From positions 1-50,564 of the forward strand of contig JBBITI010000018.1 in NCBI GenBank assembly GCA_037440885.1: 50,564 nucleotides of DNA, in the 5' to 3' direction. This document shows, in pieces, positions 1 through 50,564 of the stretch (positions within the stretch are counted from its first letter, which is position 1; each line of letters opens with the position of its first letter). Source of the stretch: Dehalococcoidales bacterium (lineage in GTDB: Bacteria > Chloroflexota > Dehalococcoidia > Dehalococcoidales > UBA2162). The notes under the pieces are model-generated. The model was given only the letters and a program-made list of their open reading frames with translations. It made no database searches and had not been told where the DNA came from. A program made the translations under genes and the position numbers.

Positions 1-566
1 GTGATTTACATGATGAAGAGAGCGGTAATTTGAGATGGACGGATGACGAAATCGACCGGCATATCAGCCATGCGGTAAGCGATTTTTCGGAGGCTATTCC
101 AGACGAGGCGACAGCGGTGAAAGAGACGGTGGCGGGATCACGAACGATAGACATCACCGACATGGCGGACCGGATATGCGTAGAGGCGGTGGAGTGGCCG
201 GCGGGGCAGTTCCCACGGCGTTACCAGCCGTTTGAAACCTGGCAAGACAGCCTGATATTGACGGGCGAGGAAGTGCCGGACGGGGCGGAAGCGCATATTT
301 ATTACGGGAAGAGACACAGGCTGGACGCAACAGGAACGAGCATCGCAGAACGTTACTGGGACCTGGTGGCGGCGGGGGCGGCGGGTTATGCCGCGGTGCA
401 GTGGGCGCTGTATGCCATCAACCGGATCAACAGCGGGGGGCCGGCGACGCCGGACAGGATGCTGCGGTGGGGAAGAGCGAGGCTGGAGGTATTCTATGCC
501 CGGTTGAAAATTTACGGTCGGAGAAACCGGGTGCGGGCGGCGCGGCTATACCGGGCGGCAGCGTAA
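1..566 (+). CDS. 5'-truncated phage-like protein, probably a head-tail adaptor/connector
   Basis: Frame is open from position 3 (DLHDEESGNLRWTDDEIDRHISHAV...), so the true start lies left of the window. The RW-(T/S)DDE-I/L N-terminal helix pattern recalls phage adaptor proteins; the function is inferred. Confidence 0.5.
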   Translation, partial: DLHDEESGNLRWTDDEIDRHISHAVSDFSEAIPDEATAVKETVAGSRTIDITDMADRICVEAVEWPAGQFPRRYQPFETWQDSLILTGEEVPDGAEAHIYYGKRHRLDATGTSIAERYWDLVAAGAAGYAAVQWALYAINRINSGGPATPDRMLRWGRARLEVFYARLKIYGRRNRVRAARLYRAAA

Positions 567-595
567 TAAAGAAGAGAAGATAGCGGAGGGAAGGG

Positions 596-871
596 ATGGA
601 TTTCTACAGGATGCTGTGGTCGCGGATCGGGGGACGGCCCTGGACGTATATTGCGAGGGACATCTACCACAGGGTGGAATACCTGGTACTGGTCAGCCTG
701 GTGATAACGGGGTATGCCATCGGGGAGACGGGACTTGTGAGCTGGAAGCTGTTCCTGGTAATCATGACGGCATATACGATCGGCTACGTGCACGGTCATT
801 TTTTCTGGGGCAAAGAGTATGTTCCGAACCAGAAAGCGAACGGGGTGAAAAATGAGAGACCTGAGTTCTAG
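596..871 (+). CDS. small two-TM membrane protein (holin-like, by context only)
   Basis: 91 aa, two hydrophobic segments (YLVLVSLVITGYAIG, LFLVIMTAYTIGYV), charged tail, purine-rich RBS, overlaps the next gene. Confidence 0.55.
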   Translation: MDFYRMLWSRIGGRPWTYIARDIYHRVEYLVLVSLVITGYAIGETGLVSWKLFLVIMTAYTIGYVHGHFFWGKEYVPNQKANGVKNERPEF

Positions 872-2840
872 CCTGCGGGCGGCGCAACAGGCGAGCGTCC
901 GGTCTCCGTATGTGCGGGTGACGGCGAGCAACCGGAGTCACGGAGTGGTGCGGTGGCGGTGGGAAAGAATATATACCGGCAGTGAAGCGGACTACCGGCA
1001 CGGCATGGCAATCGCAGGAAACGGGGCGATGATCCGGGCGCGGATCAGTCCGCCGGCCGACGGGCATAAATTATACCGGCAGACGGTAACGTCTCCCGGA
1101 CCGGAGGCCGATTTCAGCAGTTGGACGCATACCGGCGAGAATAATTGTACGGCGGTGGCGGTGGCCGCGGTGGGGAACGAGGTATCGATATTCTGGATAA
1201 ACACCGCCCGGGAAGTGCGGCGGATACGGAGTACAAACCACGGGTTGAACTGGGGCAATGCGGAGTTGATCGACTATACGCCAACGGCGGCGGGGCAGGG
1301 GCTGGGGGCGGCGTACAAGGCCAACGGGGACCTGGCGGCAGGTTACACCGACCAAACTAATTTGTATATCAAAAAGTGCATCGCGGGCAACTGGCAGGCA
1401 GCGGTGGCCTGTGACAAGACCACAGGCGACCTGAACGGAATCGGCATGGTTTACGACGGAGACTGGGTACTACTGGTGGCAGGGAGCGATGCCGAAGGAA
1501 GAGCAAGGGTGTGGTCGCTGGCATACGGCGACGGAGGCGATGTACCAGCCGGCCAGTGGTCAGGGCCGGAAGCAGTGGCGGCGGCGGAGGCGGGGGCGGG
1601 TTAACAGTTCCGGTATCCCTGCCTGGACCGGAAAGAGACGTTAGAAGGCTATTTTTTGGAAGAATTCAGCGGTAACCAGCCATATCAGCGGATCTACCGG
1701 TCGCACCTGATCCCGGGGACGAGTTGCAAGGACGGGCTGTGGAAAGAACCAGCACCAAGCGACTTAAGCGCGCCGTGCGGGGTGGCGACCGGTCACGCTC
1801 CCCGGAACGAATACCACTGGCTAACGACACCGAGCGGGGTGTGGCGAGCGGCAGCCGCTCTGCAGAGTCGAGAATTGACGGCAGATGTGCTCCGGGTAAG
1901 CATAAAGAGCGAGGAGCGCAGCGGGAAAGCGGTGGTGGAAGTGGACGATGACGGGGCGCAGTATACGCCGTTAGCGGACCCGTTGCGAACCGGCGGCCAG
2001 CTCGATATCTGCCCGGGTTACACGGGTACTGACGGACCGGAAAGCAGCGCCGGGCTGCATTATATACTGGAGGGATACGAGCACCGGCAGGGGGAGGGCA
2101 GGAGGGTACTGGTGCTGTACGGCGGGGATGGGTGGGACAGCCTGAGAGGATGGACCGCCCGGGAGCAGTACCGCTGGAACGGGAAGGAACCGGAACGCAA
2201 TGTGCTGAACATATTAAGGTACATCCTTGCCAGAGCCGGTTTGCGGCTGGTGGTGAAATCGGCGTCGGAAACAATAACAGGCTACTTTCCTGATTTTACG
2301 GTGCATCCGGGAGACAGCGGCGACAAGGTAATCGACCGGCTGCTCAGTTTTGTCCCGGATGCGCTATTCATCGAGGGCGGTGATGTTTACCTGGTAAATC
2401 CGCGGGCGACGGACGTGCCGGAATACGAATACGGCGGCAAGCACGCGGTCGAATCGGCGAGGTACATCCACCAAGCGACGGTGCTGAACTGGGCGCGGGT
2501 CGAGGGACGCGAGACAACGAGCGGGGAAGCGGTGACGGCCGACTTTTTCAACTGGGAGAGCATAGAGAGGGAGGGGGAAGCCCGGATCACGGTGCGCGAC
2601 ATCAATCTGGGTACCGACCAGCTAGCGATGCGGGGGGCGGCGGTGCTACGCAAAGCGGACATCAAATCAAGATCAGGAGAAATCACAGTTCCGGTGAATT
2701 GCGGTCAACAGTTATATGACGTCATCAGTATCAAAGACGGCAGCGACGGGAACAGGACGGCGCGGGTGACCGGCCTGGAATTGACATACGAGGCGGAACA
2801 AAGCCGGTACCGGCACCGGATCTTGCTCTCGGGCGTTTAA
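852..2840 (+). pseudogene. about 662-codon phage tail/baseplate-hub-like gene interrupted by one in-frame TAA at 1602-1604
   Basis: ORFs 852-1604 and 1656-2840 share a frame and the 17 intervening codons are open (QFRYPCLDRKETLEGYF). The N-half has an Asp-box-like RSTNHGLNW; the C-terminus PVNCGQQLYDVISI...ARVTGLELTY resembles hub/tail proteins. Confidence 0.6.
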
Positions 2841-2867
2841 CGAAAAAAGGCAGGGCGGGAAGGAGAT

Positions 2868-3083
2868 ATGAGTATAAGGATGGGGACACTCAAGGAGTTT
2901 AATGCGGGAAGTTACACGGCGACGGTACAGATGACAGCGAGTTACAAAGTGTACCTGGAGGGCGTAAATGTAGCCCGGAACATAGCGGCGGCGGAGATGT
3001 TAAGCGGGCGGAGGGTGGCGGTTGCTTTTTTCGACGACCATAATGTAAAAGAAGCGGTGGTGGTGGCGGTTTTCGCCGGATGA
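2868..3083 (+). CDS. 71-aa beta-rich protein, OB-fold/gpV-spike-like (inferred)
   Basis: AGGAG RBS. Pattern G-x-L-x-x-F...TATVQ...LEGV-x-V...G-R-R-V-A-V-x-F is like the N-terminal OB domain of baseplate spike proteins. Last gene of the cluster. Confidence 0.5.
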   Translation: MSIRMGTLKEFNAGSYTATVQMTASYKVYLEGVNVARNIAAAEMLSGRRVAVAFFDDHNVKEAVVVAVFAG

Positions 3084-3109
3084 CGAGGCGAGGCGGTGGT
3101 GACCCGGTC

Positions 3110-3508
3110 TTATTCTTTTTTGACGGTCTCTTTGGCGATGCTTTTCAGGATGGTGAGGATGCCGATAACCGCCCGCTGTACTTCGACCGGTTCCTGGGCG
3201 AGCATACGGGCGACGAAGGGATCGAGACGGCCGTTGGCGAAGGTGGGGAGGCGTTCTTCACTGGCGACAAGTTTGGACTGAGGCGAGAGGTAGCCGGCCA
3301 GAGTAAATATTTCGTCTTCTTCAAAAGCCAGCGGTTTGGCGATGCGCTGGAGGACGTGGGCGGAGGGAAAGCGTTCGCCTCTTTCGATACGGCCAAGATG
3401 AGAAGCGGACACCCGGGCTTTAGAGGCCAATTCCTGGAGCGTAAGCGACAGCGAGATGCGCTGCTGTTTGATGATTTGCCCCAAGTGAGTTTGCGGTTCT
3501 CTTTCCAT
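3110..3508 (-). CDS. Xre/Cro-C1 family HTH transcriptional regulator
   Basis: LGQIIKQQR..LTLQELASKARVSASHLGRIERGERFPS is a classic HTH_3. Start placed at the ATG at 3508, 7 nt from the -10 box. Confidence 0.9.
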   Translation of the reverse strand: MEREPQTHLGQIIKQQRISLSLTLQELASKARVSASHLGRIERGERFPSAHVLQRIAKPLAFEEDEIFTLAGYLSPQSKLVASEERLPTFANGRLDPFVARMLAQEPVEVQRAVIGILTILKSIAKETVKKE

Positions 3509-3515
3509 CGAGGCC

Positions 3516-3545
3516 ATTATAAATTGGTCATTTGGCAAATGTCAA
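3516..3545 (-). promoter_or_regulatory. sigma70-type promoter of the Xre gene with an overlapping palindrome
   Basis: Minus strand TTGACA-N18-TATAAT; palindrome CATTTG-G-CAAATG at 3529-3541. Confidence 0.7.
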
Positions 3546-3651
3546 GAGAAATTGCGCACCAGAAGGTTTCAAGGCGGGGGCAATCGAGGCCAAATGAAGA
3601 TGAAACAGCACCGGAAACCGGAAAAATGCGCACCGCCTACAGTCACCAGGC

Positions 3652-4110
3652 TCAGACAATGCCCCAGTCGCGGTAACCTTTCTTAATAATCTCGAGATAT
3701 TCCGGGGAGGGTTTGTTTTCCGCTTCTTGCCCGGTTTTGATATAGGTGATTGCTTTGACAGCGATACCGTCTTCAGTGAAAACAGTGACATTGATCCGGT
3801 TAAAGTCCCGGGGGTAACCCCGCAGGTTGTCCAGGCGGCGCAAGTCTTTCTCGGTAATTTCGTAGATACCGCCGGCGACTTTATTACCCTGGGCACCGCG
3901 GATGGTGGCGAAGCCACTCCGGGTCAGGCGGGACCAACCGACGAAGGCGAGACGGTAGTTAGGCAGGACAGCGGTAACCCGGGGGCGGCTTTCGGGAGCA
4001 CGCGCTTTCATCTGCTGTTTATCCAGGTCATCGGCGTAGGCAAAATACATTATTGGTGCCAATTTATCAGTCATCATACGGGCAACGGGTTGTTTATTTG
4101 CGGTGATCAA
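3652..4110 (-). CDS. gamma-glutamylcyclotransferase (GGCT/AIG2-like) family protein with atypical motifs
   Basis: YFAY N-terminus, YRLAF, V-x-G-x-IYEI, PSPEYLEIIKKGY. The start may be the ATG at 4050. Confidence 0.8.
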   Translation of the reverse strand: MITANKQPVARMMTDKLAPIMYFAYADDLDKQQMKARAPESRPRVTAVLPNYRLAFVGWSRLTRSGFATIRGAQGNKVAGGIYEITEKDLRRLDNLRGYPRDFNRINVTVFTEDGIAVKAITYIKTGQEAENKPSPEYLEIIKKGYRDWGIV

Positions 4111-4311
4111 TATGGCATGGTTTTAGTTATCACCAACAGACCCATTATACCGTAGATAAAACAGACTGCAAGCCTGAGACAGCAAAATGACGGGCTGGTA
4201 TTAACGACGCAACTGATCAGTTGCCAGGTTAGTCAGGAGAGAATGTGAACTTTTTCTATTTGATGGTATAATTTTCGTGATATTTTTACGAATATTCAGT
4301 AGGATATAGCT

Positions 4312-5175
4312 GTGTTTGAAGTTGATCGTATTATTCAAGATGATTGTCTCCACGCCCTCAAAGAACTTCCTAATGATTGTGTAGATTTCATCTTCACGTC
4401 TCCGCCTTACGCTGATAATCGTAAGGGTACTTATAAGGGAATCTCGACAGAATGCTATGTCGAATGGTTCCTCCCTATAGCCGATGAGTTGAAACGTGTC
4501 TTAAAGCCGGATGGCTCGTTTGTTTTGAATATTAAAGAACGGACCGCTAATGGTGAGCGTCAGACTTATGTGTTGGAACTCATTTTAGCTATGAAACAAC
4601 TTCAGAGTTGGCTCTGGACAGAAGAATATATGTGGCACAAGAAGAACTGCTATCCAGGGAAATGGCCTAATCGTTTTCGTGATGCGTGGGAACGTTGCCT
4701 TCATTTCACGAAACAGAAACGATTCAGAATGTACCAAGATGCAGTAAAAATTCCGATGGGAAAATGGGCTGAAAAGCGTCTTACACGGTTGAGTGATACT
4801 GATCGAACCAGAGACGAGTCTCACGTTGGTAGTGGCTTTGGCAAGAAAGTCTCTAACTGGGTAGGCAAGCAGAATGTCTATCCTACAAATGTACTTCATC
4901 TTGCTACTGAATGCTCTAACCGAGGTCATAGTGCATCGTTCCCAGTAGCACTGCCTTCTTGGTTCATCAAGCTATTTACTAAAGAAGGGGACTTGGTACT
5001 CGACCCATTTATGGGATCTGGAACTACAGCGATAGCATGTGTTCGACAGAAAAGACATTATCTTGGGATTGAAGCCATGGAGCACTACTATAAGCTTGCT
5101 GTGGAATCGATAGACAAAGCGAAAGCCAAGTCAAACGGCAAAATACCCGGCCAAACTGAATTTACGCTAACATAA
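4312..5175 (+). CDS. beta-class amino-DNA methyltransferase (N4-C/N6-A)
   Basis: Motif IV TSPPY near the N-terminus, motif I VLDPFMGSGTT near the C-terminus, H-x-A-x-FP motif. Confidence 0.92.
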   Translation: MFEVDRIIQDDCLHALKELPNDCVDFIFTSPPYADNRKGTYKGISTECYVEWFLPIADELKRVLKPDGSFVLNIKERTANGERQTYVLELILAMKQLQSWLWTEEYMWHKKNCYPGKWPNRFRDAWERCLHFTKQKRFRMYQDAVKIPMGKWAEKRLTRLSDTDRTRDESHVGSGFGKKVSNWVGKQNVYPTNVLHLATECSNRGHSASFPVALPSWFIKLFTKEGDLVLDPFMGSGTTAIACVRQKRHYLGIEAMEHYYKLAVESIDKAKAKSNGKIPGQTEFTLT

Positions 5176-5207
5176 TATGCATAGAAACAAGTAATCGAGA
5201 CTTACAA

Positions 5208-5939
5208 ATGAAAGCTGTTACTGAACAAAGTGTAAAGACTTATGTCCGAGAGAATATAGGATCGTTCCATTCAAGTAGGCTACAAAGTCTTAGAGAACTC
5301 AAATTAAGTCAGATCCTCCGGAAGAAGAATCCATATTTATTCAAAGCCAAAAACATTTTACTAGCCCAAGATCTCGTCAAGACATTACTCGATGCTCATT
5401 TATCTTCACAAGAAGAGACTTTGTTTGGCAAGTTCCTCGAAAGTCTTGCTGTTTTTATCAACCGTCAGGTATACGGAGGTTGGAAGTCGTCTGCTGACGG
5501 AATGGACCTGGAATTCGATAGAGATGGTATCCGTTATATTTTAACAATAAAGTCCGGGCCTAACTGGGGAAACAGCAGACAGATTAGTAAAATGAAACAA
5601 GATTTTACCAAAGCTAAACGAACAATTCGAACAGGCAACCCCAAATCGAATGTCGTCGCAGTGAACGGATGCTGCTATGGACGCGACGATCGTCCAGACG
5701 AAGGTGACTATTACAAATACTGTGGTCAACGTTTTTGGGAGTTTATCTCAGGTAATAAAAACCTCTATCTAAATATCATAAAACCTTTGGGATACACTGC
5801 AAGGCGAAGGAACACCGAATTCCAGAAGGAATACGCTCAGATCATCAACAAATTTACTGCCGAATTCACTACAGACTTCGTAGTTAATGGAATTATCGAC
5901 TGGGAGACATTGGTCAAATTCAACTCATCTTATACATAA
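5208..5939 (+). CDS. type II restriction endonuclease, PmeII-like
   Basis: Adjacent to the MTase; RKKNPYLF, SSQEETLFGKFLE, D..IKSGPNWGN nuclease-like motif and GQRFWEFISG. Family assignment is from recall. Confidence 0.75.
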   Translation: MKAVTEQSVKTYVRENIGSFHSSRLQSLRELKLSQILRKKNPYLFKAKNILLAQDLVKTLLDAHLSSQEETLFGKFLESLAVFINRQVYGGWKSSADGMDLEFDRDGIRYILTIKSGPNWGNSRQISKMKQDFTKAKRTIRTGNPKSNVVAVNGCCYGRDDRPDEGDYYKYCGQRFWEFISGNKNLYLNIIKPLGYTARRRNTEFQKEYAQIINKFTAEFTTDFVVNGIIDWETLVKFNSSYT

Positions 5940-6224
5940 TTACATCGGTAATTTCAATCAGGCTAAAAAGCCTTTGACCGACAAGGCAGAAACCGCGCAT
6001 CCGCAGCTCATTACTTATAAATAATATTCCTTGATGAATTCATTCAATTTATTTCTACAAAGCTAATGATATACTATTTCGTGACTTTTGAGAGGTACAG
6101 TCAAGATACTTAAGATTGACTTAACATAGAGTAGACGGGAAGCGGAAGATGTTGTAAGATAATAGACTGAAACAGCTACAGGAAGCAGAAAAATAAATAT
6201 CCGGTTGGCGGATCGTTCAGATAG

Positions 6225-6253
6225 TTGACAGCGTACGTGTGCTGTGGTAGTAT
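6225..6253 (+). promoter_or_regulatory. promoter of the ribosomal superoperon
   Basis: TTGACA-N17-TAGTAT with an extended -10 TG. Confidence 0.7.
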
Positions 6254-6382
6254 TCAGTTTTGGCGCTAGTTATTCAGCTCACAGGTTAGTTACAGATCTC
6301 ACAATTTAATCAAGAGGTCTGTCGCCGTGTTAGATGGATGAGATCAAGCTCATCCATTTCGATTCTGAGAGAGGAGAAGCAC

Positions 6383-6811
6383 TTGCCGACAATTAATCAG
6401 CTCGTGCGGAAAGGCCGGGTAAAGCCCGGGAAAAAGAGCAAGACACCTGCTCTGCGTTACGTATACAACGCATTAAAAAACAGGACCAAACGCGGTGAAG
6501 GCTCACCTCAAAAGAGGGGGGTCTGCCTCCAGGTCAAGACCACGACACCGAAGAAACCGAATTCGGCGTTGAGAAAGATCGCCAAGGTGCGTCTGAGCAA
6601 CGGGATCGAGGTGACGGCCTACATTCCGGGGGAGGGCCACGAACTGCAAGAGCACTCAGTGGTACTGGTGCGGGGCGGGCGGGTACCGGACTTGCCGGGT
6701 GTGCGTTATCACATCATCCGGGGGACCCTGGATACGACCGGCGTGGCCAACCGGAAGCGAGGCCGCAGCCTGTACGGTGCCAAACGAGCCAAGTCCACAG
6801 CAGCAGCTTAA
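6383..6811 (+). CDS. rpsL: 30S ribosomal protein S12
   Basis: TTG start after GAGGAG; [33 protein letters not shown]. Confidence 0.98.
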
Positions 6812-6820
6812 GGAGACGAG

Positions 6821-7291
6821 ATGCCAAGGCGAAGCCGAAAAATCATAAGAGAAATAGTCCCTGACCCACGATATCAGAATATGGTGGTCTCGAAATTTGT
6901 CAACCGCATAATGAAGCGGGGCAAGAAGAGCACTGCCGAGAAAATCGTGTATACGGCGTTAAGCGCGATCGAACAGCAGGAGCAGAAGCCGGCTATTTCC
7001 GTCCTCGAGCAAGCAGTGCGCAATGCGACGCCGCAACTTGAAGTGAAAGCACGCCGGGTGGGCGGGGCGACTTACCAGGTACCGGTAGAAATTCCGCAAG
7101 CGCGCGCGTTAACGCTGGCGATGCGCTGGTTAATAGCGGCAGCTTCGGCGCGGTCAGGAAAATCGATGGCTGAAAAACTGGCAAGCGAACTGAGCGATGC
7201 AGCCAAGGGGCAGGGAGCTACGATAAAGAAGCGTGATGATACGCACAAGATGGCAGAAGCGAACCGGGCTTTCGCACATTACAGATGGTAA
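6821..7291 (+). CDS. rpsG: 30S ribosomal protein S7
   Basis: RRVGGATYQVP, HKMAEANRAFAHYRW. Confidence 0.98.
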   Translation: MPRRSRKIIREIVPDPRYQNMVVSKFVNRIMKRGKKSTAEKIVYTALSAIEQQEQKPAISVLEQAVRNATPQLEVKARRVGGATYQVPVEIPQARALTLAMRWLIAAASARSGKSMAEKLASELSDAAKGQGATIKKRDDTHKMAEANRAFAHYRW

Positions 7292-7352
7292 GGATTAATA
7301 AAAGTTAAACATGGTAAGACCCGCAGTAAGGACCGAATCTAGAGAAAAACCG

Positions 7353-9425
7353 ATGGCAGAGCGTTTTCCACTGGTTGATATCAGGAACATAGCGTTCATC
7401 GCACATATCGATGCCGGGAAGACGACAGTCACCGAAAAGATACTTTTTTATACCGGGCAGACCTATAAAGTAGGCGCTGTCGACGAAGGGACCGCGGTAA
7501 TGGACTGGATGGACCAGGAAAGAGAGCGCGGCATCACGATCACGGCGGCGGCGACGACGACACAATGGAAAGAACACCGCATCAATATCATCGACACTCC
7601 GGGGCACGTTGATTTTACAGCCGAGGTTGAGCGCAGCCTGAGGGTTCTGGACGGTGGGGTGGTGTTATTTGACGCGGTCGCCGGGGTAGAGGCACAATCA
7701 GAGACCGTTTGGCGGCAGGCCAACCGATACCATGTATCGCGGATCTGTTTCATCAATAAAATGGACCGGGTGGGGGCGAATTTCAGCCGTACGGTGAAGA
7801 TGATCGAAGAACGGTTGAAAGCCAAACCGCTTCCGATCCAGTACCCGCTGGGAAGCGAAACCGGCTTCCACGGGATCGTCGACCTGGTAGAGAACAAAGC
7901 CTGGAGCTTTAACGGCGAACCAGGGAGCGCACCGATAGCGATCGAGATTCCCGAGAACGAAGCGGATAAAGTGAGTGAGGCGAGACACCTGCTGATCGAG
8001 AAACTGGCGGAATCCGACGACCGGTTATTGAGCATATACCTTGACGGAAATGAGATTGAACCGGACGATATAAGGGCGGCACTGCGGCGAGTAACGATTG
8101 CGGCGACAGTTGTCCCGGTATTGTGCGGCAGCGCCCTGCGCAACAAGTGCATTCAACCTTTGCTGGATGCGATCCTGCACTACTTGCCTTCGCCGGGAGA
8201 TATGCCAGCGATCAAGGCAATTTCAGTGAGCAATAATCAGACCGTAGAAAGGCAACCGGATGACGCCGCTCCGTTTACTGCACTGGCATTCAAGGTAATG
8301 ACCGATCCGTTCGTGGGACGGCTGGTTTACCTGAGGATTTATTCGGGACGAGTAGAGACCGGAGAACAGGTCTACAATTCATCCTCAACCAAGAGAGAAC
8401 GTATCGGACGGCTGTTATTGATGCATGCCAACCGACGCGAGGAAATAACCGGAGCCGATACAGGGTCGATCGTGGCCGCCCTGGGGCTGAAGAACACGTT
8501 TACCGGCGATACGTTATGCGATCCGGGAGAGCCGTTGTTACTGGAATCGATCCGATTCCCGGAACCGGTGATTTCAGTGGCGATCGAACCGAAAACGAAA
8601 GCGGACCAGGACCGGATGGGCGAGGCATTACAGAAACTGGCAGAAGAAGACCCGACTTTCAAGGTTGCCTATAACCAGGAAACCGGGCAGACATTGATAT
8701 CCGGAATGGGCGAGTTGCACCTTGATGTGCTGGTGCGCCGTTTGCTGAGTGAATTTAACGTCAGTGCCAAAGTCGGCCGGCCGCGGGTGGCATACAAGGA
8801 GACCATCACCAAGGCCGTAAAAACCGAAGGCCGTTTTGTACGGCAATCAGGCGGGCACGGCCAGTACGGGCATGTTGAGATAGAATTCGAACCGGGTGAG
8901 TCCGGGTGCGGTTTGCAATTCGAGGAAAAACTGCGGGGCGCGCCGATCCCGAGAAATTATATTCCAGCGGTGGAAGCGGGCTTGAAAGAGGCGATGGAGA
9001 GCGGAGCACTGGGGGGCTACCCGGTGATCGATGTCAAGGCAACGCTGGTCGACGGCAGTTATCATGAAGTCGACTCTTCGGAACTGGCTTACAAAATAGC
9101 AGCTTCGCTGGCTTTCAAGGAAGGCATGTCCAAAGGGAAGCCGATATTGCTGGAGCCGATCATGAAGCTGGAAGTGGTGACCCCGGAAGAGTTCATGGGC
9201 GATATACTAAGCGATATTCATTCCCGCCGGGGCCAGGTGGGGTCGATCGAGACTTATACGGGCACGACGACGATCCACGCATTAATACCGCTGGCAGAGT
9301 CTTTCGGGTATGCGACCAGTTTACGGTCCAACACTCAGGGGAGAGCAACACATTCGCTGGAGTTTGCCAGGTACCAGCAGGTAACAGCAGAGCTGGCAGC
9401 TAAAATCACGGAAAAGACAGGATAG
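7353..9425 (+). CDS. fusA: elongation factor G
   Basis: [32 protein letters not shown]. Start is the ATG at 7353 or 7311. Confidence 0.97.
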
Positions 9426-9430
9426 TCAAG

Positions 9431-9739
9431 ATGGCGAAACAGAAGATACGGATCAAGTTGAAAGGCTTCGACTATAAACTGGTAGACCAGGCAGCGGAGC
9501 AGATCGTGGAGACGGTAGAGCGTACCGGTGCCGTGGTGTCGGGACCAATCCCACTGCCGACCAGGATCAAACGTTTTAGCGTCATCCGGTCACCTTTTAT
9601 CGACAAGCGTTCCCAGGAGCAATTCGAGATCAGGACCCACACACGCTTGATCGATATAGTGGAAACCAGTTCGAAAACCATTGATTCTTTAACCAGCCTG
9701 AATCTTCCGTCTGGTGTTGAAATAGATATCAAGTTGTGA
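9431..9739 (+). CDS. rpsJ: 30S ribosomal protein S10
   Basis: [25 protein letters not shown]. Confidence 0.98.
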
Positions 9740-9744
9740 GAGAG

Positions 9745-10359
9745 ATGTTACAAGGAATAATCGGCCGCAAGCTGGGGATGACCCAGATGTACAGAGAAAA
9801 CGGGAGAATCGAAGCTGTCACTGCTGTCGAAGCCGGTCCGTGTGCGATCACACAGATCAAAACACCGGATAAAGAGGGATATACAGCAGTACAGTTAGGT
9901 TTTGAAGAAAGCAAGCGTGTGAATTCGGCTGAAAAAGGCCATTTAAAAGGTCTGGCGCCATACCGGCATCTACGGGAATTCCGAGTAGAATCGGTATCTG
10001 AAACCAAGGTGGGCGACTTGATCGACGTCAATGTGTTCAAGCCAGGCGACAAGGTTGACGTGGTTGGCATTTCCAAAGGAAAAGGTTTCGCCGGCGTAGT
10101 GAAAAGACATCATTTTAAAGGCGGACCGAAAACACACGGACAAACCGACCGGCAACGTCATCCAGGAGCCATCGGGTCCACCACGACGCCAGGTCATGTG
10201 AAAAAAGGGTTACGCATGGCGGGACACATGGGAAGCCAGCGGGTAACCGTACGCAGGCTGGAAATAATGAAGATCGATCCGGCCCGCAATATTCTACTGA
10301 TCCGAGGGGCAGTGCCAGGCTCCGATGACGAGCTTGTATTAATAAAGAAGTCGAAGTAA
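9745..10359 (+). CDS. rplC: 50S ribosomal protein L3
   Basis: GRKLGMTQ, KGKGFAG, MAGHMG. Start is the ATG at 9745 or the GTG at 9736. Confidence 0.97.
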   Translation: MLQGIIGRKLGMTQMYRENGRIEAVTAVEAGPCAITQIKTPDKEGYTAVQLGFEESKRVNSAEKGHLKGLAPYRHLREFRVESVSETKVGDLIDVNVFKPGDKVDVVGISKGKGFAGVVKRHHFKGGPKTHGQTDRQRHPGAIGSTTTPGHVKKGLRMAGHMGSQRVTVRRLEIMKIDPARNILLIRGAVPGSDDELVLIKKSK

Positions 10360-10371
10360 AGGAACAGACAA

Positions 10372-11013
10372 GTGCAAGTCCCAGTACGCAGCACTACAGG
10401 TAAAACAGTTAAACAGATAGAGATCAGCGACTACGTATTCGGTCTGAAACCGAACGTAGCGGTAGCGCATCAGGCATTATTGCGACAGCGGGCGAACGAA
10501 CGGCAGGGCAATGCCAGCGCCAAGACACGCGGCGAGGTAGCGGGAAGCACCAAGAAGCCGTATGCCCAGAAACACACGGGCAGGGCGCGGGCGGGGAGCA
10601 TCAAATCGCCACTGAAGAGAGGCGGTGGTATCATATTCCCACCGAAACCGAGAAGCTATCAGCAGGCGATGCCGAAGAAGATGAGGCGACTGGCGATCCG
10701 CTCGGTACTTTCAAGCAAAGTTGCGGAGCAAGAATTTATCGTGCTGGACCAATTCAGCATGGAAGCTCCAAAGACAAAAGAGATGTACGGAGTATTGAGC
10801 GCGCTGGGGATCGATTCCACGGCATTGATTGCGACAGCGCACCCGGACCAAAACGTAATCAAGTCAGCCCGCAACATACCCGGGGTGACCACCATACCGG
10901 CGAATTTATTGAACGTAGCCGATTTATTGTCCCACAAAGTACTGCTGATGACCGAAGAGGCCGTCCGGAAAACCGAAGAGTTGTGGGGCGACAGCACTTC
11001 CGAAGGAGAATAA
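10372..11013 (+). CDS. rplD: 50S ribosomal protein L4
   Basis: KTRGEVAG, QKHTGRARAGS, PKPRSY. Confidence 0.97.
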   Translation: MQVPVRSTTGKTVKQIEISDYVFGLKPNVAVAHQALLRQRANERQGNASAKTRGEVAGSTKKPYAQKHTGRARAGSIKSPLKRGGGIIFPPKPRSYQQAMPKKMRRLAIRSVLSSKVAEQEFIVLDQFSMEAPKTKEMYGVLSALGIDSTALIATAHPDQNVIKSARNIPGVTTIPANLLNVADLLSHKVLLMTEEAVRKTEELWGDSTSEGE

Positions 11014-11014
11014 G

Positions 11015-11302
11015 GTGAACCTGTACGAAGTACTAAAACGCCCATTAATAACAGAAAAATACACGGCACTTCAAGCTGAAGGCAAATATGCCTTCGAGGT
11101 ATCAATGAGCGCTACGAAACCGCAGGTAAAAAATGCGGTGGAGAAGGCGTTCAAGGTGAGTGTGACCGGCTTAAACATGATGAACGTAGCCGGAAGAACA
11201 CGGAGGGTGGGGAGAAGAGTAATACCGGCGAAACCGTGGAAAAAAGCGGTAGTTACGTTAAAGCCGGGGGATAAAATAGAGCTGTTTGAAACAGCTTCTT
11301 AG
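11015..11302 (+). CDS. rplW: 50S ribosomal protein L23
   Basis: [14 protein letters not shown]. Confidence 0.97.
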
Positions 11303-11316
11303 GTGGAGTAAATACA

Positions 11317-12147
11317 GTGGCAGTTAAGCAATACCGTCCGACATCACCCGGCCGCCGGGGCATGACGGGCGCCAGTTTCGAAGAGGTCACCAAGGACAAG
11401 CCAGAAAAATCGCTACTGGCAGCTCTACGAAAACGCGGCGGACGCAATAACCAGGGTAAAGTGACCGTGCATCACCGGGGCGGCGGGGCGAAGCGGAATT
11501 TGCGGATACTGGATTTCAAGAGAGACAAGGTAGGGATTCCGGGCCGGGTGGCCGCGATCGAGTACGATCCGAACCGGACGGCGCGGATTGCCCTGATATA
11601 TTATGCCGATGGGGAGAAGCGATATATTTTAGCCCCGATCGGGCTTAATGTCGGCGATACGATCATGACCGGACCGGATGCCGAAATGCGGCCCGGCAAC
11701 AACATGGCCATAAAGCTGATGCCCAGCGGGGCCATGATCCACAGTATCGAAATCCAGAAGGGGAAAGGGGCGCAACTGGTCCGAAGCGCCGGAACCGCGG
11801 CACAACTGATGGCGAAAGAGGGCGATAGAGCGTTGATACGGCTGCCTTCAGGGGAAATGAGATACGTGATGGGCGAATGTACGGCCACCATCGGGCAGGT
11901 GGGGAACGTCGACCACCAGGCGATAAAACTGGGCAAGGCGGGGCGGAAGCGGTGGCTGGGAATACGGCCAACAGTGAGAGGCACGGCGAAGACGCCGCGC
12001 GATCATCCGCACGGTGGCGGGGAAGGGCGGAGCCCGATAGGCTTACCCGGACCCAAGTCTCCGTGGGGCAAGCCGACGCTGGGTCACAAGACGCGGAAGA
12101 AGAGCAAACCGTCGAGCAAGATGATAATGAAGCGACGGGGCAAATAA
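11317..12147 (+). CDS. rplB: 50S ribosomal protein L2
   Basis: [23 protein letters not shown]. Confidence 0.98.
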
Positions 12148-12175
12148 CAGGGAAGTAATTTGAGGTAAATAAGGG

Positions 12176-12490
12176 ATGTCAAGGTCAACAAAAAAGGGTC
12201 CGGCGACTCAGCCGCAGTTGATGAAGAAGGTTGAGGCGATAAACCGGTCCGGCCAGAAGACGGTCATAAAGACATGGGCACGGTGGTCAACGGTAGTGCC
12301 GGAGATGATCGGCCTGACCATCGGGGTACATGACGGACGGCGGCATGTGCCGGTATTTATTACGGAAAACATGGTCGGGCACAGGCTGGGAGAATTCGCG
12401 CCCACCCGGACTTTCCGGGGACATACCGCGAAGGCCGAGAAAGAAGCGAAGGCGGCCGCGAGTACTGCGACACCGGTTGCAAGCGCTTAG
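12176..12490 (+). CDS. rpsS: 30S ribosomal protein S19
   Basis: [20 protein letters not shown]. Confidence 0.98.
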
Positions 12491-12510
12491 AATTGATCAG
12501 GACTTGATAA

Positions 12511-12858
12511 ATGGACATACAAGCTGTTGCTAAAAATGTAAGGGTATCGCCGAACAAGGTGAGGCTTCTTGCCGACATGGTAAGGGGCAAAAGAGTGGAG
12601 GAGGCGATAAAGCTATTGACATTTACGCCGACTCCGAATGCTTTGGCGGTGATAAAAGCAATTAAATCCGCGGCGGCGAATGCCGAGAAAGGATACCAGA
12701 TGTCGACGGAATCGCTGACGATCAACCGGATCACAGTGGATTCGGGCATGACAATGAAGCGTTACCGCTCAGCAGCCCGCGGCCGGGTAAGTCCGATTTT
12801 GAAGCGAACCAGCCATATTACGGTTGTCGTCACTGAACAGGAGAAACATGGGGCATAA
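12511..12858 (+). CDS. rplV: 50S ribosomal protein L22
   Basis: SPNKVRL, KSAAANA, ARGR..ILKRTSHITV. Confidence 0.98.
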   Translation: MDIQAVAKNVRVSPNKVRLLADMVRGKRVEEAIKLLTFTPTPNALAVIKAIKSAAANAEKGYQMSTESLTINRITVDSGMTMKRYRSAARGRVSPILKRTSHITVVVTEQEKHGA

Positions 12859-13780
12859 AGTTAATCCGACAGGTTTTAGAATAGGCGTGATCAAGACATG
12901 GCAGGCTAAATGGCATGCCAACCGACACTATGCCGACTACCTGGCGGAAGACAACAAGATTCGCCAGGTAATCGAGCAGAAATATCCGGATGCGGCGATA
13001 TCCAGTGTAGAGATCGAACGGCAATCGCACCAGGTAACGGCGACGATAAACACGGCGCGGCCGGGGATAGTGATCGGACGCGGGGGTCAGCGAGTCGACG
13101 AAATCCGACGCTTTTTAGAGAAGACAATCGGTAAAAAGATACAGTTGAACATCAAGGAAGTACAGCAGCCGGAGCTTGATGCCCGGCTGGTAGCCCGGTC
13201 AATTGCCGACCAACTGGAGAGGCGGATCGCGTACCGGCGGGCGATGAAGCAGGCCATGGCGCGGACGATCCAAGCCGGAGGCAAGGGGATCAAGGTAGCG
13301 GTAGCCGGGAGGTTGGGCGGGGCGGAAATCGCCCGGCGATTGAACATGCATGAGGGGCGCGTACCGCTGCACACCTTACGGGCTGACATCGATTATGGTT
13401 TCGTGGAAGCGCGGACGGTAATGGGATGCATCGGGATAAAAACATGGATTTACAAAGGTGAAATCCTGCCCGAACTGAAGACCGAAGAAGAGACTTCAGC
13501 CGCTCCGGAGCCGGTCGTGGTGACGGAACCGGTAAACACGGCCAGGACTTCGGCGACGAAAGAAGAGGAGAAACCGGCCGAGGTTGATATTACAGTTGAA
13601 ATACCCGCCGCGAGCGAAGGAACAGCTGCGGATGTAATTGTTCCGGTAGCAGAAGAGAAGCAAAAGGTAGTCAGGGTCAGGCGGAAGCCGGCTGTGCGAA
13701 AAACGGCGAAAGCCGCAGACGAGACAGGAAGCGAATCAGAGGCGCTGACCGAACCAGGAGAAGATAATGCTGCAGCCTAA
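12848..13780 (+). CDS. rpsC: 30S ribosomal protein S3 with a long C-terminal extension
   Basis: [11 protein letters not shown] start at 12848, [20 protein letters not shown]. Confidence 0.97.
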
Positions 13781-14216
13781 GCGAGTAAAATTTCGCAAGG
13801 TACAGAGGGGACGGATGAAAGGTGCCGCTCACTCGGGGAACACGGTGGCGTTCGGAGATTTTGGACTGCAGGCGATGGAACCGGCGTGGATTACCGCCCG
13901 GCAGATCGAAGCAGCGCGGCGCGCCATCACGCACCATACAAAAAGGGGCGGCAGCATCTGGGTGAGAGTATTTCCGGATAAATCAGTAACCAAGAAGGCA
14001 GCGGAAACGCGAATGGGCTCCGGGAAGGGGGCGCCCGACCACTGGGTAGCGGTAGTAAAACCGGGGCGTGTGCTTTTTGAAATGTCAGGGGTCGATGAGG
14101 CGACAGCGAAAGAAGCGATGCGGCTGGCAGCGAACAAGTTACCGATCGATGCGCGATTTATTATAAAAACGATTGCCGCTGAAACTGAGAGAGAAGCAGG
14201 AGCGAGTGCCACTTGA
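13767..14216 (+). CDS. rplP: 50S ribosomal protein L16
   Basis: [18 protein letters not shown]. Confidence 0.98.
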
Positions 14217-14410
14217 AAATAGCAGACATCAGGGCCTTGAGCAACGAAGATATCGATAAACAGCTTGAGTCAGCACATAAGGAGTTGCTGGATTTGCGGT
14301 TCCAACTGGTGACGAAACAACTGGTTAATCACCGGCGCATTCTGGCAACGCGCAAGAAAATTGCCCAGTTGAATACGATCAAGCGTGAAAGAGAGTTGAG
14401 TGAAAACTAA
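14213..14410 (+). CDS. rpmC: 50S ribosomal protein L29
   Basis: [17 protein letters not shown]; operon position. Confidence 0.95.
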
Positions 14411-14442
14411 GATACTTTCTGGAACGAAGCAGGCAGGTAACA

Positions 14443-14724
14443 ATGGAAGTAATTAAAAAGACCCGGACCGGCCAGGTTTTGAGCAACAAAATGAATAAGA
14501 CAGTCATAGTCGGTGTGGAGACTGTGAAGAAGCACCGGCTTTATAATAAGAGTGTAAAAAAAATAGTCAGATATAAAGCGCATGATGCCAACAGCGAATG
14601 TAATCCCGGGGATACTGTACGGATCGTAGAAACCCGGCCGATATCGAAAGACAAGCACTGGCGGGTATCAGAAATAGTGAATAAAGTGGAACAGATAACG
14701 ATAGCGCCGAAGGAAGTAACCTAA
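14443..14724 (+). CDS. rpsQ: 30S ribosomal protein S17
   Basis: KMNKTVIV, ETRPISKDK. Confidence 0.97.
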   Translation: MEVIKKTRTGQVLSNKMNKTVIVGVETVKKHRLYNKSVKKIVRYKAHDANSECNPGDTVRIVETRPISKDKHWRVSEIVNKVEQITIAPKEVT

Positions 14725-14762
14725 GCAAAACAGGGGTAAATTGGTAATACAGGTGGAGCCAG

Positions 14763-15131
14763 ATGATTCAACCTTACAGTCGATTAAAAATAGCAGATAA
14801 CACCGGAGCCCGGCAGATCATGTGTATCGGACTGCTCGGCGGCAGCGGTCGCAAATATGCGCGGATCGGGGACATCGTGGTTGCTTCGGTCAAGCGAGCG
14901 ATTCCGGGAGGCACGGTAAAAAAGGGCGAAGTGGTGCGCGCGGTAATCGTGAGAAGTACGCATCCTTACCGGCGGCTTGACGGTTCTTACATAAAGTTTG
15001 ATGAGAACGCCGCGGTAATTATCAGCGAAAAGAATAATCCCAAAGGGACCCGTATCTTCGGTCCGGTAGCCCGAGAATTAAGGGAGAAAGAGTTTACAAA
15101 AATCATATCGCTGGCGCCAGAGGTTCTGTAA
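14763..15131 (+). CDS. rplN: 50S ribosomal protein L14
   Basis: [25 protein letters not shown]. Confidence 0.98.
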
Positions 15132-15443
15132 ATGAAAATCAGAAAGAATGATAACGTCCTGGTGATAGCCGGGAAAGACCGGGGCAAGACAGGCAAGGTA
15201 AGGGTCGCCTATCCCGACGGCGAGAAGTTGCTGGTCGAAGGCGTCAACATGATCAAGAAGCACAAGAAGGCGGTCCAGGGCGTGAGACAGGCCGGGATTA
15301 TCGAACGCGAGGCCACGATCAAAGCATCCAACGTGATGCTGCTGTGCAACAAGTGCAACAAACCGGCGAGGGTCGGCGTGATCATACTGCAGGACGGAAA
15401 CAAGGCACGGGTATGCCGGGTTTGTCATGAGGTGATTGACTAG
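15132..15443 (+). CDS. rplX: 50S ribosomal protein L24
   Basis: VIAGKDRGKTG, VEGVN; CxxC...CxxC in the C-terminus. Confidence 0.97.
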   Translation: MKIRKNDNVLVIAGKDRGKTGKVRVAYPDGEKLLVEGVNMIKKHKKAVQGVRQAGIIEREATIKASNVMLLCNKCNKPARVGVIILQDGNKARVCRVCHEVID

Positions 15444-15986
15444 ATGTCGGAGCTTAAACAGAAGTACCTGAAAGAAGTAGTACCTGCCCTGAGAGAGCGT
15501 TTCGGGTACAAGAACGTGATGCAGGTACCCCGGGTCACCAAAGTGGTGATGAACATAGGTCTTGGCGAAGCGATATCCAATGCCAAAGCACTGGAGGCTG
15601 CGGAGAGGGACCTGGCGACAATTGCCGGGCAACACCCGATCATTACTAGATCAAAGCGATCGATATCAGCTTTCCGTTTGCGGACCGGCATGCCGATCGG
15701 GATGAAAGTGACATTACGGGGCAAGCGGATGTATGAATTCCTGGACAGACTGGTAAATGCGGTAGTGTTCCGGATAAGGGAATTTCAAGGCGTACCGCGG
15801 AACGCGTTTGACGGGCGGGGCAGTTATACGCTGGCCTTCCGGGAACAGACCGTATTTCCAGAAATAGATTACGAAAAGGTCGACAAACTGCGTGGTCTGG
15901 AAATATCGATAGTAACGAATGCAAAAAATGATGAGGAGGGGAGGAGTCTCCTGGAACTGCTGGGAATGCCGTTTTCTCGAGAATAA
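15444..15986 (+). CDS. rplE: 50S ribosomal protein L5
   Basis: NVMQVPR, KVTLRG, FDGRG, FPEI. Confidence 0.98.
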
Positions 15987-15993
15987 ATGAACT

Positions 15994-16179
15994 ATGGCTA
16001 AGAAATCTGCGATCGCCAAATGGGAACGCCCTCCGAAATACAAGGTGCAAAGACATAATCGCTGCCGGAAATGCGGCCGGCCCAGGGCCTATATCCGGCA
16101 ATTCGGACTATGCAGAATTTGTTTCCGCGAGCTTGCGCTGGCCGGACAAACGCCCGGCGTAAGAAAGTCGAGCTGGTAA
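15994..16179 (+). CDS. rpsN: 30S ribosomal protein S14 type Z (zinc-binding)
   Basis: 61 aa; [15 protein letters not shown]. Confidence 0.97.
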
Positions 16180-16201
16180 AAAGAATTCTAGGGGAAGAAG
16201 A

Positions 16202-16600
16202 TTGACTATCTCTGATCCAATTGCTGATATGTTAACCCGTATCCGGAATGCCAACATGGTGCGGCATGATTCGGTTGTTATCCCGGCGTCAAAAATGAAG
16301 CTGGCGATTGCCAATATTCTGAAGGAAGAAGGATTTATCACCGACTTCGAATTGATCAAAGGGAAACCGCATAAGAGTATCAAGATTATATTGAAGTACA
16401 TGGAGAAGAACCGCCCGGCGGTCAGTACACTGGAGCGGGTGAGTAAACCGGGGCTCCGGGTTTACGTAGACCGGGGTGAGATCCCACGGCTTGCGGGGGG
16501 GCTGGGGCTTGCGATCGTTTCGACCTCGAAGGGGGTCATGAGCGGACACCAGGCGCGGCGCCGGGGGATCGGCGGCGAGTTGTTATGCTACGTGATGTAA
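16202..16600 (+). CDS. rpsH: 30S ribosomal protein S8
   Basis: [26 protein letters not shown]. Confidence 0.98.
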
Positions 16601-16616
16601 GGTTGGAGTACAGAAC

Positions 16617-17171
16617 ATGTCAAGAGTAGGAAAGTCGCCGATCAATATACCGTCAGGGGTTACGGTAATTATTGATAAAAACGAAGTAACAGTGAAAGGG
16701 CCGAAGGGCGAACTGAAGCGCACGCTTCATCCGGACATAACGGTTGTCCTGGAAGGGGCGAAGCTCAGTGTAACAAGACCCGATGACGAGCGCGGGCATC
16801 GAGCGCTGCACGGCCTCACGCGGACTCTGCTGGCCAACATGGTCGAGGGAGTAACCAAGGGGTTCGAAAAAGGACTGGAAATCACGGGTGTCGGCTACCG
16901 GGCTGAGAAAGCAGGCAATAACCTGATCATCAGGGTCGGGTATACCAAGCCGGTCGAAGTGGTGCCATTAAGCGGGTTGTCTTTCACACTGGATAGCCCG
17001 ACCCGGTTTAAAGTGGTCGGCAGTGACAAAGAGATGGTAGGGGAAATGGCCGCCCGGATCCGGGGCATACGGCCACCGGATGTGTACCGGGGGAAAGGCA
17101 TTAAATACACCGGTGAAGTCGTCCGGCACAAGGCAGGCAAGGCAGCCAAAGCGATAGGGAGCAAGGGTTAA
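16617..17171 (+). CDS. rplF: 50S ribosomal protein L6
   Basis: [25 protein letters not shown]. Confidence 0.98.
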
Positions 17172-17537
17172 ATGAGCAAGATTACACCGCGAGAGGCGCG
17201 TATCCGCAGGCACCGGCGCGTCCGGTTGACATTAGCAGGGACTTCCGAACAACCACGGTTATGCGTATTTCGAAGTTTGAATAATATATATGCCCAGGTA
17301 ATCGATGATTCGACCGGGAAGACGCTGGCGTCCGCTTCAACCATCGGCGGAGAACTGAAGGAAAAGGCAGAGGCGAAACCGAAAACCGAACAGGCGAAGA
17401 TGGTGGGGTTGCAGGTTGCCAAAGAGGCGTTGAGCAAGGGAATCAGCCAGGTAGTATTCGACCGCGGCGGGTACAGGTATCACGGACGCGTCAAGGCGTT
17501 AGCGGAAGCCGCCCGGCAAGCGGGCTTAAAATTCTAA
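17172..17537 (+). CDS. rplR: 50S ribosomal protein L18
   Basis: [25 protein letters not shown]. Confidence 0.98.
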
Positions 17538-17566
17538 TACCAAGCAGAGTACACTAAGGGGGCAAG

Positions 17567-18088
17567 TTGACTAGCAGTATTAAGATTGAACCGAGCGAAC
17601 TAGCATTAAACGACAAGTTGATCGCGATCAACCGGGTGGCCAAAGTGTTGAAAGGCGGCAAGCACTTGCGTTTCAGTGCACTGGTAGTCACCGGAGACAG
17701 CCAGGGCCACGTGGGCATCGGCCTGGGGAAAGCTAACGAAGTGCCGGTGGCGATCAGCAAAGCCAGCGCTACGGCTAAAAAGAACCTGGTTACAGTTCCT
17801 TTAGCCGGTACGACGATTCCTTATGAAATAAGGATCAAATACGGCGCGGCTGATGTATTGCTGAAGCCGGCAGCGCCGGGAACGGGGATAATTGCCGGCG
17901 GTAGCGTGCGGGCGGTCCTGGAGGCGGCGGGGGTGAAAGACGTACTTTCAAAATCGCTCGGCAGCGAAAACAAGATAAATGTGGCAAAAGCGACGATACT
18001 GGCCTTGACTTCGCTGAAGAATCCGCCAGAGGAGCTAGCGAAGCGAAGAGGCGCCCAGCCATCTGAGGGAGCAGTTGCAAGTGGCTAA
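17567..18088 (+). CDS. rpsE: 30S ribosomal protein S5
   Basis: [25 protein letters not shown]. Confidence 0.98.
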
Positions 18089-18272
18089 ATTAGCAATAAC
18101 TTTGATTAAAAGCGGGATCGGATACGGCGAGGATCAAAAGAGGACACTGAAGGCTCTGGGTTTGCACAAACTACAGCAGACGGTAGTCCAAGAAGATTCA
18201 GCAGCGATTCGCGGAATGATAAACAAAGTCAGACATCTGGTTACCGTGGAGGCACAAGGTGAAACAAAATGA
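18081..18272 (+). CDS. rpmD: 50S ribosomal protein L30
   Basis: GTG start at 18081; [19 protein letters not shown]. Confidence 0.95.
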
Positions 18273-18726
18273 GCTATCCCCGGTACCAGGCTCGAAAAAA
18301 GATCGCAAGAGAGTAGGGCGTGGTAACGGAAGCGGACATGGTACTTATTCAGGACGCGGCTTAAAAGGACAGAAGTCCAGAGCCGGGGGCAAGATGCGTC
18401 CCGGTTTTGAAGGCGGCCAGCTTCCGTTAATCAAGCGGCTACCAAAGAAGCGCGGATTTTATAATCGTTTCCGGATTGATTACGAAGTGGTCAATATAAC
18501 CGAATTGAACGGATTCGCGTCCGGTAGTGAAATCAATGGAGAAGGACTACGGGCTGCGGGGTTAATCCGTTCGACTACCAGGCCGGTAAAAATCCTGGGG
18601 AACGGTGAGATAGACCGGGCACTGACGGTAATCGCGAACAAGTTTTCAGCTACTGCGAAAGCCAAGATCGAAGCTGCCGGAGGGAAGGCAGAGGAGGTTG
18701 CAGATGTCGCAACCGAGGTCAACTAG
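18259..18726 (+). CDS. rplO: 50S ribosomal protein L15
   Basis: [24 protein letters not shown]. Confidence 0.98.
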
Positions 18727-20026
18727 ACCCCGGCTACTACAGGCGATGATCGATGCCTTCCGTCTGCCTGATCTGAGACGGAAAATACTGATTACCTTCG
18801 GCATCATCATTGCATTCCGCTTCATCGCCCATATTCCATTACCGGGTGTTGATCTGCCCCAGTTGCGCGAACTGTTTTCGCAGCATGCCTTGTTAGGCAT
18901 GCTGGACATGTTCAGCGGCGGGGCGATGCGCAACTTCAGCGTGGTGGCGATGGGGGTATACCCTTATATTACGGCATCAATTATCATGACGTTAATGGCC
19001 CCGGTAATCCCGCGTTTGCAGGCTTTAAGCCAGGAGGGGGAAGCGGGACGCAATAAAATGAACCGGATCACCCACTGGCTGACAATTCCGATGGCGGCTT
19101 TATCAGGATACGGACAGTTAACCATATTAAGGAATTACGGGGTGTTGGGGGATGCGAGCGCCCTGAGTACGGTAGCGATGATAACGGCTTTGACCGCCGG
19201 AACGATATTCCTGGTATGGATGGGGGAGTTGATCACCGAACACGGGATCGGCAACGGAGTTTCAATAATCATATTTGCCGGTATCGTGGCCGGGTATCCC
19301 CAAACCGTCGGTACCGGTCTATTAGCGAGAGACCAATTCGGCGGATTAATCGCGTATGCCTTGATCAGCCTGGCAACGATAGTGACGATAGTGATATTCA
19401 CGGAGGCACACCGGCGGATTCCGGTACAGTACGCCAAGACGACGTTCCGGGGCGGCCGGATGTACCGACAGTCCGGGGCGACCCACATTCCGCTGCGGGT
19501 CAATGCCGCCGGCATGATACCTTTGATATTCGCAGTATCGCTGGTGATGTTTCCCAGCGTGGTGGCATCTTACTTCATGAATCCGACGGGCACCGATCCG
19601 AATTTCTGGAACGCCGTATATAACCTGTTTGATCCGGCAACAAAACTGCCGCTAGGCATATTTTACTGGGTATTATATTTCTTGCTGGTGGTCGGATTCG
19701 CCTTTTTCTATACAATGATTATATTTCAACAACAGGACCTGTCCGGCACGTTACAAAGGCAGGGTGGTTTTATACCCGGGATCAGACCGGGCAAGAACAC
19801 CTCCGAGTATCTGAATCACGTAATTAACCGGATTACCTGGGCCGGGGCCTTGTTCTTAGCTCTCGTGGCAATCATGCCGTTTCTGGCAAGAGAGATAACC
19901 AATGTGCAGGCCATCCAGTTATCGAGCATGGGCTTGTTGATAGTAGTCGGGGTAACGCTCGATACCATGAAACAGATGGAAGCGCAACTGGTTATGCGCA
20001 GGTATGAAGGTTTTATCAAGCGGTAA
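18704..20026 (+). CDS. secY: preprotein translocase subunit SecY
   Basis: ATG at 18704 after GAGGAGG; GVYPYITASII, GIGNGVS, FIPGIRPG; multiple TM helices. Confidence 0.98.
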   Translation: MSQPRSTRPRLLQAMIDAFRLPDLRRKILITFGIIIAFRFIAHIPLPGVDLPQLRELFSQHALLGMLDMFSGGAMRNFSVVAMGVYPYITASIIMTLMAPVIPRLQALSQEGEAGRNKMNRITHWLTIPMAALSGYGQLTILRNYGVLGDASALSTVAMITALTAGTIFLVWMGELITEHGIGNGVSIIIFAGIVAGYPQTVGTGLLARDQFGGLIAYALISLATIVTIVIFTEAHRRIPVQYAKTTFRGGRMYRQSGATHIPLRVNAAGMIPLIFAVSLVMFPSVVASYFMNPTGTDPNFWNAVYNLFDPATKLPLGIFYWVLYFLLVVGFAFFYTMIIFQQQDLSGTLQRQGGFIPGIRPGKNTSEYLNHVINRITWAGALFLALVAIMPFLAREITNVQAIQLSSMGLLIVVGVTLDTMKQMEAQLVMRRYEGFIKR

Positions 20027-20053
20027 AGCGAGGTCTCGAAGAAGATTAGCGCG

Positions 20054-20722
20054 ATTAATATTGTATTTCTAGGAGCGCCGGGAGCCGGCAAAGGGACCCA
20101 GGCGGCGAGGGTAGCCGGAAGAATGAAGCTAGCCCATATTGCCACGGGAGACCTTTTCCGAACGGCAATCGAGAAGAATACGGCACAGGCTCAACTGGCC
20201 AAGCCGTATATCCAATCAGGCAAGCTGGTTCCGGACGAGATTACAATTAAAATGGTACTGGAGCGAATTGCCGGTGACGATTGCAAGGCCGGGGTGATAT
20301 TTGACGGATTTCCCCGGAACCTGAAACAGGCGGAAGCACTCGACGGGGCATTGTCAGGCCAGAATAAAGCGATCGATTGGGTGGTCTATATCAAAGTCAG
20401 TGAAAAAGCGCTGTTGGACCGGTTGCTGGGGCGGTGGATTTGCCGTAAATGCCAGGCACCTTATCATACTTTATACTCGCCGCCGAAAAGCGCCGGCAAG
20501 TGCGATAAGTGCGGTGGGGAGCTGTACCAGCGCGCGGACGATACCGAAGAGACGGTAAAAAAACGGCTCGTGGTTTTTCATGCCGAAACTGCGCCGTTGA
20601 TCGCATATTACGCAAAAGCCAATAAATTACTGGAGATCGAAGGAGAAGGCCCGGAGGAGACGGTAGAGAGAAGAATAGTCGATATGCTCGAGAAGCCTCC
20701 GATTAAATCGAATAAAAATTGA
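20054..20722 (+). CDS. adk: adenylate kinase (zinc LID) with a non-canonical start
   Basis: The P-loop GAPGAGKGTQ lies upstream of the track's ATG at 20123; also DGFPR, CRKC/CDKC and QRADD. Only ATT codons (20045, 20054) fit as starts. Confidence 0.93.
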   Translation: MNIVFLGAPGAGKGTQAARVAGRMKLAHIATGDLFRTAIEKNTAQAQLAKPYIQSGKLVPDEITIKMVLERIAGDDCKAGVIFDGFPRNLKQAEALDGALSGQNKAIDWVVYIKVSEKALLDRLLGRWICRKCQAPYHTLYSPPKSAGKCDKCGGELYQRADDTEETVKKRLVVFHAETAPLIAYYAKANKLLEIEGEGPEETVERRIVDMLEKPPIKSNKN

Positions 20723-20725
20723 GAA

Positions 20726-21475
20726 ATGAGCATTATTATCAAATCCGATAACGAAGTGGATTTGATGGCGAAAGCCGGGCGAATTGTAGCCGAGGTCCTG
20801 CAATTATTGAAGGCGGAAGTACGGCCGGGGATCAGCACCAGGGAACTGGATATAATAGCTGGCCAAGAGGCTAACCGGCGAGGGGGTATTCCGTCGTTCA
20901 AAGGATACCGGGGGTATCCGGCGAATATATGCGTATCGATTAACGAACAGATAGTACACGGGATACCGGACAAGCGGGTACTGATGAGCGGCGACGTGGT
21001 ATCGGTCGATTTCGGGGTAATATATGAGGGGTTTCAGGGCGATGCGGCGATTACGGTAGGCGTCGGCAAGCTTGCGACCGAAGCGAGCGAATTGATAAAG
21101 GTAACAGAAGGTTCGCTGACCGCCGGTATCAAGGCGGCGAAGTCAGGGGCCAGATTGGGTGATATATCATATGCAATACAAGAATACGTGGAATCGAGAG
21201 GACTGACGGTGATCCGGGAGTATACCGGCCACGGCATAGGCAGGGATATGCACGAAGATCCGCAGATTCCCAATTTCGGGATACCGGGGCAAGGAACGGT
21301 ATTAAGGAAGGGAATGACTTTTGCCCTGGAACCGATGGTATGTACCGGAGACTGGCATACCAGGGTCGGGGCTGATAACTGGACGGTATCAACCGCCGAC
21401 GGGGGACTGGCAGCCCATTTTGAACATACTATCGCAGTCACCGACGGTACGGCAAGGATACTGACTGCGTTATAA
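20726..21475 (+). CDS. map: type I methionyl aminopeptidase
   Basis: HGIP, GHGIG..HEDP, LEPM, AHFEHT. Confidence 0.97.
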   Translation: MSIIIKSDNEVDLMAKAGRIVAEVLQLLKAEVRPGISTRELDIIAGQEANRRGGIPSFKGYRGYPANICVSINEQIVHGIPDKRVLMSGDVVSVDFGVIYEGFQGDAAITVGVGKLATEASELIKVTEGSLTAGIKAAKSGARLGDISYAIQEYVESRGLTVIREYTGHGIGRDMHEDPQIPNFGIPGQGTVLRKGMTFALEPMVCTGDWHTRVGADNWTVSTADGGLAAHFEHTIAVTDGTARILTAL

Positions 21476-21487
21476 TTAACGAAGATT

Positions 21488-21706
21488 ATGGCGAAGAAAG
21501 AGACTATAGAAGTCGAAGGCGTAGTGTACGAGTCACTGTCGAATGCCATGTTTCGCGTGGAACTGGCAAACGGGCACAAGGTGTTAGCGCATATATCAGG
21601 AAAAATCAGGTTGCACTATATAAAAATACTGCCGGGCGACAGGGTACTTGTGGTACTATCGCCGTACGATCTGACCCGGGGTAGAATAACATACCGGTTT
21701 AAATAG
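21488..21706 (+). CDS. infA: translation initiation factor IF-1
   Basis: [20 protein letters not shown]. Confidence 0.98.
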
Positions 21707-21731
21707 ACTCAGGATAATCAGGTAGAATGAA

Positions 21732-21845
21732 ATGAAAGTAAAAGCTTCCGTTAAACCAAGATGTGAAAAATGTAAAATAATCCGGCGGCGGGGGGTCGTC
21801 CGGGTGATTTGCACTAATCCCAAGCACAAGCAGAGACAGGGCTAA
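21732..21845 (+). CDS. rpmJ: 50S ribosomal protein L36 (missing from the ORF track)
   Basis: Translated by hand: [37 protein letters not shown]. Confidence 0.97.
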
Positions 21846-21860
21846 GGCAGGAGGTGATCC

Positions 21861-22250
21861 ATGGCGCGTATTGCAGGGGTAGACTTACCGAAGAATAAAC
21901 ATATCGGCGTGGCCTTGAGATACATATACGGTATCGGGCCGACAACGAGTTTAAGAATACTGGAACAGGCAGGGATCGATCCGGAGGTAAACAGCGATGT
22001 ATTGAAAGAAGCTGAAATAAACCGGATTCGTGAAATTATCGATAAGGGATACCGTGTAGAAGGAGAACTCCGGCGAGAGATCAACCAGGATATCAAAAGG
22101 TTGATCGAGATCGGTTCTTACCGGGGGTTGCGCCACCGCCGCAATTTGCCTTCCCGAGGGCAACGGACGCGGACCAACGCCCGGACCCAACGGGGGGCGA
22201 AGAAAACCGTCGCCGGACGGGGACGGAAGCGCGGCGCATCCAAGAAATAA
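21861..22250 (+). CDS. rpsM: 30S ribosomal protein S13
   Basis: [23 protein letters not shown]. Confidence 0.98.
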
Positions 22251-22288
22251 TTGATGGTTAATCATTAACGGGTAAACCAGGAGATAAG

Positions 22289-22687
22289 ATGGCAAATAAA
22301 GAAAAGAGAAAACCACGGGGCAAAAGACAGGAAAAGAAGGGGATTACGACAGGTAGAGCGTATGTGCAGTCTACTTTTAATAATACGACCATTACTCTGA
22401 CAGACCCCCGGGGCAATGTCCTTTCATGGGGTAGTTCCGGCACGGCTGGTTTCAAGGGGTCACGTAAAGGTACGCCTTATGCGGCACAACTCGCAGCTCG
22501 TGAAGCGGCGAGAAAAGCGATGGAGTTTGGTTTAAGACAGGTTGAAATATTTGTAAAGGGTCCGGGCAGCGGACGTGAAGCGGCGATTCGCTCTCTCCAG
22601 AATTCCGGATTATACATCACGAGTATTACCGACGTTACGCCAATCCCGCATAATGGTTGCCGTCCGCCGAAAAGAAGGAGAGTATAA
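22289..22687 (+). CDS. rpsK: 30S ribosomal protein S11
   Basis: [26 protein letters not shown]. Confidence 0.98.
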
Positions 22688-22696
22688 GGGAGCGAT

Positions 22697-23320
22697 ATGG
22701 CCAGATATACAGGTCCGGTATGCCGTCAATGCCGCAGGAGCGGCGACAAGCTCTTTTTAAAGGGTATGAAGTGTTATTCCAAGTGTATTCTGGACCGGCG
22801 GCCCCGACCGCCGGGGCAACAGAGTCACCGTCGGACGAAACTGTCCGATCGCGGCCTGCAACTGCGCGAGAAGCAGAAAGCGCGCTGGTTGTACGGAGTG
22901 CTGGAACGTCAATTCCGGCAGATGTTCGAAGAAGCAGAGCGGCAACCCGGTGTTACCGGCGAAACGCTGCAGGTATTACTGGAACGGCGACTGGATAACG
23001 TGGTGTACCGCTTAGGATTTGCGGATTCACGAGCGCAGGCGCGTCAACTGGTAAGGCACGGACATATCGCCCTGAATGACAAGAAGAGTGACATCCCCTC
23101 GATTATCGTCAAAGCCGGTGATGCCGTAAGCTGGAAAACGAACAAGACGAAGACCGAATATTACAAGCAACTACTGGGAAACATAAAAGGCAAGTCGGTA
23201 CCGGGATGGCTAGCCCTGGACAGGCAAAAGTTGGAAGCCAGGGTAGTATCACTACCCACTCCGCAAGACACCGAAGGCAAATACGAAGTAAAGGCAATAG
23301 TCGAATACTATTCCCGGTAA
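22697..23320 (+). CDS. rpsD: 30S ribosomal protein S4
   Basis: MARYTGP, LREKQK, LERRLDNVVYR, VEYYSR. Confidence 0.98.
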   Translation: MARYTGPVCRQCRRSGDKLFLKGMKCYSKCILDRRPRPPGQQSHRRTKLSDRGLQLREKQKARWLYGVLERQFRQMFEEAERQPGVTGETLQVLLERRLDNVVYRLGFADSRAQARQLVRHGHIALNDKKSDIPSIIVKAGDAVSWKTNKTKTEYYKQLLGNIKGKSVPGWLALDRQKLEARVVSLPTPQDTEGKYEVKAIVEYYSR

Positions 23321-23332
23321 GGAGGGACCATT

Positions 23333-24262
23333 TTGTCTGACCTAGTAATCTCTAAGGTCGAGACGGTAGAAACCAGAGATAATTACGGCCGTTATTCCAT
23401 CGAGCCGGTGGAAAAAGGATTCAGCATTACCATTGGCAATACGATAAGGCGAGTCCTGCTGGGATACCTGCCGGGCGCTGCCGTGACGCACGTAAAAATC
23501 GACGGGATATACCATGAGTTCTCTACCATTCCTCACGTGAAAGAAGATACCACAGAGTTCCTGCTGAATGTGAAGGCGCTTCGCCTGAAACCAGTGAGCG
23601 GACAATCCGGGAAATTGGTGCTGGATATCGAAGGGGAACAAAAAGTAACGGCCAGGGATATCCGGCCGTCGGCCGATTTTCAAATAGCAAACCCCGATCT
23701 TTATCTGGCATCTCTTGATTCCGAGGAGGCCAGGCTCAGCGTGGAGTTCGATGTCGAGATCGGGCGCGGCTATCGCGAAGCCGAATCGAGCGGCAACCTA
23801 CCGGTAGGAGTGATCCCGGTAGATGCTGTTTTTACACCGATCAGGAAGGTGAATTATACGATTGAACCGATACATGCCGGCCAGGAGACAAGTCATGAAA
23901 GGTTGTCGCTGGAAGTATGGACCGATGGGACAATATCGCCGACCGATGCGGTCGCAAGGGCAGCGGATATACTCATTGAACAACTCACTCCGTTATCCTT
24001 GATCAGCCAGGTGGTGGTAGTGGCCGGCGAGAATGTAGCGCCGAAACCCACGATTCCAGGGGAACTGGCGAATATACCAGTCGAACAGTTAAATCTATCA
24101 GTAAGAACGCTAAACTGTTTACGGCGGGGGAACATCAACACGGTCGGCGAAATATTATCCAAGACCGACAAGGAATTGATGTCACTGCGAAATTTTGGAA
24201 TTAAATCGAAACTGGAGCTGGAAGAACGCCTCGATACACTGGGGCTATCCATGCCTTCATAG
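23333..24262 (+). CDS. rpoA: RNA polymerase alpha subunit
   Basis: [31 protein letters not shown]. Confidence 0.97.
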
Positions 24263-24278
24263 AAACAAAGGAACGGAA

Positions 24279-24632
24279 ATGGGCCGAAGAACAGACCTTC
24301 GCAGAAAAGGGCAAACTTCAAGTTATAAAAGGGCGCTTTACCGCAACCTGGTGACCAGCTTGCTGGGTTATGAGAAGATAACGACGACGGAAGCGCGGGC
24401 ACAGGTGGTGCGGGGCATCGCTGAAGAGATGATTACCCTGGGGAAAAAGGGGACGTTGCACCACCGGCGCCAGGCTTTAGCGTATATCTTTGACAAGGAA
24501 GTAACCGACAAGGTATTTTCGGAACTGGCTAAACGGTATGCCGACCGGCCGGGGGGATATACGCGTATTGCGAAGCTGGGGCACCGCACCGGCGACGCCG
24601 CACCGATAATCCAGATCGAGTTGGTACAGTAG
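24279..24632 (+). CDS. rplQ: 50S ribosomal protein L17
   Basis: ATG at 24279; [28 protein letters not shown]. Confidence 0.95.
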
Positions 24633-25441
24633 TGCTGGCTCTGTCATGCCGTCCTGCGGACAACGAGACGCCGGCACCGGTTATCACCAGAGTGGTGCTG
24701 GTTGTCGAATACGATGGTACCGATTATCATGGTTTTCAGTGGCAGGAGAACCAGCCGACCATCCAGCAAGAGCTAGAGAAAGCGTTATACAAATTGACCG
24801 GGGAGAAGACGCGAGTGGTGGCGGCGAGCCGGACCGATACGGGGGTCCATGCGGAGAATCAAGTCGTGATATTCCGGACGGCAGCGGACATCCCGCTAAA
24901 AAATATTGTAAGCGGGTTAAACCACTATTTACCAGCGGCGATAGCCATAAAAACCGCCAACTATGCTCCGGACGGATTTCACGTACAGCGCAGTGCGGTC
25001 AAGCGGCAGTATATATACAGGATATTAAACCGGGACACGCGGTCGCCGGTGAAACAACGATACACCTGGCAGATACCCGGGGAACTGGATACCGAAAAAA
25101 TGCGAGAAGCCTGCCGTTACCTGGTGGGGAAGCATGATTTTGCGTCTTTCACCAGCGCCGATTCGGTGATGAAAAAAAACACGGTACGGCGGGTTTACCA
25201 GGCTGATCTGTACAGGGACGGTGAAGAGATAATATTCACAATAGAAGCAGAGTCCTTTCTGACGCACCAGATAAGGAACACCATAGGCATGCTGGTGGAG
25301 GTCGGGCGGGGAAGGATGAGCACTGAAGAATTCTATAGTATAATGGAGAGTAAACAAATTGGGCTGGCCGGACCGAGAGCACCTGCCTGCGGTCTGCATC
25401 TAGTTAACATTTGTTATCCCCAAGCCATCGAGGAAGAATAG
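24632..25441 (+). CDS. truA: tRNA pseudouridine(38-40) synthase
   Basis: EYDGTDYHGFQ, SRTDTGVHA, GKHDFASF. Confidence 0.95.
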   Translation: MLALSCRPADNETPAPVITRVVLVVEYDGTDYHGFQWQENQPTIQQELEKALYKLTGEKTRVVAASRTDTGVHAENQVVIFRTAADIPLKNIVSGLNHYLPAAIAIKTANYAPDGFHVQRSAVKRQYIYRILNRDTRSPVKQRYTWQIPGELDTEKMREACRYLVGKHDFASFTSADSVMKKNTVRRVYQADLYRDGEEIIFTIEAESFLTHQIRNTIGMLVEVGRGRMSTEEFYSIMESKQIGLAGPRAPACGLHLVNICYPQAIEEE

Positions 25442-25442
25442 T

Positions 25443-25895
25443 ATGAAAACTTACAGCACCAAAGCAAGCGATATTAAAAGGGAATGGCATCTGATTGATG
25501 CCGCGGACCAGGTACTGGGCGGGGTGGCCGTGGAGGCAGCTAATTTACTGATGGGAAAGCAAAAAGCGATATTTTGCCGTAACATGGATGTGGGCGATAA
25601 TGTAGTCATCATCAACGCGGCAAAAATCCGGGTGACCGGCGATAAATTGAAGCAGAAAATGTATTACCGCCATTCTAATTATCCCGGTGGTCTGAAGGCG
25701 ATAAGCCTGGGTGAACTGCTACAGAAAAACCCGGCGAAAGCAGTGGAACACGCGGTTCGCGGGATGCTGCCGCACAACAGACTGGAAGACCGGATGATGA
25801 ACCGACTGAAGGTGTTTAGCGGATCAGAGCATCCTCATGCCGGACAGGTCCAGGCGGTTAAGGGGAAAAATGCCGGAGTTGCGGCGGAGGCTTAG
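25443..25895 (+). CDS. rplM: 50S ribosomal protein L13
   Basis: WHLIDA, YYRHSNYPGGLK, VRGMLP. Confidence 0.98.
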   Translation: MKTYSTKASDIKREWHLIDAADQVLGGVAVEAANLLMGKQKAIFCRNMDVGDNVVIINAAKIRVTGDKLKQKMYYRHSNYPGGLKAISLGELLQKNPAKAVEHAVRGMLPHNRLEDRMMNRLKVFSGSEHPHAGQVQAVKGKNAGVAAEA

Positions 25896-25945
25896 AAACG
25901 AATACCAGTCCCGGCATCAGACCGGGGTGATACAAGGAGAATTCA

Positions 25946-26341
25946 TTGGACAAGCATACTTATATCCACGGCACAGGAAGAAGGAAAACCGCGGTAGCGC
26001 AGGTCAAGATTGCTCCGGGCGGAGGGGCAGTGATAATTAACGGGAGGCCTTTCGAGGAATTTTTCCCGCGCCAGGTGAACCAACAGACTGTGATGAAGCC
26101 TCTCAACTTAACGCAATGCCAGGACAAGTACAATATCACGGTAAAAGTAACCGGAGGCGGAGTCTGCGGACAGGCGGTGGCGGTGGCGCACGGTATTTCA
26201 CGCGCGTTAGTGGCCACGGATATCAATCTGAAGACAACGTTGAGGCAGAGTAAATTACTGACCCGGGACTCAAGGGCGAAAGAAAGAAAGAAAGTGGGCC
26301 TCAAGAAAGCCCGGAAGGCAGCGCAATCACCAAAGCGTTAG
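25946..26341 (+). CDS. rpsI: 30S ribosomal protein S9
   Basis: GTGRRKTAVA, GGGVCGQA, LLTRD..KERKK. Confidence 0.97.
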   Translation: MDKHTYIHGTGRRKTAVAQVKIAPGGGAVIINGRPFEEFFPRQVNQQTVMKPLNLTQCQDKYNITVKVTGGGVCGQAVAVAHGISRALVATDINLKTTLRQSKLLTRDSRAKERKKVGLKKARKAAQSPKR

Positions 26342-26361
26342 TCTTATCATCACGATTTTGC

Positions 26362-26392
26362 AAAAAACGGGAGTACATAACTCCCGTTTTTT
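26362..26392 (+). terminator. intrinsic terminator ending the ribosomal superoperon (symmetrical)
   Basis: AAAAAACGGGAG-TACATAA-CTCCCGTTTTTT. Confidence 0.85.
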
Positions 26393-26409
26393 AGTTATCA
26401 AAATATGAT

Positions 26410-26889
26410 ATGATTTTTTGCGAGATGGATACTACGGATACAAATATTTCTTTCAGCCCCATCGGTACAGTCAGAAACGGAATAAACCAAACGCCGAGGA
26501 AGGCGAACTGGCAACTGGAAACGATTTCGGAACTGGTGATCGACAGGAATTGGACGGAGGCGGTTGAGGGACTCGAAGAGTTTTCCCACATCATCGTGAT
26601 ATTTTATTTTGACCGCATCAGCGATCCTGATGTGTTGCTGAAAGTGCACCCGATGCACCGGGAAGACTTGCCAGTTACGGGGATGTTCGCCACGCGAACG
26701 CCCAACCGACCTAACAGGATCGGGGAGACCGCGGTCAAGCTGATAGGACGAAGGGACAATATTTTGCTGGTAAGCGGGCTGGACGCGCTTGACGGAACGC
26801 CGATACTGGATATCAAACCTTATCTCAGCAGCGGGGATTATATTCCCGGAACGAAAGAGCCGCATTGGGTACAAGAAGCACACGGTTAA
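26410..26889 (+). CDS. tsaA: TsaA/TrmO family tRNA methyltransferase
   Basis: PIGTVRN, GLEEFSH, GMFATRTPNRPNRIG, LDGTPILDIKPY. Confidence 0.9.
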   Translation: MIFCEMDTTDTNISFSPIGTVRNGINQTPRKANWQLETISELVIDRNWTEAVEGLEEFSHIIVIFYFDRISDPDVLLKVHPMHREDLPVTGMFATRTPNRPNRIGETAVKLIGRRDNILLVSGLDALDGTPILDIKPYLSSGDYIPGTKEPHWVQEAHG

Positions 26890-27530
26890 ACGCGATATTG
26901 CTTGATATTTACCGGATATTGTTCGATTTTTACGGTCCACAGGGATGGTGGCCCGGCGAGACACCCTTCGAAGTCATGATCGGGGCGGTATTGACCCAAG
27001 CCACGAACTGGTCGAATGCGGAAAAAGCCATCGTGAATCTAAAAGAAAAGCAGGTGTGCAGCCCGAAAGCCCTGCGGGAAATGACGCTGGAAGAACTCGC
27101 AACGAATATCCGTCCGGCCGGTTATTACAATGCGAAAGCGAAGAAATTAAAAGCCCTGATGCACTGGCTGGAAAGATATGGTGACGATTTGAACAGAGCG
27201 CATGCGGCGGATACGATGGCTTTAAGGAGCGAACTGCTGAGCATCTACGGCATCGGGGAAGAAACGGCGGATTCAATCCTGCTTTATGCGGTGGGAAGGC
27301 CGGTATTTGTAATCGATGCCTATACGAGGCGAGCCGTCGACAGAATCGGCATCCAGCCCGCAGGTAAAGGTTATGCGGATTACCAAAGATTGTTCCGGGA
27401 AAACCTGCCTGAGGATGTGCGGCTGTTTAATGAGTATCATGCTTTGCTGGTGCGGAACGGGAAAAATGCCTGCCGGAAGATACCGGTATGCCCACGTTGC
27501 GTACTGGCGGGCATCTGCCGCACAAGCTGA
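26865..27530 (+). CDS. endonuclease III-related HhH-GPD DNA glycosylase with a 4Fe-4S motif
   Basis: GPQGWWP, GAVLTQ, GIGEETADSILLYA, VIDAY, CRKIPVCPRCVLAGIC. Confidence 0.9.
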   Translation: MGTRSTRLNAILLDIYRILFDFYGPQGWWPGETPFEVMIGAVLTQATNWSNAEKAIVNLKEKQVCSPKALREMTLEELATNIRPAGYYNAKAKKLKALMHWLERYGDDLNRAHAADTMALRSELLSIYGIGEETADSILLYAVGRPVFVIDAYTRRAVDRIGIQPAGKGYADYQRLFRENLPEDVRLFNEYHALLVRNGKNACRKIPVCPRCVLAGICRTS

Positions 27531-27617
27531 TATCTGCGGATGGTCATGAATGCGCGGGTGACAGCGGCGAAGCCGTTCAGTCTGCGGTAGATATAGAGGT
27601 CAACGCACACGCGGCGT

Positions 27618-27646
27618 TTGACACCCAGACTCGGATTGTCTATCAT
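27618..27646 (+). promoter_or_regulatory. promoter of the acyl-CoA cluster
   Basis: TTGACA-N17-TATCAT about 120 nt upstream of the first crotonase gene. Confidence 0.65.
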
Positions 27647-27767
27647 GAAGTGATTAATTCGATAAGCAATCAGATCTGGAAATATGGTTATTTCCAACAA
27701 GCGACCGGATTGGTTGCCCGGCTGGTCACGGGCCATCATTTGAGAACGAGGAGACAGTATATTCACC

Positions 27768-28562
27768 ATGCCGGAAAAGGTGGTTAGTTATACCGAAAAA
27801 GAACACATCGCGGTAGTTACGCTGAATAACCCGGGCCACGGGAATTGGGTGGATTCGTTCCTCTCCCAGGAGTTGATGGAGGCGTGCCTGCGCATCAACG
27901 AAAATCCGGATATCTACTTCGGCATTATCACCGGAAAGGGTGATAATTTCTGTACCGGGAGTCAACTGGAGAATCTGCTGGCATCCGGTTTGAGTCTGTC
28001 CGCGGCACTCGCAAAGATGAACGGGGAAGCCGTCCGTTATGAAGTCGCCGCAGCAGTAGCCATGATCGAAAAGCCGGTGATTGCGGCGATAAACGGGGCT
28101 GCCCTCGGCCAGGGACTGGAAATCGCTTTGTCCTGTGATATCCGGTATGCCTCGGAAAAAGCGAGTTTTGGGTTTCCCCAGGTTGCTGCGGGACTGATGC
28201 CGATGGATGGCGGTACACAACGTTTGCCACGCTTGATCGGGAAAGGAAAAGCGCTGGAGCTGATACTTAGCGGCGAGACGATTGACGCCCGGGAGGCCTG
28301 GAACATCGGGTTGGTCAGTCAGGTGATCTCGGCGGACGAGTTAATGGCTAAAACAACAGCTTTCGCCGCGGGCATGGCGGCCAATGCCCCGGTTGCCATG
28401 CGGTATGTCAAGGAAGCGGTCAATAAGGGCTGTGACCTCACGCTTGAACAGGGTATGCGACTGGAAGCCGACCTGTATTTTCTAATTCATACGACCGCAG
28501 ACCGCACGGAAGGCATCAGGGCATTCCAGGAGAAGCGTAAGCCACAATTTAAAGGTGAATAA
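27768..28562 (+). CDS. enoyl-CoA hydratase/isomerase family protein
   Basis: KPVIAAINGAALGQGLEIALSCDIR, GGTQRLPRLIG, EGIRAFQEKRKP. Confidence 0.92.
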   Translation: MPEKVVSYTEKEHIAVVTLNNPGHGNWVDSFLSQELMEACLRINENPDIYFGIITGKGDNFCTGSQLENLLASGLSLSAALAKMNGEAVRYEVAAAVAMIEKPVIAAINGAALGQGLEIALSCDIRYASEKASFGFPQVAAGLMPMDGGTQRLPRLIGKGKALELILSGETIDAREAWNIGLVSQVISADELMAKTTAFAAGMAANAPVAMRYVKEAVNKGCDLTLEQGMRLEADLYFLIHTTADRTEGIRAFQEKRKPQFKGE

Positions 28563-28618
28563 TACTTGACGGGAAGGCAGTACTTCATAGAAGCATGCTC
28601 CCGAATCTAATGAAATAA

Positions 28619-29380
28619 ATGCCTGGTTTTGAAACAGTAATCTACGAACAAAAAGGCGGGATCGCTTATATCACGCTGAATCGTCCCCAGGTACTGAATG
28701 CCTACAACATCAAGATGAGGGATGAGTTATATCAGGTACTCAATGCGATCAAAGTCGATCCCGAGGTCAAAGCGGTAATCATCAGGGGTGCCGGAGAAAA
28801 AGCATTTTGCGCCGGAGCCGATCTCAGTGAATTTCTGACGGCACCGCCGCCGGTGCGTGCCCGGCAGGCCCGTTTTGAACGTGATATCTGGGGCGTTTTT
28901 ATGAGCATACCCCAAGTAGTGATCGCCGCCCTGCACGGTTATGTTATCGGTTCCGGGCTGGAGATCGCATTATTCTGCGACTTGAGAATTGCCTCGGATG
29001 ACGTCCAATTCATTGTCCCGGAAATGGGCCTCGGGATCATTACCGCGGCGGGTGCCAGCCAGACGCTACCCCGGACAATACAGCGCGGGCCGGCGATGGA
29101 GATTTTGCTCTCCGGGCGCCGGGTAAAAGCACCGGAAGCGAGGCAACTTAAATTGGTGAACCGGTTGGTACCGAGAAGCGACCTAATGGCTGCGGCGGAG
29201 AAACTGGCTTATCAAATCAAAAACCTCGATGCCGGATTAGTGCGTTGCATCAAAGAGGCGGTGGGGCGGGGCATGGATATGAGCCTGGAAGAAGGAATGG
29301 AACTCGAATCCCGCCTGGCTGCCCGTATCATCAATTCAAATATCTCGACGACACAGGTCTTTAGGAGAAACTGCGCATGA
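28619..29380 (+). CDS. enoyl-CoA hydratase/isomerase family protein
   Basis: ITLNRP, FCAGADL, GLEIALFCDLR, VPEMGLG. Confidence 0.92.
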   Translation: MPGFETVIYEQKGGIAYITLNRPQVLNAYNIKMRDELYQVLNAIKVDPEVKAVIIRGAGEKAFCAGADLSEFLTAPPPVRARQARFERDIWGVFMSIPQVVIAALHGYVIGSGLEIALFCDLRIASDDVQFIVPEMGLGIITAAGASQTLPRTIQRGPAMEILLSGRRVKAPEARQLKLVNRLVPRSDLMAAAEKLAYQIKNLDAGLVRCIKEAVGRGMDMSLEEGMELESRLAARIINSNISTTQVFRRNCA

Positions 29381-30114
29381 ATAAAGTTGTTTCCAGTATT
29401 CAAGAGGCTATTGCCGATGTACAGGATGGAGCGGTAATCGCCATCCCCGGATTTTTTACCTGCGGAGTACCCCGGGATCTGCTCTGGGGCCTGGTGGAGA
29501 AGGGAGTCAGGGACTTGACCCTGTGTTGCGGCTGCGGACCGCTGGTGGGGGCGAAGGACATAGCTGAGGTCATGGTGACCGGCGGGCAGATAAAAAAGGT
29601 GATTGATTCCTATAGCCTGAACCGTTCCGCCAGCAAAGGGATGCAGGATCCCCTGGAAATAGCGATTCGCAACGGCGAGATCGAACTGGAAGTATACCCG
29701 ATGGGCACGATGGCTGAGAAATACCGGGCGGCGGGAGCGGGAATACCGGCTTTTTATTGTCCGACAGGAGTGGGATCTATCGTCGAGAAAGAAACTCTCA
29801 GCAGCGCTTTAAACCGGCGCCAGCCGCGTGAAACCCGAACGATAGACGGGAATAAATATATCCTGGAATATGCTCTGAAACCGGATTTTGCGTTTGTGCA
29901 TGCGCATACTGCCGATACAGAAGGCAACCTGCGCTATGCGATGACTGCCCGGAATTTCAACCATGTGATGGCGACAGCGGCAAAGGTTACTATCGTAGAA
30001 GCCGAGAACATCGTTTCTCCGGGCGAAATACCGGCCGGCGAGGTTCATACACCGCAGATATATGTGAAAAGAATTGTGAAAGTCGAACGTTCCCAGATCA
30101 GTATCGGGATCTAG
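29377..30114 (+). CDS. family I CoA-transferase subunit A
   Basis: GTMAEKYRAAGAGIPAFY.PTGVG, GNLRY..TARNFN. Confidence 0.92.
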   Translation: MNKVVSSIQEAIADVQDGAVIAIPGFFTCGVPRDLLWGLVEKGVRDLTLCCGCGPLVGAKDIAEVMVTGGQIKKVIDSYSLNRSASKGMQDPLEIAIRNGEIELEVYPMGTMAEKYRAAGAGIPAFYCPTGVGSIVEKETLSSALNRRQPRETRTIDGNKYILEYALKPDFAFVHAHTADTEGNLRYAMTARNFNHVMATAAKVTIVEAENIVSPGEIPAGEVHTPQIYVKRIVKVERSQISIGI

Positions 30115-30138
30115 CGACTACGGGAGGTTAATCAGATA

Positions 30139-30819
30139 ATGGCTATTCGTCCACAACTAGAAGGGCTGACACGGGAAATGATTGCGATGAGAGTGAGCAA
30201 GGAGATCCCGGACCGCTCATATGTCAACCTGGGCATCGGGATACCGACTTTGATCAGTGACTGGATCGCAGACCGGGATATTGTTTTGCAATCAGAGATA
30301 GGGATGTTGAAGACAGGTCCGCTAGCCGATACTGAAGAAGCCAATCAAGATTTGATAAATGCCAGTTGCCAGGCGATCTGCGAACTACCCGGTTGTTCTT
30401 ATTTCGATATTGTCGAATCTTTTGCCATGATCCGCGGCGGGCACATCGATATTGCGGTAATGGGGGCCTTGCAGGTTAACGGACGGGGGGATTATGCCGG
30501 CTGGCTAAACCCGGCGCGGGGGTTGGCGGTGGGGAATATCGGCGGTTCGATGGACCTGTGCGTGGGGGCGAAAAAGCTTTTCCTGGCCATGGAACACGTG
30601 ACGAACAACGGAGAGTTCAAAATCGTCAACGAGTTGAATTATCCGGCAACCGCTGAAGGGAAAGTAAATATGATCTTTACCGATCTGGCGGTACTGGAAA
30701 TAACCCCGCAAGGATTATTGTTGCGCGAAGTATTCCCCGGCCTTACTGCGGATGATATCCAATCGGTTACCGGCCCCAAACTGATCATCAGCCCCGATCT
30801 TAAGGAGATTGATCTGTAG
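30139..30819 (+). CDS. family I CoA-transferase subunit B
   Basis: YVNLGIGIPT, QSEIG (catalytic Glu), SFAMIRGGHID, GGSMDL. Confidence 0.92.
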   Translation: MAIRPQLEGLTREMIAMRVSKEIPDRSYVNLGIGIPTLISDWIADRDIVLQSEIGMLKTGPLADTEEANQDLINASCQAICELPGCSYFDIVESFAMIRGGHIDIAVMGALQVNGRGDYAGWLNPARGLAVGNIGGSMDLCVGAKKLFLAMEHVTNNGEFKIVNELNYPATAEGKVNMIFTDLAVLEITPQGLLLREVFPGLTADDIQSVTGPKLIISPDLKEIDL

Positions 30820-30840
30820 CCATCTAAATTCAGAAAAGGC

Positions 30841-30876
30841 AAAGTCCGCCGGCAGGTTATCCTGCCAGTGGACTTT
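30841..30876. terminator. long intergenic hairpin (terminator or processing/stability element)
   Basis: AAAGTCCgccGGCAGG-TTAT-CCTGCCagtGGACTTT. Confidence 0.55.
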
Positions 30877-30942
30877 AGTACATGCTGAATGGTATTCTAG
30901 TTCAACGTAGTTTACCCTTTAGTTATATTATTAAGAGGTTTT

Positions 30943-32607
30943 ATGTTCACTGAAAAAACCTTGCGACAGGTACAACAAGGATTAGCTCGCTGGTTAAGTT
31001 CGATAAAATCGACCGGAAACAACCGGCGTTTTACTACTATCTCCGATTCCGATATGGAACCGATTTACACCCCGGAACACCTAAAAAAATTCGACTTTGC
31101 AGAGAAGGTCGGTTATCCGGGTGAATACCCGTTTACGCGGGGATGTCAGCCGACGGGGTATCGCGGCCGTTTGTGGACATTCCGGATGTTTTCCGGTTTT
31201 GGCACGGCCAGCGACACCAATCTGAGATGGCGCCAACTGCTCAATGAAGGGGAGACCGGGTTGAGCGCGGCTTTTGATTTTCCGACGCTCATGGGGTATG
31301 ACAGCGATGCCCCCCGGGCGCAGGCGGAAGTGGGGAAGTGCGGCGTTGCCATCGATACCCTCGAGGATTTCGAAGTTTTAACAGCGGGTATTCCGCTGGA
31401 CCGGGTAACTACTTCGATGACCATCAATCCCCCGGCCCCGCCGATCTGGGCAATGTACCTGGCGACTGCGGAACGACGGGGTATCCCCTGGGAGAACATC
31501 GGCGGTACGATACAGAATGACATGCTGAAAGAATTCCTGGCCCAGAAAACCTTCATGTGTCCCCCGGAGCCGTCGATAAGGCTGATCAGCGATACGGTAG
31601 AGTTCGGTACCAAGTATGTGCCTCGCTGGAACACGATCAGCATCAGCGGTTACCATATCCGGGAAGCCGGGTCGAACGCAGTCCAGGAACTGGCTTTCAC
31701 CCTGGCCGACGGAATTACTTATGTTCAGGATGTGATCGACCGGAAGAAGATGGATGTTGATTCTTTCGCACCGAGGTTATCTTTTTTCTTCAACTCGCAT
31801 ATAGATTTTTTTGAAGAGATAGCGAAGTTCCGGGCGGCCCGCCGGATGTGGGCGAAGATCATGCGGGACCGTTTCAAAGCCAAAAATCCCCGTTCGATGT
31901 GGATGCGCTTTCATGCCCAGACAGCCGGTTGTTCGTTGTCCGCCCAACAACCCTTCAATAACGTGGTAAGAGTATCGACCGAAGCGCTGGCAGCGGTGCT
32001 GGGGGGAGCGCAATCCCTGCATACCAATTCTCTGGATGAGGTCCATGCTTTGCCTTCCGATAATGCGGTGAAGATCGCTCTTCGTACCCAGCAGATCATC
32101 GCCGAAGAAACCGGAGTAATCAATTCCATCGACCCGCTGGCGGGTTCTTACCAGGTCGAAACGATGACCAACCAGATCGAAGAACAGGCCTGGGAATATA
32201 TCGAAAAAATCGATGGCATGGGCGGTATGCTGGCTGCCATCGACCAGGGTTTTCCGCAGAAAGAAATTGCGAACTCGTCTTACAAGTTTCAGCAACAGCT
32301 AGACCGTGGTGAAAGAGTAATGGTCGGCGTCAACAAATACACGGCCGAAGAAGAACAGGAAATCGATGTCCTGAAAATAGACGATAGAGTTACTGAAGAG
32401 CAAATAAAAAGGCTTCACGAGACAAAACGGCGCCGTGATAATACCGCAGTAAGAAAAGCTTTAAGTGATCTGCGGACTGACGCAAAATCAGGAGCCAATG
32501 TGATGCCCCGCGTTATTGAAGCGGTGCAAGCTTATGCGACGGAACAGGAGATATGCGACGTTTTCCGGGATGTTTTCGGCGTATATCACGATCCGGCCTT
32601 TTATTAG
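30943..32607 (+). CDS. B12-dependent acyl-CoA mutase large subunit, isobutyryl-CoA mutase-like
   Basis: PGEYPFTRG, GLSAAFD, GTIQNDMLKE, ISISGYHIREAG, QSLHTN; specificity positions Phe (RMFSG) and Gln (KEFLAQ). Confidence 0.9.
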   Translation: MFTEKTLRQVQQGLARWLSSIKSTGNNRRFTTISDSDMEPIYTPEHLKKFDFAEKVGYPGEYPFTRGCQPTGYRGRLWTFRMFSGFGTASDTNLRWRQLLNEGETGLSAAFDFPTLMGYDSDAPRAQAEVGKCGVAIDTLEDFEVLTAGIPLDRVTTSMTINPPAPPIWAMYLATAERRGIPWENIGGTIQNDMLKEFLAQKTFMCPPEPSIRLISDTVEFGTKYVPRWNTISISGYHIREAGSNAVQELAFTLADGITYVQDVIDRKKMDVDSFAPRLSFFFNSHIDFFEEIAKFRAARRMWAKIMRDRFKAKNPRSMWMRFHAQTAGCSLSAQQPFNNVVRVSTEALAAVLGGAQSLHTNSLDEVHALPSDNAVKIALRTQQIIAEETGVINSIDPLAGSYQVETMTNQIEEQAWEYIEKIDGMGGMLAAIDQGFPQKEIANSSYKFQQQLDRGERVMVGVNKYTAEEEQEIDVLKIDDRVTEEQIKRLHETKRRRDNTAVRKALSDLRTDAKSGANVMPRVIEAVQAYATEQEICDVFRDVFGVYHDPAFY

Positions 32608-32712
32608 CCCCGTGACGAAACCGGAAACATATTGCGCAGCGGGTTAACGAGAGTTTATAGTGTGGCAACACCTGAGAAAAGAACTACAGTAAATAGATAG
32701 GACCTGTGAAAG

Positions 32713-33132
32713 ATGGTTGAGCAACAAAAGATAAGAGTACTGGTGGCAAAACCCGGGTTGGACGGGCATGATCGGGGGGCGAAGGTAATCGCCCGGGCTT
32801 ATCGCGATGCCGGATTCGAAGTCATTTACCTGGGTTTGCACCAGACCCCGGAACAGATAGTCAACGCCGCAATACAGGAAGATGTGGACCTTGTCGGCCT
32901 TTCCTGTCATTCCGGTGCCCATATGCACTTATTCCGCGAGGTCATCCGCCAGCTTGCCGAACGGGGAGGCAGCGGCATCGCAGTAATCGGAGGCGGGATC
33001 ATTCCCCGGGAAGATATCATCGAACTGAAGAAGATCGGGGTGAAAGAGATTTTTCTGCCCGGCACACCGATGGAGAAAGTCGTGGAATGGACGCGCCACA
33101 ATATTAAACCACTGTACCGGAGCAGTGACTGA
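32713..33132 (+). CDS. acyl-CoA mutase small (cobalamin-binding) subunit
   Basis: [14 protein letters not shown] (DxHxxG), GGGIIP. Confidence 0.93.
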
Positions 33133-33237
33133 AAAGAGACTTATGGATAATTTCATCCGGAGACCGACTGTATGACACCTCTCCGGCGAATAAAGAAATA
33201 ATCAACCGGAGAGCAGTAGTTTATTGGGAAGAAAGCG

Positions 33238-34185
33238 ATGGATTTAGCCAAAAAAGTGGTGACGGGCGATGTCCTGTCGGCGGCCAGATTGATCAGACGT
33301 TTAGAGGATGAAGTAGACGGAGCAGCAGCCGAACTGGATGAGATATATCTGCACACCGGGCGGGCGCATATCATCGGGATTACCGGCGCGCCCGGGGCCG
33401 GGAAAAGCACGATCGTCGGTTGCATGATCGGCCATTTCCGGAAGCGTCAAAAAACAGTCGGCGTAGTGGCCGTTGATCCCAGCAGTCCTTTCAGCGGCGG
33501 CGCAATCCTGGGGGACCGCGTCAGGATGCAAAACTACGGCGGCGATAAAGAGGTCTTTATCCGCAGTCTGGCCAGCCGGGGATGGAAAGGCGGCCTTTCG
33601 CGCGCCACTCTGAGTACCGTGCATGTCATGGATGCCATGGGAAAAGATGTCATCCTGATAGAAGCGGTGGGGTCGGGGCAGGCGGACATCGATATCGCCC
33701 GGATTTCCGATACTCTGGTACTGGTATTAACCCCGGGAGCCGGAGACGAAGTCCAGATGATGAAAGCGGGAATCCTGGAAGCAGCGGACATATTCGTGAT
33801 CAACAAGGCGGATATGGCCGGGGCAGACCGCTTCCGGTTAAGCCTCGACGCCATGCTGGCAATGTCGACAAGAGGGCGGAAAGAGGGCGAATGGAAACCC
33901 CCGGTAATAATGGCGGAGGCAACTTTCGATAAAGGTCTGGACGAGGTGATTACTGCCGTCGTTGATCATTACCGGTATTTGACCAGCAGCGCCGAGTTGT
34001 TGAAGCGCCGTAGAGAACGAGCCCGTTTGGAGCTTGCTTGGGCCGCTGAAGACTACGTGAAGCGGCACCTGGATAAAATGGACCCGCAACAACTGGAAAA
34101 CCTGGTAGAAGACCTGGCGCAGAGAAAAAATAACCCGCGGTCGACAGCTTCGGGCATAATCGCGGCGATGTCATCAGGAGGATAG
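33238..34185 (+). CDS. meaB: MeaB/ArgK mutase-associated GTPase chaperone
   Basis: GAPGAGKST, AVDPSSPFSGGAILGDRVRM, VINKAD. Confidence 0.93.
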   Translation: MDLAKKVVTGDVLSAARLIRRLEDEVDGAAAELDEIYLHTGRAHIIGITGAPGAGKSTIVGCMIGHFRKRQKTVGVVAVDPSSPFSGGAILGDRVRMQNYGGDKEVFIRSLASRGWKGGLSRATLSTVHVMDAMGKDVILIEAVGSGQADIDIARISDTLVLVLTPGAGDEVQMMKAGILEAADIFVINKADMAGADRFRLSLDAMLAMSTRGRKEGEWKPPVIMAEATFDKGLDEVITAVVDHYRYLTSSAELLKRRRERARLELAWAAEDYVKRHLDKMDPQQLENLVEDLAQRKNNPRSTASGIIAAMSSGG

Positions 34186-35331
34186 ATGGATTTCTCAATC
34201 ACGGAACCGCAACAAATGCTCCGGACGATGGTGCACGATTTTGCCGAGAAGGAACTGGAACCGATCGCCGCCCAGATCGATGAAGAAGCCCGCTTCCCGG
34301 CCGCACAGATTGCGAAAATGGGAGAATTAGGGCTGATGGGCATTGCTTTCCCTGAAAAATATGGCGGTGGCGGGGGGGGTAAAATCGAAGAGATTATCAT
34401 CGACGAAGAGCTTTCCCGGGTCTCCGCGGCAGTGGCGACGATTGTTTTCGTCACCAGCGGACTGGCCGGGTGGCCTTTATTCCGATACAGCAATGATGAG
34501 CAAAAACAGCGGTTCATCGTTCCCATCGCTACCGGCAAGAAGCTGGCCAGTTTTGCTTTAACCGAACCGAGCGCCGGGAGTGATGCGGCGTCGCTGCAGA
34601 CCAGGGCACGCCGAGTGCATGGCGGTTACCGCCTTGACGGGACCAAGGTTTTCATCAGCAATGGCGCCGAAGCGGAAATCTTCCTCGTATTTGCTACACT
34701 GGATCCGGGTTTAAAGCATAAAGGGATCACCGGTTTCATCGTTGAACAAGGAACCCCCGGTTTTAAAGTGGCGAAAGTGGAGCACAAGCTGGGTATTCGG
34801 GCTTCCTCGACAGCAGAACTGGTATTTGAAGAGTGTTTTGTGCCAGAAGAAAACCGGCTCGACGGGGAGGGGGAAGGTTTTAAAATTGCTGTCAATGCCA
34901 TCGATTCCAGCCGGGTGTCCGTCGCCGCCCAGGGAATCGGGATTGCCCGCGGGGCGTTTGAAAAAGCGCTGGCTTACGCTAAAGAGCGGCACCAGTTCGG
35001 ACAGGCTATTGCCGATTTCCAGGCGATCCAGTGGATGCTGGCGGACATGGCAACACAGATGGACGCCGCCCGTTTGTTGACCTATCGCGCCGCTTATCTG
35101 CAGGAACACGGCCAGCCATTCATCAAAGAGGCTTCGATGGCCAAGCTGTTCGCCGCCGAAGCCGCAATGTTCGTGACGACGAAAGCGATCCAGATACACG
35201 GCGGCTACGGTTACATCAAGACCTTCCCGGTGGAACGTTATTTCCGCGATGCGCGGATACTGGAGATTTACGAAGGCACTTCAGAGATGCAACGCCGCAC
35301 CATCGCGCGGCAGTTACTACGGGAGAGCTGA
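34186..35331 (+). CDS. short/branched-chain acyl-CoA dehydrogenase
   Basis: FALTEPSAGSDA, KLGIRAS, QIHGGYGY, IYEGT. Confidence 0.95.
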   Translation: MDFSITEPQQMLRTMVHDFAEKELEPIAAQIDEEARFPAAQIAKMGELGLMGIAFPEKYGGGGGGKIEEIIIDEELSRVSAAVATIVFVTSGLAGWPLFRYSNDEQKQRFIVPIATGKKLASFALTEPSAGSDAASLQTRARRVHGGYRLDGTKVFISNGAEAEIFLVFATLDPGLKHKGITGFIVEQGTPGFKVAKVEHKLGIRASSTAELVFEECFVPEENRLDGEGEGFKIAVNAIDSSRVSVAAQGIGIARGAFEKALAYAKERHQFGQAIADFQAIQWMLADMATQMDAARLLTYRAAYLQEHGQPFIKEASMAKLFAAEAAMFVTTKAIQIHGGYGYIKTFPVERYFRDARILEIYEGTSEMQRRTIARQLLRES

Positions 35332-35462
35332 CCCGGCTTCCGCTTCATCTTACGGTAACTGTGCGCCAGCCTGGTTAGTCCCTTCGCAATACGCTTCTCG
35401 AACCGGTCGTGGATAGCCTTCTCCCTGTGATAATCAGCATTCAGAGAATACGAACCATGCTG

Positions 35463-36449
35463 TTAAAGTGGTTTCACAGGAACATAAATGTCGACGATGC
35501 ATTTTCCTTCAGGATGCGTCTTAGCATCATTCAGATACAATTCGAAGCCGGGACGATCATCCGGTTGATAACCACTTTCCGGTAGCCATCCTCCATAAAT
35601 TGCAGCCCAGGCATCGGTATACTGGTCGGGTTTTATTTCGAAATGAGCAATCGCATTCTTCCCGGCCGGAATTGTTGTTTTTCCCACTTCTCCATCGACT
35701 TTTGTCTCCGGAGACACGGTAATCCCTACATCGATCCTAAGTTTATTATGGTCTGTTAACTCGGGGCTGTCATGATAGATCGTAAGTGTTTTCATCTCTG
35801 GAGATGTCAGGAGACCGCGAGGCCCAGCCCATGAATATAATTTATTAAACAAGCGGTTAAAAAGATCGACGTCTCCGGCATAGGGTCCGATGTGGCGGAT
35901 ATAGGCTACATGCATCTCCGGCGTATCCTTTACTTCGATATTAGCGATCAGACTATTTGTTGGTTTCAATGATACCCTCCATTCCTGTTTATTCACACTG
36001 TAATTCAGACGAGGGCCTATTTCTTGCCGGAAATTGCTTTCAACCTGCCATTCCGTGCGTTCTACTTGACGAATCTTGCGGTTAACCTGATATCCACCGT
36101 TACGCCATTCGCTGGCACTCATGCCAAAGGTCCTTTTGAATATCCGGGCAAAGGTCGAAGCCCCGGAAAATCCGCACGAAAGCGCAATATCAGTGATCGA
36201 TTCTTTAGGATTTCGCAATAGCATAGAGGCTGCTTTTTCAACCCGAACCCGTTGAATATAGCTAAATATGGTTTCTCCGATCAAAGAGCCGAATATTTTA
36301 TGGAAATGGAAAGGGGAAAAACCGGCAATACCTGCTAAAGCAGACAAAGATAATTCGCGGTCAATGTTAGTCTCAATATAGTCAATAACACGATTGACGC
36401 GGGCAGTGTATTCTTCACGAAGATATTTCTGGCGGCTGTTTTTGATCAT
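35463..36449 (-). CDS. AraC family regulator with a C-terminal GyrI-like effector domain
   Basis: FSPFHFHKIF, ITDIALSCGFS..FARIFK, HIGPY, WLPESGYQPDDRP.FELY. Confidence 0.92.
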   Translation of the reverse strand: MIKNSRQKYLREEYTARVNRVIDYIETNIDRELSLSALAGIAGFSPFHFHKIFGSLIGETIFSYIQRVRVEKAASMLLRNPKESITDIALSCGFSGASTFARIFKRTFGMSASEWRNGGYQVNRKIRQVERTEWQVESNFRQEIGPRLNYSVNKQEWRVSLKPTNSLIANIEVKDTPEMHVAYIRHIGPYAGDVDLFNRLFNKLYSWAGPRGLLTSPEMKTLTIYHDSPELTDHNKLRIDVGITVSPETKVDGEVGKTTIPAGKNAIAHFEIKPDQYTDAWAAIYGGWLPESGYQPDDRPGFELYLNDAKTHPEGKCIVDIYVPVKPL

Positions 36450-36543
36450 GAGTAATTATATCATTCGATCTACCAGGTTATCGTATCCAGATTAAAAACT
36501 GACTCGAATTGGTCTTTAGCCTTGAGACTTAATTGCCAAAGCC

Positions 36544-36861
36544 CTAACTGTCCATACCGAGAGCGAAGTGTAGAGCGACCTCGACAGCTTTGAGCTTCTC
36601 AGCGCTGAGTGTGGTTAGCTTGTCCTGCAAACTTGCCCTTGCTATTGTAGTAATCGTATCCAAGTTGACAACACAAGCCTTGGGCAAGCCGTCCTCGAGA
36701 CTCAATGGGACCTCAGAAGGGATATGGCGTATCCTGCTAGTCACAGGAGCGATGGTAACGAGCTCTCTAACGGTATATGCCTCGTCACGCGATAGGAGAA
36801 GTACGGGACGCCTACCCGCCGGCAGGCCCAGGTCTGCCCACCAAATTTCACCGCGTTTCAT
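36544..36861 (-). CDS. PemK/MazF family toxin
   Basis: MKRGEIWWADL, RRPVLLLS, APVTS, VNLDTITTI. Confidence 0.92.
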   Translation of the reverse strand: MKRGEIWWADLGLPAGRRPVLLLSRDEAYTVRELVTIAPVTSRIRHIPSEVPLSLEDGLPKACVVNLDTITTIARASLQDKLTTLSAEKLKAVEVALHFALGMDS

Positions 36862-37115
36862 TACCAGGGCTCCTCAGCAAGCGTACTTACTCCTATCTGA
36901 TGTATCGCCCCAACTTCCCCAGCGGACTCCGGTATCGTGGAGTAACCCCGAATATATTTCTCTACTTCTTTTGATTGCTGCTCCTGTCTTAACAGTCTCT
37001 CGGCCGCGTGGCGAAAGAATTCGCTCCGGCTCTGACCCTTTTCTTTCCGCTCTTTCTCAATAGCTCTCAATGTAGTTTCAGGTAGACTTATGGCCACCTT
37101 TGTGGTCTTGTCCAT
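36861..37115 (-). CDS. ribbon-helix-helix (CopG-type) antitoxin
   Basis: KVAISLPE..L..IE...GQSRSEFFR; its stop overlaps the toxin start (TAATG). Confidence 0.88.
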   Translation of the reverse strand: MDKTTKVAISLPETTLRAIEKERKEKGQSRSEFFRHAAERLLRQEQQSKEVEKYIRGYSTIPESAGEVGAIHQIGVSTLAEEPW

Positions 37116-37134
37116 CAAAACACCCCCGAATCAT

Positions 37135-37183
37135 TCATACTACTATCATACCAAAGTATGAACCATGGTATCCAGTTTGTCAA
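37135..37183 (-). promoter_or_regulatory. TA promoter with TCATAC operator repeats
   Basis: Minus strand TTGACA-N17-CATACT; inverted repeat TCATAC-CAAA-GTATGA (37146-37161) plus a third TCATAC (37135-37140). Confidence 0.6.
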
Positions 37184-37465
37184 TAGGTGGAGATAGAAAG
37201 GGAACCGGTTAACCCGTTCATAATGCGACTCTGTAGCGATGAAGATCACAGTCGTTTGTCGAAGTCCTCGACGTGCATTCCAGCATCCTTCATTTCCACC
37301 GTCATGACGCTGAGATTACCACTTAATATTTTCCCTAAAATCTTAGGAACAGTTTGTTCACCGGACGAATCTCGCAGCGTAACAATGAAGGTCTACGATG
37401 TTTCCCAAAAGTGTTCGATTTTGCATCAGATTGTAGTAAAAATGTTGAAAATAAAGTTGCGGGAA

Positions 37466-37480
37466 TGGTGGGCGGTACTG
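37466..37480 (-). repeat. displaced 3' end of tRNA-Val (att-like direct repeat)
   Basis: Minus strand CAGTACCGCCCACCA matches the tRNA 3' end CAGTATCGCCCA at 11/12 and adds CCA. Confidence 0.65.
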
Positions 37481-37508
37481 CCCAATACGCAGAACTAAAA
37501 CCTTTGAG

Positions 37509-37778
37509 TTAAGTTTTAGTCTGGTAATCTAGTCTGATGTTGAAACCAATTTCCGAGTAATGCACGCTCCTGACTACACACTGACTAATCAATTCGTCTT
37601 TTGATCGATAAAAGCGCGACGGAAGTCTGCGAAATAATCCCAGAAGAGAAGGTGAAACTCCTTTTAATTCAGCATGGTGAATTATTTCAGCTTTAGTCAA
37701 AGGGAAAGAGATACCTTCCAATAGCAGTTCTAACCTTTTGTCAGTAATCGCAGAAGAAATAAAGATTTCTTCTGTCAT
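37509..37778 (-). CDS. DUF2795-like small protein
   Basis: LEGISFPLTKAEIIHHA...LP.R.Y.SKDEL pattern; GGAGG RBS. Confidence 0.7.
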   Translation of the reverse strand: MTEEIFISSAITDKRLELLLEGISFPLTKAEIIHHAELKGVSPSLLGLFRRLPSRFYRSKDELISQCVVRSVHYSEIGFNIRLDYQTKT

Positions 37779-37827
37779 CTTTAACCTCCCTGCTCGTGAA
37801 TATTTTGAATTACTCTAATGGGCACGG

Positions 37828-37861
37828 AGACACAGCCGAGTGCGGTTCCTCGGCTGTGTCT
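37828..37861. other. 13-bp perfect hairpin between hsp20 and the DUF2795 gene
   Basis: AGACACAGCCGAG-N8-CTCGGCTGTGTCT; no U-tract on the transcribed (minus) strand. Confidence 0.6.
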
Positions 37862-37884
37862 TACAAGATGGCCCCAACCCCTTT

Positions 37885-38346
37885 CTACTTCTTAGCTTCA
37901 ATAGCTTTAGATCCGCTGCCGATCTGGATTTTAATCTGCTTCTTCTTTTTCTCCTCGGCTTTAGGTAAGACGATAGTTAAAACACCGTTTTCGTAGGTTG
38001 AGTGAACCTTGTTTCCGTCGACTGTCTCCGGTAATCGTAGAGCCCGATAAAACGATCCAGTAGGTCTTTCCTGAACAAGATAGACCGATTTTTCGTCTTC
38101 GAAATCAGGCTTTCTATCAGCCCGGAGTGTAAGAATATTGTCCTCAATAGCCAGATCGATTGTTTCTGGTTTAACTCCAGGTATGGATGCCTTAACAACT
38201 AGCTCGTCGGGTCTCTGTACCACATCCAGCGAAATATTCCAATCTTCCGTACCGGCCGTAGCACCACCAAAACCACGCCATAGCCTGTTCATTGTCTCAT
38301 CCATTTGTCTCAGATCTCGGAATGGGTCCCATCTCTGCATTACCAT
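37885..38346 (-). CDS. Hsp20/alpha-crystallin small heat shock protein
   Basis: WDPFRDL, IPGV, ER..GSFYRALRLP, YENGVLTIVLPK, IKI; AGGAGG RBS. Confidence 0.95.
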   Translation of the reverse strand: MVMQRWDPFRDLRQMDETMNRLWRGFGGATAGTEDWNISLDVVQRPDELVVKASIPGVKPETIDLAIEDNILTLRADRKPDFEDEKSVYLVQERPTGSFYRALRLPETVDGNKVHSTYENGVLTIVLPKAEEKKKKQIKIQIGSGSKAIEAKK

Positions 38347-38617
38347 TGTTATTTCCTCCTTTTTTGTATTTGTTTTTACTATATTCGTTTTTCAAGCGTT
38401 AATATTTCAATAGACTTAAAACTTGTTTGCATTATGCTGTTAGTACATTCATTATCACCCCCAATGCATCAAACTTTTTATCAAAAAATAACTGCAGGCT
38501 CAATTTGCCTTACGAGCCCGCAGCCACTGGTCAACGTATAAGTAGTTTCTATAAAACCCAGCATTAATGGCTCGGGCGTCATAAAAGCCACTATTTACTT
38601 GTCTACTTAGATTCCGA

Positions 38618-38917
38618 TTATTTCCGTTCTCCTCTTCTCATCGCCAGGATTGCTTTTATCCCTTCAACGTTGATGCCTTCGTCTTCAAGTTTGGCAGCCT
38701 GCTTTATTATCTCAATGTCTTTCTCTGAGAATAGCCGCTGATGACCTTCGGTTCTTTCGGGGGTTAGCAATCCTCCTTCTTCATATTTCCGGATTCGATA
38801 AGGATCAACTCCCGTCAACTTCACCGCTATAGCCATAGTAAAATTGTTGGGCCCCCTAGTTTTTTCTCGCTCTCCTGTCTTCTCAGACGACACTGCTAAC
38901 CCTTTCTCTGGCTCCAC
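38618..38917 (-). CDS. MerR family regulator, HspR-like
   Basis: IRKYEEGGLLTPERTEGHQRLFSEKDI, EGINVEGIKAIL. Confidence 0.88.
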   Translation of the reverse strand: MEPEKGLAVSSEKTGEREKTRGPNNFTMAIAVKLTGVDPYRIRKYEEGGLLTPERTEGHQRLFSEKDIEIIKQAAKLEDEGINVEGIKAILAMRRGERK

Positions 38918-38932
38918 TTATTTCTAGGATTT

Positions 38933-38960
38933 ATTATAGCATATCTATCTAACTTGTCAA
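38933..38960 (-). promoter_or_regulatory. promoter of merR-hsp20
   Basis: Minus strand TTGACA-N16-TATAAT with an extended TG. Confidence 0.65.
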
Positions 38961-39107
38961 GTATCTTATAAAATTATTTAGGTATTATAAATAAATATGG
39001 AATAATATTCTTCAAACACAACGAATTATCTCAGGAAAGATTTATGGAAATAATAGAGATAACTGTTAACCTTTGTAGTAGAAAAGTATCACAAAATGTT
39101 AACAAAC

Positions 39108-39181
39108 TGGGCGATACTGGACTCGAACCAGTGGCCTTTGCGATGTCAACGCAATGCTCTAACCAGCTGAGCTAACCGCCC
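39108..39181 (-). tRNA. tRNA-Val(GAC), CCA not encoded
   Basis: GGGCGGTTAGCTCAGCTGGTTAGAGCATTGCGTTGACATCGCAAAGGCCACTGGTTCGAGTCCAGTATCGCCCA folds as a cloverleaf with anticodon GAC. Confidence 0.97.
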
Positions 39182-39195
39182 TCGAAGTAACTAGA

Positions 39196-39247
39196 ATTCT
39201 ACCAGATAGCCACCTGACTTGACAAGCTCTACGGTGTCCTCTAAACT
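39196..39247. promoter_or_regulatory. divergent promoters for tRNA-Val and DUF47-pit
   Basis: Plus: TTGACA(39219)-N17-TAAACT. Minus: TGG-TAGAAT with a TTGTCA -35; both use the palindrome CTTGACAAG. Confidence 0.55.
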
Positions 39248-39340
39248 GAACTCGTTCCATGATAAACCAGCCAGGTGAGTTATTCCATACCGGGATAAGC
39301 GCTCGTTCTTCCAGAATTCAGAACTCCGGGAGGGATAATC

Positions 39341-39967
39341 ATGCTTAGGTTCATGATGCCGCGGGAAAACGAGTATTTCGACCTTTTTGAAGCCAGCGCT
39401 CAAAATATCGTCAAAGCAGCCCGGAAACTTCAAGAGCTTATCAACAACTGGGACAATAACGATGTCATCGCTGCCGAGATTACCGAGATCGAACACATCG
39501 GCGATACCATCACCCACCAGATCATCGAGCACCTGAACCGTTCTTTCGTCACCCCTTTTGACCGCGAAGATATCGCCCTGCTCGCCCATTCCCTGGACGA
39601 CATCACCGATTTCATTCAATCGACTTCCGACTACATGATGCTCTACAAAATTGAAACGCCCGGCCAGAAAGCCCGGGAACTGGCTGAGGTACTGTTGCAA
39701 TCCGCCATCGAAATCGAAAAAACAATCCCGCTCCTGCGTAAACCGAATGAGTATAAACCGATACTGGCACACTGCGTTGAGATCAACCGACTGGAAAATG
39801 TAGCCGACCTTATCTTCCGTTCGGCTATCGGTGAACTGTTTGAAAAAGCCGGGAATATCCGCGATATCATAAAATGGCGCGAAATTTACGAAAACCTGGA
39901 AACTGCAACCGACCGCTGTGAAGATGTAGCCAATGCTCTGGAGGGGGTAGCCCTCAAACATGCTTGA
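39341..39967 (+). CDS. DUF47 (PhoU-like) phosphate transport regulator
   Basis: EHIGDTITH, FVTPFDREDI, LENVAD, LETATDRCEDVA. Confidence 0.93.
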   Translation: MLRFMMPRENEYFDLFEASAQNIVKAARKLQELINNWDNNDVIAAEITEIEHIGDTITHQIIEHLNRSFVTPFDREDIALLAHSLDDITDFIQSTSDYMMLYKIETPGQKARELAEVLLQSAIEIEKTIPLLRKPNEYKPILAHCVEINRLENVADLIFRSAIGELFEKAGNIRDIIKWREIYENLETATDRCEDVANALEGVALKHA

Positions 39968-40961
39968 AGGTGCCTTTACTATACCGTTGATCCTGGTTCT
40001 ATTGCTGATACTCGGTGCCGAATTCGTTAATGGCTGGACCGATGCCCCGAACGCCATCGCTACCGTTGTATCCACCCGCGACCTATCTCCGGGGCAAGCC
40101 GTCATCATGGCGGCTCTTCTGAATATTGCGGGCGCTGTAGTTACCGGCACTGCTGTCGCCACCACCATCGGCAAAGGCATCGTTCGTCCGGAAACAATCG
40201 ATCTTTCCGTCGTTGCCGCGGCCGCCCTCACCATCATCATCTGGACTGTAGTAGCCGCCTTTTTCGGCATACCCACCAGTGAAAGCCACGAACTCATTGC
40301 CGGCCTGACCGGAGCCGGCTTCGCAGCCGGGGGCATATCCGTACTGCAGTGGACCGGCTGGCAGAAAGTGTTGATTGGTCTCGGATTCTCCACGCTAATC
40401 GGTTTTTTCCTCAGCATGATCGTGATGACTCTTTTGTACTGGTTCTTCCGCGGCGTAAAAGTAAATACGGTACGCGGGATTTTTTCCAAGTTGCAGGTGT
40501 TATCGTCCGCCTATCTTGCCTTCAGTCACGGCAGTAACGACGGCCAGAAATTCATGGGTATGTTCTCGCTGGCGCTGGTACTGGGCGGGGCTTTGACTAC
40601 TTTCAGCGTCCCCTTGTGGGTCATCCTGCTCTGTGGTATCGTCATGGGGCTGGGAACCGCCACCGGAGGGTGGCGTATCATCAAAACCATGGGTTTCAAA
40701 CTAACCAAGTTAGAATCGGTACACGGTTTTGCCGCTCAGGCAGCCGCCGGGACCGCGATCTTGTTCGCTTCCTCGTTCGGCATCCCCCTCAGCACCACCC
40801 ACTCCATCAGCACTGCCATCATGGGCGTCGGCGCTACGCGCCGCTTCTCGGCTGTCCGCTGGGGAGTCGCCGGTGAAATTGTCCTCACCTGGGTATTGAC
40901 CTTCCCGGTGTGTGCCATCCTCGGCTATTTTTTAACGTTGCTCTTCAAGCAGCTGTTCTAG
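39960..40961 (+). CDS. PiT family inorganic phosphate transporter
   Basis: NGWTDAPNAIAT, HGSNDGQK, GGWRIIKTMG, PLSTTH. Confidence 0.95.
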   Translation: MLEGAFTIPLILVLLLILGAEFVNGWTDAPNAIATVVSTRDLSPGQAVIMAALLNIAGAVVTGTAVATTIGKGIVRPETIDLSVVAAAALTIIIWTVVAAFFGIPTSESHELIAGLTGAGFAAGGISVLQWTGWQKVLIGLGFSTLIGFFLSMIVMTLLYWFFRGVKVNTVRGIFSKLQVLSSAYLAFSHGSNDGQKFMGMFSLALVLGGALTTFSVPLWVILLCGIVMGLGTATGGWRIIKTMGFKLTKLESVHGFAAQAAAGTAILFASSFGIPLSTTHSISTAIMGVGATRRFSAVRWGVAGEIVLTWVLTFPVCAILGYFLTLLFKQLF

Positions 40962-41582
40962 GCGGCAGTTGTTATATTTCTCGGTGTTAATGATCGATAT
41001 TATCGAGGAAACAGCGCGGTCCAGTTCACCCCGGTAATTCACCACTACGTAATCAAAAGACGGCAAACGGTCGAATTCCTGTACCGCTGCCTGAGACCGG
41101 GTCTCCAGGTCCTGCACCGTTTCGGTACTGCGCTGTTTCAAGCGTTGCAACAATTCTTCCCGGGAAGGCGGCACTAAAAAGATGGCTACTGCCTGAGGCA
41201 TTGCTTTCTTGATTGCCTCCGCCCCCTGGACATCGACTTTCACCATTACATCCCGGCCGGCATTCAATGCGTCCGTGACGTCTTGCTTCGGAACGCCGTA
41301 ATAATTACCGTATACCAGGGCGGATTCCAGTAACTGGTTTTGCCCTTGCAGTCGCAAAAATTCTTCTCTGCTGACAAAGTGATAATCGACAGTGTTCTTT
41401 TCCTGGGGGCGGCGCGGCCGGGTGGTCATCGTTACCACGTAATGTATCGGAAAACGTGATTCTTTCATCCTGGCCAGGACGGCATCCTTGCCCACACCGG
41501 ACGGCCCGGAAAGGATCACCAGCAAGGGACGGTTGCCCGTTGATGAAGCTTCAGGCGAGGGTTCTGGCATCACTCGGCTCAT
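40932..41582 (-). CDS. gmk: guanylate kinase
   Basis: [28 protein letters not shown]. Confidence 0.95.
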
Positions 41583-41856
41583 TCTTGAAAACGCTTAATC
41601 GTTCCGGGTCACGAGCAGCCTGTAATCTTCCTGCGATCGTTTCCGGGGCGAGCGCTACCAGGATAATATGGCCGGTGTCGGTGATAATCACAGACTTGGT
41701 CCGCCGGCCGTTCGTCATATCTATCAAAAGGCTGTTATTTCTCCCCTCTTGAATCGTCCGCTTCGTCGGCGCCGAACTGGGAGAAACAATAGCGATAACC
41801 CGGTTCATTGCAATCATATTGTTGAAACCGATATTTACCAGTTCAGTTTCTTTCAT
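41551..41856 (-). CDS. RemA/DUF370 family protein
   Basis: [29 protein letters not shown]; conserved position upstream of gmk. Confidence 0.9.
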
Positions 41857-42009
41857 GAATCAGACCTCGGCTGTTCCCAGTATTGTATTTGTGAGGAACT
41901 CTACTGGAATACCTTGACGTTAAAAACTAACCTATATCTTATACCGAAAAACCTGGCGAGGCAACTATTTGTTTGCGTTTCCTTTTTACCTGATGCTAGA
42001 ATGGCATTG

Positions 42010-43107
42010 ATGGACTATATGAGACAGGCTCTGGCATTGGCCAGGCTTGCCCTGGGACAGGCAAGCCCAAATCCGGCAGTCGGCGCTCTGATCGTCAAAG
42101 ACGGGGAGATTGTCGGGCAGGGATACACGCAACCACCGGGGCATGCTCATGCCGAGATAATGGCTCTCAAACAGGCGGGCGAAAAAGCCCGGGGAGCTAC
42201 GATGTACGTCAGTCTGGAACCGTGCTGTCATTACGGCCGCACGCCACCCTGCACCGAGGCCATCATTGCCGCCGGTATCGCCGAAGTCCGCATGGCCATG
42301 ATCGATCCCAACCCGATCATCTCCGGACGCGGCGAGGAAGCCTTGCAGAAAGAACTCATCAAGACAAGCGTCGGAGAACTGGAAGAAGAAGCGCGGACCA
42401 TCAACGAAGCTTATGTCAAATATATCAAGACCCGTTTCCCCTATGTCACCGTAAAATTTGCCGCCAGTCTCGACGGTAAAATCGCCACCCGGACGGGAGA
42501 TTCAAAATGGATTACCGGGGCGGAAGCCCGTAAATACGTTCATTACCTGCGTTACGTGAGCGATGTGATTATGGCCGGCGCCAACACGATCATCGCCGAT
42601 AACCCGTTCCTCACATGCCGCTATGGAGGTATCGGCGGAGCGGTGAAAAACCGGCAATTGCGGGTGATCGTCGACGGTCTAGGGCGGACTCCTCACGATG
42701 CCCGGATCTTCAGCGAGCCTGGCAAAGTCATAGTCGCCATAGGTAAATCGGTCAGCCAGTCAGCCCGTGATCCGCTGTTGAAAGCGGGCGCTGAACTGGT
42801 TGAATTCGATACCCGGAACGATCAGATCGTGATGGAAGAACTGCTGGAATTCCTCGGTAAAAGAGAGGTGACCAGCATTCTTGTTGAAGGGGGCGGGACT
42901 CTCACCGGATCATTATTTGATTCCGGATTAGTCGACAAGGTAGTCGCTTTCATCGCCCCGATGGTGATCGGCGGCGGTGAAGCGATACAAGCCGTGAGCG
43001 GAAAAGGGGTAGAACGGATCGCTGATGCCGCCCGTCTGGAACGGGTCAGCCTGGAGAAGTTCGGCGACGATGTAATGATCAGCGGTTACGTCGCCCGCAA
43101 AGAATAA
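42010..43107 (+). CDS. ribD: riboflavin biosynthesis deaminase/reductase
   Basis: PNPAVG, HAE, LEPCCHYGRTPPC, SLDGKIA, VEGG. The real start is about 42010 (MDYMRQAL), not 41668. Confidence 0.95.
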   Translation: MDYMRQALALARLALGQASPNPAVGALIVKDGEIVGQGYTQPPGHAHAEIMALKQAGEKARGATMYVSLEPCCHYGRTPPCTEAIIAAGIAEVRMAMIDPNPIISGRGEEALQKELIKTSVGELEEEARTINEAYVKYIKTRFPYVTVKFAASLDGKIATRTGDSKWITGAEARKYVHYLRYVSDVIMAGANTIIADNPFLTCRYGGIGGAVKNRQLRVIVDGLGRTPHDARIFSEPGKVIVAIGKSVSQSARDPLLKAGAELVEFDTRNDQIVMEELLEFLGKREVTSILVEGGGTLTGSLFDSGLVDKVVAFIAPMVIGGGEAIQAVSGKGVERIADAARLERVSLEKFGDDVMISGYVARKE

Positions 43108-43126
43108 TTATCCACCACGAAAAGTT

Positions 43127-43756
43127 ATGTTTACAGGCATCATTGAAGAAGTCGGTACAGTATCATCCACTCACTCCGGAAAATTGGTAGTCAATGCTAC
43201 CAGGGTTCTCAACAGCATGAATCTCGGAGACAGCATGGCCGTCAACGGCGTCTGTTTGACTATCGCCAGCCTGAGTAGCAGTTCTTTTTCCGCCGATGTC
43301 ATGCCGGAAACCGCGCGGCGGTCAAACCTGGGCCGGTTACGCAGCGGTGATAAGGTCAACCTGGAACGACCTTTAGCCCTTAACGGCTGGGTCGGCGGTC
43401 ATCTTGTCCAGGGACATGTTGACGCTACCGGACGCATCATGAACATGCAGCCTGAAGAAGGGGCTGTATTGATGACCTTCCATGCACCGGCGGAAGTGTT
43501 GTACTATATAGTAGAAAAAGGATTCATCACGGTTGACGGGATTTCCCTCACCGTGGCCGACCGCGATGATACATCTTTCCGGGTTTCGATCGTCGATTAC
43601 AGCCGCCGTCATACCAACCTGGTGGAAAGACGTATCGGTGACACAGTCAACCTGGAAGTGGATATCATCGCCAAGTATGTCGCCCGTTTTACCCTTGTAC
43701 AGAGTCCCGGCATTACCCTGGACTTTTTGAGAGAACAGGGATTTGGGATTAACTAA
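43127..43756 (+). CDS. ribE: riboflavin synthase alpha chain
   Basis: MFTGIIEE, NGVCLT, VNLER, GGHLVQGHVD. Confidence 0.96.
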   Translation: MFTGIIEEVGTVSSTHSGKLVVNATRVLNSMNLGDSMAVNGVCLTIASLSSSSFSADVMPETARRSNLGRLRSGDKVNLERPLALNGWVGGHLVQGHVDATGRIMNMQPEEGAVLMTFHAPAEVLYYIVEKGFITVDGISLTVADRDDTSFRVSIVDYSRRHTNLVERRIGDTVNLEVDIIAKYVARFTLVQSPGITLDFLREQGFGIN

Positions 43757-43831
43757 AATAAAATTTTACCGGAATAAGATCTTAGAGCATCATGGTTGTG
43801 ATTCTATCAACCATGGCTATCCAGAGGGAAT

Positions 43832-45046
43832 ATGGCACTGGCAGGCATAACCGAAGCAATTGCAGATATTAAAGCCGGCAAATTTGTAATCGCCGTCGAT
43901 GACGAAGATCGCGAAAATGAAGGCGACTTTATCATGGCGGCGGAAAAAGTAACCGCAGAAGCCATCAATTTCATGGCCAAATACGGACGCGGCTTGATCT
44001 GCATGCCCATGACCGGGGAACGTTTGGACCAGTTGCGGATACCGCTGATGACCAGCAGTAATACTTCGCATTTCGGGACTGCCTTTACAGTATCCGTCGA
44101 AGCCAGATATGGAACCAGCACCGGCATCTCCGCCGCCGACCGGGCAAAAACGGTCCAGACACTCGTCAATCCCAACACCCGGCCGGAAGATATCACCATG
44201 CCCGGGCACATGTTCCCCCTGCGCGCCCGCGATGGCGGTGTTCTCGTCCGCGCCGGTCAGACCGAAGCTACCGTCGACCTCGCCCGTCTAGCCGGACTGC
44301 AACCTGCCGGGGTCTGTTGCGAAATCATGAACGATGACGGCACTATGGCCCGGATGCCTCAACTGGAAGTGCTGTCCCAGAAACTGGGCATTAAAATCAT
44401 CAGCGTCGCTGACCTCATCGCCTACCGGCGCCGCCATGAAAAGCTGGTGCACCGGGTTGCCGAGGCTAAAATTCCCACCAAATTCGCCGAATTTACCGCC
44501 ATTGCCTATAAATCCGATGTCGATCCCCAGGAACACCTTGCCTTGATACTGGGCGATATATCCACCGATAAACCGGTTCTCGTCAGAGCGCACAGCGAAT
44601 GCCTTACCGGAGACGTGTTCCGCAGTATGCGCTGTGACTGCGGCACTCAGCTTGAGAAAGCCATGGAGATGATCGCCCGAGAAGGCTGCGGGGTGATTAT
44701 CTATCTGCGGCAGGAAGGGCGTGGCATCGGCTTACATAACAAGATCCGCGCCTATGCCCTCCAGGAAAAAGGATTGGATACCGTCGAAGCAAACATATCT
44801 CTCGGCTTTCCCGCAGACAAACGGGACTACGGTATCGGCGCCCAGATCATGGCCGACCTCGGTCTCCGTGAGATCAGGCTGCTCACTAACAATCCCAGAA
44901 AGGTGATCGGCCTGGAGTCCTACGGACTCAAAGTCGTGGAGACCTTACCGATCGAATGCCCCCCCAATGAGCACAACCTCTTCTATTTGCAAACAAAAAA
45001 GAATAAAATGGGACATAAACTCGACCTGCCGGACACGGCGCAATAA
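43832..45046 (+). CDS. ribBA: bifunctional DHBP synthase / GTP cyclohydrolase II
   Basis: DDEDRENEGD, GISAADR, HSECLTGD..RCDCG, QEGRGIG, LLTNNP. Confidence 0.96.
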   Translation: MALAGITEAIADIKAGKFVIAVDDEDRENEGDFIMAAEKVTAEAINFMAKYGRGLICMPMTGERLDQLRIPLMTSSNTSHFGTAFTVSVEARYGTSTGISAADRAKTVQTLVNPNTRPEDITMPGHMFPLRARDGGVLVRAGQTEATVDLARLAGLQPAGVCCEIMNDDGTMARMPQLEVLSQKLGIKIISVADLIAYRRRHEKLVHRVAEAKIPTKFAEFTAIAYKSDVDPQEHLALILGDISTDKPVLVRAHSECLTGDVFRSMRCDCGTQLEKAMEMIAREGCGVIIYLRQEGRGIGLHNKIRAYALQEKGLDTVEANISLGFPADKRDYGIGAQIMADLGLREIRLLTNNPRKVIGLESYGLKVVETLPIECPPNEHNLFYLQTKKNKMGHKLDLPDTAQ

Positions 45047-45085
45047 TCAGTCATCGCTTTCTATCATAAAATCCAGGAGGTAATT

Positions 45086-45553
45086 ATGGGCAACGTTTTC
45101 GAAGGTAACTTACTGGGTGAAGGCCTCAAGATCGGGATCGTCGTCGCCCGTTTCAATGAATTCATTACCGGCAAGCTTCTCAGCGGCGCGAAGGACGCGC
45201 TTTCCCGTCACGGGGTGGCGGATGAAAATATCGATGTCGCCTGGGTACCCGGTTCTTTCGAGATACCCCTGGCAGCGCAGAAGATGGCAGCCGGCAAGAA
45301 ATATCATGCTGTTATTTGCCTCGGCACCGTAATCCGCGGTGCCACACCCCATTTCGAATATATCGCGGCTGAAGTCACCAAGGGAATTGCCGCCGTCAGC
45401 TTGAATTCCGGAATCCCCGTCCTCTTCGGCGTGATTACTGCCGATACCCTGGAACAGGCAATCGAACGCGCCGGAACCAAGGCGGGTAACAAGGGATTTG
45501 ATGCCGCTACCGGTGCAATCGAGATGGCCAACCTCATGCGCGTCATGAAATAA
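45086..45553 (+). CDS. ribH: 6,7-dimethyl-8-ribityllumazine synthase
   Basis: [28 protein letters not shown]. Confidence 0.97.
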
Positions 45554-45666
45554 TTATCCGGCTACCGCTAAAAAGCCCCGGACAACATCAGGTCATGCGG
45601 TCATACATAAGCGCAAAGCACGAGGTTTCCCGAAAGCGACCTTCTCAAAACCAGGGTAAGGGCAGG

Positions 45667-45921
45667 CTAATCAGTGATTTTACTGACAGCGTCTCCGCGT
45701 CTCACCCGGTCCGGTAGTTTGATTCCCACCGCGTCTCCGGCTTTCGCTTCCTGAACGGTGACGTTATTGATTTGCATCGAGGTGACTTCCATCTCCAGGT
45801 CAGTGGTATGACCTTTGATATGGATTCTGTCGCCCGTTTTCAGGGGAGCGATCAACTGGATACCAGCGACCACCGGTTTGGCAAAAAAATCACTTACCGT
45901 GCCAATCTCAATCTCCGGCAT
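45667..45921 (-). CDS. small EF-Tu domain II-like / U32 C-terminal-like beta-barrel protein
   Basis: IGTVSDFFAKPVVAGI, GDRIHIKGHTTD, SMQI, GDAVGIK..DRVRRGD; GGAGG RBS. Confidence 0.8.
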   Translation of the reverse strand: MPEIEIGTVSDFFAKPVVAGIQLIAPLKTGDRIHIKGHTTDLEMEVTSMQINNVTVQEAKAGDAVGIKLPDRVRRGDAVSKITD

Positions 45922-46027
45922 ATGTCCCTCCTGAATATCTCAACAGCCCCAGTATATCGTGGCATGAACGGCAAATCAAGACTATGTACGGACCCCGGTG
46001 CCGCCGTGTTTTTTTGCTCGTCAGCGT

Positions 46028-46056
46028 TTGACATCCCTTCCCCCGAAGAATAAGAT
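46028..46056 (+). promoter_or_regulatory. promoter of hom
   Basis: TTGACA-N17-TAAGAT. Confidence 0.6.
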
Positions 46057-46164
46057 AACTGGGTTCTTTTCAACAATTCTTTCGAACGGTTTATGTTAAA
46101 CTAGAATACTATTTTCCTGCTCTTAAAACCGGACTGTTCCTGAAGAGCAAACCGGGGGGTGTAA

Positions 46165-47463
46165 ATGTCTGGACAAATATCTAATATGAACAACAATAAC
46201 GAGAAGAGTAATAATATCGCCGTCGTCGGTTTCGGAACAATCGGAACCGGGGTGGTCGACCTGCTTTTCAACCGCGGGATTCCGGGGCTTAAATTGGTCA
46301 AAGTCATCGATAAGGACCTGGAGCGGAAACGCCCCATCGCTTTACCGCCAGGCATGCTTGTTCCCGACCTGCACGCCGCGACCGATGATCCCGGGGTGGA
46401 CATCGTCGTTGAACTGATGGGCGGTATCGAACCCGCCAAAACAGTGCTGCTGAACTCCATGAAAAACGGGAAAGACGTTGTCACCGCCAATAAAAAGCTG
46501 CTCGCTAAAGAAGGCGGCGATATCTTCGCCGCCGCGGCTGCCTTGAACCGCCGTATCGGTTTCCGGGCCAGTTTTGTCGGCGCGCATGCTCTGATCCATG
46601 AATTTCGCCAGGCCAAGGCAATGGGCCGGCGCTTCCGCACTATCCATGCCATCCTGAACGGAACATCCAATTATATTCTTTCTACCATGAGCCGTGACGG
46701 CAAAAGCTTCGACGAAGCTTTGAAGGAAGCCCAGGCGCAGGGTTTTGCCGAAGCCGATCCCTCCGATGACATCGACGGCCTGGATACGGCCAGCAAGATC
46801 CGCATTTTGCTGGGACTGATCGGCGATTCCTACCGCACTGTCGGCAACTTTCCCCTTGAAGGCATCCGAAACGTTTCCCAACTTGATATCAGGTATGCCG
46901 CAGAGCTGGACTATGCCCTGAAACTGGTTGGTGTCATCGAACAGAGTGAGGGCGTCTTTAATGTGAGCGTCCGCCCTGCCCTCGTACCGGCGGCTTCACT
47001 GCTCGGCTCCACACAGGGCGCCATGAACGGTATCGAGCTTGTTGACGATCAGAATGTGGTTACCGGTATGGTTACCCCCGGCGCTGGCGCCTATCCCACC
47101 GCCGAATCCGTTATCAAGGATCTGCTGGATATCTCCGAAGGACGTCCCCTCCCGGTCCCCACTTCGGCAGAGATAATCCCTCTGGGACATACTGATTCTG
47201 TGTCGAACCGCTATTACTTGCGCTTCAGCGCTCTTGATCAAGCCGGCGTCCTCGCCCAGATCTGCAATATCTTCTGGAAATACAATATCAGTATTGCGGC
47301 AGTTATCCAGAAAGAAGCGGTCTCTGAGGAATCCGTCCCCATCATCATGACCACGCACACCGCCACCGAAGGCAGTCTGCAAGCAGCCATCCGGGAGGTG
47401 GACCGGTTGGAGGTGATCAAAGCCGCCACCATTGTAATCCGGATTTTTAAAACCGAAGCCTAG
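46165..47463 (+). CDS. hom: homoserine dehydrogenase with an ACT domain
   Basis: GFGTIG, ELMGG, VVTANK, ILNGTSNYIL, GFAEADP..DIDGLD..SK, C-terminal ACT. Confidence 0.88.
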   Translation: MSGQISNMNNNNEKSNNIAVVGFGTIGTGVVDLLFNRGIPGLKLVKVIDKDLERKRPIALPPGMLVPDLHAATDDPGVDIVVELMGGIEPAKTVLLNSMKNGKDVVTANKKLLAKEGGDIFAAAAALNRRIGFRASFVGAHALIHEFRQAKAMGRRFRTIHAILNGTSNYILSTMSRDGKSFDEALKEAQAQGFAEADPSDDIDGLDTASKIRILLGLIGDSYRTVGNFPLEGIRNVSQLDIRYAAELDYALKLVGVIEQSEGVFNVSVRPALVPAASLLGSTQGAMNGIELVDDQNVVTGMVTPGAGAYPTAESVIKDLLDISEGRPLPVPTSAEIIPLGHTDSVSNRYYLRFSALDQAGVLAQICNIFWKYNISIAAVIQKEAVSEESVPIIMTTHTATEGSLQAAIREVDRLEVIKAATIVIRIFKTEA

Positions 47464-47484
47464 TCTGTAATAAAATTATCAATA

Positions 47485-47522
47485 AAAGAGGGAGCCTTCG
47501 CAGAGGCTCCCTCTTTCGTTTT
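47485..47522. terminator. bidirectional intrinsic terminator
   Basis: AAAGAGGGAGCCT-N6-AGGCTCCCTCTTT between convergent genes. Confidence 0.85.
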
Positions 47523-47545
47523 AACAAGTGTTTCCGCGTGTTGTT

Positions 47546-49591
47546 TTATTCCTGGATTCGAGTAGCTACCGGCCGGTTGCCAGAGCGGCGCCCGAGCCAG
47601 AAGGCGAAGAGCAGGACTATCAAAGCACCCAGTCCGATCATCGTCCATAACGCCCATAACGGCAGGACGGAACCGACAGCAAATGTCCAGATGTTCGACC
47701 AGTTGCCTTCATTGCCCGCATTGTCCACCGCCCTGACCCGCCAGTAATACGGCGCATCCTTCTTGGTGGCTTTTAATGTCTCGCCTTTGAGCAAAGAGTA
47801 TTCAGGGGTGGTTAAACCGGTTTTTTCCACCACGATCGTGCCGGGACTGAAGCCGACGCTGGTGGCGATCTGGAATTCGTAGGTTAACCCGCTGGGGTCC
47901 GAAACCGGATTCCAGGTGTATTTGCCCTGGGCCTTATACCGCTTTCCGGTCTGCGGTTCCAGCAACGTCGGTACGGGCGGCGCCACCCCCTCCATGTAAT
48001 AGCTTAACGGCAGGGTGATCGTCCCGTCGCTTACAATTATCGTATGCGCACCGCTGCGGCTGGCAGGAGCTTTAAAAATCACCGAGAAATTGGAATCCGC
48101 CCCGACAGCCCCCGTCGCCACCTGTTTACCGCCGTAAGTGACTGTCAGTGTTGCCCCGGCTTTAAAGCCGACCCCGCTGACCGTAACCGTGGCTCCCACG
48201 TAACCCGGCGACGATGCAGAAGTCGGTGTGATCGTGGCACTGGTGGTTACATTGAAATTTACTTCCTGGGTGTTCAAGCCGTCGCTTACCCGGATTTTGT
48301 AATTTCCCGCCTGGCGGGCCGGTGCTTCAAATGTGCTTGTAAAGGCGCCCAGAGAATTGGTGCTCGCCGTCCCTACGGGAGTGTTATCAAAGGTCAACGT
48401 TATCGCTGAATTAGCCAGGAATCCGTTACCGTTCAGGGTGATCCGTGTTCCCACATATCCGCTGTTCGGCGACAGAGCAACGCTGGAAGTAACTTTGAAA
48501 CTGGCAGTCGAATTATTGATACTGTCGGCTGCCCTCAACGTGCGTTCACCCGCTCCGATGGCGGGAATGCTGACCGTGGCGGTAAACCGGCCGAGGCTGT
48601 CGCTGGTAATCCCTCCAGAACCGATTGCCGTGTTGTCCAGGGTCAGGCTAATCGTCTCGCTTGCCCGGAAACCATTGCCCGTGACCGTAACCTGAGTACC
48701 GACCGGTCCGGTCGCCGGGGTGATGGTAATCCCCGAAGTAACGCTGATGGTTGCCGTCTGGAAATTGCCCACGGCATCCTGGGCTCTGATGACATGCGAT
48801 CCCGAGGTTGTCGCCGGTATCGCAAAATTCGTGATCGTAAATCCGCCGAAGGCATCGGAAGATGTGCTGGCCACCGAGGCGTCGTCGAAATAGATGGTTG
48901 TCCCGGAGTTAGCCGCATATCCGGTACCGGTTAAGGTGAGCGCGGTTTTCACGGGACCGGACGTCGGGCTCACCGTAAGCTTGGGCAGGATGGTAAACAT
49001 GGTAGTAGCCTGTAGAAACGAAGCTACGTCATACGCCGCGAACGTATGATATCCCTGCGTGCCGCGCGGGATGGTGAAACTGGTCGAAAACATGCCGTAG
49101 GCATTTGCTGTGGTCGTTAGCTGGATGACTGAATCCAGGTAGATGGTTACCGAGTTGCTAGCGGTGAAGCCGGTCCCGGTGATCGTGATCTGGTCGCCCA
49201 CGTTGCCGGTTATTGTGCTCAAGGTCATTCCCGGTATCACCGTAAACGTGCGTGCCGCACTTGTTTCGCTGCCCACGGTCACCCAGACGTAATAGGTACC
49301 TCTCCCTACCGTAGGCACGCTGAAGGGAATACTGGTAAAGTTGCCGGTGGCCGTCGAACCTCCGCCGTAAGTATAAGCGCCGGATGTAGTATAACTGCTG
49401 TTAAAATATATCGTGATCGTCCCGACGGGAAATCCCGTACCGCTCAGATACACGACCTGGCCGCTTGTGCCGCTGGCAGGACTGGGCACACCCAGTGTCC
49501 CGGCCGCGAAAGCCGGAATCACCGGCAGCATTCCAACAATCAGGGCCATCGCCAACGCCGTCCCCAATATCCGGAGGAACTTCTTTCGCAT
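47546..49591 (-). CDS. secreted, membrane-anchored Ig-like (IPT/TIG-type) repeat surface protein
   Basis: Signal peptide ending PAFA; 5-6 repeats of about 82 aa (P.SG.VG..IT.TG.GF...G.F...F.IP...G.H.I.A.D); Fn3-like unit (YYWRVRAVD.AGN.G.WS); C-terminal TM followed by RR. Confidence 0.85.
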   Translation of the reverse strand: MRKKFLRILGTALAMALIVGMLPVIPAFAAGTLGVPSPASGTSGQVVYLSGTGFPVGTITIYFNSSYTTSGAYTYGGGSTATGNFTSIPFSVPTVGRGTYYVWVTVGSETSAARTFTVIPGMTLSTITGNVGDQITITGTGFTASNSVTIYLDSVIQLTTTANAYGMFSTSFTIPRGTQGYHTFAAYDVASFLQATTMFTILPKLTVSPTSGPVKTALTLTGTGYAANSGTTIYFDDASVASTSSDAFGGFTITNFAIPATTSGSHVIRAQDAVGNFQTATISVTSGITITPATGPVGTQVTVTGNGFRASETISLTLDNTAIGSGGITSDSLGRFTATVSIPAIGAGERTLRAADSINNSTASFKVTSSVALSPNSGYVGTRITLNGNGFLANSAITLTFDNTPVGTASTNSLGAFTSTFEAPARQAGNYKIRVSDGLNTQEVNFNVTTSATITPTSASSPGYVGATVTVSGVGFKAGATLTVTYGGKQVATGAVGADSNFSVIFKAPASRSGAHTIIVSDGTITLPLSYYMEGVAPPVPTLLEPQTGKRYKAQGKYTWNPVSDPSGLTYEFQIATSVGFSPGTIVVEKTGLTTPEYSLLKGETLKATKKDAPYYWRVRAVDNAGNEGNWSNIWTFAVGSVLPLWALWTMIGLGALIVLLFAFWLGRRSGNRPVATRIQE

Positions 49592-49809
49592 AATTTCGCA
49601 CCTCCAAACAAAAATTAAGATATGCTCTTTGAGCTTAATATTAGTCCTGTATCTTGCGTGGTGTCAATATCCATGCGCCTTTTTGACCGTCAGTATTATC
49701 ATTCTTCTGAACAATTCAATGCTGGTACCAATGATTGACCATATTATATTAACGAAAAATTAGCCGCCTGGTTAGGTCTTGAATGAAATCTTGTTCACCA
49801 TTGCCTGAG

Positions 49810-50410
49810 TCATGGCTTCTGCCATCGCACGGCGACAAAAGCACCGCCTTCCGGTTGTTTCAAACAGCTCTCCGCTTCCACGCATAATGCTTCCTGCACA
49901 TCGTCCTCTTTTTGAAAATGCACCACGCTGCGTGAGATTCCGGGGTATGGGACCAGCCCCAGCAAATCCGGCCCGCTCCGGTAGAACGCATTTTCCAGGA
50001 TATGCCTTTCCCCTCTTGTTGCCTTTTCCCGGCGGCGGGCTGCCCACGAGCTCCTACTGTTCAATGTCGCAACTACGACCACGCCCCCCGGCCGGGTCAC
50101 CCGGAACAGTTCCCAGATCGCTTGCCCGGCATCAGCAATGAATTCCAGAGCGGTTATCGAGACGGTCTTGTCGAAATGATTATCCCGGAAAGGCAGGTGT
50201 TGCATATCCGCCTGGACCGCATGAAACGGGCTCGTCGCGGTTTTCCGGCGCGCTCCCTGTAACATCGACCTTGAAATGTCCAACCCGATGATTTTAGCTC
50301 CGGCTGCCAGAAAATCAGTGGTAAATATTCCCGTGCCGCAACCGGCATCGAGTATTATTTCCCCCGGCGCCGGTTGTACAAAATCATTGATCAGCGAACT
50401 CTCCACCTGG
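49810..50410 (-). CDS. class I SAM-dependent methyltransferase, 5' end missing
   Basis: [30 protein letters not shown]; the upstream sequence switches to an unrelated gene. Confidence 0.85.
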
Positions 50411-50563
50411 CGTGTCGCCGGCGCGGCTCTTCAGCGGTTTGCGGTCCGCGCCGAGCACCGTGCCGAACATAACGTGGTCGAGGCGCACGTCGCGTCCGGC
50501 CCAACCGGCGGCCCGCGCGGTCGCGAAGAGCATCTGAAAGTGCTGCTTCTGCCGCGCATCCGT
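50411..50563 (-). other. argS: internal fragment of arginyl-tRNA synthetase, out of context
   Basis: Translated by hand: [51 protein letters not shown], the ArgRS region leading to the KMSKS-equivalent loop. Confidence 0.8.
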
Positions 50564-50564
50564 C

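Follow-up and report, generated by a model that had tools for sequence, protein, structure and literature searches.

A vertically inherited gene set in Dehalococcoidales that probably encodes a short-tailed, gene-transfer-agent-like particle

Introduction

Several gene transfer agents (GTAs) are known, among them RcGTA of Rhodobacter capsulatus, other alphaproteobacterial GTAs, BaGTA, VSH-1, Dd1 and VTA. Like the element described here, they consist of phage-derived head, packaging and tail genes without integrase or replication genes, are inherited vertically under purifying selection and are partly distributed over more than one locus; control by a host regulator may be a further likeness. 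The element differs from them in belonging to the Chloroflexota and in its independent origin. RcGTA is siphovirus-like, whereas the element is short-tailed: its adaptor is followed by a propeller–hub fusion and an OB plug, with no tube or tape measure. It also departs from the GTAs listed above in having a scaffold gene, in bearing a LexA-like operator rather than being under CtrA/GafA control, and in that integrase-bearing mobile relatives of it persist.

Two groups of phage-related structures can be compared with parts of the element. The neck of phage SU10 (Kuravirus) resembles that of the element in its adaptor (PF24175), in weak capsid and faint portal matches and in its short-tailed architecture; unlike SU10, the element shows neither nozzle nor tail needle by sequence match, its portal is SPP1 Gp6-like and its genome is far smaller. 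The hub–spike assemblies (gp44/gpD/VgrG with gp45/gpV) of Mu and P2, of eCIS, PVC and AFP, and of the T6SS share with the element a hub fold (in the C-half of its hub protein), a gpV-type OB fold and the order hub, then spike. Compared with the Mu/P2 type, the hub of the element carries an N-terminal six-bladed propeller and has no Pfam or PHROG match, and its spike is an OB domain alone. Sheath, tube and wedge are all missing, and a podovirus-type adaptor appears to be the docking site of the hub.

A literature search returned no paper on a GTA in Dehalococcoidia, Dehalococcoides or Dehalogenimonas. A related preprint deals with a different element, IME1, and its text contains no mention of a GTA, portal or terminase. 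Here, we describe a neck and tail-tip module in a genome of the Dehalococcoidales together with the complete gene set found in its relatives.

Results and Discussion

Layout of the module

The window, by which we mean the whole stretch of 50,564 nucleotides analysed, and contig C18 have their first base in common. The contig belongs to a MAG (G000; 116 contigs, 86% complete, ≈ 3–6x depth), in which the sequence to the left of the module is therefore unreadable. An earlier note had described four tightly packed, co-oriented genes that end at a convergent Xre regulator about 3 kb from the ribosomal superoperon, and this layout was confirmed. The four ORFs are all on the forward strand: an SU10-adaptor-like head-to-tail adaptor gene (3–566), which is 5′-open at the contig start; a gene for a 91-aa protein with two hydrophobic segments (596–871), whose 3′ end overlaps the next start by 20 nt; the propeller–hub gene (852–2840); and the gene for P70, a 71-aa OB-fold protein (2868–3083). 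They are followed on the reverse strand by the regulator gene (3110–3538; Pfam HTH_3, 6.6 × 10−11). An N6/N4 methylase and EcoO109I-type restriction pair (4312–5939; GC 0.38–0.44) makes up the AT-rich restriction–modification neighbours that the note had pointed out, and 3.25 kb separate the module from the start of rpsL at 6338. As also claimed, the boundary is devoid of integrase and tRNA genes: no integrase family was detected in the module and no tRNA in positions 1–12000.

PHROGs and Pfam searches with five window proteins yielded, as far as phage parts are concerned, a sub-threshold match of the adaptor as the sole match; none of the module's proteins matched a tube, sheath or tape-measure family, in agreement with the note. 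By tblastn, the window proteins have no paralogues in their own genome. Together with what was found in relatives (see below), these data make it probable, in our view, that positions 1–3083, with the Xre gene extending to 3538, make up the neck and tail-tip part within a vertically inherited, phage-derived set of genes for a GTA-like particle.

Adaptor, small membrane protein and P70

The window adaptor comprises 187 aa of a 5′-truncated gene, compared with 196–217 aa in relatives, and this truncated copy matched Pfam family PF24175 (SU10_adaptor) with an E-value of 5.5 × 10−5 and 24.1 bits, the cut-off being 27 bits. The full-length orthologue in L113, a relative's locus, matched the same family at 3.8 × 10−9 and 37.7 bits. 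When relatives' adaptors were used as tblastn queries against G000, the best match was the window gene (56% identity).

The 91-aa protein matched no Pfam or PHROG family. It shares an N-terminal motif, LWSR-GGRPWTYI-RD, with the small protein encoded just upstream of the L113 hub, and relatives have one to three small membrane-protein genes at this position. The protein may be holin-like or membrane-associated.

The model of P70 (pLDDT 92.6) is a five-stranded barrel. Structural comparison by VIA gave Z-scores of 9.6 with a phage Mu baseplate chain (9ki1_V), 8.4 with the R2 pyocin spike and 8.0 with P2 gpV; the generic OB folds of PAN and IF1 gave equally high scores. Foldseek returned nothing for P70 at E ≤ 0.001. 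The gene follows the hub gene in all relatives' loci examined. A comparison with central spikes of the P2 gpV/Mu gp45 type showed that P70 has the OB domain alone (71 aa), with neither beta-helical spike nor apex. Gene order and predicted fold thus make P70 a candidate mini-spike or plug seated on the hub. In 34 of 80 GTDB loci, P70 is followed by an orthologue of the Xre gene, at times with an optional block between them; in some families such orthologues are absent from this position.

The propeller–hub protein

By sequence, neither the two halves of the window's hub protein nor the L113 orthologue matched any Pfam or PHROG family. The AlphaFold model of the L113 orthologue has a pLDDT of 76. 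Residues ≈ 26–336 of the model form a six-bladed beta-propeller with the fold of the AFL/AAL fucose lectins, Neu2 and NanH (VIA Z 22–24: Z 24 for the fucose lectins, Z 22–23 for sialidases), aligning over 254–286 residues with an rmsd of ≈ 3 Å at 8–12% identity. The family consensus contains one Asp-box-like motif, S-T-D-Y-G-x-S-W; the window copy has N for D. The same model matched hubs of Mu/P2-type phages, of eCIS, PVC and AFP, and of the T6SS in Foldseek with E-values of 10−12 to 10−9. For eCIS/PVC hubs and Mu gp44 the values were 1.7 × 10−12 to 4 × 10−11, among them 7aef_q (1.7 × 10−12) and 1wru (4.3 × 10−11; TM 0.61 on target), and the model matched "Phage protein D" in BFVD at 1.1 × 10−13. 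Since the propeller occupies residues 26–336, we place the hub match in the C-half, which is predicted to have a baseplate hub fold of the gp44/gpD/VgrG type. The predicted structures hence support all three folds proposed in the note (propeller-like N-half, hub-like C-half and OB fold), and Foldseek, VIA and BFVD all gave strong matches to phage virion proteins. A T7-type nozzle had also been considered for the 662-aa protein; this reading was dropped because the predicted fold is that of a hub.

The protein of about 662 aa announced in the note stood as to the size of its frame but not as an intact ORF. Its 381 homologues are mostly 660–668 aa long, and homologues of 663–668 aa have no interruption. 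In the window assembly, an in-frame TAA at 1602–1604 on the forward strand, where the family consensus is F or Y, splits the ORF into 250 aa and 411 aa. Three metagenome runs with contigs at 3–11x depth were considered; X3 gave no contigs here, and those from X1 and X2 cover the locus with holes. The contig from X1, the probable source sample (≈ 3.5x depth), also has TAA at 1602–1604. The contig from X2, a sister sample, is ≈ 98% identical (8 differences in 368 nt) and has an A-to-C difference at 1604, which makes the codon TAC (Tyr). The stop is a nonsense mutation of recent date or else an artefact of low coverage. Among lineages, the hub gene is split in 3 of the 51 covered and missing in 2 of the 51.

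The window hub is divergent in other respects. It keeps 132 of 157 near-invariant columns, while other members keep at least 94%, and its end branch is 0.61, compared with 0.25–0.29 in congeners. Its substitutions still spare conserved positions, 82–85% of residues being kept in the most conserved column class and 18–21% in the least. In the tree it clusters with G305 and G307, two of the three same-genus copies (support 100). The copy in the window is thus divergent and its hub gene possibly broken.

For G000 alone, these data raise the possibility of a decaying remnant that has lost its head and packaging genes, has a broken hub and makes no particles. The TAA, the faster evolution of the hub with loss of 25 of the 157 near-invariant residues, and a locus rearranged relative to its family all fit such a remnant, as does a tblastn search of the G000 contigs in which the regulator, portal, scaffold, capsid and TerL of relatives were not found. 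We nevertheless regard it as doubtful. In the ≈ 98% identical strain, the codon at the stop position is one for Tyr, the hub substitutions avoid conserved columns, and the P70, membrane-protein and adaptor genes are intact. The contig ends inside the adaptor gene, and the X2 contig continues 225 nt to the left of window base 1. Moreover, the MAG is 86% complete with thin coverage. Enolase is the usual left flank of the element in the window's family; in G000 its sole match was a gene of 38% identity midway along contig C40, and this was no help in linking contigs.

The complete gene set in relatives

The note had placed head genes to the left of the window. This is the arrangement in relatives, whereas in G000 they were not found. 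The cluster of relatives reads, in order, Mor-like regulator, portal, scaffold, HK97-type capsid, a variable cassette that includes lectin-like Laminin_G_3 proteins, SU10-like adaptor, small membrane proteins, propeller–hub and the 70-aa OB protein. The portal had its best match in the SPP1 Gp6-like family (6.9 × 10−23), with a faint match to SU10_portal, and the capsid matched SU10_MCP weakly (10−7). No protease gene was seen in the set. A TerS–TerL pair lies either near the head cluster or at a separate, distant locus: TerL was present in one copy in all five genomes tested (74–83% identity) among host genes (S41 protease, RNase H, homoserine dehydrogenase), and in G109 a distance of 677 kb separates it from the head cluster. 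No tube, sheath or tape-measure gene was found upstream of the hub in the relatives' loci examined, and the conserved portal, capsid and terminase genes distinguish the set from a tailocin. These results support the note's inference of a conserved particle kept by the host, whose distal end the module encodes and whose tail, made of propeller, hub and mini-spike, is very short; the predicted folds qualify the parts as stated above.

Base composition

According to the note, the composition of the module matches that of host core genes. The direction of this claim was right but not the degree: with a GC content of 0.597 and a coding-strand GC skew of 0.235, the module is more GC- and G-rich than rpsL–rpsG–fusA (0.550 and 0.130). 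Among 3505 2-kb windows of the genome (mean GC 0.497, sd 0.034), those of the module are among the most extreme. Relatives show the same tendency, element GC exceeding flank GC by a mean of 3.2 points, and the coding-strand G excess is 0.083 in the element versus 0.027 in host flanks, being higher in 52 of 64 loci. Like the element, alphaproteobacterial GTA clusters are reported to have raised GC and more G than C (PMC9836097). Recent acquisition from a GC-rich donor was considered and dropped, because the hub groups with same-genus copies and relatives are also above flank GC.

Distribution, inheritance and selection

Of 363 genomes of the order, 237 have the capsid gene, usually as a single match, and 262 have TerL; among the 131 high-quality genomes, the counts are 100 and 115, respectively. 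At genus level, the capsid gene occurs in 108 of 156. Median pairwise identity was 0.82 for the capsid (MCP), 0.72 for the portal, 0.70 for P70, 0.65 for the hub and 0.63 for the adaptor; for the adjacent host genes it was 0.71 (FAD) and 0.65 (YqeY). The capsid is thus better conserved than neighbouring host genes across 22 families. The flanking host synteny is family-specific. A tree of portal, capsid, hub and adaptor from 44 genomes of 16 families required 17 family changes (minimum 15), against a mean of 31 after shuffling, and none of 200 shuffles was as low. In a tree of portal and capsid (60 rows), the 18 changes equalled the minimum (shuffled mean 43.4). For all seven genes, dN/dS was 0.02–0.35 in 10 congeneric pairs. 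Within Dehalococcoidales, the gene set is therefore inherited vertically and under purifying selection. That it is conserved and host-maintained, as the note had proposed, is borne out by its mostly single-copy presence in most of the order, family-fixed synteny, GTDB-congruent trees and dN/dS values.

Mobility genes and viral relatives

No PF00589 tyrosine integrase was found within 50 kb of the element in any of five genomes. Among 3150 ORFs of chromosomal loci, blastp identified one relative of the phage-type integrase, a distant one (about 30% identity), and none of the Rep-O-like gene or the other two early genes queried. The structural and packaging genes thus occur without tyrosine integrase or replication genes, as in GTAs, and the integrase, lysogeny and replication genes of a prophage are missing from the window and its chromosomal relatives alike. 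Such genes occur solely in two IMG/VR contigs, L226 and L227 (the latter with L060), where the element's structural genes adjoin an integrase gene, a Rep-O-like gene and further early genes in the order int-rep-TerS-TerL-portal-scaffold-capsid...hub-P70. In the tree, these contigs fall among the chromosomal copies and their branch lengths are ordinary, which indicates that mobile forms exist.

The nesting of these contigs among chromosomal copies agrees with a rival explanation, according to which small temperate short-tailed viruses (about 17–18 kb) co-diverge with Dehalococcoidales and the chromosomal copies either persist as grounded or defective prophages that bring their host no advantage or are still moved by functions whose genes lie elsewhere. 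In keeping with this, some chromosomal copies are broken or partial, and IMG/VR classes 63 contigs with this gene set as viral; since the database lists these host fragments as viral, prophage predictors will count such copies as prophages. We consider this explanation unlikely. The near-absence of integrase and early-gene relatives from the chromosomal loci speaks against it, as do the host genes, or hundreds of kb, that part the terminase from the head genes, and the family-fixed host synteny. Defective prophages are not expected to stay intact for so long, whereas here dN/dS is low and the capsid is more conserved than its host neighbours across 22 families.

Capsid-forming PICIs have their own capsid, portal and small terminase. 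A phage satellite of this kind, or another PICI, that borrows helper functions would match the element in these genes and in its small size. We nevertheless regard a satellite as very improbable: integrase and primase or replicase genes are absent at the chromosomal loci, the element has a fixed position and vertical inheritance across the order, and it encodes its own large terminase and tail tip.

Regulation

An operator, TAGAAC-N4-GTGCTA, precedes the regulator gene in 52 of 56 loci (5.9 per kb versus a background of 0.29 per kb) and TerS in six of nine genomes. The lexA gene itself has a perfect GAAC-N4-GTTC box in four of six loci; in a fifth, its box has one mismatch. In front of the regulator gene, the exact GAAC-N4-GTTC occurs in only 3 of 57 loci, the conserved box differing from it by one mismatch. 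Judged by this resemblance, the element is probably under LexA/SOS control. Contig C30 of G000 has a perfect box 26 nt before an ORF of 393 aa.

A possible gene transfer agent

The best reading of these results is a domesticated, probably SOS-induced, GTA-like particle, known here from its genes. DNA damage would release the LexA-like operator in the promoters of both operons; heads would then assemble and the terminase would pack DNA into them. The packaged DNA would be that of the host, because excision and replication functions are absent. Adaptor, hub and plug would close the portal to give a tube-less, very short tail and, after release of the particles, the propeller and the variable lectin-like proteins would bind the surface of the recipient cell. 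The set may thus be an undescribed gene transfer agent.

Particles could instead be kept for a purpose other than transfer, as a PBSX-like killer or decoy, a superinfection barrier or DNA-free shells. A tail tip with a piercing-type hub, an OB plug and lectin-like binders would suit such a purpose, and SOS control, which is likely here, would be a trait shared with defective killer phages. We find it distinctly unlikely all the same. TerS and TerL are as conserved and widespread as the capsid and have the same operator, which argues for DNA-filled heads; a contractile killer would need a sheath or tube, of which there is none; and a PADLOC search matched no family among the window proteins.

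If GTA-like particles of this type move host DNA, they would add a lineage to the few GTAs known so far, one that most members of an abundant subsurface order carry, and would show a new, tube-less tail design. We regard as plausible, without giving it preference, a bolder version: an independent, order-wide, SOS-triggered GTA that arose from a temperate short-tailed virus of roughly 18 kb, with a tail reduced to three parts, namely the adaptor, a trimeric hub with its lectin/sialidase-like propeller, and an OB plug. Such a tail may suit S-layer cells without a peptidoglycan wall, which Dehalococcoides is not known to possess, and the variable lectin-like cassette would set which neighbouring cells receive DNA. 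Were this version true, the particle would be a main route of gene exchange in these subsurface and organohalide-respiring bacteria. The capsid gene is present in ten single-contig, 99%-complete genomes of one genus, and carriers may therefore be in culture.

The module and its surroundings

ORF calling placed five reading frames on the + strand of the module at the left end of the window: an adaptor ORF (3–566), a second ORF (596–871), the hub frame in two pieces (852–1604, resumed in the same frame at 1605–2840) and P70, the gene for a small OB-fold protein (2868–3083). The adaptor ORF is open at its 5′ end and scored below the cut-off for Pfam SU10_adaptor (E = 5.5e-5; 24.1 bits against 27). 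A convergent gene on the − strand (3110–3538) matched Pfam HTH_3. The four tightly packed, co-oriented genes and the convergent Xre gene described in the earlier note are therefore real. None of the five module proteins had a match in PHROGs or PADLOC. As noted before, there is no tRNA near this boundary (window 1–12,000). Further right, Pfam identified a GGACT gene (3652–4110), an N6/N4 methylase (4312–5175; PF01555, 1.9e-47) and an EcoO109I-type endonuclease (5208–5939; PF14511, 9e-88); rpsL starts at 6338. This Type II restriction–modification pair lies in an island (4200–6000; GC 0.38–0.44) that is AT-rich, as had been stated, and separates the element from the ribosomal genes. The island is probably a recent acquisition.

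Window bases 1–3000 have a GC content of 0.57–0.63 and a GC skew of +0.19 to +0.32. The genome mean is 0.497 (sd 0.034; 3505 windows of 2 kb), and contig positions 1–2000 (GC 0.605, skew 0.241) rank among the top few of these windows on both measures. On coding strands, the module (GC 0.597, skew 0.235, GC3 0.715) exceeds rpsL-rpsG-fusA (0.550, 0.130 and 0.631). Thus, it leans the same way as the host core genes but further, and the "match" claimed earlier was overstated. Raised GC and an excess of G over C are reported for alphaproteobacterial gene transfer agent (GTA) clusters (PMC9836097).

The hub gene had been read as encoding about 662 residues. Uninterrupted homologues of the 852–2840 product are mostly 660–668 aa, but in this assembly the frame is broken by a TAA at 1602–1604, at the position of a conserved aromatic in the hub alignment. 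Contigs from the likely source run (X1; ≈ 3.5× depth) agree with the TAA, whereas a contig from the sister-sample run (X2; 8 differences in 368 nt) has C at 1604, giving TAC (Tyr). The TAA thus reflects either a nonsense mutation of very recent date or an assembly error at low coverage. Window base 1 is also base 1 of the contig in this 116-contig, 86% complete MAG. Another X2 contig reaches 225 nt further left, which indicates that the element extends leftward in nature.

Predicted structures of the hub and P70

The hub was modelled from its L113 orthologue (59 sequences, pLDDT 76, pTM 0.73). Residues ≈ 26–336 form a predicted six-bladed propeller with Z-scores (VIA) of 24 to the AFL and AAL fucose lectins and 22–23 to sialidases (rmsd ≈ 3 Å). 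A Foldseek search with the whole model matched an eCIS chain (7aef_q, 1.7e-12), Mu gp44 (1wru, 4.3e-11) and VgrG, PVC and AFP hubs; in BFVD it matched 'Phage protein D' (1.1e-13). The Foldseek output gave no ranges; the baseplate-hub match would cover the C-half. The model thus supports the propeller-plus-hub architecture proposed earlier.

The P70 model from the window (72 sequences, pLDDT 92.6) is a predicted OB barrel, and it aligned with a Mu baseplate chain (Z 9.6), the R2 pyocin spike (8.4) and P2 gpV (8.0). It aligned equally well with the OB domains of PAN and IF1, and Foldseek returned no match at E ≤ 0.001. Hence the OB fold proposed for P70 is supported by the model, but its reading as a mini-spike depends on fold together with gene order.

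The complete cluster in relatives

At least 381 homologues of the hub protein were found; relatives occur on 63 IMG/VR contigs and in GTDB species genomes, of which there were 177, almost all of them assigned to Dehalococcoidales or Dehalococcoidia. We retained 80 of these 177 genomes for locus comparison by ORF calling, protein clustering and Pfam and PHROG scans. The relatives carry a single compact, co-oriented cluster of ≈ 8.5 kb. It opens with a regulator gene (encoding an HTH protein of 100–130 aa that is rich in Cys and similar to Mor or late activators), followed by portal (SPP1_portal, 6.9e-23; phrog_64, 2e-38), coiled-coil scaffold, capsid (305–307 aa; phrog_212, 1.4e-72), a variable cassette with Laminin_G_3 proteins (5e-28) among its products, adaptor (SU10_adaptor; 37.7 bits for the L113 copy), one to three small membrane proteins, hub (663–668 aa) and the 70-aa P70. 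Head genes thus lie to the left of the adaptor, where the earlier note expected them. Tube, sheath, tape-measure, protease, lysin, integrase and replication families all went undetected in the cluster by the Pfam and PHROG scans, which extends to the relatives the earlier observation that tube, sheath and tape measure are missing between adaptor and hub.

The slot between capsid and adaptor (L065–L218) holds alternative cassettes (protein clusters 9/8/28, 12/10/14 and 30/31/37), some with Laminin_G_3 domains and one with a 421-aa protein carrying GSG(T/A)E-type repeats; this slot may set target specificity. Many genomes (e.g. L065, L071, L083) have an optional reverse-strand block between P70 and xre, which encodes an S26-peptidase-like protein, two unknown proteins, two response regulators and a histidine kinase.

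Packaging genes

On a few contigs, a TerS-like gene and TerL (Terminase_6C, 1.5e-5) precede the cluster. TerL was present in exactly one copy in each of five genomes tested (74–83% identity). One of them, G001, has the TerS-TerL pair close to the left end of the cluster, with two or three reverse-strand genes in between (among them an IPT/TIG surface protein and an HTH_17 protein) and, on the far side of the pair, host genes (CT398-like protein, RNase H, S41 protease). TerL and cluster are on separate contigs in G002, where homoserine dehydrogenase follows TerL, and in G005; in the single-contig genome G109, TerL is 677 kb away from the head genes.

A short, unannotated conserved ORF beginning MRLLRLAVE..RWDLAAHTIVLA lies just upstream of TerS in L145, L149, L153, L205 and L210. 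Three single-contig genomes of genus g49 (G063–G065, 1.4–1.5 Mb) have a TerL match (1e-153 to 1e-194) and are not among the capsid-positive genomes listed (10 of 14 in their family, f16); a remnant reduced to the terminase, or another phage, may explain this.

A shared LexA-like operator

Among the relatives, whose promoters lie outside the window, 52 of 56 loci have a GAAC-N4-GTGC box no more than 150 nt ahead of the regulator gene, set within TAGAAC-N4-GTGCTA and flanked by TTGAC and an AT-rich −10. The box occurs there at 5.9 per kb, compared with 0.29 per kb in the rest of those loci. The same box precedes TerS in six of nine distinct genomes or contigs. In five genomes, including that of the window, lexA carries GAAC-N4-GTTC or a one-mismatch version in 5/6 loci, at −30 to −46 counted from where the LexA DNA-binding-domain match begins. 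The two separated operons thus share a putative LexA-like operator, one base off the putative LexA box.

The highly conserved promoter reads GACAAAAT-N-TTGAC-N-TAGAAC-N4-GTGCTA-AT-rich upstream of both the regulator gene (e.g. L172, L187) and TerS (L151, L153). A perfect AGAAC-N4-GTTCT palindrome at position 10,181 of contig C30 in the window's genome, 26 nt upstream of a 393-aa ORF, makes that ORF a candidate SOS regulon member.

Distribution, inheritance and selection

Capsid was found in 237 of 363 genomes of the order (100/131 high-quality genomes, 108/156 genera) and TerL in 262 (115/131 and 116/156). Identities among the 150 matches listed were 78–89% for capsid, the query's own genome excepted (100%, 93%), and 68–87% for TerL. 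Capsid gave mostly one match per genome, in keeping with a mostly single copy.

The locus was retrieved for 60 genomes, which represent 22 families. Gene order was preserved, and the capsid ORF measured 302–307 aa in all 60; hub was intact in 46, split in three, absent in two and cut by a contig end in nine. Flanks are family-specific: many families have TerL, a surface protein and xis on the left, and the window's own family has enolase with further host genes there. A portal+capsid+hub+adaptor tree (44 genomes, 16 families) needed 17 changes of GTDB family label (minimum 15; shuffled mean 31; none of 200 shuffles as low as 17), with families f38 (11 rows), f3 (5) and f45 (3) each monophyletic. 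The portal+capsid tree (60 rows) needed 18 changes, the minimum (shuffled mean 43.4). Median pairwise identities among GTDB loci were 0.82 for capsid, 0.72 for portal, 0.70 for P70, 0.65 for hub and 0.63 for adaptor; the host neighbors gave 0.71 (FAD enzyme) and 0.65 (YqeY). Nei-Gojobori dN/dS for 10 congeneric pairs was 0.02–0.14 (capsid), 0.05–0.12 (portal), 0.10–0.21 (hub), 0.07–0.35 (adaptor) and 0.06–0.20 (P70). None of the five genomes examined has a tyrosine recombinase closer than 50 kb to the element, in keeping with the lack of an integrase noticed in the window. Clusters, folds, synteny, trees and dN/dS thus give good support to the earlier proposal that the module is the distal end of a phage-derived, host-maintained particle set.

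One typical copy nested among those of Dehalococcoidales is labelled Deltaproteobacteria (L066, JAUVYB010000007.1), which probably reflects a mistake in binning or labelling and not a transfer.

Mobile relatives and particle function

The main rival reading is a small temperate virus that co-diverges with its hosts and of which grounded copies persist. Two IMG/VR contigs from different samples, L226 (13.7 kb) and L227 with L060 (17.3 kb), bear on it. They carry the same structural genes, without the regulator gene and surface-protein block, and upstream of TerS an integrase (PF00589, 1.2e-35), a Rep-O-like gene, a pol-beta-thumb protein and an ArdC-N protein; taken together, the contigs are compatible with a genome of ≈ 17–18 kb. 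The portal+capsid tree unites them in a single clade, nested within the chromosomal copies, and a search of 3150 ORFs of chromosomal loci for the integrase/early module found only one distant integrase relative. We infer that the particle set probably functions as a GTA, because packaging and head genes are intact and co-regulated, excision and replication functions are absent, inheritance is vertical across the order, and the genes are under selection.

In the available portions of the literature on Dehalococcoidia, Dehalococcoides, Dehalogenimonas and Chloroflexi GTAs or prophages we found no description of the element. The preprint bioRxiv 10.64898/2026.09.15.751708 concerns a different element, IME1, and its text lacks the terms GTA, portal and terminase.

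The copy in the window

Regulator, portal, scaffold, capsid and TerL queries from relatives gave no tblastn match in the 86% complete MAG, nor did the order-wide capsid and TerL searches. Median identity of the window copy to others, against that of the others among themselves, was 47% versus 65% for hub, 53% versus 63% for adaptor, 61% versus 70% for P70 and 62% versus 65% for Xre; the host protein YqeY gave 58% versus 65%. The window hub keeps 132 of the 157 columns that are ≥ 98% conserved (other members, ≥ 94%). The hub tree places it with G305 and G307, two of the three copies from its genus (support 100), but on a branch of 0.61 versus 0.25 and 0.29. Its right flank is unlike the one typical of its family: the genes usually found there have homologues 45–55 kb from the element on the same contig, the IPT/TIG surface protein at window 47,582–49,582 (− strand) and YqeY beyond the window at contig positions 54,613–55,164. 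In other families both adjoin the element directly. This points to a rearrangement that had one of its breakpoints at the element. From the lower identities, lost conserved columns, same-genus grouping and moved flank, we conclude that the window copy is vertically inherited, fast-evolving and rearranged.
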